DNA of 64,000 bases from Dendrobates tinctorius (lineage: Eukaryota): the NCBI RefSeq assembly GCF_039654945.1, contig NW_027361771.1:36642001-36706000 (forward strand). The letters are read 5' to 3'. The position numbers were made by a program, and so were the translations under genes. Below, piece by piece: positions 1 through 64,000 of the stretch. Below the pieces are notes generated by a model. It saw nothing but the letters and a program-made list of their open reading frames with translations, was not told the DNA's origin and searched no databases. Every line of letters begins with the position of its first letter. The stretch's first letter is position 1.

Positions 1-384
1 CGAATGGCTGGAGGGCTCAGTATGGAGTGAAAAAAGTTGCCAGGCTTACCAGAGAGAGGCGACACGGACAGGACGGAGGATGTGGAGCCATTCAGTATAT
101 CACTTGGCGCTGTGTGTTTTTGTGCCATTGTGGCCGTTACTTTATCTGACATATTATTTACTTCTCTGGCTTACCATGATTTGGACAATTGTGTGACACT
201 TTCTCAACCTGCTTAAGAGGTTACTGGGCACTTGGGGATAGTCTCCTTTTCTGCATATTTCACTGGTGTTTGTGTACGTATATTTATATGCATGTTACTA
301 TTTTTAATTATTTAAAAATAAAAATTGCCCTTTATTCATATATCTAAGGACACCAGTGGCTCTTTCTTTCTCTATTGGTATCAA

Positions 385-934
385 GCATTCTGTAATGCTG
401 TAGATAAGCCCCCGATGTAACCTTAAAGAGAAGAAAAACACGTTAGATTATACTCACCGGAGGGGGTGGTCCGGTCCGATGGGTGTCGCGGTCCGGTATG
501 GCGCCTCCCATCTTCATACGATGCCATCCTCTTCTTCCCTTCTTGTAATGGCTCCTGTGCAGGCGCACTGCTCTGCCCTGTTGAGGGCAGAGAAGAATTC
601 TGCAATGCGCAGGCGCCAGACCTCTCCCGGTGCCTGCGCACTGCAGGACTCTGCTCTGCCCTCAGTAGGGCAGAGCAGTGCACCTGCGCCGAAGCCACTA
701 CAGGAAGGAAAGAAGAGGATGGCATTGTATGAAGATGGGAGGCTTTGGACTGGACCGCGACACCCATCGGACCGGACTGCCCCCTCCGGTGAGTATAATC
801 TAACGTGTTTTTCTTCTCTTTCAGGTTACATCAGGGGCTTATCTACAGCATTACAGAATGCTGTAGATAAGCCCCTGATGTCAATGCCGGCAGCTGATAG
901 TCAAAAAAAAGAAAAAAAGGGTGACAAATTCCCT
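385..934. mobile_element. Palindromic Kolobok/T2-type MITE (left end lost)
   Basis: Long imperfect inverted repeat 385-861 (gcattctgtaatgctgtagataagcccc ... ggggcttatctacagcattacagaatgc). Right terminus gtgacaaattccct followed by TTAA (935-938), matching the TTAA-AGG...CCT-TTAA termini of T2/Kolobok MITEs. Confidence 0.75.
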
Positions 935-2069
935 TTAAGTGATTTAAACTATTAATACTTTCCTTTTTTTATAGCATTCTTAAATTGCAGTATTTTTGAA
1001 CACCTACCTAAAACTAGTACAGTACTCTATATTTTAAAATCTTTCTTTTAAAAACAACATATTTTAATTCAAGTGTTATTGATTTATCTTTTAAAGATTT
1101 GTCTTTTTTTGTCCTTAGCAAGGCAGAGTTTCGTGTAATAATATGATCATTTTGTATTTTACATTGTAGTATGTGTAGCTTTTACATTTTTACCCTTTTA
1201 TGAATTTTGTACAATTTTTTTTCCCAAAACGTTATTATTCTTTGCCTTAAAATATTTTAATGTTGGTGCATTTTTGGGTTCTTAGTATTTTTTTTTCTTC
1301 AAAATGCTGCATATTCTAGCTATGGATTTTCTTTTCAGGCATTTTGAAACAAGTTAAAAATGCATTAAAAAAACTAAGAAAATTTCACACAAAAAACAAA
1401 TGAAATTCATGGCGCTTTTTTAACAATGCTAAATGGTAAAACAAAACTGTGTGAAGGAGGTCTAAAATAGAAATCTGCTTCATTGGATGCAATATTTATT
1501 GAAGGGCAATCACCCCCCTCCCCCAAAAAATAAAATACAATAAACAAGTGATGTTCTGTATATATTTCAAAAATTTCAGGAAGATTCAAGTAATACTAAG
1601 TAACAAACCCATGTGGATCTTTATACCAAGGGTCATCTATGTACAGCACAGGCTCAACTGCTGTAAATTAAATCTGACACCTTGCTACAACACACGACTG
1701 TTGTAAGGCGGGGATTCTGGAAGGTAAGACATTCGCGGGCCTCTCATTTAGCGCCCACATGCAACCGATCTTGACAATGGAACACAGACAAGAAAATCAA
1801 TCCTCTCATCCCTAGTAAGGAGGGAACCTGAACTTCAGTATTTCTGTTAAAAAAAATTCCTTTTTTTCTACATATACTTTAGAGATCACTACACAACATC
1901 GTGAGCCATCGTCTGGTAGGCCACTGATATTTGGGGATTTGGAGTACTTCTTGAGTTTTATAGTGTCAGTACAAAATGATTGTTTTTCCTTTTCTATGAC
2001 TTTTGGATTTTGGTTGACAAAGTCACAAACAGATAGTAAACATACCCACCATCAAAGGAAAAAGGACTG

Positions 2070-2555
2070 TAGCACTCACCAATCCGAGTAGCTTTTTATT
2101 GACAATACGTTAAAACTTCATGGCCGGGAGGCTGAAGAAAGGAGTAAGCAAACTCTGACGACGGCCGTTTCGCGCCCAATAGCGCTTCCACGGCTCAGTT
2201 AGTAGAAGGATGTGACGTGGGAAAATTTATCCCGTCACCATATTGCTCCTCCTTCCACAGCTTCTGCCATAATGACATGAAATACATAAAAACATATTAA
2301 AAACAATTTAAACACAAGCGTGAAAATGTACAGTAATCCTAATACATGTGAAGAAAAAATGTAACAACATTGCTCATAGAATCCTATATATACACTTCTC
2401 AAGAAAAAATATATATACCTACTTTTTATATCATGATCACTTATTCAACAGTGACATAACTACCAAGAAAAATAATTATATTTCCCACAGTCTTTGCAAA
2501 CAACATGTAAATCAGTGGACAATGTCATAAAAATCAGCTATAGAAATTATGGTAA
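2070..2555 (-). mobile_element. Penelope-like element 3' end/pLTR fragment
   Basis: 2370-2545 is visibly homologous to 5650-5825, the 3' end of the GIY-YIG ORF and UTR of the larger Penelope copy. It has AATAAA on the minus strand (tttatt ~2095) and a hammerhead-like motif at 2155-2198. Confidence 0.6.
2155..2198 (-). ncRNA. Minimal hammerhead-ribozyme-like motif (non-canonical core)
   Basis: Minus strand reads CUGAG-CCGUGGA-A-GCGC-UAUUGG-GCGC-GAAA-CGGCC-GUC-GUCAG: stem II GCGC/GCGC, GAAA box, palindromic stem III ACGGCCGU, GUC site, stem I CUGA/UCAG. Core CCGUGGA deviates from CUGANGA. Confidence 0.5.
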
Positions 2556-2765
2556 TCTCTATGTATAAAAATGAATGTATGTATGTGTGTATCACCAACC
2601 AATCACGAAGCATCTTTCATTTCACCAGAGCGATTCAAAAGAAGCTCAGCTCTGATTGGTTGCTATGATCAACAGCTTTCCTTGCAAACAATCATTAAGC
2701 ATCTCTCATTTCACCAGAGCTGATTAAAAGAAGCTGAGCTTTCAAACTTCACCTTTTTTGAGAAA

Positions 2766-3446
2766 TTGTTCGTAGAGGAAAATAAGCCTCCACATGCTAT
2801 ATCTGTGATTTATGGGGGATTAAGCAGAGAGGGTGAAGCGGAGAAGTTAACATTTCAGCAGGCGTGGGAGAGAGACTTGGGGAAAAGCTTGTATCCTAAG
2901 GAATGGGAAAGGGGGTTTCTCTTCACTCATAAACTTGCTAGCGCTGGGATTGCACAAGAGAAGAACTATAAAATACTTATGAGATGGTATCATTACCCTT
3001 CTAAACTACATGCAATATATCCAGCAGTTTCAGGGGTTTGTTGGAGATGCGAGAGGGAGGTGGGCTCTATGATTCACATTTGGTGGGAATGCTCTAAGAT
3101 CAAGCCATTCTGGGAGAAGGTTTTCGACAATTATCAACGAATCACGGGAAACCGTGTAGCAAGGTCCCCTCAAATAGCTCTTCTGACAATGCTACCTTCT
3201 TCAATAGGGACTCAGAAGAGAGATATTCTTCGGTTTTGTCTAACCGCAGCACGAATGGTAATCCCGCAGTTTTGGGAACTTACAAACCCCCCTGACATAT
3301 TAGACTGGTATAAGGAAATGGTCAATCTGTGTAGAATGGAAGCGCTGTCTGCAGACTACAATGGTAGAAACAATAAATTTAGAAGGATTTGGAGGGGATG
3401 GATTTTGTTTCAGGACTCACCTGATTTCCATAATTTGTTCCCCTGA
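2766..3446 (+). pseudogene. L1 ORF2 C-terminal fragment (CCHC knuckle)
   Basis: WERDLG...NYKILMRWY...CWRCEREVGSMIHIWWECSKIKPFW motif typical of vertebrate L1 ORF2p C-terminus. Confidence 0.85.
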
Positions 3447-3640
3447 CTTTTTCAGTTACATAGGAATTTGCACATTAATATATATATGATTTTAAGGACC
3501 TCTTTATCCATAACCCCCTTCCCCCCCTCTTCCCTTGTCTTTCTTTCCCGCTTTTTTACCCTATGTCTGTCCTCTGCATAATATAGAGAATACTTCCTCT
3601 CTTGAATACCTTGTTGGCGTTCGCCATATGGTTACTGTTA

Positions 3641-4018
3641 GGCTATGTTCACACACAGCGTTTTTTAGCGGTTTTTACCGCGCTTTTCACTATAAAACCG
3701 CTATAAAACCGTTAAAAATAAGCTTTGCAGTCATTTCTATGCATTTTGCACTTTTTGTGCACATTGATGCGTTTTTACCGTGAAAAAACCGCATCGCGGT
3801 AAAAAACACAGCATGCACATTAATTTTGCGTATTGTTCCGCGGTTTAGGCTTCTTCCATGCGGTTTGAAACCGCTGCGGAAAAAAACGCATCAAAAACGC
3901 ATCAAAACCGGGCAAAAAACGTGCAAAAACTGCCGCGGAAAAATAGGTGCGTTTTCTGGGAAGGGATTCAGGTTTTTGAGCAGAAATTTTCTGCAACGTG
4001 TGCACTGTGCACTTAGCC
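3641..4018. mobile_element. PIF/Harbinger-type MITE inside the L1 3' UTR
   Basis: TIRs GGCTATGTTCACAC / GTGCACTTAGCC, TTA TSD on both sides, internal aaaccgc/gcggttt repeats. Second copy at 44697-45048. Confidence 0.85.
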
Positions 4019-4341
4019 TTACTGTCTACCATGGTATGTTTGACTTACTGATAGAAGGTTGTATTCTCATTTTTGAATACTAGGTATTTTCTATGATTCT
4101 ATATGCTGTTTGCATATAATATATTCTTTGCTTGTAAAATGCTTAATAAAATAGATTGAACATAAAAGTAGCTGAGCTGTGATTGGTTGCTATGAGCAAC
4201 AGTTTTCCCACTCGACAACACCTCAGCAGACACTGACATGGTGGGAGAAATCTATCATCCCCAGGAACATAAGCTCCCAGCCATTGTCTGCCCCCCAGAA
4301 TGGAGCAGAGAGCACATGACAGAAATGAATCCCCCCCTCCC

Positions 4342-5030
4342 GTGGATCAATGGTATGCAAGTTAGGGCAAATCCACTCAACGCTTTGGTACTGACCCCAG
4401 GCCTTTCTTAAAGGGATCTCCGGTATGGAAGGCAGGGCAAATCCATCCAGTGCTTTGGTTCTGACCCCATGCCTCTCTTAAAGGGATCCTCGGTATGCAA
4501 GTCAGGGCAATTGCCTTCAAATGCTCGGGTACTGACCCCAGGCTCTCTTAAAGGGATCTCCTGTACGGAAGTTAGGGGCAAATCCCTCAGCGCTCTGATT
4601 CTGACCCCAGGGTTCTATTAAAGGGATCATTGGTATGCAAGTCAGGGCAAGTCCATCCAGCGCTCTGGTTCTGATCCCAGGCTTTCTTAAAGGGATCCCC
4701 GGTATGGATGTTAGGGCAAATCCACTCAGCGCTCTGGTTTTGACCCAAGGCCCCTCTTAAAGGGATCCCCGGTATGGAAGTGAGGGCAAATCCAATCTGC
4801 ACTTTGGTACTGACCCCAGTCCTCTCTTAAAGGGATCCCTGATGTAGAAGTCAGGGCAATTGCCTTCAAATGCTCTGGTACTGACCCCAGGCCTCTCTTA
4901 AAGGGATCTCCTGTACAGAAGTTTGGGCAAATCCCTCAGCGCTCTGATTCTGACCCCAGGGTTCTATTAAAGGGATCATTGGTATGGAAGTTAGGACCGT
5001 TCCACTCAGCGCTCTGGTTCTGACCCCAGG
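4342..5030. repeat. ~70-bp tandem repeat (about 10 units)
   Basis: Recurring ccccaggcctctcttaaagggatc...ggtatggaagttagggcaaatcc...cgctctggttctga at ~70-bp spacing. Confidence 0.9.
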
Positions 5031-5460
5031 CTGACGGGATGATGTGGGATATTAGGGGTAGTAGTCCGGTGGCTCTGGCTGACGGGATGATATGGGATAT
5101 TAGGGGTAGTAGTCCAGTGGCTCTGGCTGATGGGAATGATGTGGGATATTAGGGGTATTAGTCCGGCGGCTGTGACGGGATGATGTGGGATATTAGTGGT
5201 AGTTGTCCGGTGGCTCTGGCTGACAGGATGATGTGAGATATTAGGGGTAGTAGTCCGGCGGCTGTGACGGGATGATGTGGGATATTAGTGGTAGTTGTCC
5301 GGTGGCTCTGGCTCATGGGATGATGTGGGATATTAGGGGCAGTAGTCCGGTGGCTTTAACGGGATGATGTGAGATATTAGTAGTCCGGTGGCTCTGGCTG
5401 ATGGATATTAGGGGTAGTAGTCCGGTAGCACTGGCTGACGGGATGATGTGGGATATTATA
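5031..5460. repeat. ~47-bp tandem repeat (about 9 units)
   Basis: Unit gacgggatgatgtgggatattaggggtagtagtccggtggctctggct; followed by a (TA)n tract at ~5503-5541. Confidence 0.9.
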
Positions 5461-5500
5461 GTGAATGTGGCTATGCGGAGTGGGAGGGGCTATACTCTCA

Positions 5501-5544
<44 letters not shown>

Positions 5545-6261
5545 ATATATGTAATCATTATAATTTGTTATTACTAACCGTAGTTAGTTACTATGCCCGG
5601 GCAGCGCCGGGCTCTTCAGCTAGCTATTAAAGATACAATAGCAGATTCAATTGCTCATAAAGTCCTATATGTGCATTTCTCAAGGAAAAATACATTCACT
5701 TTCTATATCCTTATTGCTGAAATTATTCATTGATGACATGGCTACTAAAAAAAAACCATTATATTTCCCACAAGCTCTACAAACAAAATATTAAACGGTG
5801 GACAGCGCTATAAAAAGATGGACATATCTACCCTATCATTAAACCGTATAGGGCACATTGCATTAGTATGCATAATCCACCTAGCTTCACGTCTAAGCAG
5901 TTTATGTAGATCACCCCCTTGTGGAGGCAAATTGATTTTCTCCAAACCCACAAATACTAAAACATTGGGATCACCTGCATGTATCTCTCTTACTTGATTA
6001 ATTAATCGCGGTACTCCTTTACCAGATGATATGGACTTATAATGTTCTCTGAAGTGCACATATAATGGCCGTAAATTTGCACGGGCAAAAAACCACATAA
6101 ACAACTAAATCAGTTTTACATGAAATAAACTCTGAGACTGAATGGTTTACTGCCCCCATACGAATGATTTTATCTGTCATATGAAATTTACAATAGAGGC
6201 AATGACCGCACTTGTGATTGCCTTTTGGAATACCTGCATGCAGCCAGTTCACATGATCCTT

Positions 6262-6696
6262 TCTGATGTGTGATCGTTAGCGAGATCGCTGAGAAGTCAC
6301 CGATTTTGTGACGCAACAGCGATCTCGCTACGTGTGACACATAGCGGCGACCGGCCCCCCTGCTGGATATCGCTGATCGTGCTCGAATGTCCCAGGCCTT
6401 TTTTTGATCGTTGGCGTCCCGCTGGCCAGCATGCATCGCTGTTTGACGCCGACGAGCGACCTCATTGGCGACGCAGAACTCATGGACGCAGGCGTGAGCC
6501 GTCAGAATAGCTGCTGTGTGACAAGGTCCCAACGACTGCCGAGGTTGTTATACGGATCGCCACATCGTTGCTGCGTCGTTGAGTAGATCTGCCTGTTTGA
6601 CAGCTTACTAGCGATCATGTAGAGACGCACCAGCGATCCTTACCAGGTCGTATCGTTGTCGGGATCGCAGGTGCATCGCTCAAAGTAACAGTACCC
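6262..6696. mobile_element. Harbinger-type MITE (gggtac..cacac family), left end degraded, inside Penelope
   Basis: Right terminus gcatcgctcaaagtaacagtaccc+TTA; internal gatcgct repeats similar to 13536-13918 and 41447-41836. Confidence 0.65.
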
Positions 6697-7721
6697 TTAG
6701 CCTGGTGCTACGTCTACACGAGATAAGTGGCCCCCTTGCTACAATCTCTGCTAATTTCTTGTCCCTTTCCAGGATGTGCCAGTTTCTCCTGATGGAGGCG
6801 CGAATTTGTCGATCCATAGGACCATATTGAAAACAAAACGTCAGTTTCTTTTCTTTTTTACCGATTACGTTATTTTTCACAGAAACCCCATCTTCAGTGA
6901 CTGTTTCTCTATCCACTCTATCTAAAGCTGTTGTCAGTAGTGTGTCTGGGTACCCCCTTTGTCTGAACCTGTTGTATAATTCTGTGGATTGTGTAACATA
7001 GCCTTCGTTGTTGTTGTTAACCCTACGTGTCCTGAGAAATTGACTATAGGGCAAATATTTTTTTGTGTAGGGCGGGTGGAAACTATTAAAATGCAGCATA
7101 GAATTTGTTGCTGTGGGTTTTCTAAATAAAGAAGTACAAATAACCCCATCAGTAATTTCCACCAGGACATCAAGAAATTCCAATTTGGATCCACCAAAAA
7201 CGGATGTAAAGAGCATGTTCATGGTGTTAGTGTGATTAAGATAGGATACAAAAGCCCAAAGGTTTCCCTGGGGCCATCCCACACCATGAAAATGTCGTCG
7301 ACATACTTAAGGTACAGTCTGATGTGCTTGAGGAAATTATTGCTGGTAGAATATATAAATCAAACAAACCTAAAAATAAGTTAGCGAAAGTGCATGCTGC
7401 CGGAGTCCCCATCGCAGTCCCAACATTTTGCAGGTACCACGTGTCTATGAACATGAATGCACTGTGCGTGAGTACAAATTTAACCCCCTCACAGACAAAA
7501 TCAACGAAATGTTGTTCCTTATCCACAGTATTCAAAATCTCTCTAATGGCCTCAACCCCAGCAATTTGGGTGGATTCTCGTATAGAGACTTTCAATATCA
7601 ATTGACACCAAAGAGAAACTCGGTTGCCAAATGAAATTCTGTATTATCTTCAAAAACTCGTTGGTATCTTGGATATAAGATGGAATGTCTTTTAGTAATG
7701 GACGCAACAACCAGTCCATAT

Positions 7722-8484
7722 TGTCACTCCATGCTGGATTGTGACAGATTTAGCACAAGAAACCTTTTTTTTTCCTTTAAGCTTTTGGCTTAAAATTAGT
7801 TTTGCCCCCGGTAGCTGCTAGCGTTATGACACTGTAGTTTACTTAGTTGTAGTTTTGCCCCCCGGTGGCCGCTAGCGTTATTACACGTGAATTACTAGGC
7901 TCCTACCTATAAAGGAGTGTCAGGTGGTTGCAATCACTGTTGGTGATATTGGTCATTTCCAACCATACCTTGGTGAAGGAAGGAGCTAGAGAAGAGTTCC
8001 TTGCAGCTCAGGCAGAGCTTTGGTGTGGAAGGAGCTATAGAGCGGAGTTCCTTGCAGCTCTGTCTGAGTTTTGGTGTAACATCGATTCAGGAGGAAAGCT
8101 GTATTCGGGTGCTGGACTCTGTTGCTGGGAGCAATAGCAACAGAGCAAAGCTAAGTGGTGTTTTCCCTGTTTGTATATTTTTCCTTGTGTGTGTATTAGT
8201 GCAGTGGTGGGATTAGTCTCAGCACCATCCAGCTCACTAGTAAGGGATAGGTGCAGGGTGAGCTAGGGGTTAAGGTATCCAGCTCGGCGACAGGTGAAGA
8301 GCCTGTATAGGGAATGTGAGGAGTGCAGGGACACTGGCTCAGGGGAGTACAGGAGGTCTCCACGTCCCCGTTCCCTAGTGCAGGGCCCACCGTTGTATCT
8401 GATTTCGCCGGCGTTCCCCTTGTTTGTCCTGGTGTTAGTGTCGTCCTGCGGGTCGCGGCATAGAGGACAGGTCACACCGTGACA
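7722..8484. mobile_element. Solo LTR inserted in the Penelope RT
   Basis: TGTCAC...GTGACA termini; 5-bp TSD catat/gatat; TATAAA near 7908; removing it restores the Penelope frame EPLSQY-x-DWLLRP. Confidence 0.85.
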
Positions 8485-8851
8485 GATATACTGGGACAGG
8501 GGTTCTGTAATGGACCCTATCCCAGATACTATGGGACATCCTGAGGGAGAGGTGGTTGATTTGTGTATTTTCGGAATGTGGTACGAATGGGGTCTGGCGG
8601 GAAACTACGGCAGCAGTCTCTCAGCTTTCTTTTGTGTAATCACATTCAAATCCACATATTTCCTCAAAAAAGATCTCAACTCATTACTAAACCCATAGGT
8701 TGGATATTTCTGCAATTTAATATACGTAACAACATCAGACGGTTGTCTACTTGCCTCGGCTAGGTACATAGATTTGGGTAGCAACACCGTGTTACCACCC
8801 TTATCTGCAGGTCTGACTATTGTGTCTGCCCAACTGGTAATCTCTTTTAAT

Positions 8852-9056
8852 CAATAATGAAAAAGTATCCAGCTTCCAAATATACAAAAATTTATTCAAG
8901 GCATAAGAACAAGGATAAATGGACAGGCCCCATCATCCGCTATGAACTTTTTCATTATTGATTTACTCCACGTGTGGCTTCACGAAATATCCGAGCTTCC
9001 ACGCACCACTACTAGCCAAGAAAGCAGGTGATCTGGTTACCTTTATTTTTTGCACA
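8852..9056. mobile_element. 205-bp retroposed insertion, probably a Penelope pLTR remnant
   Basis: 14-bp TSD taatctcttttaat (8838-8851, 9057-9070). Internal 16-bp inverted repeat tcaataatgaaaaagt / actttttcattattga. Confidence 0.65.
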
Positions 9057-9250
9057 TAATCTCTTTTAATACCCGCTTCTCTTCGAAAGTTAAATTCGGT
9101 GGAGCTTTATGATATATTACCACCTCCATGTCCTTTGTCACTTGTGCCTCAAAGAGGTCTATGAGATTACCAGGACAGGAAGGCGGCATATAATTAAAAG
9201 GTACCCCTTGATGGTGGATTTGTATACACTGTGTTTTCTGGACTAGTACC

Positions 9251-10459
9251 GGGCGCTGCCCGGGCATAGTAACTAACTGTGGTTAGTTATAGCAAATTAT
9301 AATTATCCTCCATCTCATAGTCCCGTGCCCATCATACATATCCACGATCTCATAGGCCCATGCCCACATACCCATCATACATATCCTCCATCCCATAGTC
9401 GAGTGCCCATATACCCATCACACATCCTCCATCCCATAGTCCCATGCCCATATACCCATCACACATCCTTCATCCCATAGTCCCATGCCCATATACCCAT
9501 CACACATCCTTCATCCCATAGTCCCATGCCCATATACCCATCATACATATTCGCCATAACATAGTCGAGTGCCCATATACCCATCATACATATCCGCCAT
9601 CCCATAGTCCCATGCCCATATACCCATCATACATATCCGCCATTCCATAGTCCAGTGCCCATATACACATCATACATATCCGCCATCCCATAGTCCCGTG
9701 CCCATATACCCGTCATACATATCCTCCATCCCATAGTCGAGTGCCCATATACCCACACATCCTCCATCCCATAGTCCCATGCCCATATACCCATCACACA
9801 TCCTTCATCCCATAGTCCCATGCCCATATACCCATCATACATATTCGCCATAACATAGTCGAGTGCCCATATAGCCATCATACATATCCGCCATCCCATA
9901 GTCCCGTGCCCATATACCCATCATACATATCCGCCATTCCATAGTCTAGTGCCCATATACCCATCATACATATCCGCCATCCCATAGTCCCGTGCCCATA
10001 TACCCGTCATACATATCCTCCATCCCATAGTCCAGTGCCCATATACCCATCACACATCCTCCATTCCATAGTCAACCATTATGACATCATAATGAGCGGC
10101 GGGGCTTGCAACCTATGATGACATCAGCGTCGCCATGGCAACCATTGTGACATCATAATGAGGGACGGGGCTTGACGCACACACACTTTTCCCCAGTATG
10201 TAGATAGGGGCATTGTGACATCATGAGGGGCGGGGCTTGACGCGCCCACACTTTTTCCCTAGTATGTAGACAGGGGCAAAATTGTTTGGTGAATTGGAAC
10301 GCGCGGGGTTAAAATTTCGCCTCACAACATAGCCTAGGACGCTCTCGAGGTCCAGACGTGTGACTGTGCCAAATTTTGTGGCTGTAGCTGCGACGGTGCG
10401 GATGCCTATCCCGGACATACACACACATACATACACACACTTGAGCTTTATATATTAGA
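9251..10459 (-). mobile_element. Non-autonomous Helitron family Y, copy 1 (3' end truncated in the hairpin)
   Basis: 5' end TCTAATATATAAAGCT on the minus strand; internal 41-43-bp tandem array; 3' hairpin partly present. Confidence 0.85.
9306..10072. repeat. 41-43-bp tandem array inside Helitron Y copy 1
   Basis: Unit catcccatagtcccatgcccatatacccatcatacatatcctc. Confidence 0.9.
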
Positions 10460-11795
10460 CTAGCTGAAGAGCCCGGCGCTGCCCGGGCATAGTAACTAAC
10501 TGTGGTTAGTTGTAGCAAATTATAATTATCCTCCATCCCATAGTCCCGTGCCCATATACCCATCACACATCCTCCATCCCATAGTCCCATGCCCATATAC
10601 CCATCACACATCCTCCATCCCATAGTCCCATGCCCATACACCCATCATACATATTCGCCATCCCATAGTCGAGTGCCCATATACCCATCATACATATCCG
10701 CCATCCCATAGGCCCGTGCCCATATACCCATCATACATATCCTTCATCCCATAGTCCAGTGCCCATATACCATCACACATCCTCCATCCCATAGTCCCAT
10801 GCCCATATACCCATCATACATATTCTCCATCCCATAGTCCCATGCCCATATACCCATCATACATATTCGCCATCCCATAGTCGAGTGCCCATATACCCAT
10901 CACACATCCTTCATCTCATAGTCCCATGCCCATATACCCATCATACATATCCTCCATCCCATAGTCCCGTGCCCATACACCCATCATACATATCCGCCAT
11001 CTCATAGTCCCATGCCCATATACCCGTCATACATATCCTCCATCCCCTAGTCCAATGCCCATATACCCATCACACATCCTCCATCCCATAGTCCCGTGCC
11101 CATATACATATCCGCCATCCCATAGTCCCGTGCCCATATACCCGTCAAACATATCCTCCATCCCATAGTCAAGTGCCCATATACCCATCACACATCCTCC
11201 ATTCCATAGTCCAGTGCCCATATACATATCCGCCATCCCATAGTCCCGTGCCCATATACCCGTCATACATATCCTCCATCCCATAGTCCAGTGCCCATAT
11301 ACCCATCACACATATCCTCCATCCCATAGTCCAGTGCCCATATACCCATCACACATCCTCCATCCCATAGTCAACCATTATGACATCATAATGAGCGGTG
11401 GCGGGGCTTGCGACCTATGATGACATCAGCGTCGCCATGGCAACCGTTGTGACATCATAATGAGGGGCGGGGCTTGATACGCACACACTGCTTCCCCAGT
11501 ATGCAAATAGGGGCATTATGATATCACAATGAGGGGCGGGGCTTGACATGCACACACTTTTTCCCCCAGTATGTAGATAGGGGCAAAATTGTTAGGTGAA
11601 TTGGAACGCGCGGGGTTAAAATTTCGCCTCACAACATAGCTTAGGACGCTCTCGGGGTCCAGACGTGTGACTGTGCCAAATTTTGTGGCTGTAGCTGCGA
11701 CTGTGCGGATGCCTATCCCGGACATATACACACATACATACACACACATATATACACACACTCATACATACACACTTTGAGCTTTATATATTAGA
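10460..11795 (-). mobile_element. Non-autonomous Helitron family Y, copy 2 (complete)
   Basis: Minus strand begins A|TCTAATATATAAAGCT and ends GCCCGGGCAGCGCCGGGCTCTTCAGCTAG (hairpin + CTAG), the canonical Helitron termini. Confidence 0.9.
10528..11372. repeat. 41-43-bp tandem array inside Helitron Y copy 2
   Basis: Same unit as 9306-10072. Confidence 0.9.
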
Positions 11796-12034
11796 TTACC
11801 ACCTCCATGTCCTTTATCACTTGTGCCTCAAAGAGGTCTATGAGATTACCAGGACAGGAAAGCGGCATATAATTAGAAGGTACCCCTTGATGGTGGATTT
11901 GTATACACTGTGTTTTCTGGACTAGTACCTGTGATCGCGGTGTCAAGCCTAAACACGCAGGATGGATTTGACAGCATAGACCTGCAGCGGTACCGACTGT
12001 CTTTTTTCTTGTCCGGTTGATAGTCAACATACAC

Positions 12035-13225
12035 TATGGAGAAATGTGTGAGGAGATAGCATGGGGATGGAAAAATGTGGGAGGAGACCGTATGGGAAGA
12101 GGATGTGTGAAAAGACAGTATGGCGAGAGGGGAGAAATGTTTGAGAAGACAATATGAGGAGGGGAAATCCATAAGGAGACAATATGGGAAAAGGGGATGT
12201 GGAAAGATATAATAAGGTGAACAGAGGAGAACTTATTTTTCATAGTTTCAGGCGTTCCCTCAAAACACATTTGTTCAGAGCGGCCTATCACGTTCACTAA
12301 TCAGTCATTCTATGTGTAAGTGTGCGTGTGTAGCCCATTCACTATCTCCAGCCATCCTTCACTCCCTCAAGATGGCTGGACCATCATAGTAAATACACCA
12401 TTGTAAACACACACCTGTACTTTGTATCTCCCCCACCTCATTGTAGATTGTAAGCTCTCACGAGCAGGGTCGTCTTATTTTGCTTTAATTATTGTATTGT
12501 TAACGTTGTTACTTATGACTTGTGTTTTGAAACTGTTAAACTGTAAAGCGCTGCGGAATATGTTGGCGCTATATAAATATTATTATTATTTATGAACCAG
12601 TATGGGTGATGTGTGAGGACATAGTATGCAGATGAGGAGGATGTGGGAAGAGAAAGTAAGGGGAGAGGGGGGAATGTATTAGGAGACCATATGGGGAAGG
12701 GGATATGTGACAAGACAGTATGGGGAGAGAGGAGACTGTGAACACATAGTATGGGGAGTTGAAATGTGTGAGGACATAGTATGGGGATGTTGGAAAGTAG
12801 GAGGAGACAGCATGGGAGAAGGGATGTGTGAGAAGGCAGTATGGGGAGAGGGGGGAAATATTTGAGAAGACAGTATGAAGAGGCGAAATGTATGAGCTGA
12901 CAGTATGGGGAGGGGGAATGGGGGAGCAGATGGCATGGGGAAGAAGGAATGTGTGAGGATACAGTATGGGAAGGGGGAAATGTGTGTAGAAGACAGTATG
13001 AGGAAATCTGTGTGGAGATAGTATGGGAAGAGAGGGGAATGTATGAAGAGGTAGTATGGGGAGGGGATATGTGCGAAGAGACTTCGTGAGGAAGTTTAAT
13101 ACTGTATGTGGGAGGAGACAGTTTGGGGAGGGGGAGATGTGTGAGGAGAAACTATGGGGATGGGGGGATGAAGGAGACAGTATGGGACGCAGGAGATGTG
13201 TGAGTAGGTAGCATGGGAAAGGGGA
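12035..13225. repeat. Degenerate GA-rich ~32-bp tandem repeat, interrupted by an L2 end
   Basis: Recurring gagacagtatggggagggggaaatgtgtgag; the same motif flanks the Harbinger element at ~45400-45513 and 50417-50650. Confidence 0.7.
12330..12590 (+). mobile_element. L2-clade LINE/SINE 3' end
   Basis: tagattgtaagctc...ctgtaaagcgctgcggaatatgttggcgctatataaat followed by a short (tat)n tail, the conserved L2-type 3' stem-loop and tail. Confidence 0.75.
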
Positions 13226-13535
13226 ATCTCTGTGCATCCTGATGCATGTAAATAGTTACAAAACCTTTGTTCACTTGCACTGGAGGTAGATAATGAGTGA
13301 ATCTGATGTACCTAAATGCTAATCTAATCCACATCATGGCTCTAAACAGTCAGTTGAGGAATTACAGACAGGAGATAACCCTGGTTAACAAATTCATCCT
13401 AATCCAATTTTCCTAGGTCCAAATTCCCTGAAATCTTAATTTTTTGTGACAAGATGCCTGTGTGCAGGCATTACTAGATTGGTGGTGGGGCTTAACACTT
13501 TGAATGCCACCATCACCTGTACTTGTGGAGTCTAA

Positions 13536-13918
13536 AGCCCCCGTTACACACTGCGATATCGCTAGCAATATCGCTGTAAAGTCACTGATTTTGCGACGTA
13601 GCAGCGATATTGCTAGTGATATCGCTACATGTGATACTTAACCCCGTTGATTATCGCTGATCGCGCGAGAAGGTCCTGGATCATTTCTCGTCGTCAGCTT
13701 CCTGCTGGACTTCCTGTGGCGCCGACGAGCGACGCGTGGACGCGGGCGGGAGGACGTCTTCAGCGCCGCGTCTGACAGGTAAGTAGCGACCCCCGACCCC
13801 AGCGATGACGCTGGTGAGATCTGCCTGTGTGGCAGCTCACTAGCGACCACTTAGCGATGCACCAGCGATCCATATCGTTGTCGGGATCGCTGGTGCATCG
13901 CTATGTGTAACGGTACCC
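13536..13918. mobile_element. PIF/Harbinger-type MITE
   Basis: TIRs AGCCCCCGTTACACA / TGTGTAACGGTACCC with TAA TSDs; inverted relative at 41447-41836. Confidence 0.8.
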
Positions 13919-14325
13919 TAAAAGGAGAAACTGTGACAAAATGCAGGCCCAATAATAAAATAATACACGTGCACACTTTTTCTTTTACAAAAAATAAATT
14001 ATTATAAGCATTAAATAAGATACATATATTGGGTATTTTAAAAAGTGTAACAATATATTTATAATAGGGCATAAAATGATGAAAACTGAAGCAATTTTTT
14101 TTCTTCAAAATTAAACTGAATATAAGTTAAACACTAATGTAAATGTATAACAACCTAACAAAAAGTACAGTTTGTTCCGCAAAAGAAAAATGTTATACAG
14201 CAATGTCAAATAAAAATGGAAAATAAAAAAATATAATGTTCTGCGCAATACCTTTCTTTTCTTGGATTATGATAACATGCAAGTACAGGAGGTGAAAGAT
14301 CGAGACCTAGTCCAAATTGAAAAAT

Positions 14326-15431
14326 TCAAGTGCTGGGAAGACTCCTGTTCTGTGAAATGTTAGGCATTGCCATCGCCTTATGAATTCTCTCATGTTTTAG
14401 AAGTACAGATTTCTGGGTAAAACTTTTTCCGCATACCAAACATGGAAATGGCCTCTCTCCTGTGTGAATTCTCTGATGTTTAACAAGAGCTGATTTCTTG
14501 GCAAAGCATTTAGCACATTCTGAGCATGGAAATGGCTTCTCTCCTGTGTGGATTCTCTGATGCTTAATAAGACCTGATTTGAGAGCAAAACGTTTACTGC
14601 ATTCTGAACATGGAAAAGGCTTTTCCCCAGTATGACTTCTATGATGCTTAACAAGATCTGATTTCTGGGTAAAAGATTTTCCACATTCAGGACATGAAAA
14701 TGGCCTCTCTCCAGTGTGAATTCTCTGATGTTTAATAAGATCGGATTTCTTGGTAAAACATTTCTCACATTCTGAACATGAAAATGGCTTCTCTCCTGTG
14801 TGGATTTTCTGATGTTTATAAAGATCTGATTTCTGAGTAAAACTTTTTCCACATTCTGAACATGAAAACGGCCTCTCCCCTGTGTGACTTCTATGATGTT
14901 TGACAAGATCAGATTTCTGCGTAAATGATTTTCCACATTCAGGACATGAAAATGGCTTCTCCCCTGTGTGAACCCAATAATGGTTAACCAAACCATATTT
15001 CTTGGTGAAACATTTTCCACATTTAGAACATGAAAATGGCTTCTTTCCTGTATGGATGATCTGATGTTGAACTAAATTCGACTTCTTTGTAAAACATTTC
15101 CCACATTCTGAACATGAAAACAGCTTTTCACCCTTATGAATTTCCTTATGTTCTACACGACATGATTTCTTGGCAAAACTGGGGCCAAAATCCAAACATG
15201 AAAATGGTTTCTCTACTGTGTGAACTTTCTGATGCTCAGCAAGACCAGATTTCTGCTTAGAATATTTCCTACATTGTGGACATTGAAAATGTGTCTCTTT
15301 TGTGAGAGTTTTCTGATCTAGTCTGTGTTTAAGCCATTTCCCACACCCTAAACATTGATAATGATTATTTTCATTTTCTTCACAGGCTGGGGTGGAAAAG
15401 AGGTTTTGTCCCAAGTCCTTGATGTGGTCAT
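14326..15431 (-). CDS. ZNF last coding exon (zinc-finger array)
   Basis: Acceptor ctcctcctttccag|AT; nine consecutive intact CxxC-x12-HxxxH fingers; TGA at 14326-14328. Confidence 0.95.
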
Positions 15432-18400
15432 CTGGAAAGGAGGAGAGCAGCTTAATTTTCTCACATTCCTCACATAAAGCTCTACATTTGTTAAGAAAAT
15501 ATGAAAAATCAGAAGTATGACCTCAAATCAATCCACTAAAAGGGGAAGAGGCATACAAAGATAACCACTTGAAAAGGATTACTTTAAAAATAACATACTT
15601 TATTTAAGTTTAAAATCAGCACAACATATAGTGATAATAATAATGAGACAAAACAAAAAAGGTGTCTCTTGTGTGAGGGGCTGCACGTCAGAAAATCCCT
15701 AGATTATATTAATAATTCTGAATTACAGTGATTGTTAAATGGATTATATTATGAGATTCCTATTACAAATTAATAGGTTATGTACAAAGTACAATCATGG
15801 CCAAAAGTTTTGAGAATGACACAAATATTAATTTTTACAAAGTCTACTGCTTCATTTTTTCTAATGGCAATTTGCATATACTCCAGAATGTTATAAAGAG
15901 TGATCAGCTTAACAGCAATTACTTGCAAAGTCAATATTTGCCTAGAAAATTAACTTTATCCCCCAAAACACATTTCAACATCATTGCAGCCCTGCCTTAA
16001 AAGGACCAGCTAACATCGTTTCAGTGATTGCTCCAATAACACAGGTGTGGGTGTTGATGAGGACAGGGCTGGAGATCAATCTGTCAGGATTAAGTAAGAA
16101 TTACACCACTGGACACTTTAAAAGGAGGCTGGTGCTTGGCATCATTGTTTCTCTTCTGTTAACCATGGTTATCTCTAAAGAAACACGTGCAGTCATCATT
16201 GCACTGCACAAAAATGGCCTAACAGGGAAGAGTATCGCAGCTAGAAAGATTGCACCTCAGTCAACAATCTATCGCATCATCAAGAACTTCAAGGAGAGAG
16301 GTTCCTTTGTTGCCAAAAAGGCTCCAGGGCGCCCAAGAAAGACCAGCAAGCGCCAGGACCGTCTCTTAAAAGTGTTTCAGCTGCGGATCGGGCTACCAGC
16401 AGTGCAGAGCTTGCTCAGGAATGGCAGCAGGCAGGTGTGAGTGCATCTGCACGCACTGTGAGGCGGAGACTCTTGGAGCAAGGCCTGGTCTCAAGGAGGG
16501 CAGCAAAGAAGCCACTTCTCTCCAGAAAAAACATCATGGACAGACTGATATTCTGCAAGAGGTACAGGGAGTGGACTGCTGAGGACTGGGGTAAAGTCCT
16601 TTTCTCTGATGAATCCCCTTTTCGATTGTTTGGGACATCTGGAAAAGGGCTTATTCGGAGAAGACCAGGTGAGCGCTACCACCAGTCTTGTCTTATGCCA
16701 ACTGTCAAGCATCCTGAAACCATTCATGTGTGGGGTTGCTTCTCAGCCAAGGGAATGGGCTCTCTCTCAGTCTTGCCTAAAAACACAGCCATGAATAAAG
16801 AATGGTACCAGAACGTCCTCCAAGAGCAACTTCTCCCAACCGTCCAAGAGCAGTTTGGCGATCAACAATGCCTTTTTCAACATGATTGAGCACCTTGCCA
16901 TAAAGCAAACGTGATAACTAAATGGCTCAGGGAACAAAACATAGAGATTTTGGGACCATGGCCTGGAAACTCCCCAGATCTTAATCCCATTGAGAACTTG
17001 TGGTCAATCATCAAGAGACGGGTGGACAAACAAAAACCTTCAAATTCAGACAAAATAAAAGCATTGATTTTGCAAGAATGGACTGCTATCAGTCAGGATT
17101 TGATCCAGAAGTTGATTGAGAGCATGCCAGGGAGAATTGCTGAGGTCCTGAAGAAGAAGGGTCAACACTGCAAATATTGACTTGCTACATTAACTCATTC
17201 TAACTGTCAATATAACCTTTTGTTACTCATAATATGATTGCAATTATATTTCTGTATGTGATAAAAACATCTGACAAACACACATAAAAACCAGAGGGCA
17301 GCAGATCATGTGAAAATATAATATTTGTGTCATTCTCAAAACTTTTGGCCATGACTGTATATATGGTCCCAAACTTGTTACAATTTGCTGTATCAAATAC
17401 TTCTAGAGACAGCCACAGAAAAAGTGCAAGTGTATCAGTTAGTAATAAGTATATGCCAAGTGGCAATTTATATGTTAGAATACCTGGATGTCTAGGATAA
17501 CATGATAACAAGAGAAGGAAGGAATTTTATCTATTGGTATACGAAACCATGAAGATCCTCCGTGTTACTACGGGGTCTGACAGTGCCCAGGGGGTAGAGA
17601 GAAGCACTGTCAGACCCCGTAGTAACACTAATCACTGTAATTCAGTATTATTAATATAATCTAGGGATTTTCTGATGTGCAGCCCCTCACACAAGAGCCA
17701 CCCTTTTATTTTGTCTCATTATTATTATCACTATATCGTGTGCTGATTTTAAACTTAATTGAATAAAGTATGTTATTTTTAAAGTACCGTCATCATTTTC
17801 AAGTGGTTATCTTTGTATGCCCCTTCCTCTTCTAGTGGATTCATTTGAGGTCATACTTCTGATTTTTGATATTTGTTTATGGTACCACCTTATTTGGACA
17901 TTTTCATTGTTGATTTCATATTTGTTAAAGAACAACTTCATTTTTTAAAACTTAATTATTGATTTTTTAAAGTTATACATATTTGTAATTTACTTACCTA
18001 AGGCTACTTTCACACATCCGTCTTTTTGAATCCGGCACTATGCGGCGAAAAGTGTGAAAACCGGATCTGGAATTGGATCTGGTTTTGTCACATAGAAAGT
18101 AATGATCACCGCATCGTGCCGGATGGACATGCTGCGGCCCCGGTTCTACCCGGATACGGCAAAAATGCACCATCCGGCGACTGCAAAAAACGTTCCCTGC
18201 AACGTTTTTTGGCAGCGCCGGAACGGCTTTTTAAAGTGCGCATGCCCGGACACTGTGTGATTTAACCCCACAGGTGCCCGGTAAGTCTGTCTCTCTCTCT
18301 CTTTCCCTTTCTTTGTCTGATTCACTCGTCCCCCCGCTCTCTCCAGGTGGCTCTCATCGCTGCGACTCCTGTCTCTACAGCTGGCTCTTGTCGCCCGATG

Positions 18401-21400
18401 CTGCGGCTCCTTTAAATTTTATCCAGGCCGCATCCGGCGACGCATCCACATCCGGTGTCACCGCTACAGGCCGGTTCCAGCGGCACGGCTTTTCGCCGCA
18501 AGCCGCCGGAACCCTGAAACCGGATGTGTGAAAGAGGTCTTATTTTGCTTCTTTCTCTCATAAACAGAAAGTTAAAACCACTGTTTTAACTGCATAGTCC
18601 TTGCTCTTTCTGAAGATACTTTGAACTGCTGCTCTAGCAAGAGTATGTACTCAAAGATTGCTCCTAAGAATCCTTGTTATAAAGCTATGGCTAGGTAGTA
18701 ATTGTTATAAGGAGAGAAGAGTACAATCTGATTTTTTTTTCAGGTATTTTCTTATTTTTACTCACCTGGGCTAATTTCAACAGGAATGTTCTCTTCCTTA
18801 CACGTCTGATCACTCCCTAAATTAATTTCTTCTTCGTCTTCTTCTTCCTCAACAATTTTAATTTTAAGGTTTAGAAGATCTTCATCCTGATTCCACATGT
18901 AAACCAAATAAGAAACTACATTAATTTATTAAAAAAGAAAAGTTTGTAGTGTTATAAAACCTATACGAAAAAAAACGATCATAGATAGTAGATTATCCGT
19001 CTCCCACCAGGTAATCGCAACAGGAAGTGATAACTTAAAAAGTGCCTTCTAAATCAAGACAGATCTTAACGGAATCCACACATCTCTTTTTACGCTCTCA
19101 AGAACCATTAACTGTTAGATGCATTTATAAATAAGTACAGAAAATGTGTATGTATTACTCTTACAGAGTAGAACTTAAAGGGGTTGTCACAGCTCCTTAA
19201 CCCCTTAATGACCCAAGCTTTTTTAGATTTTACGTTTTCGTTTTTCACTCCCCTTCTTCCCAGAGCCACAACTTTTTTATTTTTCTGTCAATATGGCCGT
19301 GGGGGGGTTATTTTTTGCGGGACGAGTTGTACTTTTGAAAGACATCATTGGTTTTAGCATGTCGTGTACTCGAAAATGGGAAAAAAATTCAAAGTGCAGT
19401 GAAATTGCAAAAAAGTGCAATCTCACATGTTTTTTGTTTGGATTTTTTGCTAGGTTCACTAAATGCTAAAACTGCCATTATGATTCTCCAGGTCATTATG
19501 AGTTCATAGACACAAAACATGTCTAGGTTCTTTTTTTATCTAAGTGGTTAAAAAAAATTTCAAACTTTGTTATAAAAAAAAAGCGTCATTTTCTGATACC
19601 CGTGGCGTCTCCATTTTTCGTGATCTGGGGTTTGGTGAGGGCTTATTTCTTGCGTACTGAGCTAACGTTTTTAAGGATATCATTTATGTGCAGATACGAT
19701 CTTTTGATCGCCTGTTATTATATTTTAATGCAATGTCGCAGCTACCAAAAAAAAAACCGTAATTCTGGTGTTTTGATTTTTTCCCCACTACGTTGTTTAG
19801 CGATCGGCTTAATCCTTTCTTTATTAATAGATCTGGCGAGTCTGAACGCGACGATACCTAATATGTGTATCTGTGATTTTCTTTTTATTGTTTTATTTTG
19901 AATGGGGCAAAAGGAGGGTGATTTAAACTTTTATATTTTTTTATTTTTTTTCATATTTTTAAAAACATTTTTTTTTTAAATTTTGGCATGCTTCAATAGC
20001 CTCCATGGGAGGCTAGAAGCTGCCACAACTCGATCGCCTCTGCTACATACAGGTGATGATTAGATCGCCAACTGTAGCAGAATTACAGCATTGCAATGAG
20101 CGCCGACCACAGGGTGGCGCTCATAGCAATCCAGCATCAACAACCATAGAGGTCTGAAGGAGACCTCTGGTTGTTATGCCAACGCATCGTTGACCCCCCC
20201 GATCACGTTACGGGGGTCAGTAATGCCTGTATTTCCAGCCCAGCGGCCAGAAGAGCTTGTTAAATGCCGCTGTCAGTGTTTGACAGCGGCATTTAACTAG
20301 TTAATAGGTGCGGGTGGATCGCGATTCCACCTGCGCCTATTGCGGGTACATGTCAGCTGTTCAAAACAGCTGACATGTCCCGGCTTTGATGCAGGCTCAC
20401 CGCCAGAGCCCTCATCAAAGCGGGGAATCTGACCTCGGACATACTATTCCATCCTAGGTCTAAAGGAATCTGACAGGTCATTTTTGCATACCCTAGTCGG
20501 CCAGTCAGAGGATAGCGATGCAATTCTCGGGCATATAGCAGCCTGACTGAATCACTGATGCCGGCTCAAAAGTTGGCTGGGATTATGGGTGGGGGAAGGG
20601 TTGAATATTCATTTGGCATTAACAAATGAATGATTAGGCCTGTTTCACACTTCCGTTTTTGTGTCCGCCAAACGGATCCGTTTCCGTTTTTTTGACGGAA
20701 ACTGATGCAAACGGATCCGTTTTTTTAAAAACGGATCCGTTTTTTTGACGGATCCGCGGTAACCGTAATGGAAGTCTATGGGACAAAAAAACGGATCCTG
20801 CAAAAAATGGCGGATCCGTTTTTTTACGGAAAACAACGGATTTTGACGGATTTGAAAAAACGGAAGTGTGAAACAGGCCTTAGCCGGCGTGCGAATTTTC
20901 AGGGGCTTACAGCCCCACAATGGGGTGACGTGCATTAATGTAAGTTACAGATCCTGAAAGGGCTGCCCAAACCATATTTCAGGATACTATTAGTAGGGTA
21001 CGCAAAAATGACCTGACAGATTCACTTTAAATGGGTACGATTGCAGAATGCTTGTTGCATCAGTTTTATCTGATCTGCTTTTTCACTGAAGTCGGTAGAA
21101 TGAACTTTTTATCCATGGAGTCTTAGTAATGGATCAGTTAACCCCTTTACCCCCAAGGGTGGTTTGCACGTTCATGACCAGGCCAATTTTTACAATTCTG
21201 ACCACTTTCCCTTTATGAGGTAATAACTCTGAAACGCTTCCATGGATCCCACTGATTGTGACATTGCTTTCTCGTGACATATTGTACTTCATGTTATTGG
21301 TAAAATTTCATTCAAATAACTTGCGTTTATTTGTGAAAAAAACGGAAATTTGGCGAAAATTTCGCAATTTTCCAACTTTGAATTTTTATGCCCTTAAATC

Positions 21401-24400
21401 ACAGAGATTTGGCACACAAAAATCTTAATAAGTAACATTTCCCACGTTTACTTTACATCAGCACAATTTTGGAACCAAAATTTATTTTTGTTAGGAAGTT
21501 ATAAGGGTTAAAAGTTGACCAGCGATTTCTCATTTTTGCAACACCATTTTATTTTTACGGACCACAGCGCATTTGAAGTCATTTTGAGGGGTCTACATGA
21601 TAGAAAATACCCAAAAGTGACACCATTCTAAAAACTGCACCCCTCAAGGTGCTCAAAACCACATTCAAGAAGTTTATTAACCCTTCAGGTGCTTCACAGG
21701 AATTTTTTGAATGTTTAAAAAAAAATGAACATTTAACTTTTTTTCACAAAAAAATTACTTCAGGTCCATTTTTTTTTTATTTTACCAAGGGTAACAGGAG
21801 AAATTGGACTGGAAAAGTTATTTTCCAATTTGTCCTGTGTACACTGATACCTGATATGTGGGGGGGGGGACCACTGTTTCTGCGCATGGCAGAGCCCAGA
21901 AGGGAAGGAGCGCCGTTTGACTTTTTCAATGCAAAATTGGCTGGAATTCAGATCGGATGCCATGTCACGTTTGGAGAGCCCCTAATGTACCTAAACAGTG
22001 GAAACCCCCCACGAGTGACCCCATTTTGGAAACTAGATCCCCTAAGGAACTTATCTAGATGTGTGGGGAGCACTTTGAACCCCCAGTGTTTCACAGAAGT
22101 TTATAACGCCCGGGCGTGAAAATAAAAAAATCATATTTTTTCCACAAACATGATCTTTTAGTCCCCAATTTTTTTATTTTTCCAAGGGTAACAGGAGAAA
22201 TTGGACCCCAAAAGTTGTTGTCCAATCTGTCCTGAGTACGCTGATACCCCATATGTGGGAGAAAACTAACGTATGGGCACATGTCGGGGCTCGGACAGGA
22301 AGTAGTGATGTTTTGGAATGCAGACTTTGATGGAATGGTCTGCGGGTGTCATGTCACGTTTGGAGAGCCTCTGATGTGCCTAAACTGTTGAAACTCCCCA
22401 CAACTGACCCCATTTTGGAAACTAGACCCCCCAAGGAACTTACCTAGATATGTAGTGAGCACTTTGAACCCCCAAGTGCTTCACAGAAGTTTATAAAGCC
22501 CAGGCGTGAAAATAAAAAAATCATATTTTTTTTTCCACAAAAATGATATTTTTGCCCCCAATTTTTTATCTTTTTAAGGGTAACAGAAGAAATTGGACCC
22601 CAAAAGTTGTTTTGCAATTTGTCCTGAGTAGGCTGATACCCCATATGTGGGGGTAGAACATTGTTTGGGCGCATGGCAGAGCTTGGAAGGGAAGGAGCAC
22701 CATTTGACTTTTTCAACGCAGAATTGGCTGGAATTGAGATTCTAACTCCAACCCTAACCCCAACACACCCCTAACTCTAATCTCAGCCCTAGCCCTAACC
22801 CTAATGGGAAAATGGAAATAAATACTTTTTTTTAATTTAATTATTTTTCCCTAACTAAGGGGGTGATAACGGGAGGTTTGATTTACTTATTATAGCGGGT
22901 TTTTATGTTTGGCAGCTGTCACACGCTAAATGACACTTTTAATTGTAAAAATAGTTTTTGCATCACCACATTTTCAGAGCTATAACTTTTCTGTATTTTC
23001 ATCCACCGAGTCATGTGAGGTCTTATTTTTTGCGGGACGAGTTGATGTTTTTACTAGTACCATTTTTGGGCACGTGACATTTTTTTATCGCTTTTTATTC
23101 CGATTTTTGTGACGCAGAATGAACAAAAACCAGCATTTCAAGAATTTCTTTTGGGGGGGTGCGTTTACATCGTTCCGCGTGCGGTAAAATTGATAAAGCG
23201 GTTTTATTCTTCAGGTCGGTACGGTTACAGCGATACCTCATTTATGTCATTTTTTATGTTTTGGCGCTTTTATGCAAGGAAAACAATTTTATATAAAAAT
23301 AATTATTTTTGTATCGCTTTATTCTGCGAGCTATAACTTTTTTATTTTTACACTGATGATGCTGTGTGGTGGCTAGTTTTTTGCGGGACAAGATGACGTT
23401 TTCAGCGGTACCATGGATATTTATATCCGTCTTTTTGATCGCGCGTTATTGCACTTTTTGTTCGGCGGTATGATAATAAAGAATTATTTTTTGCTTTGTT
23501 TTTTATTTTTATTTTTTAAGGGGTTCGCTAAAGAGGTTAACTAATGGGACAGTTTTATAGGGCGGGTCGTTACGGACGCGGCGATACTAAATATGTGTAC
23601 TTTTATTGTTTTTTTTTTAATTATTTCCAAAAAAATGAATTTATTAGGGAATAATTTTTTTTTTTTTATTTATTTAGCGATTTTTTATAAATTAATTTTA
23701 CACTTTTTTTTTTTTTTAACTTTATTACATTGTCCCAGGGGGGACATAACTGTCATGTGACAGATCGCTGATCTGTCACATCACAGATCGCTGATCTGTC
23801 ACATCACAGATCGCTGTGACAGATCAACGATCTGTCACAGGCAGTGCAGAAGGCTTCCTCATGCCTGCGCTTTGCAGGCAGTGAGGAAGCCAGCTCCCTG
23901 CAGGTCTCCGCTGCCATATTGGATCCGGGGACCTGCAGGGAAGGAGGCCCCCCTGCTGCGGGGGTCTCAGGGAAGCACGGAGGGAGCCCCCTCCCTGCCG
24001 ATGCTTCCCTAAACCCCCGGTACACTGCGATCGTGTTTGATCGCAGTGTGGCAGGGTTAATGTGTCGGGGGCGGTCCGTGACCGCCCCTGACACATAGTG
24101 CCGGGTGTCAGCTGTGATAATCAGCTGATACCCGGCCGCGATCAGCGGCGCTCACCACGTGAGCGCCGCTGATCGCTATGACGTACTATCCTGTCCCATG
24201 GGCATAGTTGCCCGGGTCCCATGGACGGTATAGTACGTCAGATGTCAGAGAGGGGTCAAAGATGGATAAAACTGGATGGAAACTCTGAAGTACAAAGAAT
24301 GTCTTATTTGTGTCACCCGTTTAATATGGATCTTCATAGACTTTAATGGCCGAATCTGATCTGCATAATGGATGGTAATTGGACATGTTCTGTGTCTCAT

Positions 24401-27400
24401 GGATTGGAGACACTGATCTGTATTTAAAACTGATGTGTACATGGATCAATGAAACTCTATAGGTCAGTGTGAGATAAAAAGTGCACTTAGAAAATTGGTG
24501 ACATTTTCAATACTTATTTCACCCGCTGTATATTCCATGTAGTGTTAAACTATCTCAAAGTAACAACAGCAGATCTTTCAACTGTGTGTATTCACAGGCA
24601 TTATCATCCTATTAATGTAGTACATCATAGTGAGATTTGCTAATCAAAGGTATTTAGGAATTTATTTATAATGCCATTTCATTTAGCTATTGTTTTCAAT
24701 TCTTGGGAGAACCCCTTTAAAGTCTTTGGTAAGTATGGCAGAGCTGCTTGCATGAGCGTTTCTATAATCACCCACAGACCTGAATGGAAAGTTCTAGTCC
24801 CATTAATTTAATCAAATCAGCCTATGCTGACCAAATTTGTTTCATTAGCTGGGGTCGCAGAGTCTGATTTCCCCCATAGAAAGTTCCACTAGATTTACTG
24901 AGCGAAATTTTTACAAATGATCCACACAGACGTTAGCTCCATCTACCTGATGATCCTGTGGGACACCGTAGTTTTGTTCTTCTGGACAATCCTGGGAATA
25001 TAGAGGACTTAGACATCTCGGTTGATTTCTCCAACTGGATACATCTGTAGGAAACTCATTATTTACAAGTGATTGTCAAAGCCAAGATCACTTACAAGAA
25101 AGAGGATCACCATCTGTCACAAAGAGTGGCCTAAAATGCTCCCCACAGTGATCAACTGGGACACTTGCAAGGAAAGGGACATTCAAAAATAGATGTTTCC
25201 CAGGATATGAATGATTGTTGTCATGTAAAATAACTTGTGTCATGATACATTGCGTTTTCGCATTGCCACTCATAGAACCAAATCTAAGGAACTGAAGTGT
25301 CAAAACCGAGTATAAACAAATTGCCCAACATTCTTTATATATATATAATTTCTACTAAATATTCAGGTGACTGGCTTAACCGGGTCACAAGTCAAATGCT
25401 CTGCCCCCTTCAGATGCCTATGGCAACCCTACCAAGCGAATACCAGAAAGGAAATGAAAAAGACCACTTACCTATGTTCTCCCCTCTACAAATAATCAAA
25501 GATTGTAAAAATGGATAAAACCATGGTTGGAGGGGGTCAGTTTCTTCAGTAAAGTGTCTTCAAGCAATTAATTAAACAAATTTGGTTTTTCAGTGTTGAT
25601 AAAAATGCTTGGCCGATGCCAAAATGAAGACACTTTACTCCAGCAGCACAAATTTTAATTTAAGGGTTTCCATATTTCTGCAACCACATTGTTTTAGCTC
25701 TTTACTTTTATTTTTGTAAAAGAAAAAAAATTAGTTTCTCAATGGATTTGTTCAGATTGTGGGTGACATTAAGGTGAAAAAAAATCTGAAATGATTCTTT
25801 GTTATGATTTCACATGATAAAAACCTGGCATTTTAACGGGCATATAGACTTTTTGTATCCACTGTAATTCCATGCAGATAAAAGAACTCCTATAAAAAAG
25901 TAGGAGTCTTTATTAAATATTATTATTATTTATATAGCACCATTGATTCCATGGTGCGGTACATGAGAAGGGGTTACATACAAATTACAGATATCACTTA
26001 CAGTAAACAAACTAACAATGACAGACTGATACAAAGGGGAGAGGACCCTTGTTGTGAGTTCATTTTCCCCTTCACCATTGAGGTCTGATGAACTCCCTCT
26101 TCTGGTGAAGGAAGGTAGTGAGGCTGATTACAAAGCACCTGAGCAGAATGATGATGACTGGGTGACTAGAATTGCTGACTGAATATAAGGCAGCCGACGC
26201 CCTTCTGCCTTGCGGGTGATTACTCTGAGGGATTCTTGGAGACCAGTCTGATTCCTGCTCCTCAAAAGCTAAGTTTTCTGCTCTACTTTTTGCATTTGTG
26301 TTTTGGTCTTGTTTTGCCTTGTTTTTCTGGATTTCTGCCTTTCCCTGCTGGGTGAGCTGAATTCCTTTTTGCTCTGTCTTCAGAAAATACCTGAGTACTG
26401 ATATAGTCTTTTTGAAGCCTAGCGTCTTCAGGGCTTTTTTCCCTATCAGTCTGTTGGCTCTTGTTTTTGAGAGGGTTTTGGCGGATTGCAGACAGCAGCT
26501 TTTCTATTCTGTCCTATTTACTTAGCTTGGGCCCCATCATTTGCTCAGCCTATCTTTCTTTCTGTGCGAGTGTTTTTTCATCTTGCTTCACCGTCATTAT
26601 ATGTTGGGGGCTGCCTATTTCTTTGGGGTCTGCTCTGGGGCAGTTTAGATTTCCCTTTCTGTCTTTAGGCTATGTAGTTCTCCGGCTGTGATCAAGGGGT
26701 CTAGGGCACCATAGGAACCCCCCACGGCTACTGCTAGTTGTTGTTGTTAGGTTCAGGGGTCTGCAATCCGATAGCTGCCAACTTCTCTGGTTTTCTGGAC
26801 TTAGCTAGTATTTTTTTTTTTGCCTCCTACGGTGACTCATTCATAACAGACCCTGCCCTTTCAGGCTTATATTCTACAGGATGGTGGGTAAGGAGACAGT
26901 AGGTTGGGGGGTTGCAGCAGTTCCAGTGTTAGTTGAGGTGGTAGCTCTGGTAGTGGTGAGGAGGTAGCGGGGTCATTGCAGGCTGTAAGCTTTCCTGAAG
27001 AGGTGGGTTTTCAGGTTCCGTCTGAAGGATCCGAATGTGTCTGATAGTCGGACGTGTTGGGGCAAAGAATTCTAGAGGATGGGGAATATTGGGGAGACGT
27101 CTTGGAGGTGATTGGGTGAGGAGCGAATAAGTGTGAAGGAGAGAAGGAGGTCTTGGGAGGACCAGAGATTACGTGAGGGAAAATATCGGGAGATTAGTTC
27201 AAAGATATATGGAGGAGACAGGTTATAGATGGCTTTGTAGGTCAGTATTAGTAATTTGAACTGGATAGGCTGAGAGAATGAATTAGTTGGACACCAGAGT
27301 TAAGGATGGACTGAAGAGGTGCGAGGAAGTTAGCAGGAAGGCCACAGAAAAGATGTTGCAGTAGTCGAGGGGGGAAACGATGAGGGCATGCACAAGCACT

Positions 27401-29612
27401 TGGAAGATCTGCGAGATGGAGGAAAGATGATGAGTTCAGATTTGTCTACATTGTGATTAAGGGAGCGAGAGGAGAAGAAGGAGGATGTGGCTGATAGACA
27501 CTCCGGGATTCTGGACAGTAGAGAGGGGACGTCTGGGCCAGAGAGGTACATCTGATTGTCGTCAGCATCTGAATGTCATCAGGTACTGGAATCCATGGGA
27601 CTTTATGAGTTGTCCCAGGTCAAGTGTATAGAATGAGAAGAGTAGGGGCCCTAGAACAGAGCCTTGGGGGACTCCAACAGAGAGAGGGTGGGATGAAAAG
27701 GTAGTGTGGGAGTGGGAAACGCTGAATGTGCGGTTGGAAAGGTATGAGGAGATCCAGGATAGGGCGAGGTCTTTTATGCCAAAGGAGGAGAGGATCTGTA
27801 GTAGGAGGCTCTGGTCAACTGTGCCGAAAGCAGAGGACAGGTCTAGAAGGAGGAGTATAGAGTATTGTCCGTTAGCTTTGGCTGTAAGTAGGTCGTTAGT
27901 AATTTTGGTCAGGGCTGTCTAAGTGGAGTGATGGGGGCGGAAACCAGATTGTAGAGTGTCAAAAAGCAAGTTAGATGAGACGTAGGAGGAAAGTTCTGCG
28001 TTGATGTGCTGCTCCAGGAGTTTGGAAGCGAATGGGAGCAGCGATATTGGGCGATAGCTGGACATAGCGGTTGGGTCTAGGGTTGGCTTTTTAAGGATAG
28101 GCATGATTGTGGCATGTTTGAAAGCAGAAGGGAAGGTACAAGAAATTAGTGATCAGTTGAAGAGGTGAGTTAGGGATGGGATAAGAGTGGTGGTGAGGTT
28201 GGGGAGGAGGTGGGATGGGATGGGGTCAAGTGCACAGGTGGTGAGGTGCGATTTGGAGAAGAAACGATTAAGCTCCCCTTCAGTGATGTTGGATGGAGTG
28301 TGAAGTTATGGGATTTGGGCATTGGTCTGGTATACCAAGGGGTTGAACAATGAAAACTTTCCTTGTTTGGTCGACCTTATTTTTGAAGTGTGTGGCAAAG
28401 TCCCCAGCAGAGATGAGGGAGGTTGGAGGGGGCAGTGGTGGGCGGAGGAGGGAGTTAAAAGTTTTGAATAACTGTTTGGGGTTGTAGGATAGGGAAGATA
28501 CGAGGGTTGTGAAGTAGGCCTGTTTAACAGAGGTGAGGGTAGATTTGAAAGCGAGTGTTGTCTGTTTTAATGCAGTGAAGTTGTCTTGCAAATTTGTTTT
28601 CTTCCAACGCCGCTCTGCAGCCCTGGACACTTGCCGCAGCTTTTTAGTGGTGTTATTGTGCCAAGGTTTTCTGTTGATACGTTGCACTCTGCCATGAACA
28701 AGATGGGTGACTGCGTTAATAGCTGATGTGAGAGTGGCACTGTAGAAAGCAGTGGCACTGTCTGTGTCGTTGAGTGAGGATATGGATGCCAGTGGTAGAA
28801 GAGAGTCAGAGATCGTGTGGGAGTCTAGGTGTGAGAGGTTTCTGCAGGGGGTGCACATGTTGCTGGATATGGGTGACAGGTGAGGAGAACAGGGATGAGA
28901 AAGTGAGTAGATGGTGGTCGGAGAGAGGGAGTGGGGAGGTGGTGAAGTTAGATAGTGGGCAGAGATGGGTGAAGACCAGGTCTAATGTATGCCCGTCTGT
29001 GTGGGTGGCTGAAGAAGACCACTGATGAAGTCCAAAAGATGACGTAAGGGACAGGAGTTTGGAGGTAGTTGACAGAAGGGTATCAGTGGGGATGTTAAAG
29101 TCACCCATGATGATAGTGGGGATGTCAGTTGAAAGAAAGTGCAGTAAAATCCAAACAACACCTATATATTCAGATAATATAAAAAAATCACTGAAATGGG
29201 CAACAAAAGGTCACTGATCACACAATAAGAAATGCTGAGATCCTAGAATGACACATTCACTTAACGGTGTATCAAATAGATAATGGGAAATCGTATCCTT
29301 GGGTGAAGAGGTTAACCATCACATATCTTTAACCCATGTGATAGTTGATATTGGTCTCCAAAAGAATATGGCTCGAAATCATGAAGACTGGTGTTTTGTG
29401 CCATATCTTTTTATTTTTCCGTTGATATGGCCATGTGAGGGCTTGGTTTTTGCTGGACGAGTTGTACTTTTGAACTACACCATTGGTTTTAACAAGTCGT
29501 GCACTCGAAAACGAGAAAAAAATTCCAAGTGTGATGAAATTGCAAAAAAGTGCAATTCCACAACTGTTTTTTGGATTTTTCTTTTTATTTAAATGGTGTA
29601 AAACAAATCTAA

Positions 29613-29649
<37 letters not shown>

Positions 29650-31447
29650 CGCCATTTTCCGATACCGGTAGCGTCTCCATTTTTCGTGATCTTGGGTTGG
29701 GTGAGGGCTTATTTTTTGCGTGCCGAGCTGACGTTTTTAATAATACCATTTTGGTGCAGATATGATCTTTTGATTAATGCAATGTTGCGGGGACCAACAA
29801 ACGTAATGCTGGCGTTTTGACTTTTTTTTCGCTACGCCTTTTACCAATCGGATTAATTCATTTTATAGCTTGATAGATAGGGCGGTTCTGAATGCTGCGA
29901 TACCAAATATGTGTATTTTTTTATTGTTTTATTTTCAATGGGGAGATAGAGGGGTAATTTGAACTTTTATATTTTTAAATATTTTTAAAAACTTTTTTTT
30001 ACTTTTCACGTGCTTCAATAGTCTCCATGGGAGACTAGAAGCTACAGATGTCTGATCGCCTCTGCTACACATAGGTGATAATCAGATCACCTGTGTGTAG
30101 CAGAAATGCTCAGTTGCTATGAGCGCCGACCACTGGGCAGTGCTCATAGCAATCTGGCTATGACAACCATAGAGGTCTGCTGGAGGTCTCTGGTTGTCAT
30201 GCCGACCCATTGGTGTCCCACGATCATGTGACAGGGTCACCGATGAGCGGGATTAGTGAAGTGCTTCCAGCGCGATCACATTAAATGCCGCTGTCAGAGA
30301 TTGACAGCGGCATTTAACAAATTAAGGAACTTTTTGTATTTGAACCAGTGAATCCTGAGTGCTCAGGTATCAGAACAATTACAGCTGTGTTGTTGTTTGG
30401 ATTTAGGGGAGTTTTAACTGTTCTTCAGCCAATTTGCCTGTCAGTGTAGATAGCATCACAGGCTAAGCTCAGTGATTGGCTGCAATGGTCATGTGTAACG
30501 TAGTTGTGACTTCACTGCAAAGCCTGGAGCAAAGACTGAAAGATGTTTCTGGAGCAGCAGAAGGTAACAGCTCATTTTAATAATCTAACTTAGAACAAGG
30601 TTGAAGAAACTTATTCCTAGAAATCCCCATTAAAGGATATTTAAGAAAGATTGTGACTTAATAAGTGTCCACACTGTGAATTAGTACTTGTTAATGGTGG
30701 TCTTACCGCTGTATTCATTATTGTTTATCTCAGAAAAGAACCATTAATTGGTAAGACTTCACTCATTCTTAACTAGAATTGTATCATTTTCCCATGTAGA
30801 GACCTCTCATACCAAATCCCACTTTACACTGAAGCTTCCTCTTACCTGGTGATGTTGGAAGCTGGTGGTCCTCCATCATGACGCCATTGTACAGATCCTT
30901 GTGTCCTTCCATATACTCCCACTCCTCCATGGAGAAATGGACAGTGACATCCTGACACCTTATAGGAACCTGACACACAATGATACAGTCATCATCCAGA
31001 CACATCATCCCTTGTGTTACTGTATAATGCCCCAGTATTCCCAGCAGTGCTCACCTCTCTGGTCGTCAGCTCAATCATCTTGTTGATGAGGTCCAGGATC
31101 TTCTGGTCATTGTACTCATGTATAAGAGAGAGAAGTGGAGGCTCTATGATGGGGCTTTGGGTCCTGCTCCATTCATCAGACACACGAGAACATCTGCTGG
31201 AGGTCACACAATTTTCGGAAATCTTCTTCACTACTGTGTAGTCCTGTGCATGCAGGGAGATACTGCTAAATATCAAAAAATACATCTCCAGAATACATCA
31301 CTTCCGTAGTTATGTCCCTGTTTTTTAAGTAGTCAAAAAAAGGTATAATGTGGCATCATTCTCTGATTTTCTTACCTCTCCTGTTAGCAGGTAGATGATC
31401 TCCAGGCTGAGGTTTAATAACTTCATCTTGCTTCTTTCTTCATCCAT
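14326..31447 (-). CDS. KRAB-like (amphibian FAX/XlCOF/XlCGF-type) C2H2 zinc-finger protein, 569 aa; join(complement 31376-31447, 31055-31243, 30846-30969, 24947-25044, 18766-18886, 14326-15431)
   Basis: All six exons have GT-AG boundaries and compatible phases (72+189+124+98+121+1106=1710 nt). Protein: [31 protein letters not shown]...[19 protein letters not shown] (KRAB-A-like)...-10 intact and 2 degenerate C2H2 fingers with TGEKPF linkers. Confidence 0.92.
15792..17357 (+). mobile_element. Tc1/mariner DNA transposon, DD35E (Traveler-type), full length but inactivated
   Basis: TA TSDs; ~39-bp TIRs CA(A/G)TCATGGCCAAAAGTTTTGAGAATGACACAAATATTA; encodes a transposase with 35 residues between the second D and E. 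Confidence 0.93.
16165..17180 (+). pseudogene. Tc1 transposase (paired-like HTH + DD35E) with one frameshift (~16385) and one stop (16887-16889)
   Basis: [16 protein letters not shown]..; FSDES; VWGCFS; FQHD*APCH; [15 protein letters not shown]. Confidence 0.92.
18002..18539. mobile_element. PIF/Harbinger-type MITE
   Basis: TIRs GGCTACTTTCACACATCCG / CGGATGTGTGAAAGAGGTC; TAA/TTA flanks; internal ccgga repeats. Confidence 0.8.
18766..18886 (-). CDS. ZNF coding exon 5 (acidic spacer)
   Basis: [40 protein letters not shown]; cag| acceptor, |gtgag donor. Confidence 0.9.
19201..20460. mobile_element. Non-autonomous piggyBac-like TTAA element
   Basis: Starts TTAA|CCCCTTAATGACC; body homologous to 29400-30320; right end disrupted by a Kolobok MITE. 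Confidence 0.7.
20464..21026. mobile_element. Kolobok/T2-type MITE
   Basis: TIRs aggaatctgacaggtcatttttgcataccct / agggtacgcaaaaatgacctgacagattcact with TTAA on the right (ctaa on the left). Confidence 0.75.
20637..20879. mobile_element. Young PIF/Harbinger MITE nested in the Kolobok MITE
   Basis: Perfect TIRs GGCCTGTTTCACACTTCCGTTTTT; TTA TSDs; internal aacggatccgtt repeats. Confidence 0.88.
21142..24255. mobile_element. ~3.1-kb non-autonomous piggyBac-like element
   Basis: TTAA|CCCC ... GGGG|TCAA termini; internal ~390-bp tandem blocks (21790-22740); degenerate (CCCTAA)n patch; related copy from 62342. Confidence 0.75.
24947..25044 (-). CDS. ZNF coding exon 4
   Basis: (D)[32 protein letters not shown]; tacag| acceptor, |gtagat donor; [11 protein letters not shown] motif is typical of anuran ZNFs. 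Confidence 0.9.
25919..29145 (-). mobile_element. 5'-truncated L2-clade LINE (APE + RT remnants)
   Basis: [76 protein letters not shown]; 3' end accatggaatcaatggtgctatataaat(aat)n. Confidence 0.88.
26050..26848. mobile_element. Solo LTR inserted in the L2 3' region
   Basis: TGTTGTGA...TCATAACA termini with 6-bp TSD GACCCT (26044-26049, 26849-26854). Confidence 0.82.
29400..30320. mobile_element. Fragment of the piggyBac-like family seen at 19201
   Basis: Shared blocks (gacgagttgtacttttgaa, cgtctccatttttcgtgatc, ttaaatgccgctgtcag..tgacagcggcatttaa). Confidence 0.7.
30846..30969 (-). CDS. ZNF coding exon 3 (KRAB-A-like)
   Basis: [41 protein letters not shown]; 124 nt; gtcag| acceptor, |gtaag donor. 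Confidence 0.93.
31055..31243 (-). CDS. ZNF coding exon 2
   Basis: DYTVVKK...[16 protein letters not shown]; cacag| acceptor, |gtgag donor; 189 nt. Confidence 0.92.
31376..31447 (-). CDS. ZNF first coding exon (exon probably starts at 31563 with 5' UTR)
   Basis: aggATGG Kozak context, in-frame upstream TAG; [24 protein letters not shown]|gtaag; candidate acceptor cttttcttaacattcag| ending at 31564. Confidence 0.88.
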
Positions 31448-31666
31448 CCTTAGTGCATCTTGCAGGGAATGAACAGATATTTTACTAAGAGGAAACTTCT
31501 ATGTACATAGGATCCATAGTACTGAGTAGTCAATGTATAAAAGTCAACTAGTAATACACTTTTCTGAATGTTAAGAAAAGGTACAGGACCCTTATAACGA
31601 CTATAAGTAAGAATTACATTTTGGACCAACACCCATGACAACAGAATTATATGCAATGTCTCTTAT

Positions 31667-33442
31667 ATACGCACACCCGATAATGGGGCTGCCTGTCATA
31701 TATACACACACAATAATGAGGTTTCCTGTCATATACACACCCAATAATGGGGCTGCCTGTCATCTACACACCTGATAATGGGGCTGCCTGTCATACACAA
31801 CCGAAAATGGGGCTGCCTGTCATATACACACCTGATAATGGGGCTGCCTGTCATACACAACCAAAAATGGGGCTGCCTGTCATATACACACCTGATAATG
31901 GGGCTGCCTGTCATACACAACCGAAAATGGGGCTTCCTGTCATATAGACACCTGATAATGGGGCTGCCTGTCATACACAACCGAAAATGGGGCTGCCTGT
32001 CATATAGACACCTGATAATGGGGCTGCCTGTCATACACAACCGAAAATGGGGCTTCCTGTCATAGAGACACCTGATAATGGGGCTGCCTGTCATACACAA
32101 CCGAAAATGGGGCTGCCTGTCATATACACACCTGATAATGGGGCTGCCTGTCATACACAACCGAAAATGGGGCTGCCTGTCATATAGACACCTGATAATG
32201 GGGCTGCCTGTCATACACAACCGAAAATGGGGCTTCCTGTCATAGAGACACCTGATAATGGGGCTGCCTGTCATACACAACCGAAAATGGGGCTGCCTGT
32301 CATATACACACCTGATAATGGGGCTGCCTGTCATACACAACCGAAAATGGGGCTGCCTGTCATATATACACACGATAATGAGCCTGACTGTCATATACAC
32401 CTGATAATGGGGCTGCCTGTCATATACACACCTGATAATGGGGCAGCCTGTCATATACACACCTGATAATGGGGCTGCCTGTCATATATATACCCAATAA
32501 TGGGGCTGCCTGTCATATACACACCCAATAATGGGGCTGCCTGTCATATACACACCCAATAATGGGGCTGCCTGTCATATACACACCCGATAATGGGGCT
32601 GCCTGTCATACACATTTGATAATGGGGCTGCCTGTCATATACGCACCCGATAATGGGGCTGCCTGTCATATACACACCCGATAATGGGGCTGCCTGTCAT
32701 ATACACACCCGATAATGGGGCTGCCTGTCATATACGCACCCGATAATGGGGCTGCCTGTCATATACACACCCGATAATGGGACTGCCTGTCATACACAAC
32801 CGAAAATGGGGCTGCCTGTCATATAGACACCTGATAATGGGGCTGCCTGTCATACACAACCGAAAATGGGGCTTCCTGTCATAGAGACACCTGATAATGG
32901 GGCTGCCTGTCATACACAACCGAAAATGGGGCTGCCTGTCATATACACACCTGATAATGGGGCTGCCTGTCATACACAACCGAAAATGGGGCTGCCTGTC
33001 ATATATACACACGATAATGAGCCTGACTGTCATATACACCTGATAATGGGGCTGCCTGTCATATACACACCTGATAATGGGGCAGCCTGTCATATACACA
33101 CCTGATAATGGGGCTGCCTGTCATATATATACCCAATAATGGGGCTGCCTGTCATATACACACCCAATAATGGGGCTGCCTGTCATATACACACCCAATA
33201 ATGGGGCTGCCTGTCATTTACACACCCGATAATGGGGCTGCCTGTCATACACATTTGATAATGGGGCTGCCTGTCATATACGCACCCGATAATGGGGCTG
33301 CCTGTCATATACACACCCGATAATGGGGCTGCCTGTCATATACACACCCGATAATGGGGCTGCCTGTCATATACGCACCCGATAATGGGGCTGCCTGTCA
33401 CATACACACCCGATAATGGGACTGCCTGTCATATACACACCA
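31667..33442. repeat. 29-31-bp minisatellite with 60-bp and 639-bp higher-order periods
   Basis: Unit ataatggggctgcctgtcatatacacacccg; continues at 38185-38269 beyond the L1. Confidence 0.93.
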
Positions 33443-33764
33443 TTTTTTTTTTCAAAATCATATTTATTGAAATTTTACATAGTTAAACAGGAAAACACAT
33501 CAATTCCGCAAACAGTGCAGAGTAGATTAATAATACATCAAGAAAACAGACATACAAACGTAGGAGGCAAGGAATAAGGGGGGAAAAGGGGGTAGGTACA
33601 CTTAAGTATACGACTGTAAATTACTTAGATCAAAGGTCTTAACAGAAACTGATCTGCTAAAGTCCAGGTTCCTGAATATCAAAGTGGCATATAAGCTAGA
33701 CACATAGCAATGTTCATCGCGGGCAGGGAATATCAGACCCTGAATCGAAGTAGCACAAGCATCA

Positions 33765-36644
33765 TCACGGTGGATTGAAGGAGAGACGGCTACCAAGCCA
33801 TGGTTCCCAAATCTGGGACTTTTTCTTTTTAGATAACGCAGATAATACCAGAGCCCTTTCGTATTGGCAATGAAGGTTCATCCTGTCAATCACAAATTGT
33901 ATGGTCGGAGCGCTGGCCACTCTCCATTTGGATGCCACTGCCAGTCCAGCGGCTATAAACAAATGTGAGAACACTCCTCTCAACACATACAGGATCTCAT
34001 TTAAACCGATATGCAATAAAACCATACTGGGTTGTAAGGCCATCCGGATCCCAGCTACCTCAGCTATCACGTCCTCTAGGCTAGCCCAAAAATTTAGTAA
34101 TTTCGGGCACGACCACCACAATGTGGCTTGTTAAGCGCTGAAGGTTTGTTATAATTTTGCTTGGGACCCTCAAAGGGAGACATCTGAAATAATATAATAT
34201 CTTGGGGAGAATTTTCATCTTGAAAATATTAATTCTAGCCACCCAGGAGGTCATAAACAGATGTAAGGTGTCCAGCTCAGTCTTTATCTGTCTGAATAAA
34301 GCAGTATAGTTCGCCTCTATGATATGTTGAGAGTGTGTAAGCTTTATACCAAGGTAAGGGATACCCTGATCAGTCCAACGAAAGGGAAACTTAATCTCTA
34401 ATTCAGCTTTGGTGACCAAAGGGACCGCGACAGGGAATACCAGTGATTTGGATGCATTCAATTTGTAATAGGATACTGACGCAAACTCCTCTAGTTCAAC
34501 CATGACGGCCGAAAATGACCGCTCCAGGTCCACACAGGCTATGATAATGTCGTCCGAGTAAAGACCGATCTTGTGAGCAGCCGGGCCCACCATCAGACCT
34601 GAGATATCAGAGTTAAGATGGATTTTCTCCGCCAGTGGCTCCATGCATAATGCAAATATAATGGGGGATAGTGGGCATCCCTGTCGCGTCCCGTTAGTGA
34701 TCAAAAAGGGGGTAGATACAAACCCAGAGGCTAGGACTCTGGCTGATGGGGTGGAATATATGGCTAAAATCGCCGAAAGGATGGGGCCCTCCAAACCAAA
34801 CTTCCTAAGAACACTTCCCAAATATCCCCAGTGCACCCTATCAAAGGCCTTCTCAGCGTCCAAGGACAGGAATGCACTGGGAAGGCCCGACAGTTCCGCC
34901 ACCCTAATGAGATTCAACATTCGGCGGGTACCATCCTTGGTTTCCCGGCTAGCCACAAAACCGACCTGGTCAGGAGAGACAAGAGAGGGGATTATCAAAT
35001 GAAGGCGGGAGGCTAGCAATTTGGTATATATCTTTAAATCAGAATTCAATAAAGCAATAGGTCTAAAATTCCCAGGACTATCAGGGGTCTTACCTGGCTT
35101 AGGGAGAGTGGTAATAGTAGCTTCCAAATTAGGGGCAGCAACTTTGCCTGAATCCCACCAACTTGAAAACAACCTCAATAGATATGGGGCCAGAAGTTCC
35201 TGAAAAGTGCGATAATATTCATTTGAAAGTCCATCCGGACCAGGCGCGGTGTGTAGCTTACTGCTTTTAATAGTTTTTTTGATCTCCTCTTCTGTAAATG
35301 GGACGTTTAACAATAATAATTGTTCTTGGGATACACGCGGTAAATTAACTGATTGCAGATATGAATCGATTGCTACCTGAGTAGGTTGACGGGTCTGTGG
35401 GTCAGAATGTAAGTTATATAATTGGGAGTAGTACTTAATGTCTCCGCTATGTCAATCGGATTCCTAACCAGACACCCATTCTGATCTTGTAAACCATTTA
35501 TTCTGGATTTAGCCTCTCGTTTATGTACCTTACGTGCCAGTATTGCTCCCGCCCTATCTCCAGTGGCGTAAAACTGAGTTTTAAGCTTACGTAAATTACG
35601 GGCATAGGCAGAAAGCAAAACCTCCCGCAACTGAAAGCGAACCCCGTATATCTCATCCGACACTGCCTGCGAGGGTGAGGTTTTATTCAGTGATTCCAAC
35701 TGGTCAAGTCTAGCTAAGAGGTCATCCCGTATCCCTCTATTACGCTTCAGTATGGAGGCTTGTTGTATGAGATATCCCTGTATAACCACTTTATGCGCAG
35801 CCCATAGCGTTTCATCTGAAACTTCCCCATTATCGTTAACATGGAAGTAGTGAGTCAACTCAGCAGAGATACCACACGTCACCTTCTCATTTAGTAAAAG
35901 AGACGGGTTCAGACTCCACCGAAAAGCAGGGTTCGCATGATGTTTTAACGCTAACTGTAACACAATGGGAGCATGGTCAGACCAGGTAATTAGTCCTATG
36001 CTGGAGGAGACGGATCTAGGAAGAACCGAAGTATCCACAAGAATATGGTCTATCCGAGTATATGTACGATGTCGGAAGGAATAGAAGGTATAATCTTTTT
36101 CACTCGCGTGGGAGTACCTCCAGAAATCGTGTAGATGATATTCTTTGGCTATGCCTTTCAACTCCCCCCTAGGCCGAATGCCACCTCGTGAGCAGTCTAG
36201 ATCCCTGTCCATGGGAAGATTAAAGTCTCCACAGTATATCTTTTCACCCTGCGCCAGACCATCCACTCTATGTAGTACCTTGTGGATAAATGTCTGATGC
36301 GAATGATTTGGGGCGTAGATGACTGTGATAGTGTGCAACTCGCCATTCAATGTGCATATGAGGGACAGAAATCTGCCCGCAGGATCCGCTACCTTCCGAA
36401 TACAATTGATGGCTAATGTATTTTTAAAGATGATGTACACCCCAGCCTTTTTAGTGTTATTATTAGCAAAGTAAATATTAGAGAACTGTGGGTGACACAG
36501 CCTAAAATTATCAGCTTCTATCAGATGCGTCTCCTGCAGGCAGATAATCTCTGCACCTGATTTTTTCACCTCTTTCCATAGGATGGACCTCTTACAAGGG
36601 GAATTCAACGCCCTAACATTTAAAGACATAATGGTAACACTCAT
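33765..36644 (-). pseudogene. L1 ORF2p (APE-RT), frameshifted and internally deleted
   Basis: ORFs 35373-36644 (EN), 34081-35313 (RT) and 33765-34121 (post-knuckle tail). Confidence 0.9.
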
Positions 36645-37067
36645 AATTATACATTATAAAACTTGCTATCACACATACATCTTCATGAACCCACATCATC
36701 CGCATCTGGGCTCGTGTGTTGGCAACATAGAGAACCACAGTAACCACATTAAAAAGACCCATCTCGGAGGTGCACCTAAAAAACAGGAGACAAGGGAAAC
36801 AAAACACAGAGAAAAGTAAAAAAAATTCTAAACACAAAGTCATGCAGCCACTAGGCGAAAGGCCAGGCTAGTCAGGCAGTGAAACGCCTGAGTGGTCAGT
36901 CTTAGACCACAGGTAAATGCCAGCTCAGGGCAGTTCCAAGGTTCACTCCCAAAAAGATGGAAAATAACCGAGAGTTATCTTGGACTGGGTGCTGGAGCAA
37001 AAAGAAAAAAAAACGGTGACAAAATCCGTAGCACCCTCACAGCAGAGTCCTGCATCCGGACAGCATC

Positions 37068-38037
37068 TCATCCTCCTCTTAAAGTTTGAATCCAGTCCTG
37101 AACAATTTTCTTTCCCATCGGGTTATGGCGGGGAGCAAAGGAAATCTTCCAATCGGTTAGCTTGTTCTCAGCCTGTTTGGGAGATTGGCAGACCACACCA
37201 CGACCTTCATAAGATATTATCAGCCTGACAGGATTGAATCCCCATTTGTATCGGATATGAACATCACGTAGTGCTTTACAAACATGAGCGAATTCTCGCC
37301 TCCTTGCCAGCGTGGACGCTGATAAATCTGGGAACACCTGTAAGCCTTGGTATTCAGCAGGGAGCTCAGGGGGTTTCCTCATCCCCTGCATGAAGGCGTC
37401 TTTGGTAGTATAGAAGTGGACGCGCGCCAAAGTGTCTCTGGGCAAGGCTGGGTCCACATGCCAGGGTTTGGGGAGTCTATGTATCCTGTCAATCAGGAAA
37501 TCCCTGGGGAGCAAGGTTGGGAGTACAGTTTGCATGAATTTAAGCAAAAAGTCAGCCAGATCCTTATCTGGAATGTCCTCCGGTATGCCCGACACGCACA
37601 TTATTCCTCCGTGATCTATCTTCCAGATCATACATCTTATCCTGGACCACAGCCATATCCTGTCTCAAAGCTTCGTTCTCATCCACTAGTGCATTTATAG
37701 TCTTGGCATATTCAGCCATCTTGCTCTCGACATGAGCAGTTCTCTCCCCCAGGGACGAGACTTCCCCTCTAATCTCTTGCAGCATGGACTGCATATCTTC
37801 CTTTAGGGAAGGACGAATGGAGGCCAGAAAGTCTCTCATGTCTCCTTTAGTAATAGGAGACAGGTTGCTGTGAGTCTCAGAAGCCCCCCTCCCCCCAGAG
37901 CCACCCGATGAGTGGGAGGAAGCTGAGGGGGAAGCCGCAGCCATTTTACCTGCAGCATGTGCAGTTTGTCCTCGGGGGAAGAAGTCCGGGAGCTACGGCG
38001 GGGAACTGCGTTTCTGCGCTCTCCCTCGGGTCATCAT
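37068..38037 (-). pseudogene. L1 ORF1p (coiled coil + RRM + CTD), disrupted
   Basis: ORFs 37564-37944 and 37068-37631 joined by a frameshift after RRNNVR; probable start MMTRGRAQK. Confidence 0.85.
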
Positions 38038-38269
38038 GTGCCCAGGACCTTCAAGGAGCCGTTGCTGTGCACAGGGAGGAGGAGAGGTAATATAGAGTGC
38101 TGTTATTAGCTGGTTTAAGTCCGGAGAAGCAGGAGCCTGTGAGTTATGTGGCCTCTCTGGTCTGCATGCAGGCCACGCCCCCCCATATACACACCCAATA
38201 ATGGGGCTGCCTGTCACATACACACCTGATAATGGGGCTGCCTGTCATATACACACCCGATAATGGAGC

Positions 38270-40800
38270 TGTTAGGAACGGCGGAACGCACTAACTAGAA
38301 ATAAATAAAGTGCGTTCGCCGCTCGGGGTCCACTGTGCAGTAGGTGTTACACCGCTGCTAGGTAATGACAGAGGAGCAATATGGCGTATAATGCACCCGG
38401 GTTCAACTTCACTCGAAGTGCGCAGAGCGGGCTCTGTTCACACACAGAGGCGCCGCAACATAAACATACAAAAACGCTGAACCTGTTAGTGTCACAGGCC
38501 TCAGGAAAATGCACACACGGTATCTGGTCACAGGAGCAGGACCTAAGGCAGAGGAGCTGCGTCCCTCTAGACCTACCGTGTGTGTGGCGCCGCTTCTGCG
38601 AACGCCAAGAAGGGCTGCAACTGCAGCGCGGCGTAGTACACTGCCGCTTGACGACAAAGCTAGAAAGCAGGCGCAATGTCGGACGCTAGCGTAGAGGTGC
38701 GGTGTGCACAGTGGCCTAAGGATTGCCACTGACTGGTGCTGACTGCTAAACTAATTCCCTATCCACATACGTAATATCAGAGGGAAGGGGTTTTATAATG
38801 AGTCAGTCACCAGAATCATACATCCGTGACCATTCACACATAGCAAATATAGTCTATACTAGCGCATGTCGGAACGGCCATGCGCACTTTTTATAGCCGT
38901 GCGGGACCTTCCAGATCTCCGAGATGGACCAATGAGATCTGGAACAGGACCTGGGCACATGACTCCCGATCTCCAATGGGAGATCGTCTCGTGAGCATGC
39001 CCAGTAGGAGCACAGAGGGACTTAGCCTCTGGAGAGGTCTGCTGCAAAGTAATCTCCTCTGCACTAGAAAGACAGCAGGAGACCGCAGAATGTGAGGCTC
39101 TGGATTCCTGAAGAGCAGACGCAGAAACCTGACGCCTAACATTACCCCCCTCCTAGGGCCCCCTCCTCTCTGAGCCTTCCAATCCACCAACCTGTGCCCA
39201 TCAGAGGCATAGGCCTCAGACTCGTCCGAATGCAAGTTTGGTGTCCCGGTAGGTGACACGGAAAACCGGGACACGTGGAAGGTATCAGAGGCGGCAAGAT
39301 CGCCAGGTTTAAGAAGGGACACGTGGGAGACCACGGGAGCGGAAAAACCGCCCGGAGCATAAGTTGAAGTGGGACGCCGCGGTGTGTTGGCGGACGTCTC
39401 CATTCTCTGTTTAAGGAAGCTTACCTGAGCACACGAGGCGCATGCCTGAATATATTTTTTAATGTCCCGAGCCCTGTGCGGCCACCAATACGACCCTGCC
39501 AGGAGTTTTGTGATCTGCATGTAGCTATAGTGACCACCCACCCTGGACGCGTGTGCCCACGCGAGAACCTTCGGCCGAAGGCGAGGGGAGACAAAGGTCT
39601 TGCCCGGCGGCACAAAGTTTGGCCATTGCGGGGCCCCGTTATCCTGGTAAACAGAGTGCTGACAGTGGCAGCCGCAAGTGGAGCTTAGCGCCGGACGCGC
39701 CTCGAGACTGGCGCGAGACACCTCCATGGGCTCTGGGAGTGAACACTCTGGCTCGGGTGATTCCAGAGGTTCAAAGAGGTTGGGAGCCAGAGTAACCTTC
39801 CGTCTGGATTGAGCACGCTCCGAAAAACGGAGATCAATATGGGTGGTAATGGCAATCAGCTCCTCTAGACTTGCAGGAACCTCTCTGGTAGAAAGAGCAT
39901 CCTTAACATGCTCAGCTAAACCTCTCCAAAACACATGGATGAGGGCTTTGTCAGATTACTCCAGCTCGAAAGCCAGTGTCCGAAAACGAACGGCATACTG
40001 ACTAACCGAGAGGGATCCCTGAGTCAAAGCAAGTAGCTGTAGAGAGGTGTCGTGCGTGACCCGTGGTCCCAGGAAGACCTGCTTAATAGTTGCTAAAAAC
40101 TGAGCAGCGGTCCAAACCTCTGGGTCACCACGCTCCCATAGTGGCGTAGCCCACTCCAACGCCTTGCCCGACAGCAGGGGAAACAATAAACCCACCTTGG
40201 CCCGTTCCGTAGGGAATCGCGCAGCCAGTAACTCCAGCTGGATAGAGCACTGGCTGACAAAACCCCTACAGGAGGCGCCATCGCCAGAAAATTTATCGGG
40301 CAACGGGAGGCGGGTAACTGTCGGGGCGTGGGAGGACGAGGACATACGTGAAACCGCCTCTGTGATCGCCTGTACAGCAGCCTCCGAAGACTTCGCCGCT
40401 GAGATAACACTCTCAAGAGTAGCCAACCGGCCCTCTAGCTAGCGAATGCACTGTAGGAATTGCTGCTGATCTGCCATTACTAGCCAGACACTGGCGCTAG
40501 TAGGAACGGCGGAATGCACTAAATAAAAATAAATAATAAAGTGCGTTCGCCACTCGGGGTCCACCGCGTAGTAGGTGTTACACCGCTGCTAGGTAATGAC
40601 AGAGGAGCAATATGGCGGTATAATGCGCACGGGTTCAACTTCACCCGAAGTGCGGGCTCTGTTCACACACACAGAGGCGCCGCAACATAAACATACAAAA
40701 ACGCAGAGCTTGTTAGTGTCACAGGCCTCAGGAAAATGCACACACGGTATCTGGTCACAGGAGCAGGACCTAAGACAGAGGAACTGCGTCCATCTAGACA
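38270..40800 (-). mobile_element. Miniature Ty3/gypsy (Sushi/chromovirus-like) LTR retroelement: 3' LTR 38270-39141, internal 39142-40500, partial 5' LTR 40501-~40800
   Basis: LTR TGTTAGG...CCTAACA; PPT TAGGAGGGGGGTAA abutting the 3' LTR on the minus strand; the second LTR repeats 38273-38570; internal gag and integrase HHCC sequence. Confidence 0.88.
38891..40477 (-). pseudogene. Single-frame Gag + integrase zinc-binding domain ORF with two nonsense codons
   Basis: ATG 40477; stops at 40439-40441 and 39956-39958 in one frame; PDKFSGD..CRGFVSQC, LLSGKALEW, SVSQYAVRF, PEPMEV, then AHASRVGGH..YWWP..CASCAQ, HVSLLKP, LVDWK. Confidence 0.8.
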
Positions 40801-42388
40801 ATCCCTGTAATTTCCACCATCCATTTTCCCTGTCCCTGCTGCCAAAAAACATTTCCACAGCATGATGCTGTCACTACCATGTTTCACTGTGGGGATGATG
40901 TTCTTGGGGTGATGAGCTATGTTGGTTTGGTGTCAGACATACAGTTTACCTTGTTAGCCAAAAAGTTCAGTTTTGGTCTCATCTGACCACAGAACCTTCC
41001 TCCATACATTTGGGTAGTCTCTCACACGTCTTTTGGCAAACTCAAAACGAACCTTACAATTTGTGTAAGTAAACGCTTTTTTCTGCCCACTCTTCCACTA
41101 AGGCCACCTCCATTGAGTAATCAAAAAAAGGCGATTTGTCTAAGCACATTATAGGTGAATGAACAAATAAATTAATATCTAAATTCACATGTACTTAGCC
41201 AATATGGAATCAATAATATATGGCAATGTACAAAATATTAGAGAATTGTATAAAGAAAAAAGTGCAATTAACACCACAATGATAATAAATGTAAGAGAAA
41301 AATTATTGGGGATTTATTAAAATGACATAAAACACACAGTTGAGCCATGGTAACAGATAGAAACACACTCCAAGACAGAGACTAAATAGATGATTTACAT
41401 TACATATGTACTGTATATAAAAAGTATCGCTGATGAGTAACAATAAAGGTACTGTCACACTTAGCGATGTACCAGCGATCCCGACCAGCGATATGACGCT
41501 GTCAGGATCGCTGGTGCATCGCTAAGTGGTCGCTAGTGAGCTGCCACACAGGCAGATCTCACCAGCGACATCGCTGGGGACGGGGGTCGCTACTTACCTG
41601 TCACACTAGGCGATCCGGCGTCCTCCCGCCCGGCTCCACGCTCGTCTCTCCACAGGAAGCCCAGCAAGAAGCTGACGACGAGAAACAGTCCTGGACGTTC
41701 TCGCGCGATCAGCGATAACCAGCGGGGGAGCGGGTCGTAGGTAAGTATCAGACACAGCGATATCGCTAGCAATATCGCTATAACGTCACAAGTTATAGCG
41801 ATATTGCTAGCGAAATCGCTTAGTGTGACAGACCCTTAAGGGATTAGAAAGACGGTGATTCTGTAGACAAAGAGAAAATAAGTGTAACAATCCTAAATAA
41901 CATGATGCAACTTCAGAAACGTATAAATCAATATGTAAAGTAACATGTTAAATTATTATTACCAATAGAGGAGGTGACTGTCAGTGTGTTTTATATTCAT
42001 CTTAGTAAATCCCCAATAAAGATTTTTTCTGTTACATTTATCATTTTAGTCTTAATTGCACAATTTTTAAAGCATGATTCTCCACCTCTATGGAGTGTAC
42101 GGCTTATTGTGGTCATATGGACGGATTCTCCAGTCTCTGCTTGGGAACTCTGCAGCTCCTTCAGGGTTACCTTTGGTCTCTGTTTTTTTAAGTTTTCTAC
42201 ATTACTGCTGACACAGGGCATAAAGGTAAAATATACTACATGTACTACAACATGCTTCCATGAGTAAATCCTTGTAGTTTGGCCACACAAATTGGATTAT
42301 AAAAATATTTAAACGCAGGCTGTAATATAACAGAAAATATAAAAAGCCAAGGGGAGGGGGGTGTTGAATATGTTTGCAAACCACTGTA
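40801..42388 (-). mobile_element. Degraded Tc1-like element, interrupted at ~41119-42081
   Basis: Minus-strand [50 protein letters not shown]; terminus ttgcaaaccactg+TA at ~42388; approximate TSD ccacctc.at.gagt around the insert. Confidence 0.65.
41447..41836. mobile_element. PIF/Harbinger-type MITE
   Basis: TIRs AGGTACTGTCACACT / AGTGTGACAGACCCT; TAA TSDs; inverted relative of 13536-13918. Confidence 0.8.
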
Positions 42389-42429
42389 TGGTGACATTAG
42401 AGGGATGATGTAAATGGGGACAGCGAAGA

Positions 42430-43960
42430 GGTCTTTTACACGAGGGGGGCAGCGGATAAGTCCTGTACACAATGGGGGCAGCGGATAGGTCCTGTACACA
42501 ATGGTTGCAGTTGTATAAGAGGGGGCAGCAGAAGGGTCCTGTATGAGAGGGGCAGCGGAGGGGTCCTGTATAAAGGGGGGGCAGCGGAAAGGTCCTGTAT
42601 AAGAGGGAGGGCAGCGGATAGGTCCTGTACACAATGGGGGCAGCGGATAGGTCCTGTACACGATGGTTGCAGTTGTATAAGAGGGGGCAGCAGAAGGGTC
42701 CTGTATGAGAGGGGCAGCGGAGGGGTCCTGTATAAAGGGGGGGCAGCAGAAAGGTCCTGTATAAGAGGGAGGGCAGCGGATAAGTCCTGTACACAATGGG
42801 GGCAGCGGATAGGTCCTGTACACGATGGTTGCAGTTGTATAAGAGGGGGCAGCAGAAGGGTCCTGTATGAGAGGGGCAGCGGAGGGGTCCTGTATGAGAG
42901 GGGGGGCAGCAGAAAGGTCCTGTATAAGAGGGAGGGCAGCGGATAGGTCCTGTACACAATGGGGGCAGCGGATAGGTAGGTCCTGTACACGAGGGGGCAG
43001 CGGATAGGTCCTGTACACGAGGGGGCAGCGGATAGGTCCTGTACACGAGGGGGCAGCGGATAGGTCCTGTACACAATGGGGGCAGCGGATAGGTCCTGTT
43101 CACGAGGGGGCAGCGGATAGGTCCTGTACACAATGGGGGCAGCGGATAGGTAGGTCCTGTACACGAGGGGGCAGCGGATAGGTCCTGTACACGAGGGGGC
43201 AGCGGATAGGTCCTGTACACGAGGGGGCAGCGGATAGGTCCTGTACACAATGGGGGCAGCAGATAGGTCCTGTACACGAGGGGGCAGCGGATAGGTCCTG
43301 TACACAATGGGGGCAGCGGATAGGTCCTGTACACGATGGTTGCAGTTGTATAAGAGGGGGCAGCAGAAGGGTCCTGTATGAGAGGGGCAGCGGAGGGGTC
43401 CTGTATAAAGGGGGGGCAGCGGAAAGGTCCTGTATAAGAGGGAGGGCAGCGGATAGGTCCTGTACACGATGGGGGCAACGGAGGGGTCCTGTATAAGAGG
43501 GGGGCAGTGGAGGAGTCTTGTATAAGAGGGGGTAGTGGAGGGGTCCTGTATAAGAGGGGAGGCAGCGGAAAGATCCTGTATAAGTGGGGGGCAGCGGAAA
43601 GATCCTGTATAAGTGGGGGGCAGTGGAGGGATCCTGTATAAGTGTGGGGCAACAGAGGGGTCTTGTATAAGAGGGGGGCAGTGGAGGAGTCTTGTATAAG
43701 AGGGGGGTAGTGGAGGGGTCCTGTATAAGAGGGGAGGCAGCGGAAAGATCCTGTATAAGTGGGGGGCAGCGGAAAGATCCTGTATAAGTGGGGGGCAGTG
43801 GAGGGATCCTGTATAAGTGTGGGGCAACGGAGGGGACTTGTATAAGAGGGGGGCAGCGGAGGTGTCCTGTATAAGAAGAGGGCAGCGGAGGGGTCCTGTA
43901 TAAGAAGAGGGCAGCGGAGGGGTCCTGTATAAGTGGGGGCAGCGGAGGGGTCATGTACGA
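42430..43960. repeat. ~28-bp G-rich minisatellite with 162-bp higher-order repeat
   Basis: Unit gggggcagcggataggtcctgtacacga / gggggcagcggaggggtcctgtataaga; marker atggttgcag recurs at 42501, 42663, 42825. Confidence 0.92.
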
Positions 43961-44292
43961 AAGGGGGCCTGCGAATAAAGACAGCAGCAGAGGCATCTTG
44001 TATATAAGGGGACGACAAAGAGATTCTGTATATCTGAAGGAAAGCACAGTCATTCTGTATATATGGGGGTAGTGGAAAGTCTCACTATGAGGGGCACGGG
44101 TGAGAACAAGCCTCCTATATATACGGTGACATCAGAGGGTTGATGTAAATAGGGGCAGTAGAGAGGTACTGTATATAAGGGGGCAGAGAAGCCATTATAT
44201 ATATATATATATATATATACTCAGCTATATACAGACATGTACCCATGATATGAATGTATACGGCTACATAATGACATAGATGGGAGCCGTAC

Positions 44293-44660
44293 CTACCACA
44301 ACCAGCACTAATTCGCTAGAAGCTAAATTGCACAGGGTAAAGGACCTTTCGATGATGTCATGACCATGTGATCAGTCACGTGTGGGAGGAGGGGGAGCCG
44401 TGTGGTGGGCAGTGACTCCCTTGCTATAAGGCGTGCTAGGGATTGTGGTAGTAACAGGCGCCTGCAGCTCACTGCTCAGGGCGCTGACAGGCAGCACTCA
44501 TTACCCACCAGTATTGGTGAGGACTAGTCAGTGACTGGCAGGCACAGGAGGCTGCAGCCTCCGGACAGCAGGGGCGCTATTACTACGGACAGGTGGTAAC
44601 GTGTTCTCTGCTCATGCTGCCCATCTCATTCATCTGAATAGGGCGTGTAAGAATCCTGGC
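44293..44660 (-). promoter_or_regulatory. Probable ZNF promoter and non-coding first exon (donor AG|GTACGG at 44293)
   Basis: GC-richer unique island; aggacctttcgatgatgtcatgaccatgtgatcagtcacgtg motif of the kind I associate with anuran ZNF 5' ends; E-box CACGTG; CTCF-like cagcaggggcgc ~44566. Inferred, no transcript evidence. Confidence 0.45.
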
Positions 44661-44696
44661 ACAGCTGCTGCTAGGTCACCTGGGTGCCTTGTTTTA

Positions 44697-45048
44697 GACT
44701 GTGTTCACACACAGCGTTTTTTTAGCGGTTTTTACCTCGGTTTTCACTATAAAACCGCTATAAAACCGCTAAAAATGAGGTGCACAGTCATTTCTATGCA
44801 TTTTGCACTTTTTGTGCACATTGATGCGTTTTTTACCGCGAAAAAAACCGCATCGCGGTAAAAACCGCAGCATGCACATTAATTTTGCGTTTTTTTCCGC
44901 GGTTTAGGCTTCTCCCATGCTTTTAGAAACCGCTGTGGTAAAAAACGCATCAAAACCGCGCAAAAACCGCCGTGGAAAAATAGGTGCGGTTTCTGGGAAG
45001 GGATTCAGGTTTTTGTGCAGAAATTTTCTGCAACGTGTGCACTTAGCC
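44697..45048. mobile_element. PIF/Harbinger-type MITE (same family as 3641-4018)
   Basis: Near-identical to 3641-4018; TTA/TAA flanks. Confidence 0.85.
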
Positions 45049-45825
45049 TAACTAGTGCTCAGTGCCGCACCGTAAAGCCGCATATGGTTTTACCACCAGT
45101 TTTGGTGCTAAAAGTAAAACAGTGTTGATGGCCGTCCGGCTTTCTGGCCACAGATACATTGCAATTCTTTAACATAGAAAACTTTTTGTTCTTGTAAATT
45201 TTAGATTCTGATAAATTAAAATGGCTGCTCTACAGGTGGCAATACAGGTGAAACATCTGTTTATTCTGCACAAAAATCAATTTCCTTGTACTTTCGTATG
45301 AGTTTAGCCTCAGAGTGTCGCAAATTATGTGTGACAAAACCCTGACAGCGATGCCCGCTGCTGTGTGTGGCCGTACCCTAATCAAATTCCCGACTGAAAA
45401 TGGGGATGTGTGAGGAGACAAGGAAGAATGTGAGGTGACAGTGGAGGGGGAATTTGTGAGGAGACAGTATAGGTGGGGAAGGAATGTGTGAGTAGGCAGG
45501 GGGAAATGTGTAAGGCTGGAATCACACTAACCTGCGCAAAATACGGTCAGTATTTTACATGCGTAATACGGATGAATGACCACTAAATAGTGCTCCGTAG
45601 GTCATCCGTAAGCAGGGTGAGGTCGCGTATTTTGCGCATGTGTGTCTCCGTATGGCGAAATTTTCTCGCAGCCTTGCAAAATGGACATTTAACGGTTTTG
45701 AGGCCTGCTAACAATTTAAATCATTAGCCTGCACCCTATTTAGACACTCAGAAACAGGTGGCTGCCTACATTCTGTACATTTCTCACCTTGCTTTCACGA
45801 GGTGTGTTGGTGTTCTTTGTGCAGC

Positions 45826-47342
45826 ATGGCAGAGGGTCTGACATTCAATACAACCGAGCAGGTTCTCTTTACCTGGCTTTTGTCACGGCGCTTTGGCCAA
45901 CCATATCCTGTGATAGTGGATCCGCGGAGGAGGAGACGCATGTGGGTCCACCCACTTTTGAGGCAACGACTCACAAGAGGGCATTTTCACCGCCTCTATT
46001 CGTCTCTGCGGGAGCATCCGGACAAATTTTACCAGTACTGTCGAATGAGCATTTCCACATTTGATCGCCTCTTGGAGACAGTGCGCCCTGGGATAACCTT
46101 TCAGGACACAAGGATGCGCAAAGCTGTATCTGCAGAGGAGCGACTTCTACTCATAATACGGTATGTACTACACAACCACATTCTCTATGTTCATAATGTG
46201 TGTGTTAATTTATGTTTTTTGGCCTTCTTGGACAATGTTTAATACCCTCATCTTACTCAAAATATGTTTCACCTGACACAGCAGAATGTTACATCTAATA
46301 TGTACTGCATATCACTTAGTCATTGTGCCACCAAATATGTGTGTGTTGTTATCTCTCATTTCCTACCAAGTTTGGTCGGCATGTAACTGATTTTTTTGGA
46401 CTTTATGCATTCTAACCTGTACTATTTCTGTTGTTCTACAGCTTCCTGTCCACTGGCCTGTCTTATGCCGCCCTCCACCATGAGTTTCTCATTGGAAAGT
46501 CCACCATTTCAGGCATAGTGAGGTCTACATGTGCAGAAATCTGGACAAGACTCCATCAGGTGGTCCTACCCGAGCCCAGGATGGAAGACTGGTTAAGGAT
46601 TTCAAGGGACTTTTAGGAGGACTGCCAGTTTCCAAATTGTATTGGGGCCCTGGATGGCAAACATATCAGGGTGCGTAAGCCGCCGAACTCAGGGTCCCAA
46701 TTCTTCAATTATAAGCAATACTTTTCTGTTGTATTGTTGGCTCTGGTAGACCCTCAATACGAGTTTATAATTGTTGACATTGGGGCCTATGGAAGGACGG
46801 GAGACTCTAGAGTCTTCAATACTTCCATAATGGGTCGGCGACTACGCACCAACCAGTTGGATCTACCACCACCACGCCAGCTACCAGGCTCCCCCGAACA
46901 ATCAGTCCCTTATGTCCTTGTGGCAGATGAGGCCTTTCAGTTATCACGCAATGTAATGAGGCCATATCCTCGGCGCAACCTTGACCACAGGCGCAGAATT
47001 TTTAACTTGCGCCTATCACGTGCTAGGCGACTGGTGGAGTGTTCCTTTGGGATTCTTTGTGCCAAATGGCGGGTACTCCAGTCTGCCATTCAGTTGAGTG
47101 AGCAAAATGTGAATGAAGTTGTGAAAGCCTGTGTTGTTCTGCATAACTTCACCAGGATCCATGATTGTTCCTCCTCTGATGGTGTTGTGCGTAGGCCGGA
47201 CAATGTGCGCAGGGTGAGACCACCTATCATCCCTCAACGTAGACCGCTCTCTGGCCTCAAAGTGCGTGATATATTCACGAATTACTTTATCTCACCTGAG
47301 GGGGCAACGTCTTGGCAAGAGAATGCTGTGTCTATGTTATAA
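45826..47342 (+). pseudogene. Harbinger (HARBI1/ALP1-like) DDE transposase; join(45826-46160, 46442-47342), one premature TAG at 46614-46616
   Basis: WVHP, YCRMS..TFD.LL, ERLLL.IR|FLSTG, FPNCIGALDGKHI, NYKQYFS, ADEAF, RARRLVECSFG; GT-AG intron in phase 2. Confidence 0.92.
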
Positions 47343-48269
47343 TTTCTTTTTTTCAAAGTGTGTCTAAATATATATTACTCAAGCCTTTTTATGATTCTAT
47401 GAGTGTTTCTTTGCATTGGTTGGTGTCTGTAAGTATGTTGTGATGGATAGTGAGAAATCACACAGAGACGTTAACTAGAGTCGACAAATTTTTAGTTTTG
47501 CCTTTTTTTTTTTTTGTTTTGCTTAAAGGCAAACATAATTTTGCCAGAACACAAATTTGGCAATGGCCAAAATGACCCTTTGGGCCTTCTTTAACTTGGT
47601 GTAACATTAACATTACCGAAAAAAAATGCACCAAACATTATGCAATAACAACATTGCTGCATGCCTACATTAACCTTGATTAGGCAACAAAGGGTGAGCT
47701 CCATCACCTAAATAAAGTCAATAAGATAACACTCACATTTCCTCATAATGTTTTCCAATCATAGAAAGATTCCACCATGACAGGCAAGGCTACCTCACAT
47801 CTTTCACACAGATATTACCTGTCTGTAGAACAGACAATATTTAAGCATGCTGTACTGGAAAGGATGACAATACAAAACTCACTTGTTAAGACATAGAGAG
47901 AGCGTGATATTGTGAATGCTGGTCGCCTCAAATTGGTTTACTAGAGAATGCTAATAACAAAGTTGACTACTTAACTAAAGTCAAGCACGCCTTTCCTATG
48001 CATTAGCAAGTGATTACTGTATTTTCATCCTTTCATGTCACAGTATAGCGCATTTAAATATTCTCTTTTATACACACATGTAATATCTGTGTGAAAGGCG
48101 TGAGGTAGAGTTGCCTGTCATGATGGATTGTTTCATATGTTTGGAAAACATTGTTTAAAAATGTGAGTGTGAAATTATGTTCTAAATGTTGGTGAAGGAG
48201 AACACCTGTTTTTTTTGTCTAGATTAGAAGCACCAGTTCCATGTAACTGGACATCTCCAAATTTTAGAG

Positions 48270-50039
48270 TCATAAATCCTGATATGTAGGGGAAGGGGAA
48301 CGGGGAGGAACAGCCTGTGGGTGCTGCTGGACATTGTGGGCAACATCGCCCTGTGTGGGGCCATATTGTTGCCCATGATGCTGTTGTTGTCCAGCCTCCT
48401 GGGCCTGTTGGTGATACTGGCCAGAGTAATGATGATGGTGAGGGGCTTCTTGTTGGCTCTGGTAGGCCCGTGGATCATACCCACCAAGATAGCCAGATCG
48501 TCCCCAACCAGGTTGGGACCAGCCTCCAACACTGGGTGGGTACAAGTGGCCATATTGGTGGGGTTGGCTTGATGAAGACATTTGGGGCTGCGGAATAGAA
48601 GGATGGGTAGGGGGAGGAAGGGGTTGAGGTGTTGGCCCACGTATTAGGGGCTGTTCAGACCCTGCTTGAGCAAGCATCTGTGTGGATGGTCTCATGCGCA
48701 TTAAATTTCTTGGTGAGAGCTGCCACCTCTCCAGAAATTCAAACACCTCATATGGGGTATTGGGGGGGTGCTTGCATCAAGCAGGATCTGAATACACCCC
48801 CTAATACGGAGCCTGACCTCACGGGTAAGGGCACGGAGATAAAGGGTGAGGCTACGTGCATAGGCCTCCTCACCATCATCTGTAGTGACTCTGGACAAGT
48901 AATTCAGCACCCCAGTGTCCACATGGGTCCGGCTCTCTTGAATGGCGACCTGGCGCCTTCTTCTTATTCGCCGTGATGCAAGAGCAGCCTGTGGGGAGGG
49001 CCTGATCTGGGCAGTTGGGCTGTTGCTCAAGTTGCCCATCTCTTCCAGGATGGGTGAGGTTGCAGCTGCAGACCGTCCTGGTGGTGTGTTGTGTCGGGCA
49101 GCCATTGTGTGTTCTGGTGATGCCTCCTCTTCAGCCATCCTACTTGTAGGGGGAGAAGATGGGCCAGCCACCTCATCCCCTACAGGATCAATAATGGGCT
49201 CTGCCTCTGAGGCCGTTCCTCGATCCGTAAGGTTGGATTGAGTTCTGTTATGAAATAGAACAGAGGCAAAAATACATCAATATTTTTGTCCCTGTAAAGT
49301 ATTTGTGTAATGTTTTTGTGTCATGTGGTGTGAGGTATGTACTTACGGTCTCAGAGCCAGAATTGGGGCGAGGAAGTTCAGCCGGTCATAGTAGATGTAT
49401 TTGCGCTTGACATGGCCAGCATCCCCACTGCTGGACCGCTGCTGGCGTTCCCGGCGGTACTGGTCCCGGATGCTTCTCCACCGTTTCATCACATCTTCCA
49501 CTGCAATGTGACAGGAAAGATTGTCAAAATCACATATTTGAGAGGTCACATTTTCAAACAGTAGTCTAGGCATGGGGCCTTATGGGGGTGTGCGTTCTAC
49601 CCATGGTGGCATATGTAATTGGGCCGATACCCAGGGTCTCATTAGCGCCCCTGAAACTAATTTCAGTGGCTAGGAGGATGAGGAGCTTGTGGCCTAACCC
49701 CTAATTATGGCTGTGTGAAGCCACGTGTCACATCCTAATGTAACGGCCTCATGAGGCTAATAAAAGTACATGCACAGGAAGGGGGGGGGGGGCTGATTGT
49801 AGAGTCATTTTATAGCGCGCGCTAACGTTAATTATATTTTTATGGTTGCACTTACGAATTTTCTGCTGCTCATCGCGTGGTCTGTCACCAAAGTCATGGT
49901 ACATCTGGCGACAGATGCGCCTCCATGACGCCTCCTTTCTTGTGCGGTTCGCATAGTTTGCGTCGCGTGGGTCCCATATTTCTGGACGCTCCTGCACCAG
50001 CACAATTAGCATCTCTACATTAATATATGCGGACGCCAT
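48270..50039 (-). pseudogene. Harbinger Myb/SANT (MADF) + BESS-like protein; join(complement 49856-50039, 49347-49500, 48270-49244), 1-nt frameshift at the G7 run 48762-48768
   Basis: LIVLVQERPEIWD..Y..R..KEASW..I..KRWRSIRDQY (MADF); YIYYDRLNFL; DGEEAYARSL..L..RLR..IQILL (BESS-like); Q/P/G-rich tail; GT-AG introns in phase. Confidence 0.88.
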
Positions 50040-50925
50040 GCTGCTGCTGTACTCCGTGGAGGCGTACTTCCTGGATGTCTGGAGCGCTTTTTGAGCTCAT
50101 TTGCATGTCTAGGCTTCCTGATGATGGATTGGCCCATTTCCTGTTCCCCAGCCAAAAGACCTGCGTATTGCTCGCAGGTCACACGTGTGTTCAGTGTGTA
50201 ATCCGTATTTTTTGCGCACCCATAGACTTGCATTGGCGTACTACGGGCGTAGTACACTGACAATCGCAGCATGCTGCGAGTGGCACGGAGCGGAGGATAC
50301 GGAGGAGAAATATACGCCTGGTGCGAGTGACCCCATAGAGAATCATTTGTCCGTGTCTAATGCGTGCTTTTTGCGCCTCTCACTCTCCCGTATTCCTCGC
50401 CAGTGTGACTCCGGCCTAAGGAGACAATTTGGGGGAGAAATGTGTGAGAGGCCAGTATGGGAGAAGAGTGTGCTGGCGCACTATATATAGACTTGGTAGT
50501 GTGGGCGGCAATGAAGAGAGGGATAGCATGGGGACAGTGTAAGGACACAGTATGGAGTCGACACTATGCAGAGTGGAGGAGCATGAGGAGGGAGGCACAG
50601 TATAAAGATTAGGCAGTATAGTGGAGACACAGTATGAGGAGACTGGATACTGGGCTGCGATGAGCGGTGAAACACTGCCCAAATCACAGTCCATTGGGGG
50701 ACTGCATGTGACTGGGTCACGCTTCGGTGATGCAAGGGATTCTGGAACTTGGCGTGACTTCAGTGTCGGCTACAGCTGGGGTCTCGTGATGCCGAGTGAT
50801 AGAGCAACGAGAGGTATTTACAAAAATACTTCTTTCAAGGTTTAAATCAGGGGCATTACAGTATACCATGGAGTGGACAACTGCTTTAATATGTTGATTA
50901 TCAACATTTTAGACAGCTTACACAA

Positions 50926-53610
50926 CCGGTATGTGGAGATGTGTGACCGCAATGAGAGGACGCATGACCGGAATGTGGGGACGTGTGACTGGAATGTAGG
51001 GACGCGTGACCGGAACATGGGGACGAGTGACCTGAATGTGGGGACGCATGACCTGAATGTGGGGACGCGTGACCGGAACGCGGGGACGCGTGACCGGAAC
51101 GCGGGGACGCGTGACCGGAACGCGGGGACGCGTGACCGGAACGCGGGGACGAGTGACCGGAATGCGGGAAGGTGTGACAGGAATGTGGAGATGTGTGACT
51201 GGAACGTGGGAAGGTGTGACTAGAATGTGGGGATGTGTTACCGGAATGTGGGGACGTGTGACTCGAATGTGTGACCGGAATGTGGGGACGTGTGACCGGA
51301 ATGTGGGGACGTGTGACCGGAATGTGGGGAGGCGTGACCGGAATGTGGGGAGGCGTGACCGGAAAGTGGGAAGGTGTGACTAGAATGTGGGGATGTGTTA
51401 CTGGAATGTGGGGACGTGTGACCGAAATGTGGGGAGGCGTGACAGGAATGTGGAGACGAGTGACGGGAACGTGGGAAGGTGTGACTAGAATGTGGGGATG
51501 CGTGACTGGAATGTGGGGACATGTGACCGGAAAGTTGGAAGGCGTGACCGGAATGTGGGGACGCGTAACCTGAATGCGGTGACGCGTGACCGGAACATGG
51601 GGACGAGTGACTGGAATGCGGAGACGCATGACCGGAATGTGGGGACGTGTGACCGGAATGTAGGGATGCGTGACCGGAACGTGGGGACGCGTGACCGGAA
51701 TGCGGGGACGCGTGACCGGAACGTGGGGACGCGTGACCGGAATGCGGGGACGCGTGACCGGAACGTGGGGACGCGTGACCGGAATGCGGGGACGCGTGAC
51801 CGGAATGCGGGGACGCGTGACTGGAACGCGGGGACGCGTGACTGGAACGCGGGGACGCGTGACTGGAACGCGGGGACGCGTGACCGGAATGCGGGGACGC
51901 GTGACCGGAATGCGGGGACGAGTGACCGGAATGTGGGAAGGTGTGACAGGAATGTGGAGATGTGTGACTGGAACGTGGGAAGGTGTGACTAGAATGTGGG
52001 GATGTGTTAACGGAATGTGGGGACGTGTGACTCGAATGTGTGATCGGAATGTGGAGACGTGTGACCGGAATGTGGGGAGGCGTGACAGGAATGTGGAGAT
52101 GTGTGACCGGAACGTGGGAAGGTGTGACTAGAATGTGGGGACGTGTGACTCGAATATGTGATCGGAATGTGGGGACGTGTGACCGAAATGTGGGGAGGCG
52201 TGACAGGAATGTGGAGACGAGTGACGGGAACGTGGGAAGGTGTGACTAGAATGTGGGGACATGTGACTGGAAAGTTGGAAGGCGTGACCGGAATGTGGGG
52301 ACGAGTAACCTGAATGCGGTGACGCGTGACCGGAACATGGGGACGAGTGACCGGAATGCGGAGACGCATGACCGGAATGTGGGGATGCGTGACCGGAATG
52401 TAGGGATGCGTGACCGGAACGTGGGGAGGAGTGACCGGAATGTGGGGACGTGTGACCGGAATGTGGGTAGACGTGACAGGAATGTGGAGATGTGTGACGG
52501 GAAAGTGGGAAGGTGTGACTAGAATGTGGGGATGTGTTACCGGAATGTGGGGATGTGTTACCGGAATGTGGGGATGTGTTACCGGAATGTGGGGACGCGT
52601 GACTGGAATGTGGGGACGCGTGACTGGAATGTGGGGACATGTGACCGGAAAGTTGGAAGGCGTGACCGGAATGTGGGGACGCGTAACCGGAATGCGGGGA
52701 TGCGTGACCTGAATGTGGGGACGCATGACCTGAATGTGGGGACGCATGACCTGAACGCGGGGACGCGTGACCGGAACGTGGGGACGCGTGACCGGAACGT
52801 GGGGACGAGTGACCGGAATGTGGAGATGTGTGACGGGAACGTGGGAAGGTGTGACTAGAATGCGGGGATGTGTTACCGGAATGCGGGGACGCATGACCTG
52901 AACGTGGGGACGCGTGACCTGAACGTGGGGATGAGTGACCGGAATGTGGGGACGTGTGACCGGAATGTGGGTAGGCGTGACAGGAATGTGGAGATGTGTG
53001 ACCGGAACGTGGGAAGGTGTGACTAGAATGTGGGGATGTGTTACCGGAATGTGGGGACGTGTGACTCGAATGTGTGATCGGAACGTGGGGAGGAGTGACC
53101 GGAATGTGGGGACGTGTGACCGGAATGTGGGTAGGCGTGACAGGAATGTGGAGGTGTGTGTGTCGGGAAAGTGGGAAGGTGTGACTAGAATGTTGGGATG
53201 TGTTACCGGAATGTGGGGACGCGTGACTGGAATGTGGGGACATGTGACCGGAAAGTTGGAAGGCGTGACCGGAATGTGGGGACGCGTAACCGGAATGCGG
53301 GGACGCGTGACCGGAACGCGGGGACGCGTGACCGGAACGCGGGGACGCGTGACGGGAACGTGGGAAGGTGTGACCGGAATGCGGGGATGTGTTACCGGAA
53401 TGCGGGGACGCGTGACCGGAACGCGGGGACGCGTGACTAGAATGTGGGGATGTGTTACCGGAATGTGACGACGCCTGACTGGAATGTGGAGACATGTGAC
53501 CGGAAAGTTGGAAGGCGTGACTGGAATGTGGGGACGCGTAACCTGAATGCGGAGACGTGTGACAGGAATGTGGGGACACGTGACTGAAAAGCGGGGACGC
53601 GTGACTGAGA
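50926..53610. repeat. 21-bp CpG-rich minisatellite (~2.7 kb)
   Basis: Unit gtgaccggaatgtggggacgc; over 100 diverged copies. Confidence 0.95.
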
Positions 53611-53814
53611 GGTGTGATGGAATTGTAGAGAAGTGTGACCCGATTGTAGGTTGGTGTAACCACAAAGTGAAGTAGTGTGATTGCAATGTGGGGAGCTGTG
53701 ACCCAAATACAGTGACGTATTTGTGTGTCGTGACCCCGGTGTATGGACAGATCACTGCAGCTTATCACAGAACACATGAGCTAGCCACAACCTCCCGGCG
53801 TCTAACGAAATCAT

Positions 53815-53978
53815 ATCGGGCATGCGCATTGCAGTCTGCCAGGCACACAGCAATCAGCGCGGGATGGAAAGTGACGCATGTGTGGTAATAGTCTCTCGTC
53901 ACCGGATATGTATTGTTGTCATGGAAGCTGGTCTCCAGGCTTTGGCTGAGGCTCGCTTGAGAACACAGTGTGTGCAGC
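53815..53978 (+). promoter_or_regulatory. TMEM17 proximal promoter: X-box-like GTTGTCATGGAAGC (53915-53928) and NRF1-like GCATGCGCA (~53820)
   Basis: 11/14 match to RFX consensus GTTGCCATGGCAAC, 50 bp upstream of the ATG of a ciliary gene. Confidence 0.55.
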
Positions 53979-56900
53979 ATGGCGCTGCCAGGGCCCGTCC
54001 GTCGGCAGTTAGATTCTGTGACACGCAGCATATTTCATGATGTGAGGCGTACGGTGCCAAACCAGAGCGAAGTGACTGCTAGCAGCGGTGAGAGACGGAC
54101 GCGGAGCAGGGGGCACTATACATGGCATTAGGACTGGATGGGGGCTTCTGTGTGCCCACCCTAACTTGCAGGCTCAGTAACCCCAGTGTGCCCCTGTATA
54201 GTGCTGCAGCTGCCTATTACACAGGTAGGCCATGCAGTGTATAGTCAGAGCTGTGTCCTCTATAGGGTGAGTGATCGCCATATAGCCACTATATAGGCGA
54301 GCTGTGTGTGCATGGCGCCCTCTCAGACACCAGCCTTTCCTTTACGTGTTCCTCTGTTACTAAAAAATTAGAGACTGAAGTGCTTTCAGTATACAAAAGC
54401 ACTTCCCAAGCCTCTGTCACTCCGGCTCTATTCTCCACCCAGCGCTGTCACCTCCTGCTTGTCCGATAGCGCCTTTCTGTGGGACTTCAAGTAAAGGGAA
54501 TGTAAGGCGGCGCTGGGCTGAGAATAGACCTTGGGGAAGTGCTTCCACACGCCGAAAGCACTTCAGCCTCATTTTCATGTTGATGTAAATAGTAATTTCA
54601 GGTTTACCTATCCAGTAGAAGTTGTCTCAGACTTGGTATTGAGAGATTTCAAAAAGTGACCTCTGCTTCGTACAGCCCGATGTTATGGCAAGCTGCCATG
54701 CAAGTCAGTGAGTTTGTGGACACCATCAGACTGCACTCATCATTTGAGTACAGCCTGATTTCCGAGCACTGACAGAATGGAGAAGATGGAGACTTCTTTT
54801 TTTTCTCCATCTTCCTGAGAGAATTGGAGTACACTGTCAGTCAGACGTTGATCAGAGTGTCATTTGCATAATCGGCACAACTATCAGATGAGTGAACCTA
54901 CATCCGTCTGCACTGCCCTTTTGAATAGATTGGCAGTGCACATGCCAGACGTGTGCCCATTACTTCCCTATGGGGCTGCTGACTGCTGAGGAGGAGAGCC
55001 ACCATCTTATGGCTCCCTTAGGCCATACGGAAAGGGGTGATCAGGATAGTGGGACTCGTGTAAGGCTCAGCATCCAAAACAGCCCCAAATAGACTCAATT
55101 GTCTCATGAAATTACAATGGAAATCAGGTTTTACCAAACTTTATACTGAGACACAAAACCCGACATCCATTATACAGTGGCGTTAAACCCAATTAATAAA
55201 AATCAGCTTCTACTTGTGCCAACAGTATCATTGTAAAGCAACACTTCATTAGTTATCTGTGTATACAGCATCACCGAGGCTTACTTCTTACCATAGACAT
55301 CGGTGGCCTATCACTAGCATGGCATATGCCATCAACAGAGGTCAGTACATGGAATTGTGAGGAGCCAATTCTCACTCAGAGCCAAAATGAAGTGGTGTGT
55401 GTTAGGAGCGGTGGAACGCACTAAATAAAATTATAAATAAAGTGCGTTCACCGCTCGGGGTCCACCGTGCGGTAGATGGCAAGACCGCTGCTAGGTGGTG
55501 GCAGAGGTATCTGGCGGTAGAGTGCACAGGGTTAAGACTTCACCCGAGAGCACTGAACAAGCTCTGTTGCACTCACAGAGCACATGAACAGATAAGGCTG
55601 CAGCGAGCTCTGTTTGACTCACAGAGCTGCAAGCATACGCAAGCTCTGTTACACACACAGAGCTGCAAGCATACACAGACCCTGTTACACACACAGAGCT
55701 GCAAGCATACACAGACCCTGTTACACACACAGAGCTGCAAGCATACACAGACCCTGTTACACACAGAGCTGCAAGCATACACAAGCTCTGTTACACACAC
55801 AGAGCTGCAAGCATAAACACATGTGCAACAACGCTGAGTCTGTTTGAATGTCACAGGAGCTCAGCGACACAGACACGGTATCTGGTCACAGGAGCGGCCC
55901 TAGCTGACGGCACCAACTCCGTCTAGACCTACCGTGTACGTCTGGGAAATAGGGCGTTGCCAGTGCGAACGCACCTAGAGCTGCTACTGCAGCGTGGAGT
56001 TAACTAAGCCGCTGTAGAAACACTGCTGTCAAGCAGGCGCAAGGTGACGCTAGCTGCTGAGCGCTGGAGCAATGGCGCGCTGGCGCTAGTACTGGCTCTA
56101 ACTCAAACTCTCACACATTCGTAATAACCAAGGAATGGGGGGTTTCAAATGAGTCATTCACCAGTCCATGCATCCATCAACAAACATACAGCAGCAAGTA
56201 TGACTATATTAGCGCATGGCGGAACAGCCATGCGTGCTTTTTATAGCGTACGGGACCTGCCGGAAATCTCCAGAACTCCAATAGGAGCCAATAGGATTCA
56301 GAGCAGGACCTGAGCACCTGACTCCCGAACTCCAATAGGAGCTCGTCCTGTGAGCATGCTCAGAAGCTGGCACAAAGGACTTCGCCTCTGGAGATAAATG
56401 TGAGGACCTGGGTTTCTGCATAGGTATGTCAGAACTCAGATTCCTAACAGTGTGTTACCTCTGCTTAGCTTTTTTTTCGGAGGCTGCTTAGAATCCTTCC
56501 TATAGTATTGGCCGGCAGGATGAATAGAGCTGACTGTCACGTCAGTAGAGTTGCCGTCACTATGCCGATCACAGTGATCAGTCTAGGCCAATTTTACTGT
56601 GAAAAGTCCCTCCTGGTGGTGTAGTTCATAGTTTCCTTGCCTAGGTGGTCCTGAATCAGTGGTAAGACCACCCTACCCCCATTATCACCGCCTGCATGCT
56701 ACAACATGGACAGTTCCCATTGTAGTTTCAGCTCCCGCATGAGAAGTAGATGGAGATAGGTTCTGTTGGGTGACGCCGGGAGAGATGATCTGTGCCAGTT
56801 TTTGCGATGTATATCATGTTACTGATTATTTTCCTCTCGTCTCTTTTAGAGGTCGACATTGTCTCTAGCTTGCCGCTCCAGATGTCGCTCTATTTCAACG

Positions 56901-59900
56901 CCTTTTATTTCCCCTTCTGGTGGATCTGCGATGTTTTAACACTTCAATTAAAGGTACTAATTAAAATGTATGTGTGGATGAAAATGCTAAATAGTGTCAT
57001 TCTAGCCGATTAGTCAGTTAGTCTCCTATGGTTATCAGACGTTCCCTTTTCATTAGACATTCTTCATGAATAGCTTTGCATGTTTTATTAGATGCTTCTT
57101 GTCAGTGTCACAGATCACCGTAGGAAAATAAATGGCATATGGTACCTTTCTACCATGTTGCTGGTGCAGCTGGCATCTCTGCTGAAAGATTAGATCATAT
57201 AGACTTAACTTTTCATGTGAGCTGCGCCAAAGCATAATGATGAGAACAAGGCTTATGTTTTTCTGCAATCATAAAGAACTCAATGCTGAGGATAACAAGG
57301 AGTCTTGGGTCTCCCTCTGAAAACCTGGAAAAGTCACAGTTTAGCACCTATTTGTAGGATAGGTGATAAATGATGAAGAGGAGACTGATTGGCGTAGTGG
57401 TTGGGCGTACACCCTGCCCGTCCAGTTATGTCTATGAGGATGCTAGAATTAGCCGACTGCTTTGTCACTGTATACGGGCTGCTATTAGGAAAACACTTAG
57501 ACTTGAATCATCATTGCATTTCCGCCAGTTTTTTTTAGCATGAATACCCTTCAATTATTGACTGTCTGATTTGCCACAAATTCATCACAGATTTGCGCCT
57601 TTTTTCAAGTTGTCTTTTGTGGTCTTGTTAGTTTTCTGATTTTTAAATCAGTGTGGCTTTTCCAGATGTTTTAGACAATTTCGTCAAATGTGACTCTTCT
57701 AAAAAAAAAAAAAAAGATGCAGAAATTGGCACAACTCTACTCCACTCCTCTCCTGGATTGATTTTATGTACGGCAAACCATTTTGATGAAATTGGGGCAA
57801 ACTCGTCAGTGAAAACCACAGGTAAAAAAAAAAGTGGTTTTAAAAAACCTACAAATGATGAATCGGGCCCTAACTGTGGCTGATTGCACAGGGGTTTCTT
57901 AGTCCCTGATTATATCACTAGGAATTTTTTGATCTGGGATGTGCACTGCCCCTCCAGTCAGAGGACTTTTAAGTTGCCCTTTTCTCAGTTTGAAATGTAA
58001 TTCAGAAATGGCAGTTAACAGGAACTGTGGAGGTCAAGAAGATCAAGCAACATTTTAGTGAGAGCTGCTTGTAGGTTTGATAGAGAGGCAAATCAGAACC
58101 CCCGCTTGACTGCAAACGTCTTTCAAAAAGATTTAGCAGACTCTGGAGTTGTAATACACTGTTCTACTGTTCAGACACCTGCACAAATATGGCCGACATG
58201 GAAGAGTCATCAGAAGAAAATCTCTCCTTCTTCCTCACCATAAAATTCAGAGTCAGGGTATGTTTGTGACGATCAGTGAACGCTGCTGGTTGGATGCTGC
58301 GTGCTTGTGCAGTGTCCAACCTGAAGCGTCCAGATGTTACAGCAAAGTGGATGGGATTTCAAGAAATTCCGATGCTTGCGGATCACCCGCAGAGACGAAC
58401 ATGCGGTGCATCTTTCCAAACCGCAGTAAATCAATTTCTCTTGCAGAGACTAGCGTCTCCGCAAGAGAAATTTCACCCAATGTATTGGATGCAGTGAATC
58501 CTCACGGGTCAGTGAACACATGCGGATTCACCTGTGTCCAGTAGCCGGAAGCGCTTTTGACGTAACAAACATGCGCTGTGTCAAAGCGCTGTCAGTTTCT
58601 GATCGTCTGCATATACCCTTATAAGTATACAAAAGAACATCTAAACAAGCCTGATGCTTTTTGGACACAAGTCCTGTAGACTGATGAGGTTAAAATAGAA
58701 CTTTTTGGCCACAATGATCAAAGGTATGTGTGGAGAAAAAGGGCACAATTTCAGGTACAGAACATCTCACCAACCAATAAGCATGGGGGTGGATCAATCA
58801 TGATTTGGGGTTGTGTTGCAGCCAATAGCATGGAGAACATTTCATGAGTAGAGGGAAGAATGGATTAAATGAAATTTCAGCAAATTCTTGATGCAAACAT
58901 ATCATCTGTAAAAAAAAAAAAAGCTGAAGTTGAAAAGAGGATGGCTTCAACAAGTGGAGAATGATCCTAAACATAAGTAAAAATCCACGATAGACCACCT
59001 CAAATGGGGCAAGCTGAAGGTTTTACAATGGCCCTCACAGTCCCATGATCTAAACATGATTGAAAATCTGTGACTAGACCCCAAAATAGCAGTGAATGCA
59101 AGACGACCCAGGAATCTCACAGAACTGAAAGAATTTTCCAATGAAGAATGGATGAAAATTCCTCAAGTAAGGAATGAAATCCTCTTGGCTTGCTACAAAA
59201 AGCGTTTGCAAGCTGTGATACTTTCAAAAGGGGGCCCTGCTAGGTACTAACCATGCAGGGTGCCCAAACTTTTGCATTGGCCAATTTTCCTTTTTGTCAT
59301 TTTTAGAATGTAAAAGATGGGGAAAAAAATTATATATATATATTTTTTTTTTTGCCTAAAATTCATAGGAAATGCTTCATCTTTAACGTTAGGCCTTTTA
59401 GAGATCATTTAATCTTCAACTTGATTAACTGTATACAATAACAGTAATTTTGACCACGTGTGCCCAAACATGGCACTGTACTCTGAGCGTTACAGATGAA
59501 TATAATAGAAGCAGGGTCTTATGTTTGTTAAATTTCTTAATTTCAGTTTATTTTAATCTGTCTTTTTTGCATGTCCAGTGAGTGAACCCTTAGAGCTGCG
59601 TGCTATATGTGACCTGCTACCATGTGTATGTCCGTCAAGTCCTACTTCTGTCCCCTCCAGGAAGCTTATGGATTTGTGTCCTCTATCTTCTCAGTATGGC
59701 TGCCTTATACTATTATTGCAGACTTGCCATTGGTGACAGTGTTGCTTTTTTTATTTTTGCAGTACGTTCTCCTTCCCGATCACTACAAATTCATCCTAGT
59801 GACTCTTCTGATCCTGATGTCTATGATTGAAATAATTCGGCTATACCTTGGATACAGTGGAAACCTGCAAGAAAAGGTATCCTAAAGCATGGTAGAGCTG

Positions 59901-61221
59901 TGAAGCCAAGGGATAGACATCCCTGGAACTGATCTGCTCAAAAAAGGTTTATTGCTTATGCACATATGTAGAATCCTTGATCTAGTCTGATAGCCACTTC
60001 GTGATCAGGAAGGGTTACTTTCCTTGCAGGAAATGTGGACACAACATCTTTTAAACTTTTTTTCTGAATGCTTTTTAAAGTGGATTTCAGACTGAATCCA
60101 CCTGGAAAAGACGTTGTGTTCACATTGGGTCAATTTTCTTCCTTACCGATAAGTGATATTTCCTAATTGCTTCTGGCTCAAAAGTAAAGAAACTGTTAAT
60201 ACACACCGGCACCAGTACAGTAATATTTAAAAATGTACTCATAGATTTACAAATTCATCTATTTTCTCATTTAGTAGTAGGTCTGTTTCCAAATATTTTT
60301 GGCCTGGTAAAAAAAAGCAATGGTGATACAATACAATAGTAAAATAGTGGCACATTTATATAGAAAAATGATGTAGTCATTTGGGATGCCTCTCAACCAA
60401 TATGCTTGGATGTTGTTACGTTCGATGATCCTTAAGCCCTTCACGATGTATAATGTATATTTACGTCATAAGTCGTGTCAGGTCATTTTTACCATATAGT
60501 GAGCATGGGAAATAAAAAACCCAAAAAACAATTGTGAAATTGCACTTTTTTCACCGCACTTAAATTTTTTTGCCCGTTTTCCAGTACATTATATGGTACA
60601 ATCAATGGGGTAATTCAAAAGTACAACTCGTCCCACAAAAAACAAGCCCCCTTGCGTCTATCTTGACAAATATATAAAAGTTATGGCTCTTGGAAAAGAG
60701 GAAGAAAATACGAAAAATGGCCATTAAAGGGGTTGTCCAGACTTAAAAAAATGGCTGCTTTCTTTCAGAAACAACATTGCCTCAGTCCATGGGTTCTGTG
60801 CATTATTGTAGTACAGCTCCACTTCACAGGGTTGCAGTACTAAACACAGCCCATGGTCATGGATGGTGCGGTTTCTGAAAGAATGCAGACATTTTTTTCT
60901 AATCCATGACAACCACTTTAAGCGACTAGTTAAGGGGTGTGTTTACCTTTTTATATTTGTTCAATGCCGTTTACTGTTTTTCACTAGGTTCCTGAACTAG
61001 CTGGATTTTGGCTGCTCAGCATCCTTTTACAGTTGCCACTGCTACTTTTTCTTTTATGTGATCCTGGCGTGGAACCATTGCCACTTGAACGAGCATCACA
61101 TGGAATACTCGCAGCATTTTTGGTCTTTCAGATACCTGTATCGTCACTTACTCTACGGAAGACTACCAGACGTCTCGCTGGGAGATTTCACCAGCTCGGA
61201 AACTTGGGAGAACATGCCTAA
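53979..61221 (+). CDS. tmem17: Transmembrane protein 17 family (ciliary transition zone, MKS module), 186 aa; join(53979-54087, 56850-56953, 59763-59876, 60988-61221)
   Basis: MALPGPVRRQLDSVTRSIF...|VSSLPLQMSLYFNAFYFPFWW...LK|YVLLPDHYKFIL...IRLYLGYSGNLQEK|VPELAGFWLLSILLQLPL..PLPLER..; GT-AG introns, phases consistent (109+104+114+234=561 nt). Confidence 0.94.
55400..56449. mobile_element. Solo LTR related to the 38270 element, in TMEM17 intron 1
   Basis: TGTTAGG...CCTAACA; perfect 5-bp TSD GTGTG; shared blocks (ggaacgcac..aaagtgcgttc, acacggtatctggtcacaggagc); internal ~36-bp tandem repeat 55620-55815. Confidence 0.9.
57990..59478 (+). mobile_element. Degraded Tc1-like element in TMEM17 intron 2
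   Basis: Remnants TDEVKIELFGHNDQRYVW, KHGGGSIMIWGC, QWPSQSHDLNMIENL; end cactg+TA; internal gtgcccaaact direct repeat. Confidence 0.75.
58256..58618. mobile_element. Harbinger-type MITE nested in the Tc1
   Basis: TIRs GGGTATGTTTGTGACGATCAG / CTGATCGTCTGCATATACCC; TCA/TTA flanks. Confidence 0.65.
60728..60917. mobile_element. Kolobok/T2-type MITE
   Basis: TTAA|AGGGGTTGTC ... GACAACCACT|TTAA with internal inverted symmetry. Confidence 0.75.
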
Positions 61222-61772
61222 ATGGTTATAACACTGTGTAAGAGGTAGTCACACATTGCAAACAGGACCAAGTGCAGGACCTGCGGCCGAACGTACTGCT
61301 ACATGTAGTACAGAAAAACAGATACGTTGCACATAGGATGCTTGTCTGGGACTTGGCAATTATTGGGTTCTCTATTGTTAATTCAACATCCTTTAAAGAT
61401 AAGTGCACTTTATGGGTATCCTGTAGATGTACATGCTACACCCAAGGTAAAGCCGGGAGCATCTGATGGTGTTTCGTGTGCCATTCCCACCCAGCGACCA
61501 TAATGGACCTACTCCTAAATGCCAGTTATGGGAGGAGATAGTTTGATATCATTTTATATGTCACCTCTGGGCTCCATGACCTGTATAAATGGACTTGTGG
61601 TTTTGCTTAGTTACAGACTTATTCATTGCTGTTTGATAATCTTAGAATTTCTAAAAATGAGTGCATTACCCCATATATTTTCCTATTTTTATTGTTTTTT
61701 ACAAACCCCAATCTCTAAATTTGCCAATTCCTTAATCTAATTTTTCAAAAAGTGTATTGCTGTGTTATCAAT

Positions 61773-61825
<53 letters not shown>

Positions 61826-62337
61826 TTAGCTGAAGAGCCCGGCGTTGCCCGGGCATAGTAACTAACTATGGTTAGTTATAATAATCTTAAGTGTAGAGCC
61901 CCGCCCACTCTGCATAGCCACATTCACTATAATATCCCACATCATCCCGTCAGCCAGAGCTACCGACCTACTACCCCTAATATCCCACATCATCCCGTCA
62001 GCCTGGGGTCAGAGCCAGAGCGCTGAGTGGAACGGTCCTAACTTCCATACCGGGAATCCCTTTGAGAGGCCTGGCGTCAGAACCAGAGGCCTGAGTGGAT
62101 TTGCCCTGACTTCCATATCAATGATCCCTTTAATAGGAGCCTGGGGTCAGAACCACAGTGCTGAGTGGAATGGTCCTAATTCCATACCTGTGATCCATTT
62201 AAGAGAGGCCTGGGGTCAAAACCAAAACGCTGGATGGATTTGCCCTAACTTCCATACCAATGATCCCTTTAAGAGATGCCTGGGGTCAGTATCAGAGCGC
62301 TGAGGGATTTGCCGTAACTTCCATACCGGAGATCCCT
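61826..62337 (-). mobile_element. Non-autonomous Helitron family X, 3' part
   Basis: Reverse complement of the 4342-5623 element: hairpin + CTAA end, 2 units of the 47-bp repeat, ~5 units of the 70-bp repeat; cut at TTAA 62338 by a piggyBac-like element. Confidence 0.78.
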
Positions 62338-62341
62338 TTAA

Positions 62342-64000
62342 CCCCTTCATGACCCAACCTATTTTGACCATCATGACCTGGCCATTTTTTGCAATTCTGA
62401 CCAGTGTCCCTTTATGAGGTAATAACTCAGGAACGCTTCAACGCATCCTAGTGATTCTGAGACTGTTTTTTTGTGACATATTGGGATTCATGTTAGTGGT
62501 AAATTTAGGTCAATAATTTTTGCGTTTATTTGTGAAAAAAACGGAAATTTGGCGAAAATTTTGAATTTTTATTGTTAAACTAGAGTTATGTGACACAAAA
62601 TAGTTAATAAATAACATTTCCCACATGTCTACTTTACATTAGCACAATTTTGGAAACAAAATTTTTTTTTTTGTTAGAAAGTTATAAGGGTTAAAAGTTG
62701 ACCAGCGATTTCTCATTTTTACAACAAAATTTACAAAACCATTTTTTTAGGGATCACCTCACATTTGAAGTCACTTTGAGGGGTCTATATGGCAGAAAAT
62801 ATCCAAAAGTGACACCATTGTAAAAACTGCACCCCTCAAGCTACTCAAAACTACATTCAGGAATATTATTAACCCTTCAGGTGCTTCACAGGAACTAAAG
62901 CAATGTGGAAGGAAAAAAATGGACATTTTAATTTTTCCAACAAAAATTTACTTTTAGCATCTATTTTTTCTTTTTCACATGGGCAACAGGATAAAATGGA
63001 TCCTAAAATTTGTTGGGCAATTTCTCCTGAGTACACCGATACCTCATATGTGGTCATAAACCACTGTTTGGGCGAACGGCAGGGCTTAGAAGGGAGGGAG
63101 CACCATTTGACTTTTTGAATGGAAAATTAGCTCCAATTGTTAGCGGACACCATGTCGCGTATGGAGAGCCCCTGTGTGCGTAAACATTGGAGCTCCCCCA
63201 CAAGTGACCCCATTTTGGAAACTAGACCCCACAAGGTACTTATCTAGATGTGTGGTGAGCACTTTGAACCCCCAAGTGCTTCATAGAAGTTTATAACGCA
63301 GAGCCGTGAAAATAAAAAATCATTTTTTTTCCCACAAAAATCATTTTTTTTTCCAAGGGTAACAGGAGAAATTAGACCCCCAAAGTTGTTGTGCAATTTT
63401 TCTTGAGTACGCTGATACTCCATATGTTGGGGGTAAACCACTGTTTGGGCACACATCGGGGCTTGGAAGGGAGGGAGCACCGTTTGACTTTTTGAACGCA
63501 AAATTGGCTGGAATCAATGGTGGCGCCATGTCGCGTTTGGAGACCCCCTGATGTGCCTAAACAGCGGAAACCCCTCAATTGTAACCCCAACTCTAACCCC
63601 AACACACCCCTAAACCTAATCCCAAACCTAAACATAACTCTAATCTTAACCCTAATTCCAACCCTAACCCTAATTCCAACCCTAATAGAAAAATAAAAAT
63701 ATTTTATTATTCGTCCCTACCTGGGGGGGGTGATGTACTATTTTTTTTTTTTTTATTTTCATCACTGTGATACGATCTATCACAGTGATCAAAGTGAATG
63801 GATGGAATCTGCCGCTTGACGGATTCGATAGGCGCACTGCGCATGCGCCCGGTATTTTGGGAGCTGGCGGCGCCCATCACTGTTGGTGGCGGGACATCGG
63901 GAGCCACAGCGGGACTCGGAGGGTACCGTGGGGGGGGTGATCGGGAGGGGGAGCAGATAGTCACGGTGGCGGCAGATCACTGCCATCAGTCGGTGGCGGG
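62342..64000. mobile_element. Non-autonomous piggyBac-like element (runs off the window)
   Basis: TTAA|CCCCTTCATGACC start; colinear with 21142-22810 including the (CCCTAA)-like patch. Confidence 0.78.

What the first reader, a model, noticed from the sequence alone, without database searches (positions are those of the whole stretch)
9117..11929. Head-to-tail Helitron dimer flanked by a 134-bp duplication of the target
Seen: two Helitron Y copies are joined with no intervening base at ...TTCAGCTAG|TCTAATATA... (10460/10459). The outer 5' end sits at a proper A|TC site (11795). The outer 3' end breaks off inside the hairpin and joins host Penelope sequence. Host 9117-9250 is repeated at 11796-11929 with only 3 substitutions, and the duplicated block starts (minus strand) GGTACTAG, so a host CTAG lies just behind the broken hairpin. 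Known: Helitrons insert at A|T without a TSD, and CTAG-TC junctions are the signature of circular or rolling-circle intermediates. Inference: a concatemer was 5'-ligated normally, then resolved by microhomology-guided repair synthesis 134 bp away. This would be an alternative insertion route that duplicates target DNA and could create new Helitron 3' ends.
Basis: partly seen in the sequence, partly recalled or inferred. Interest (0 to 1): 0.72.

Follow-up and report, generated by a model that had tools for sequence, protein, structure and literature searches.

The report
Helitron pair flanked by duplicated target
Two copies of a small rolling-circle transposon (Helitron) sit head to tail inside a dead Penelope-type retroelement of a frog-type genome. 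They are bracketed by a 134-bp duplication of the target, most simply a DNA-break repair scar at the damaged 3' end; a new way of inserting is not shown.

Summary
On the minus strand the order is U | A1 (11929-11796) | H1 (11795-10460, complete TC...CTAG) | H2 (10459-9251, lacks its last 15 nt) | A2 (9250-9117) | D. A1 and A2 differ at 3 of 134 sites.

The outer 5' junction is a canonical A|TC, and the inner junction is CTAG|TC with no base between. The family is very high-copy, with a real 3' terminus at 10460. The host is the N-terminal coding part of a Penelope-like element. Its reading frame is open across both U|A1 and A2|D, so U-A-D is the likely empty site.

- H1 and H2 are probably not two turns of one circle. 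Their satellite arrays differ in monomer order, and they are at least as diverged (5.1%, or 7% with the satellite) as A1/A2 (2.2%).
- Head-to-tail Helitrons, successive insertion at the host-A/Helitron-T site, and truncated or new 3' ends are all published.
- The unusual part is the long target duplication. It fits repair synthesis plus end joining with 0-2 nt microhomology, but whether that happened during integration or later cannot be told from one locus.

One extra finding: the target resembles the element's own 5' end (about 1 in 10,000 AT sites).

This scan noted head-to-tail Helitrons elsewhere in the genome.

The parts
11930..12035 (-). U: host sequence upstream of A1; same open frame as A1 (ORF 12030-11791)
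   Evidence: about 8 contigs of paralogous copies run across 11929/11930 (table 3, rows 11926-11937)
11796..11929 (-). A1: upstream copy of the 134-bp duplicated target block
   Evidence: (D8); exact 157-nt contig 11777-11929 in X1 (record 6)
10460..11795 (-). H1: complete non-autonomous Helitron (5' TC, 3' CTAG). 5' unique part 11373-11795, 43-bp satellite about 10532-11372, 3' terminal part 10460-10531
   Evidence: 3' terminus at 10460 shared by 729 (X1), 480 (X20), 196 (X6) and 80 (X19) contigs with unlike AT-rich flanks (table 7)
10471..10488 (-). H1 3' subterminal hairpin (GCCCGG / CCGGGC)
9251..10459 (-). H2: second Helitron copy with a complete 5' end, 3' end cut 15 nt short of CTAG. 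Satellite about 9309-10073 with its own 294-bp internal duplication (9460-9753 / 9754-10047, 6 differences)
9248..9265 (-). H2|A2 junction: retained hairpin CCGGGC-AGC-GCCCGG followed by host TA-CTAG-T; 0-2 nt microhomology (GG) and one extra C
9117..9250 (-). A2: downstream copy of the duplicated target block, continuous in frame with D
9057..9116 (-). D: host sequence downstream of the A|T target. It starts TATATCATAAAGCTC, which resembles the Helitron 5' end, and encodes ..YHKAPPNLTFEEKRVLKEI
   Evidence: a contig of organism F holds D and 92 nt of A contiguously (record 17)
5808..8837 (-). Remainder of the degraded Penelope-like element (..IVRPADKGGNTVLL..PKIHK.., RT core, thumb, GIY-YIG-like tail) that hosts the insertion
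   Evidence: motifs read by eye; Pfam gave no hit

Best explanation
A non-autonomous Helitron family inserted at an A|T site inside the N-terminal coding region of a dead Penelope-like element. That site happens to resemble the element's own 5' end. The Helitron transposase made the outer 5' junction (A|TC) and the inner CTAG|TC junction. The pair most likely arose by two successive insertions, the second into the A|T formed by host A and the 5' T of the first, or by transposition of an already heterogeneous dimer. It is less likely to be two turns of one circle. The 3' side is a host break-repair junction, not a transposase junction. The downstream copy lost its last 15 nt. The broken end was joined, with at most 2 nt of microhomology and one extra base, to a newly synthesised second copy of the 134 bp of target that lies upstream of the insertion point (repair synthesis followed by end joining). 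Shown: the layout, the junction sequences, the family termini and the host frame. Inferred: the order of events, the repair pathway, and whether the break came from a failed second strand transfer at integration or from a later break at the 3' end that was repaired from an empty homologue.
For: Layout and junctions. The exact 5' terminus lies after host A with only the shared T as overlap. A template switch would have to land on 1 of 1336 positions, so the transposase made this junction. The family terminus is real (table 7). U-A-D is the native order. The frame is open across U|A1 and across A2|D and runs on into Penelope-type N-terminal motifs. Contigs of paralogues or of a related species span U|A and A|D (table 3 and records 17, 21). 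H1 and H2 were unlike at birth: the monomer order differs, the c-a-b-c layout is seen elsewhere (record 14), and substitutions are 21/408 in unique parts and 81/1157 with the satellite, against 3/134 in A (p=0.23 and 0.04). The target resembles the 5' end: only 1 of 9290 other AT sites in the window scores as high, which would make this site and any resident 5' end a preferred target. Published background: successive insertion at host-A/Helitron-T (PMC2267711); truncated and new 3' ends, with the hairpin acting as terminator (PMC4778049); no target duplication in normal Helitron insertion (PMC5876387).
Against: This is one locus only, and no empty or intermediate allele was seen. The difference in divergence between H1/H2 and A1/A2 is not significant in the unique parts (p=0.23) and rests partly on a satellite alignment that may pair non-orthologous monomers. 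Satellite arrays can rearrange quickly, so a single-circle concatemer is not excluded. Two insertions at one site need a hotspot, for which the only evidence is this site's resemblance to the 5' end. The H2|A2 junction is not confirmed by an independent sample.
Confidence: 0.55

Rival explanations
1. A rolling-circle concatemer (two turns of one circle, or read-through of the first 3' end) was joined normally at its 5' end to the A|T target. Its 3' end was never cleaved at CTAG, broke at the hairpin, and was joined by microhomology-guided repair synthesis 134 bp upstream. Dimer and duplication would then arise in one event, the eukaryotic counterpart of IS91 one-ended transposition.
For: All four junctions fit. 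A1/A2 (2.2%), the H1/H2 unique parts without CpG-context sites (13/408) and the 294-bp internal duplication of H2 (2.0%) are of similar age. Circles with CTAG|TC junctions and read-through of the 3' end are shown experimentally (PMC4778049).
Against: H1 and H2 differ in satellite architecture (21 against 19 monomers, 'c' monomers only in H1), in a 29-bp microsatellite stretch and in four small indels. Copies of one template should start identical. H1's 118-bp unit is a family feature seen in other contigs, so it predates insertion. The same product arises without a concatemer.
Confidence: 0.2
2. No transposase was involved in this locus's rearrangement. A replication-based template-switching event (of the MMBIR/FoSTeS kind) duplicated A and copied a Helitron dimer from elsewhere into the junction.
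For: A tandem duplication with inserted material at its joint is a typical product of template switching. The target and the Helitron 5' end share ATAT.ATAAAGCTC.
Against: The inserted DNA starts at the exact first base of the element after a host A, and only 1 nt (T) of overlap exists at the real junction. A switch guided by the shared motif would have given GGTAATATATAAAGCTC, not the observed GGTAATCTAATATATAAAGCTC.
Confidence: 0.07
3. Assembly artefact: a single Helitron and a single A block were wrongly expanded in a repeat-rich region.
For: The Helitron body is a 43-bp satellite of very high copy number, and most contigs fit two places (table 1). No listed record spans the stretch.
Against: A1 and A2 differ at 3 sites. 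H1 and H2 differ by dozens of substitutions and indels and in array layout. A single-copy-depth contig carries A1's private variants joined to the H1 5' end, and the A2 bin has single-copy depth of its own.
Confidence: 0.05
4. The 134-bp block is repeated in the Penelope-like element itself, and the Helitrons merely sit between the two native copies.
For: Penelope-like elements often carry terminal or tandem repeats (general knowledge; earlier notes of this scan).
Against: The two blocks end exactly at the Helitron 5' terminus and at the Helitron breakpoint. Removing pair plus one block restores one continuous open frame U-A-D. No second A-like block is seen elsewhere in the window.
Confidence: 0.03

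Closest known systems
Head-to-tail Helitron pairs and arrays (Myotis, Pritham and Feschotte 2007, as cited in PMC2267711; maize, Du et al. 2008, PMC2267711)
   Same: Precise CTAG|TC junction with no host base between; upstream copy at a canonical A|TC site.
   Different: Those pairs are not reported with a long duplication of the target. Here the downstream copy is also 3'-truncated.
Truncated and de novo Helitron 3' ends (Helraiser assays and Helibat copies, PMC4778049)
   Same: The 5' end is obligatory and exact, the 3' end is variable. The hairpin is the terminator, and its loss or bypass gives new ends.
   Different: Published new ends are still joined next to a target T without duplicating the target. 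Here the end lies at the foot of the hairpin and joins a second copy of 134 bp of target.
IS91 one-ended transposition (bacterial HUH rolling-circle transposon; general knowledge, not read here)
   Same: Exact origin end, missed terminus, multimeric or variable-length insertions.
   Different: Bacterial; ends at pseudo-termini; no long target duplication is described, to my knowledge.
Aborted synthesis-dependent strand annealing followed by end joining at transposon-induced breaks (Drosophila P-element gap repair; general knowledge)
   Same: Repair synthesis copies some homologous template, then the end is joined with little or no microhomology, leaving partial copies or duplications.
   Different: Not described for Helitron ends. 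The template here would be the empty homologue or sister target.

Membership tests
Helitron (canonical, non-autonomous) | 5' terminus TC | tested here: met
   Both copies start TCTAATATATAAAGCTC.
Helitron (canonical, non-autonomous) | 3' terminus CTRR preceded by a short GC-rich hairpin | tested here: met
   H1 ends with hairpin + CTCTTCAG + CTAG. The same terminus occurs at 5595-5623 and 61827-61854. H2 lacks the last 15 nt.
Helitron (canonical, non-autonomous) | Many copies sharing the termini, with unrelated flanks | tested here: met
   729, 480, 196 and 80 contigs in four runs end their match at 10459/10460 with AT-rich, poorly agreeing flanks. Depth falls from about 10^5 to about 40 at 11795/11796.
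Helitron (canonical, non-autonomous) | Insertion between A and T without target-site duplication | tested here: not met
   The 5' side is A|TC. The 3' side is not CTAG|T, and a 134-bp target duplication brackets the pair. This fails for this insertion, not for the family.
Helitron (canonical, non-autonomous) | Mobilised by a RepHel protein of an autonomous partner | not tested
   No RepHel gene was looked for. The element is non-coding satellite plus unique ends.
Rolling-circle concatemer (tandem copies of one template) | Units identical at birth, so no more diverged than sequence duplicated in the same event and with the same internal layout | tested here: inconclusive
   Unique parts 5.1% against 2.2% (p=0.23); with satellite 7.0% (p=0.04); array layouts differ. 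This leans against a concatemer.
Microhomology-mediated or synthesis-dependent end joining scar | Junction with 0-few nt of microhomology, possible filler base, and a templated copy of nearby sequence | tested here: met
   GG at most is shared between the Helitron consensus (GCGCC|GGGCT) and the host (ACA|GGTAC). There is one extra C, and 134 bp are copied from the adjacent target.
Penelope-like element (the host) | RT with Penelope-type N-terminal motifs and a C-terminal GIY-YIG endonuclease | tested here: inconclusive
   Motifs read by eye in minus-strand frames (..NLTFEEKRVLKEI....ADKGGNTVLL....PKIHK.., GIY-YIG-like tail). Atlas neighbours of the 200-aa ORF carry PF26215 HTH_animal at score 0.97. 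Pfam HMMs gave nothing on the fragments, and there was no hammerhead hit in Rfam.

The most novel reading that the evidence does not exclude
Helitron integration can be finished on the 3' side by host repair synthesis instead of the second strand transfer, leaving a long target duplication and a hybrid hairpin-CTAG end. This family may also choose targets that mimic its own 5' end. That would make resident 5' ends hotspots and would explain head-to-tail arrays without concatemers.
Probability: 0.2. Interest if true: 0.62.

Novelty: new variant of a known kind. Interest (0 to 1): 0.38.

Why it matters
Helitrons are defined partly by leaving no target duplication, and annotation tools rely on that. 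A documented insertion with an exact 5' end, a broken 3' end and a long target duplication would show how failed or damaged Helitron ends are rescued by host repair. It would also give a route by which flanking host DNA comes to lie next to a hairpin-CTAG motif. The resemblance of the target to the element's 5' end, if general, would bear on how the transposase picks targets and on why Helitrons pile up head to tail. As it stands this is one locus built from known kinds of events, so its value is as a lead for a genome-wide count.

Tried and rejected
1. Other copies of the Penelope block. The word search with the A-D ORF and the U-A ORF found nothing. The full HMMER search with the A-D ORF gave one hit, P0001, a fibronectin-type repeat protein that matches by summed weak repeats (26% over 38 aa) and is spurious.

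Neither the same locus in other assemblies nor paralogous DNA could be fetched.

3. Reads. Only Logan contigs were on offer. Contigs are about 110-400 nt, so no record spans the structure. The independent sample of the same organism (X19) has no depth on A, so allele state and independent confirmation remain open.

4. Pfam on the host ORF fragments: no hit even at E=10. Rfam on the whole window: no hit.

5. A search of the scan's notes by sequence for this Helitron family came back blank.

6. The idea that GGTACTAG at the H2|A2 junction is a variant Helitron end was rejected. The same 8 nt follow unrelated sequence at U|A1.

7. The idea that U ends in another Helitron 3' end was rejected. There is no hairpin (third fold) and no similarity.

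8. Relative age of H1 and H2 from family-majority bases. H2 has 5 clear private changes and H1 has 3-4, from a truncated table, so this is too thin to use.

Full report
**What is there.**
Read on the minus strand, the stretch is U (to 11930) | A1 11929-11796 | H1 11795-10460 | H2 10459-9251 | A2 9250-9117 | D (from 9116).
- A1 and A2 are 134 bp each and differ by three transitions with no indel.
- The base after each block is T, as expected when an element that begins with T enters an A|T site.
- H1 is 1336 bp, begins TCTAATATATAAAGCTC and ends with a GC-rich hairpin, CTCTTCAG and CTAG.
- H2 begins with the same 17 nt directly after H1's CTAG, with no base between.
- H2 ends at ...GCAGCGCC plus one C. 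The last 15 nt of the consensus are missing.
- What follows H2 is GGTACTAG..., the same letters that follow ...ATCACA at the start of A1.
- The hairpin is not destroyed, only re-registered. The junction still folds as a 6-bp stem.

**The elements are Helitrons of a very abundant family.**
- Laid contigs of four runs give depths near 10^5 over H1 and H2, against about 10-60 over A, U and D.
- The depth drops sharply at 11795/11796.
- Hundreds of contigs (729, 480, 196 and 80 in the four runs) stop matching at 10459/10460 and continue into unlike AT-rich sequence. That is what a real 3' terminus with T-flanked, AT-rich targets looks like.
- The same 3' terminus closes two copies of a sister family with a different satellite body, at 5554-5623 and 61827-61880.

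**The host.**
- On the minus strand one frame is open from 12030 through A1 and stops 5 nt inside H1.
- The same frame is open from the end of H2 through A2 into D (..DMEVV|IYHKAPPNLTFEEKRVLKEI).
- Next comes a 219-bp high-copy insertion with a 14-bp target duplication (8838-9056). It is missing from a contig of a related organism (record 17).
- After that insertion the frame runs on into ..IVRPADKGGNTVLL..PKIHK.. and further reverse-transcriptase and GIY-YIG-like remains.
- These are Penelope-type motifs by eye. The protein-atlas neighbours of the 200-aa ORF carry PF26215. Pfam and Rfam gave nothing.
- So 'Penelope host' is reasonable but not proven by a profile hit.
- Contigs of paralogues or relatives cross U|A (about 8 contigs, and record 21) and A|D (record 17). 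Together with the frame, this makes U-A-D with a single A the likely empty site.
- I could not fetch an intact relative to exclude a native second A block.

**Is the pair a concatemer?**
Two turns of one circle should be identical at birth and exactly as old as the A duplication.

| Comparison | Differences | Divergence | Fisher p against A1/A2 |
|---|---|---|---|
| A1 / A2 | 3/134 | 2.2% | - |
| H1 / H2, unique parts | 21/408 | 5.1% | 0.23 |
| H1 / H2, unique parts plus satellite | 81/1157 | 7.0% | 0.04 |

- Eight of the 21 unique-part differences lie in CpG context.
- The p=0.04 result carries the caveat that satellite monomers may be mispaired.
- The array layouts are more telling. H1 reads a b b c a b c a b b b a b b a b b b a a, with 34-bp 'c' monomers in a 118-bp unit. 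H2 reads a bbbbb aa bbbbb aaa bb, with no 'c' and its own 294-bp duplication.
- A contig from another sample lies over c-a-b-c without gaps (record 14). That unit therefore belongs to the family and did not arise in H1 after insertion.
- The copies also differ by a 29-bp microsatellite stretch and four small indels.
- I conclude that H1 and H2 probably came from different source copies or from an already mixed dimer.
- Du et al. showed for maize that a second Helitron can enter the A|T made by host A and the resident 5' T, giving exactly this junction (PMC2267711).

**The target looks like the element's own 5' end.**
- D begins TATATCATAAAGCTC, and the element begins TCTAATAT-ATAAAGCTC.
- Among 9290 other AT sites of the window, on both strands, only one scores as high.
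- This cannot explain the 5' junction by template switching. Such a switch would give GGTAATATATAAAGCTC, while the sequence has the full TCTAAT... after GGTAA.
- It may mean that the transposase nicks host sites that mimic its left end. That would also make resident left ends preferred targets.
- This is one observation and needs a genome-wide logo.

**The 3' side.**
- Normal Helitron integration leaves no target duplication (PMC5876387).
- Truncated and new 3' ends are known, but they are joined next to a target T (PMC4778049).
- Here the junction has at most GG of microhomology and one extra C, and it leads into a second copy of the 134 bp that precede the insertion point.
- That is the signature of repair synthesis followed by end joining. 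Two timings give the same product.
The free target end copied A from the sister or homologue before being joined to the Helitron end.
- Timing (b): a normal insertion was later broken at its 3' end, for example by transposase nicking of CTAG|T when the copy acted as donor, or at the hairpin. The D-side end invaded the empty homologue, copied 134 nt, and was then joined to the trimmed Helitron end.
- New insertions are heterozygous, so an empty template is expected.
- Nothing in the sequence separates (a) from (b). H2's internal 294-bp duplication (2.0%) has the same age as A1/A2 (2.2%), which is curious but not decisive.

**Has the hybrid end spread?**
The junction happens to read hairpin-TA-CTAG-T, but the A block stays low-copy. 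There is no sign that it served as a new 3' end.

**Known and new.**
- Already published: head-to-tail Helitrons, both models for them, circles, read-through and truncation.
- Apparently undescribed: a long target duplication around a Helitron insertion. My literature searches found none, but they cover open-access papers only.
- Earlier notes of this scan list other head-to-tail Helitrons and two cases of duplicated Helitron flank in this genome. These hint that repair accidents at Helitron ends recur here. I did not check those notes.

**Verdict.**
I rate it a new variant of a known kind, of moderate interest, pending the allele and genome-wide tests listed under next steps.

**Limits.**
- Only contigs were available, with no raw or long reads.

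Noticed in passing
window 9101-9116 (minus strand, start of D) against 10443-10459 / 11779-11795: The host target just 3' of the insertion point (TATATCATAAAGCTC) resembles the Helitron's own 5' end (TCTAATATATAAAGCTC). Only 1 of 9290 other AT sites in the window scores as high. This is possible left-end mimicry in target choice.
   Followed up: partly
window 8838-9056: A 219-bp high-copy insertion (depth in the thousands) sits inside the Penelope-like ORF, flanked by a 14-bp direct repeat (TAATCTCTTTTAAT on the + strand). It is precisely absent from a 1040-nt contig of a related organism.
   Followed up: partly
window 9460-9753 and 9754-10047: A 294-bp (seven-monomer) tandem duplication inside H2's satellite has 6 differences (2.0%), the same divergence as the A1/A2 duplication.
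   Followed up: partly
window 9291/9298 joined to 10459 in contigs of run X1 (table 5): Repeated contigs (depth about 100-700) read a complete Helitron 3' end, a T, then a second partial 3' terminal segment. Doubled 3' ends therefore exist elsewhere in the genome.
   Followed up: no
window 12036-13224, interrupted at about 12237-12592: A 30-bp satellite array lies upstream of U, split by a high-copy SINE-like insertion (..GTAAGCTC..TGTAAAGCGCTGCGGAATATGTTGGCGCTATATAAATA..). On the opposite strand the satellite shares 20-nt stretches (80-85%) with the Helitron's 43-bp satellite.
   Followed up: no
window 4344-5623 (+) and 61814-62341 (-): A sister Helitron family has the same 3' terminal 55-70 nt but a different body (70-bp and 48-bp satellites). 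Its 3' flanks here are C and A, not T, and no clear 5' TC end was seen in either copy.
   Followed up: partly
window 14326-15414 (-): An intact 362-aa ORF made of about 11 C2H2 zinc fingers (HTGEKPFSC linkers), a vertebrate-type zinc-finger gene or exon.
   Followed up: no
window 13540-13640: A near-perfect inverted repeat (..CGATATCGCTAGCAATATCGCTG.. / ..CAGCGATATTGCTAGTGATATCGCT..), possibly a small foldback element.
   Followed up: no
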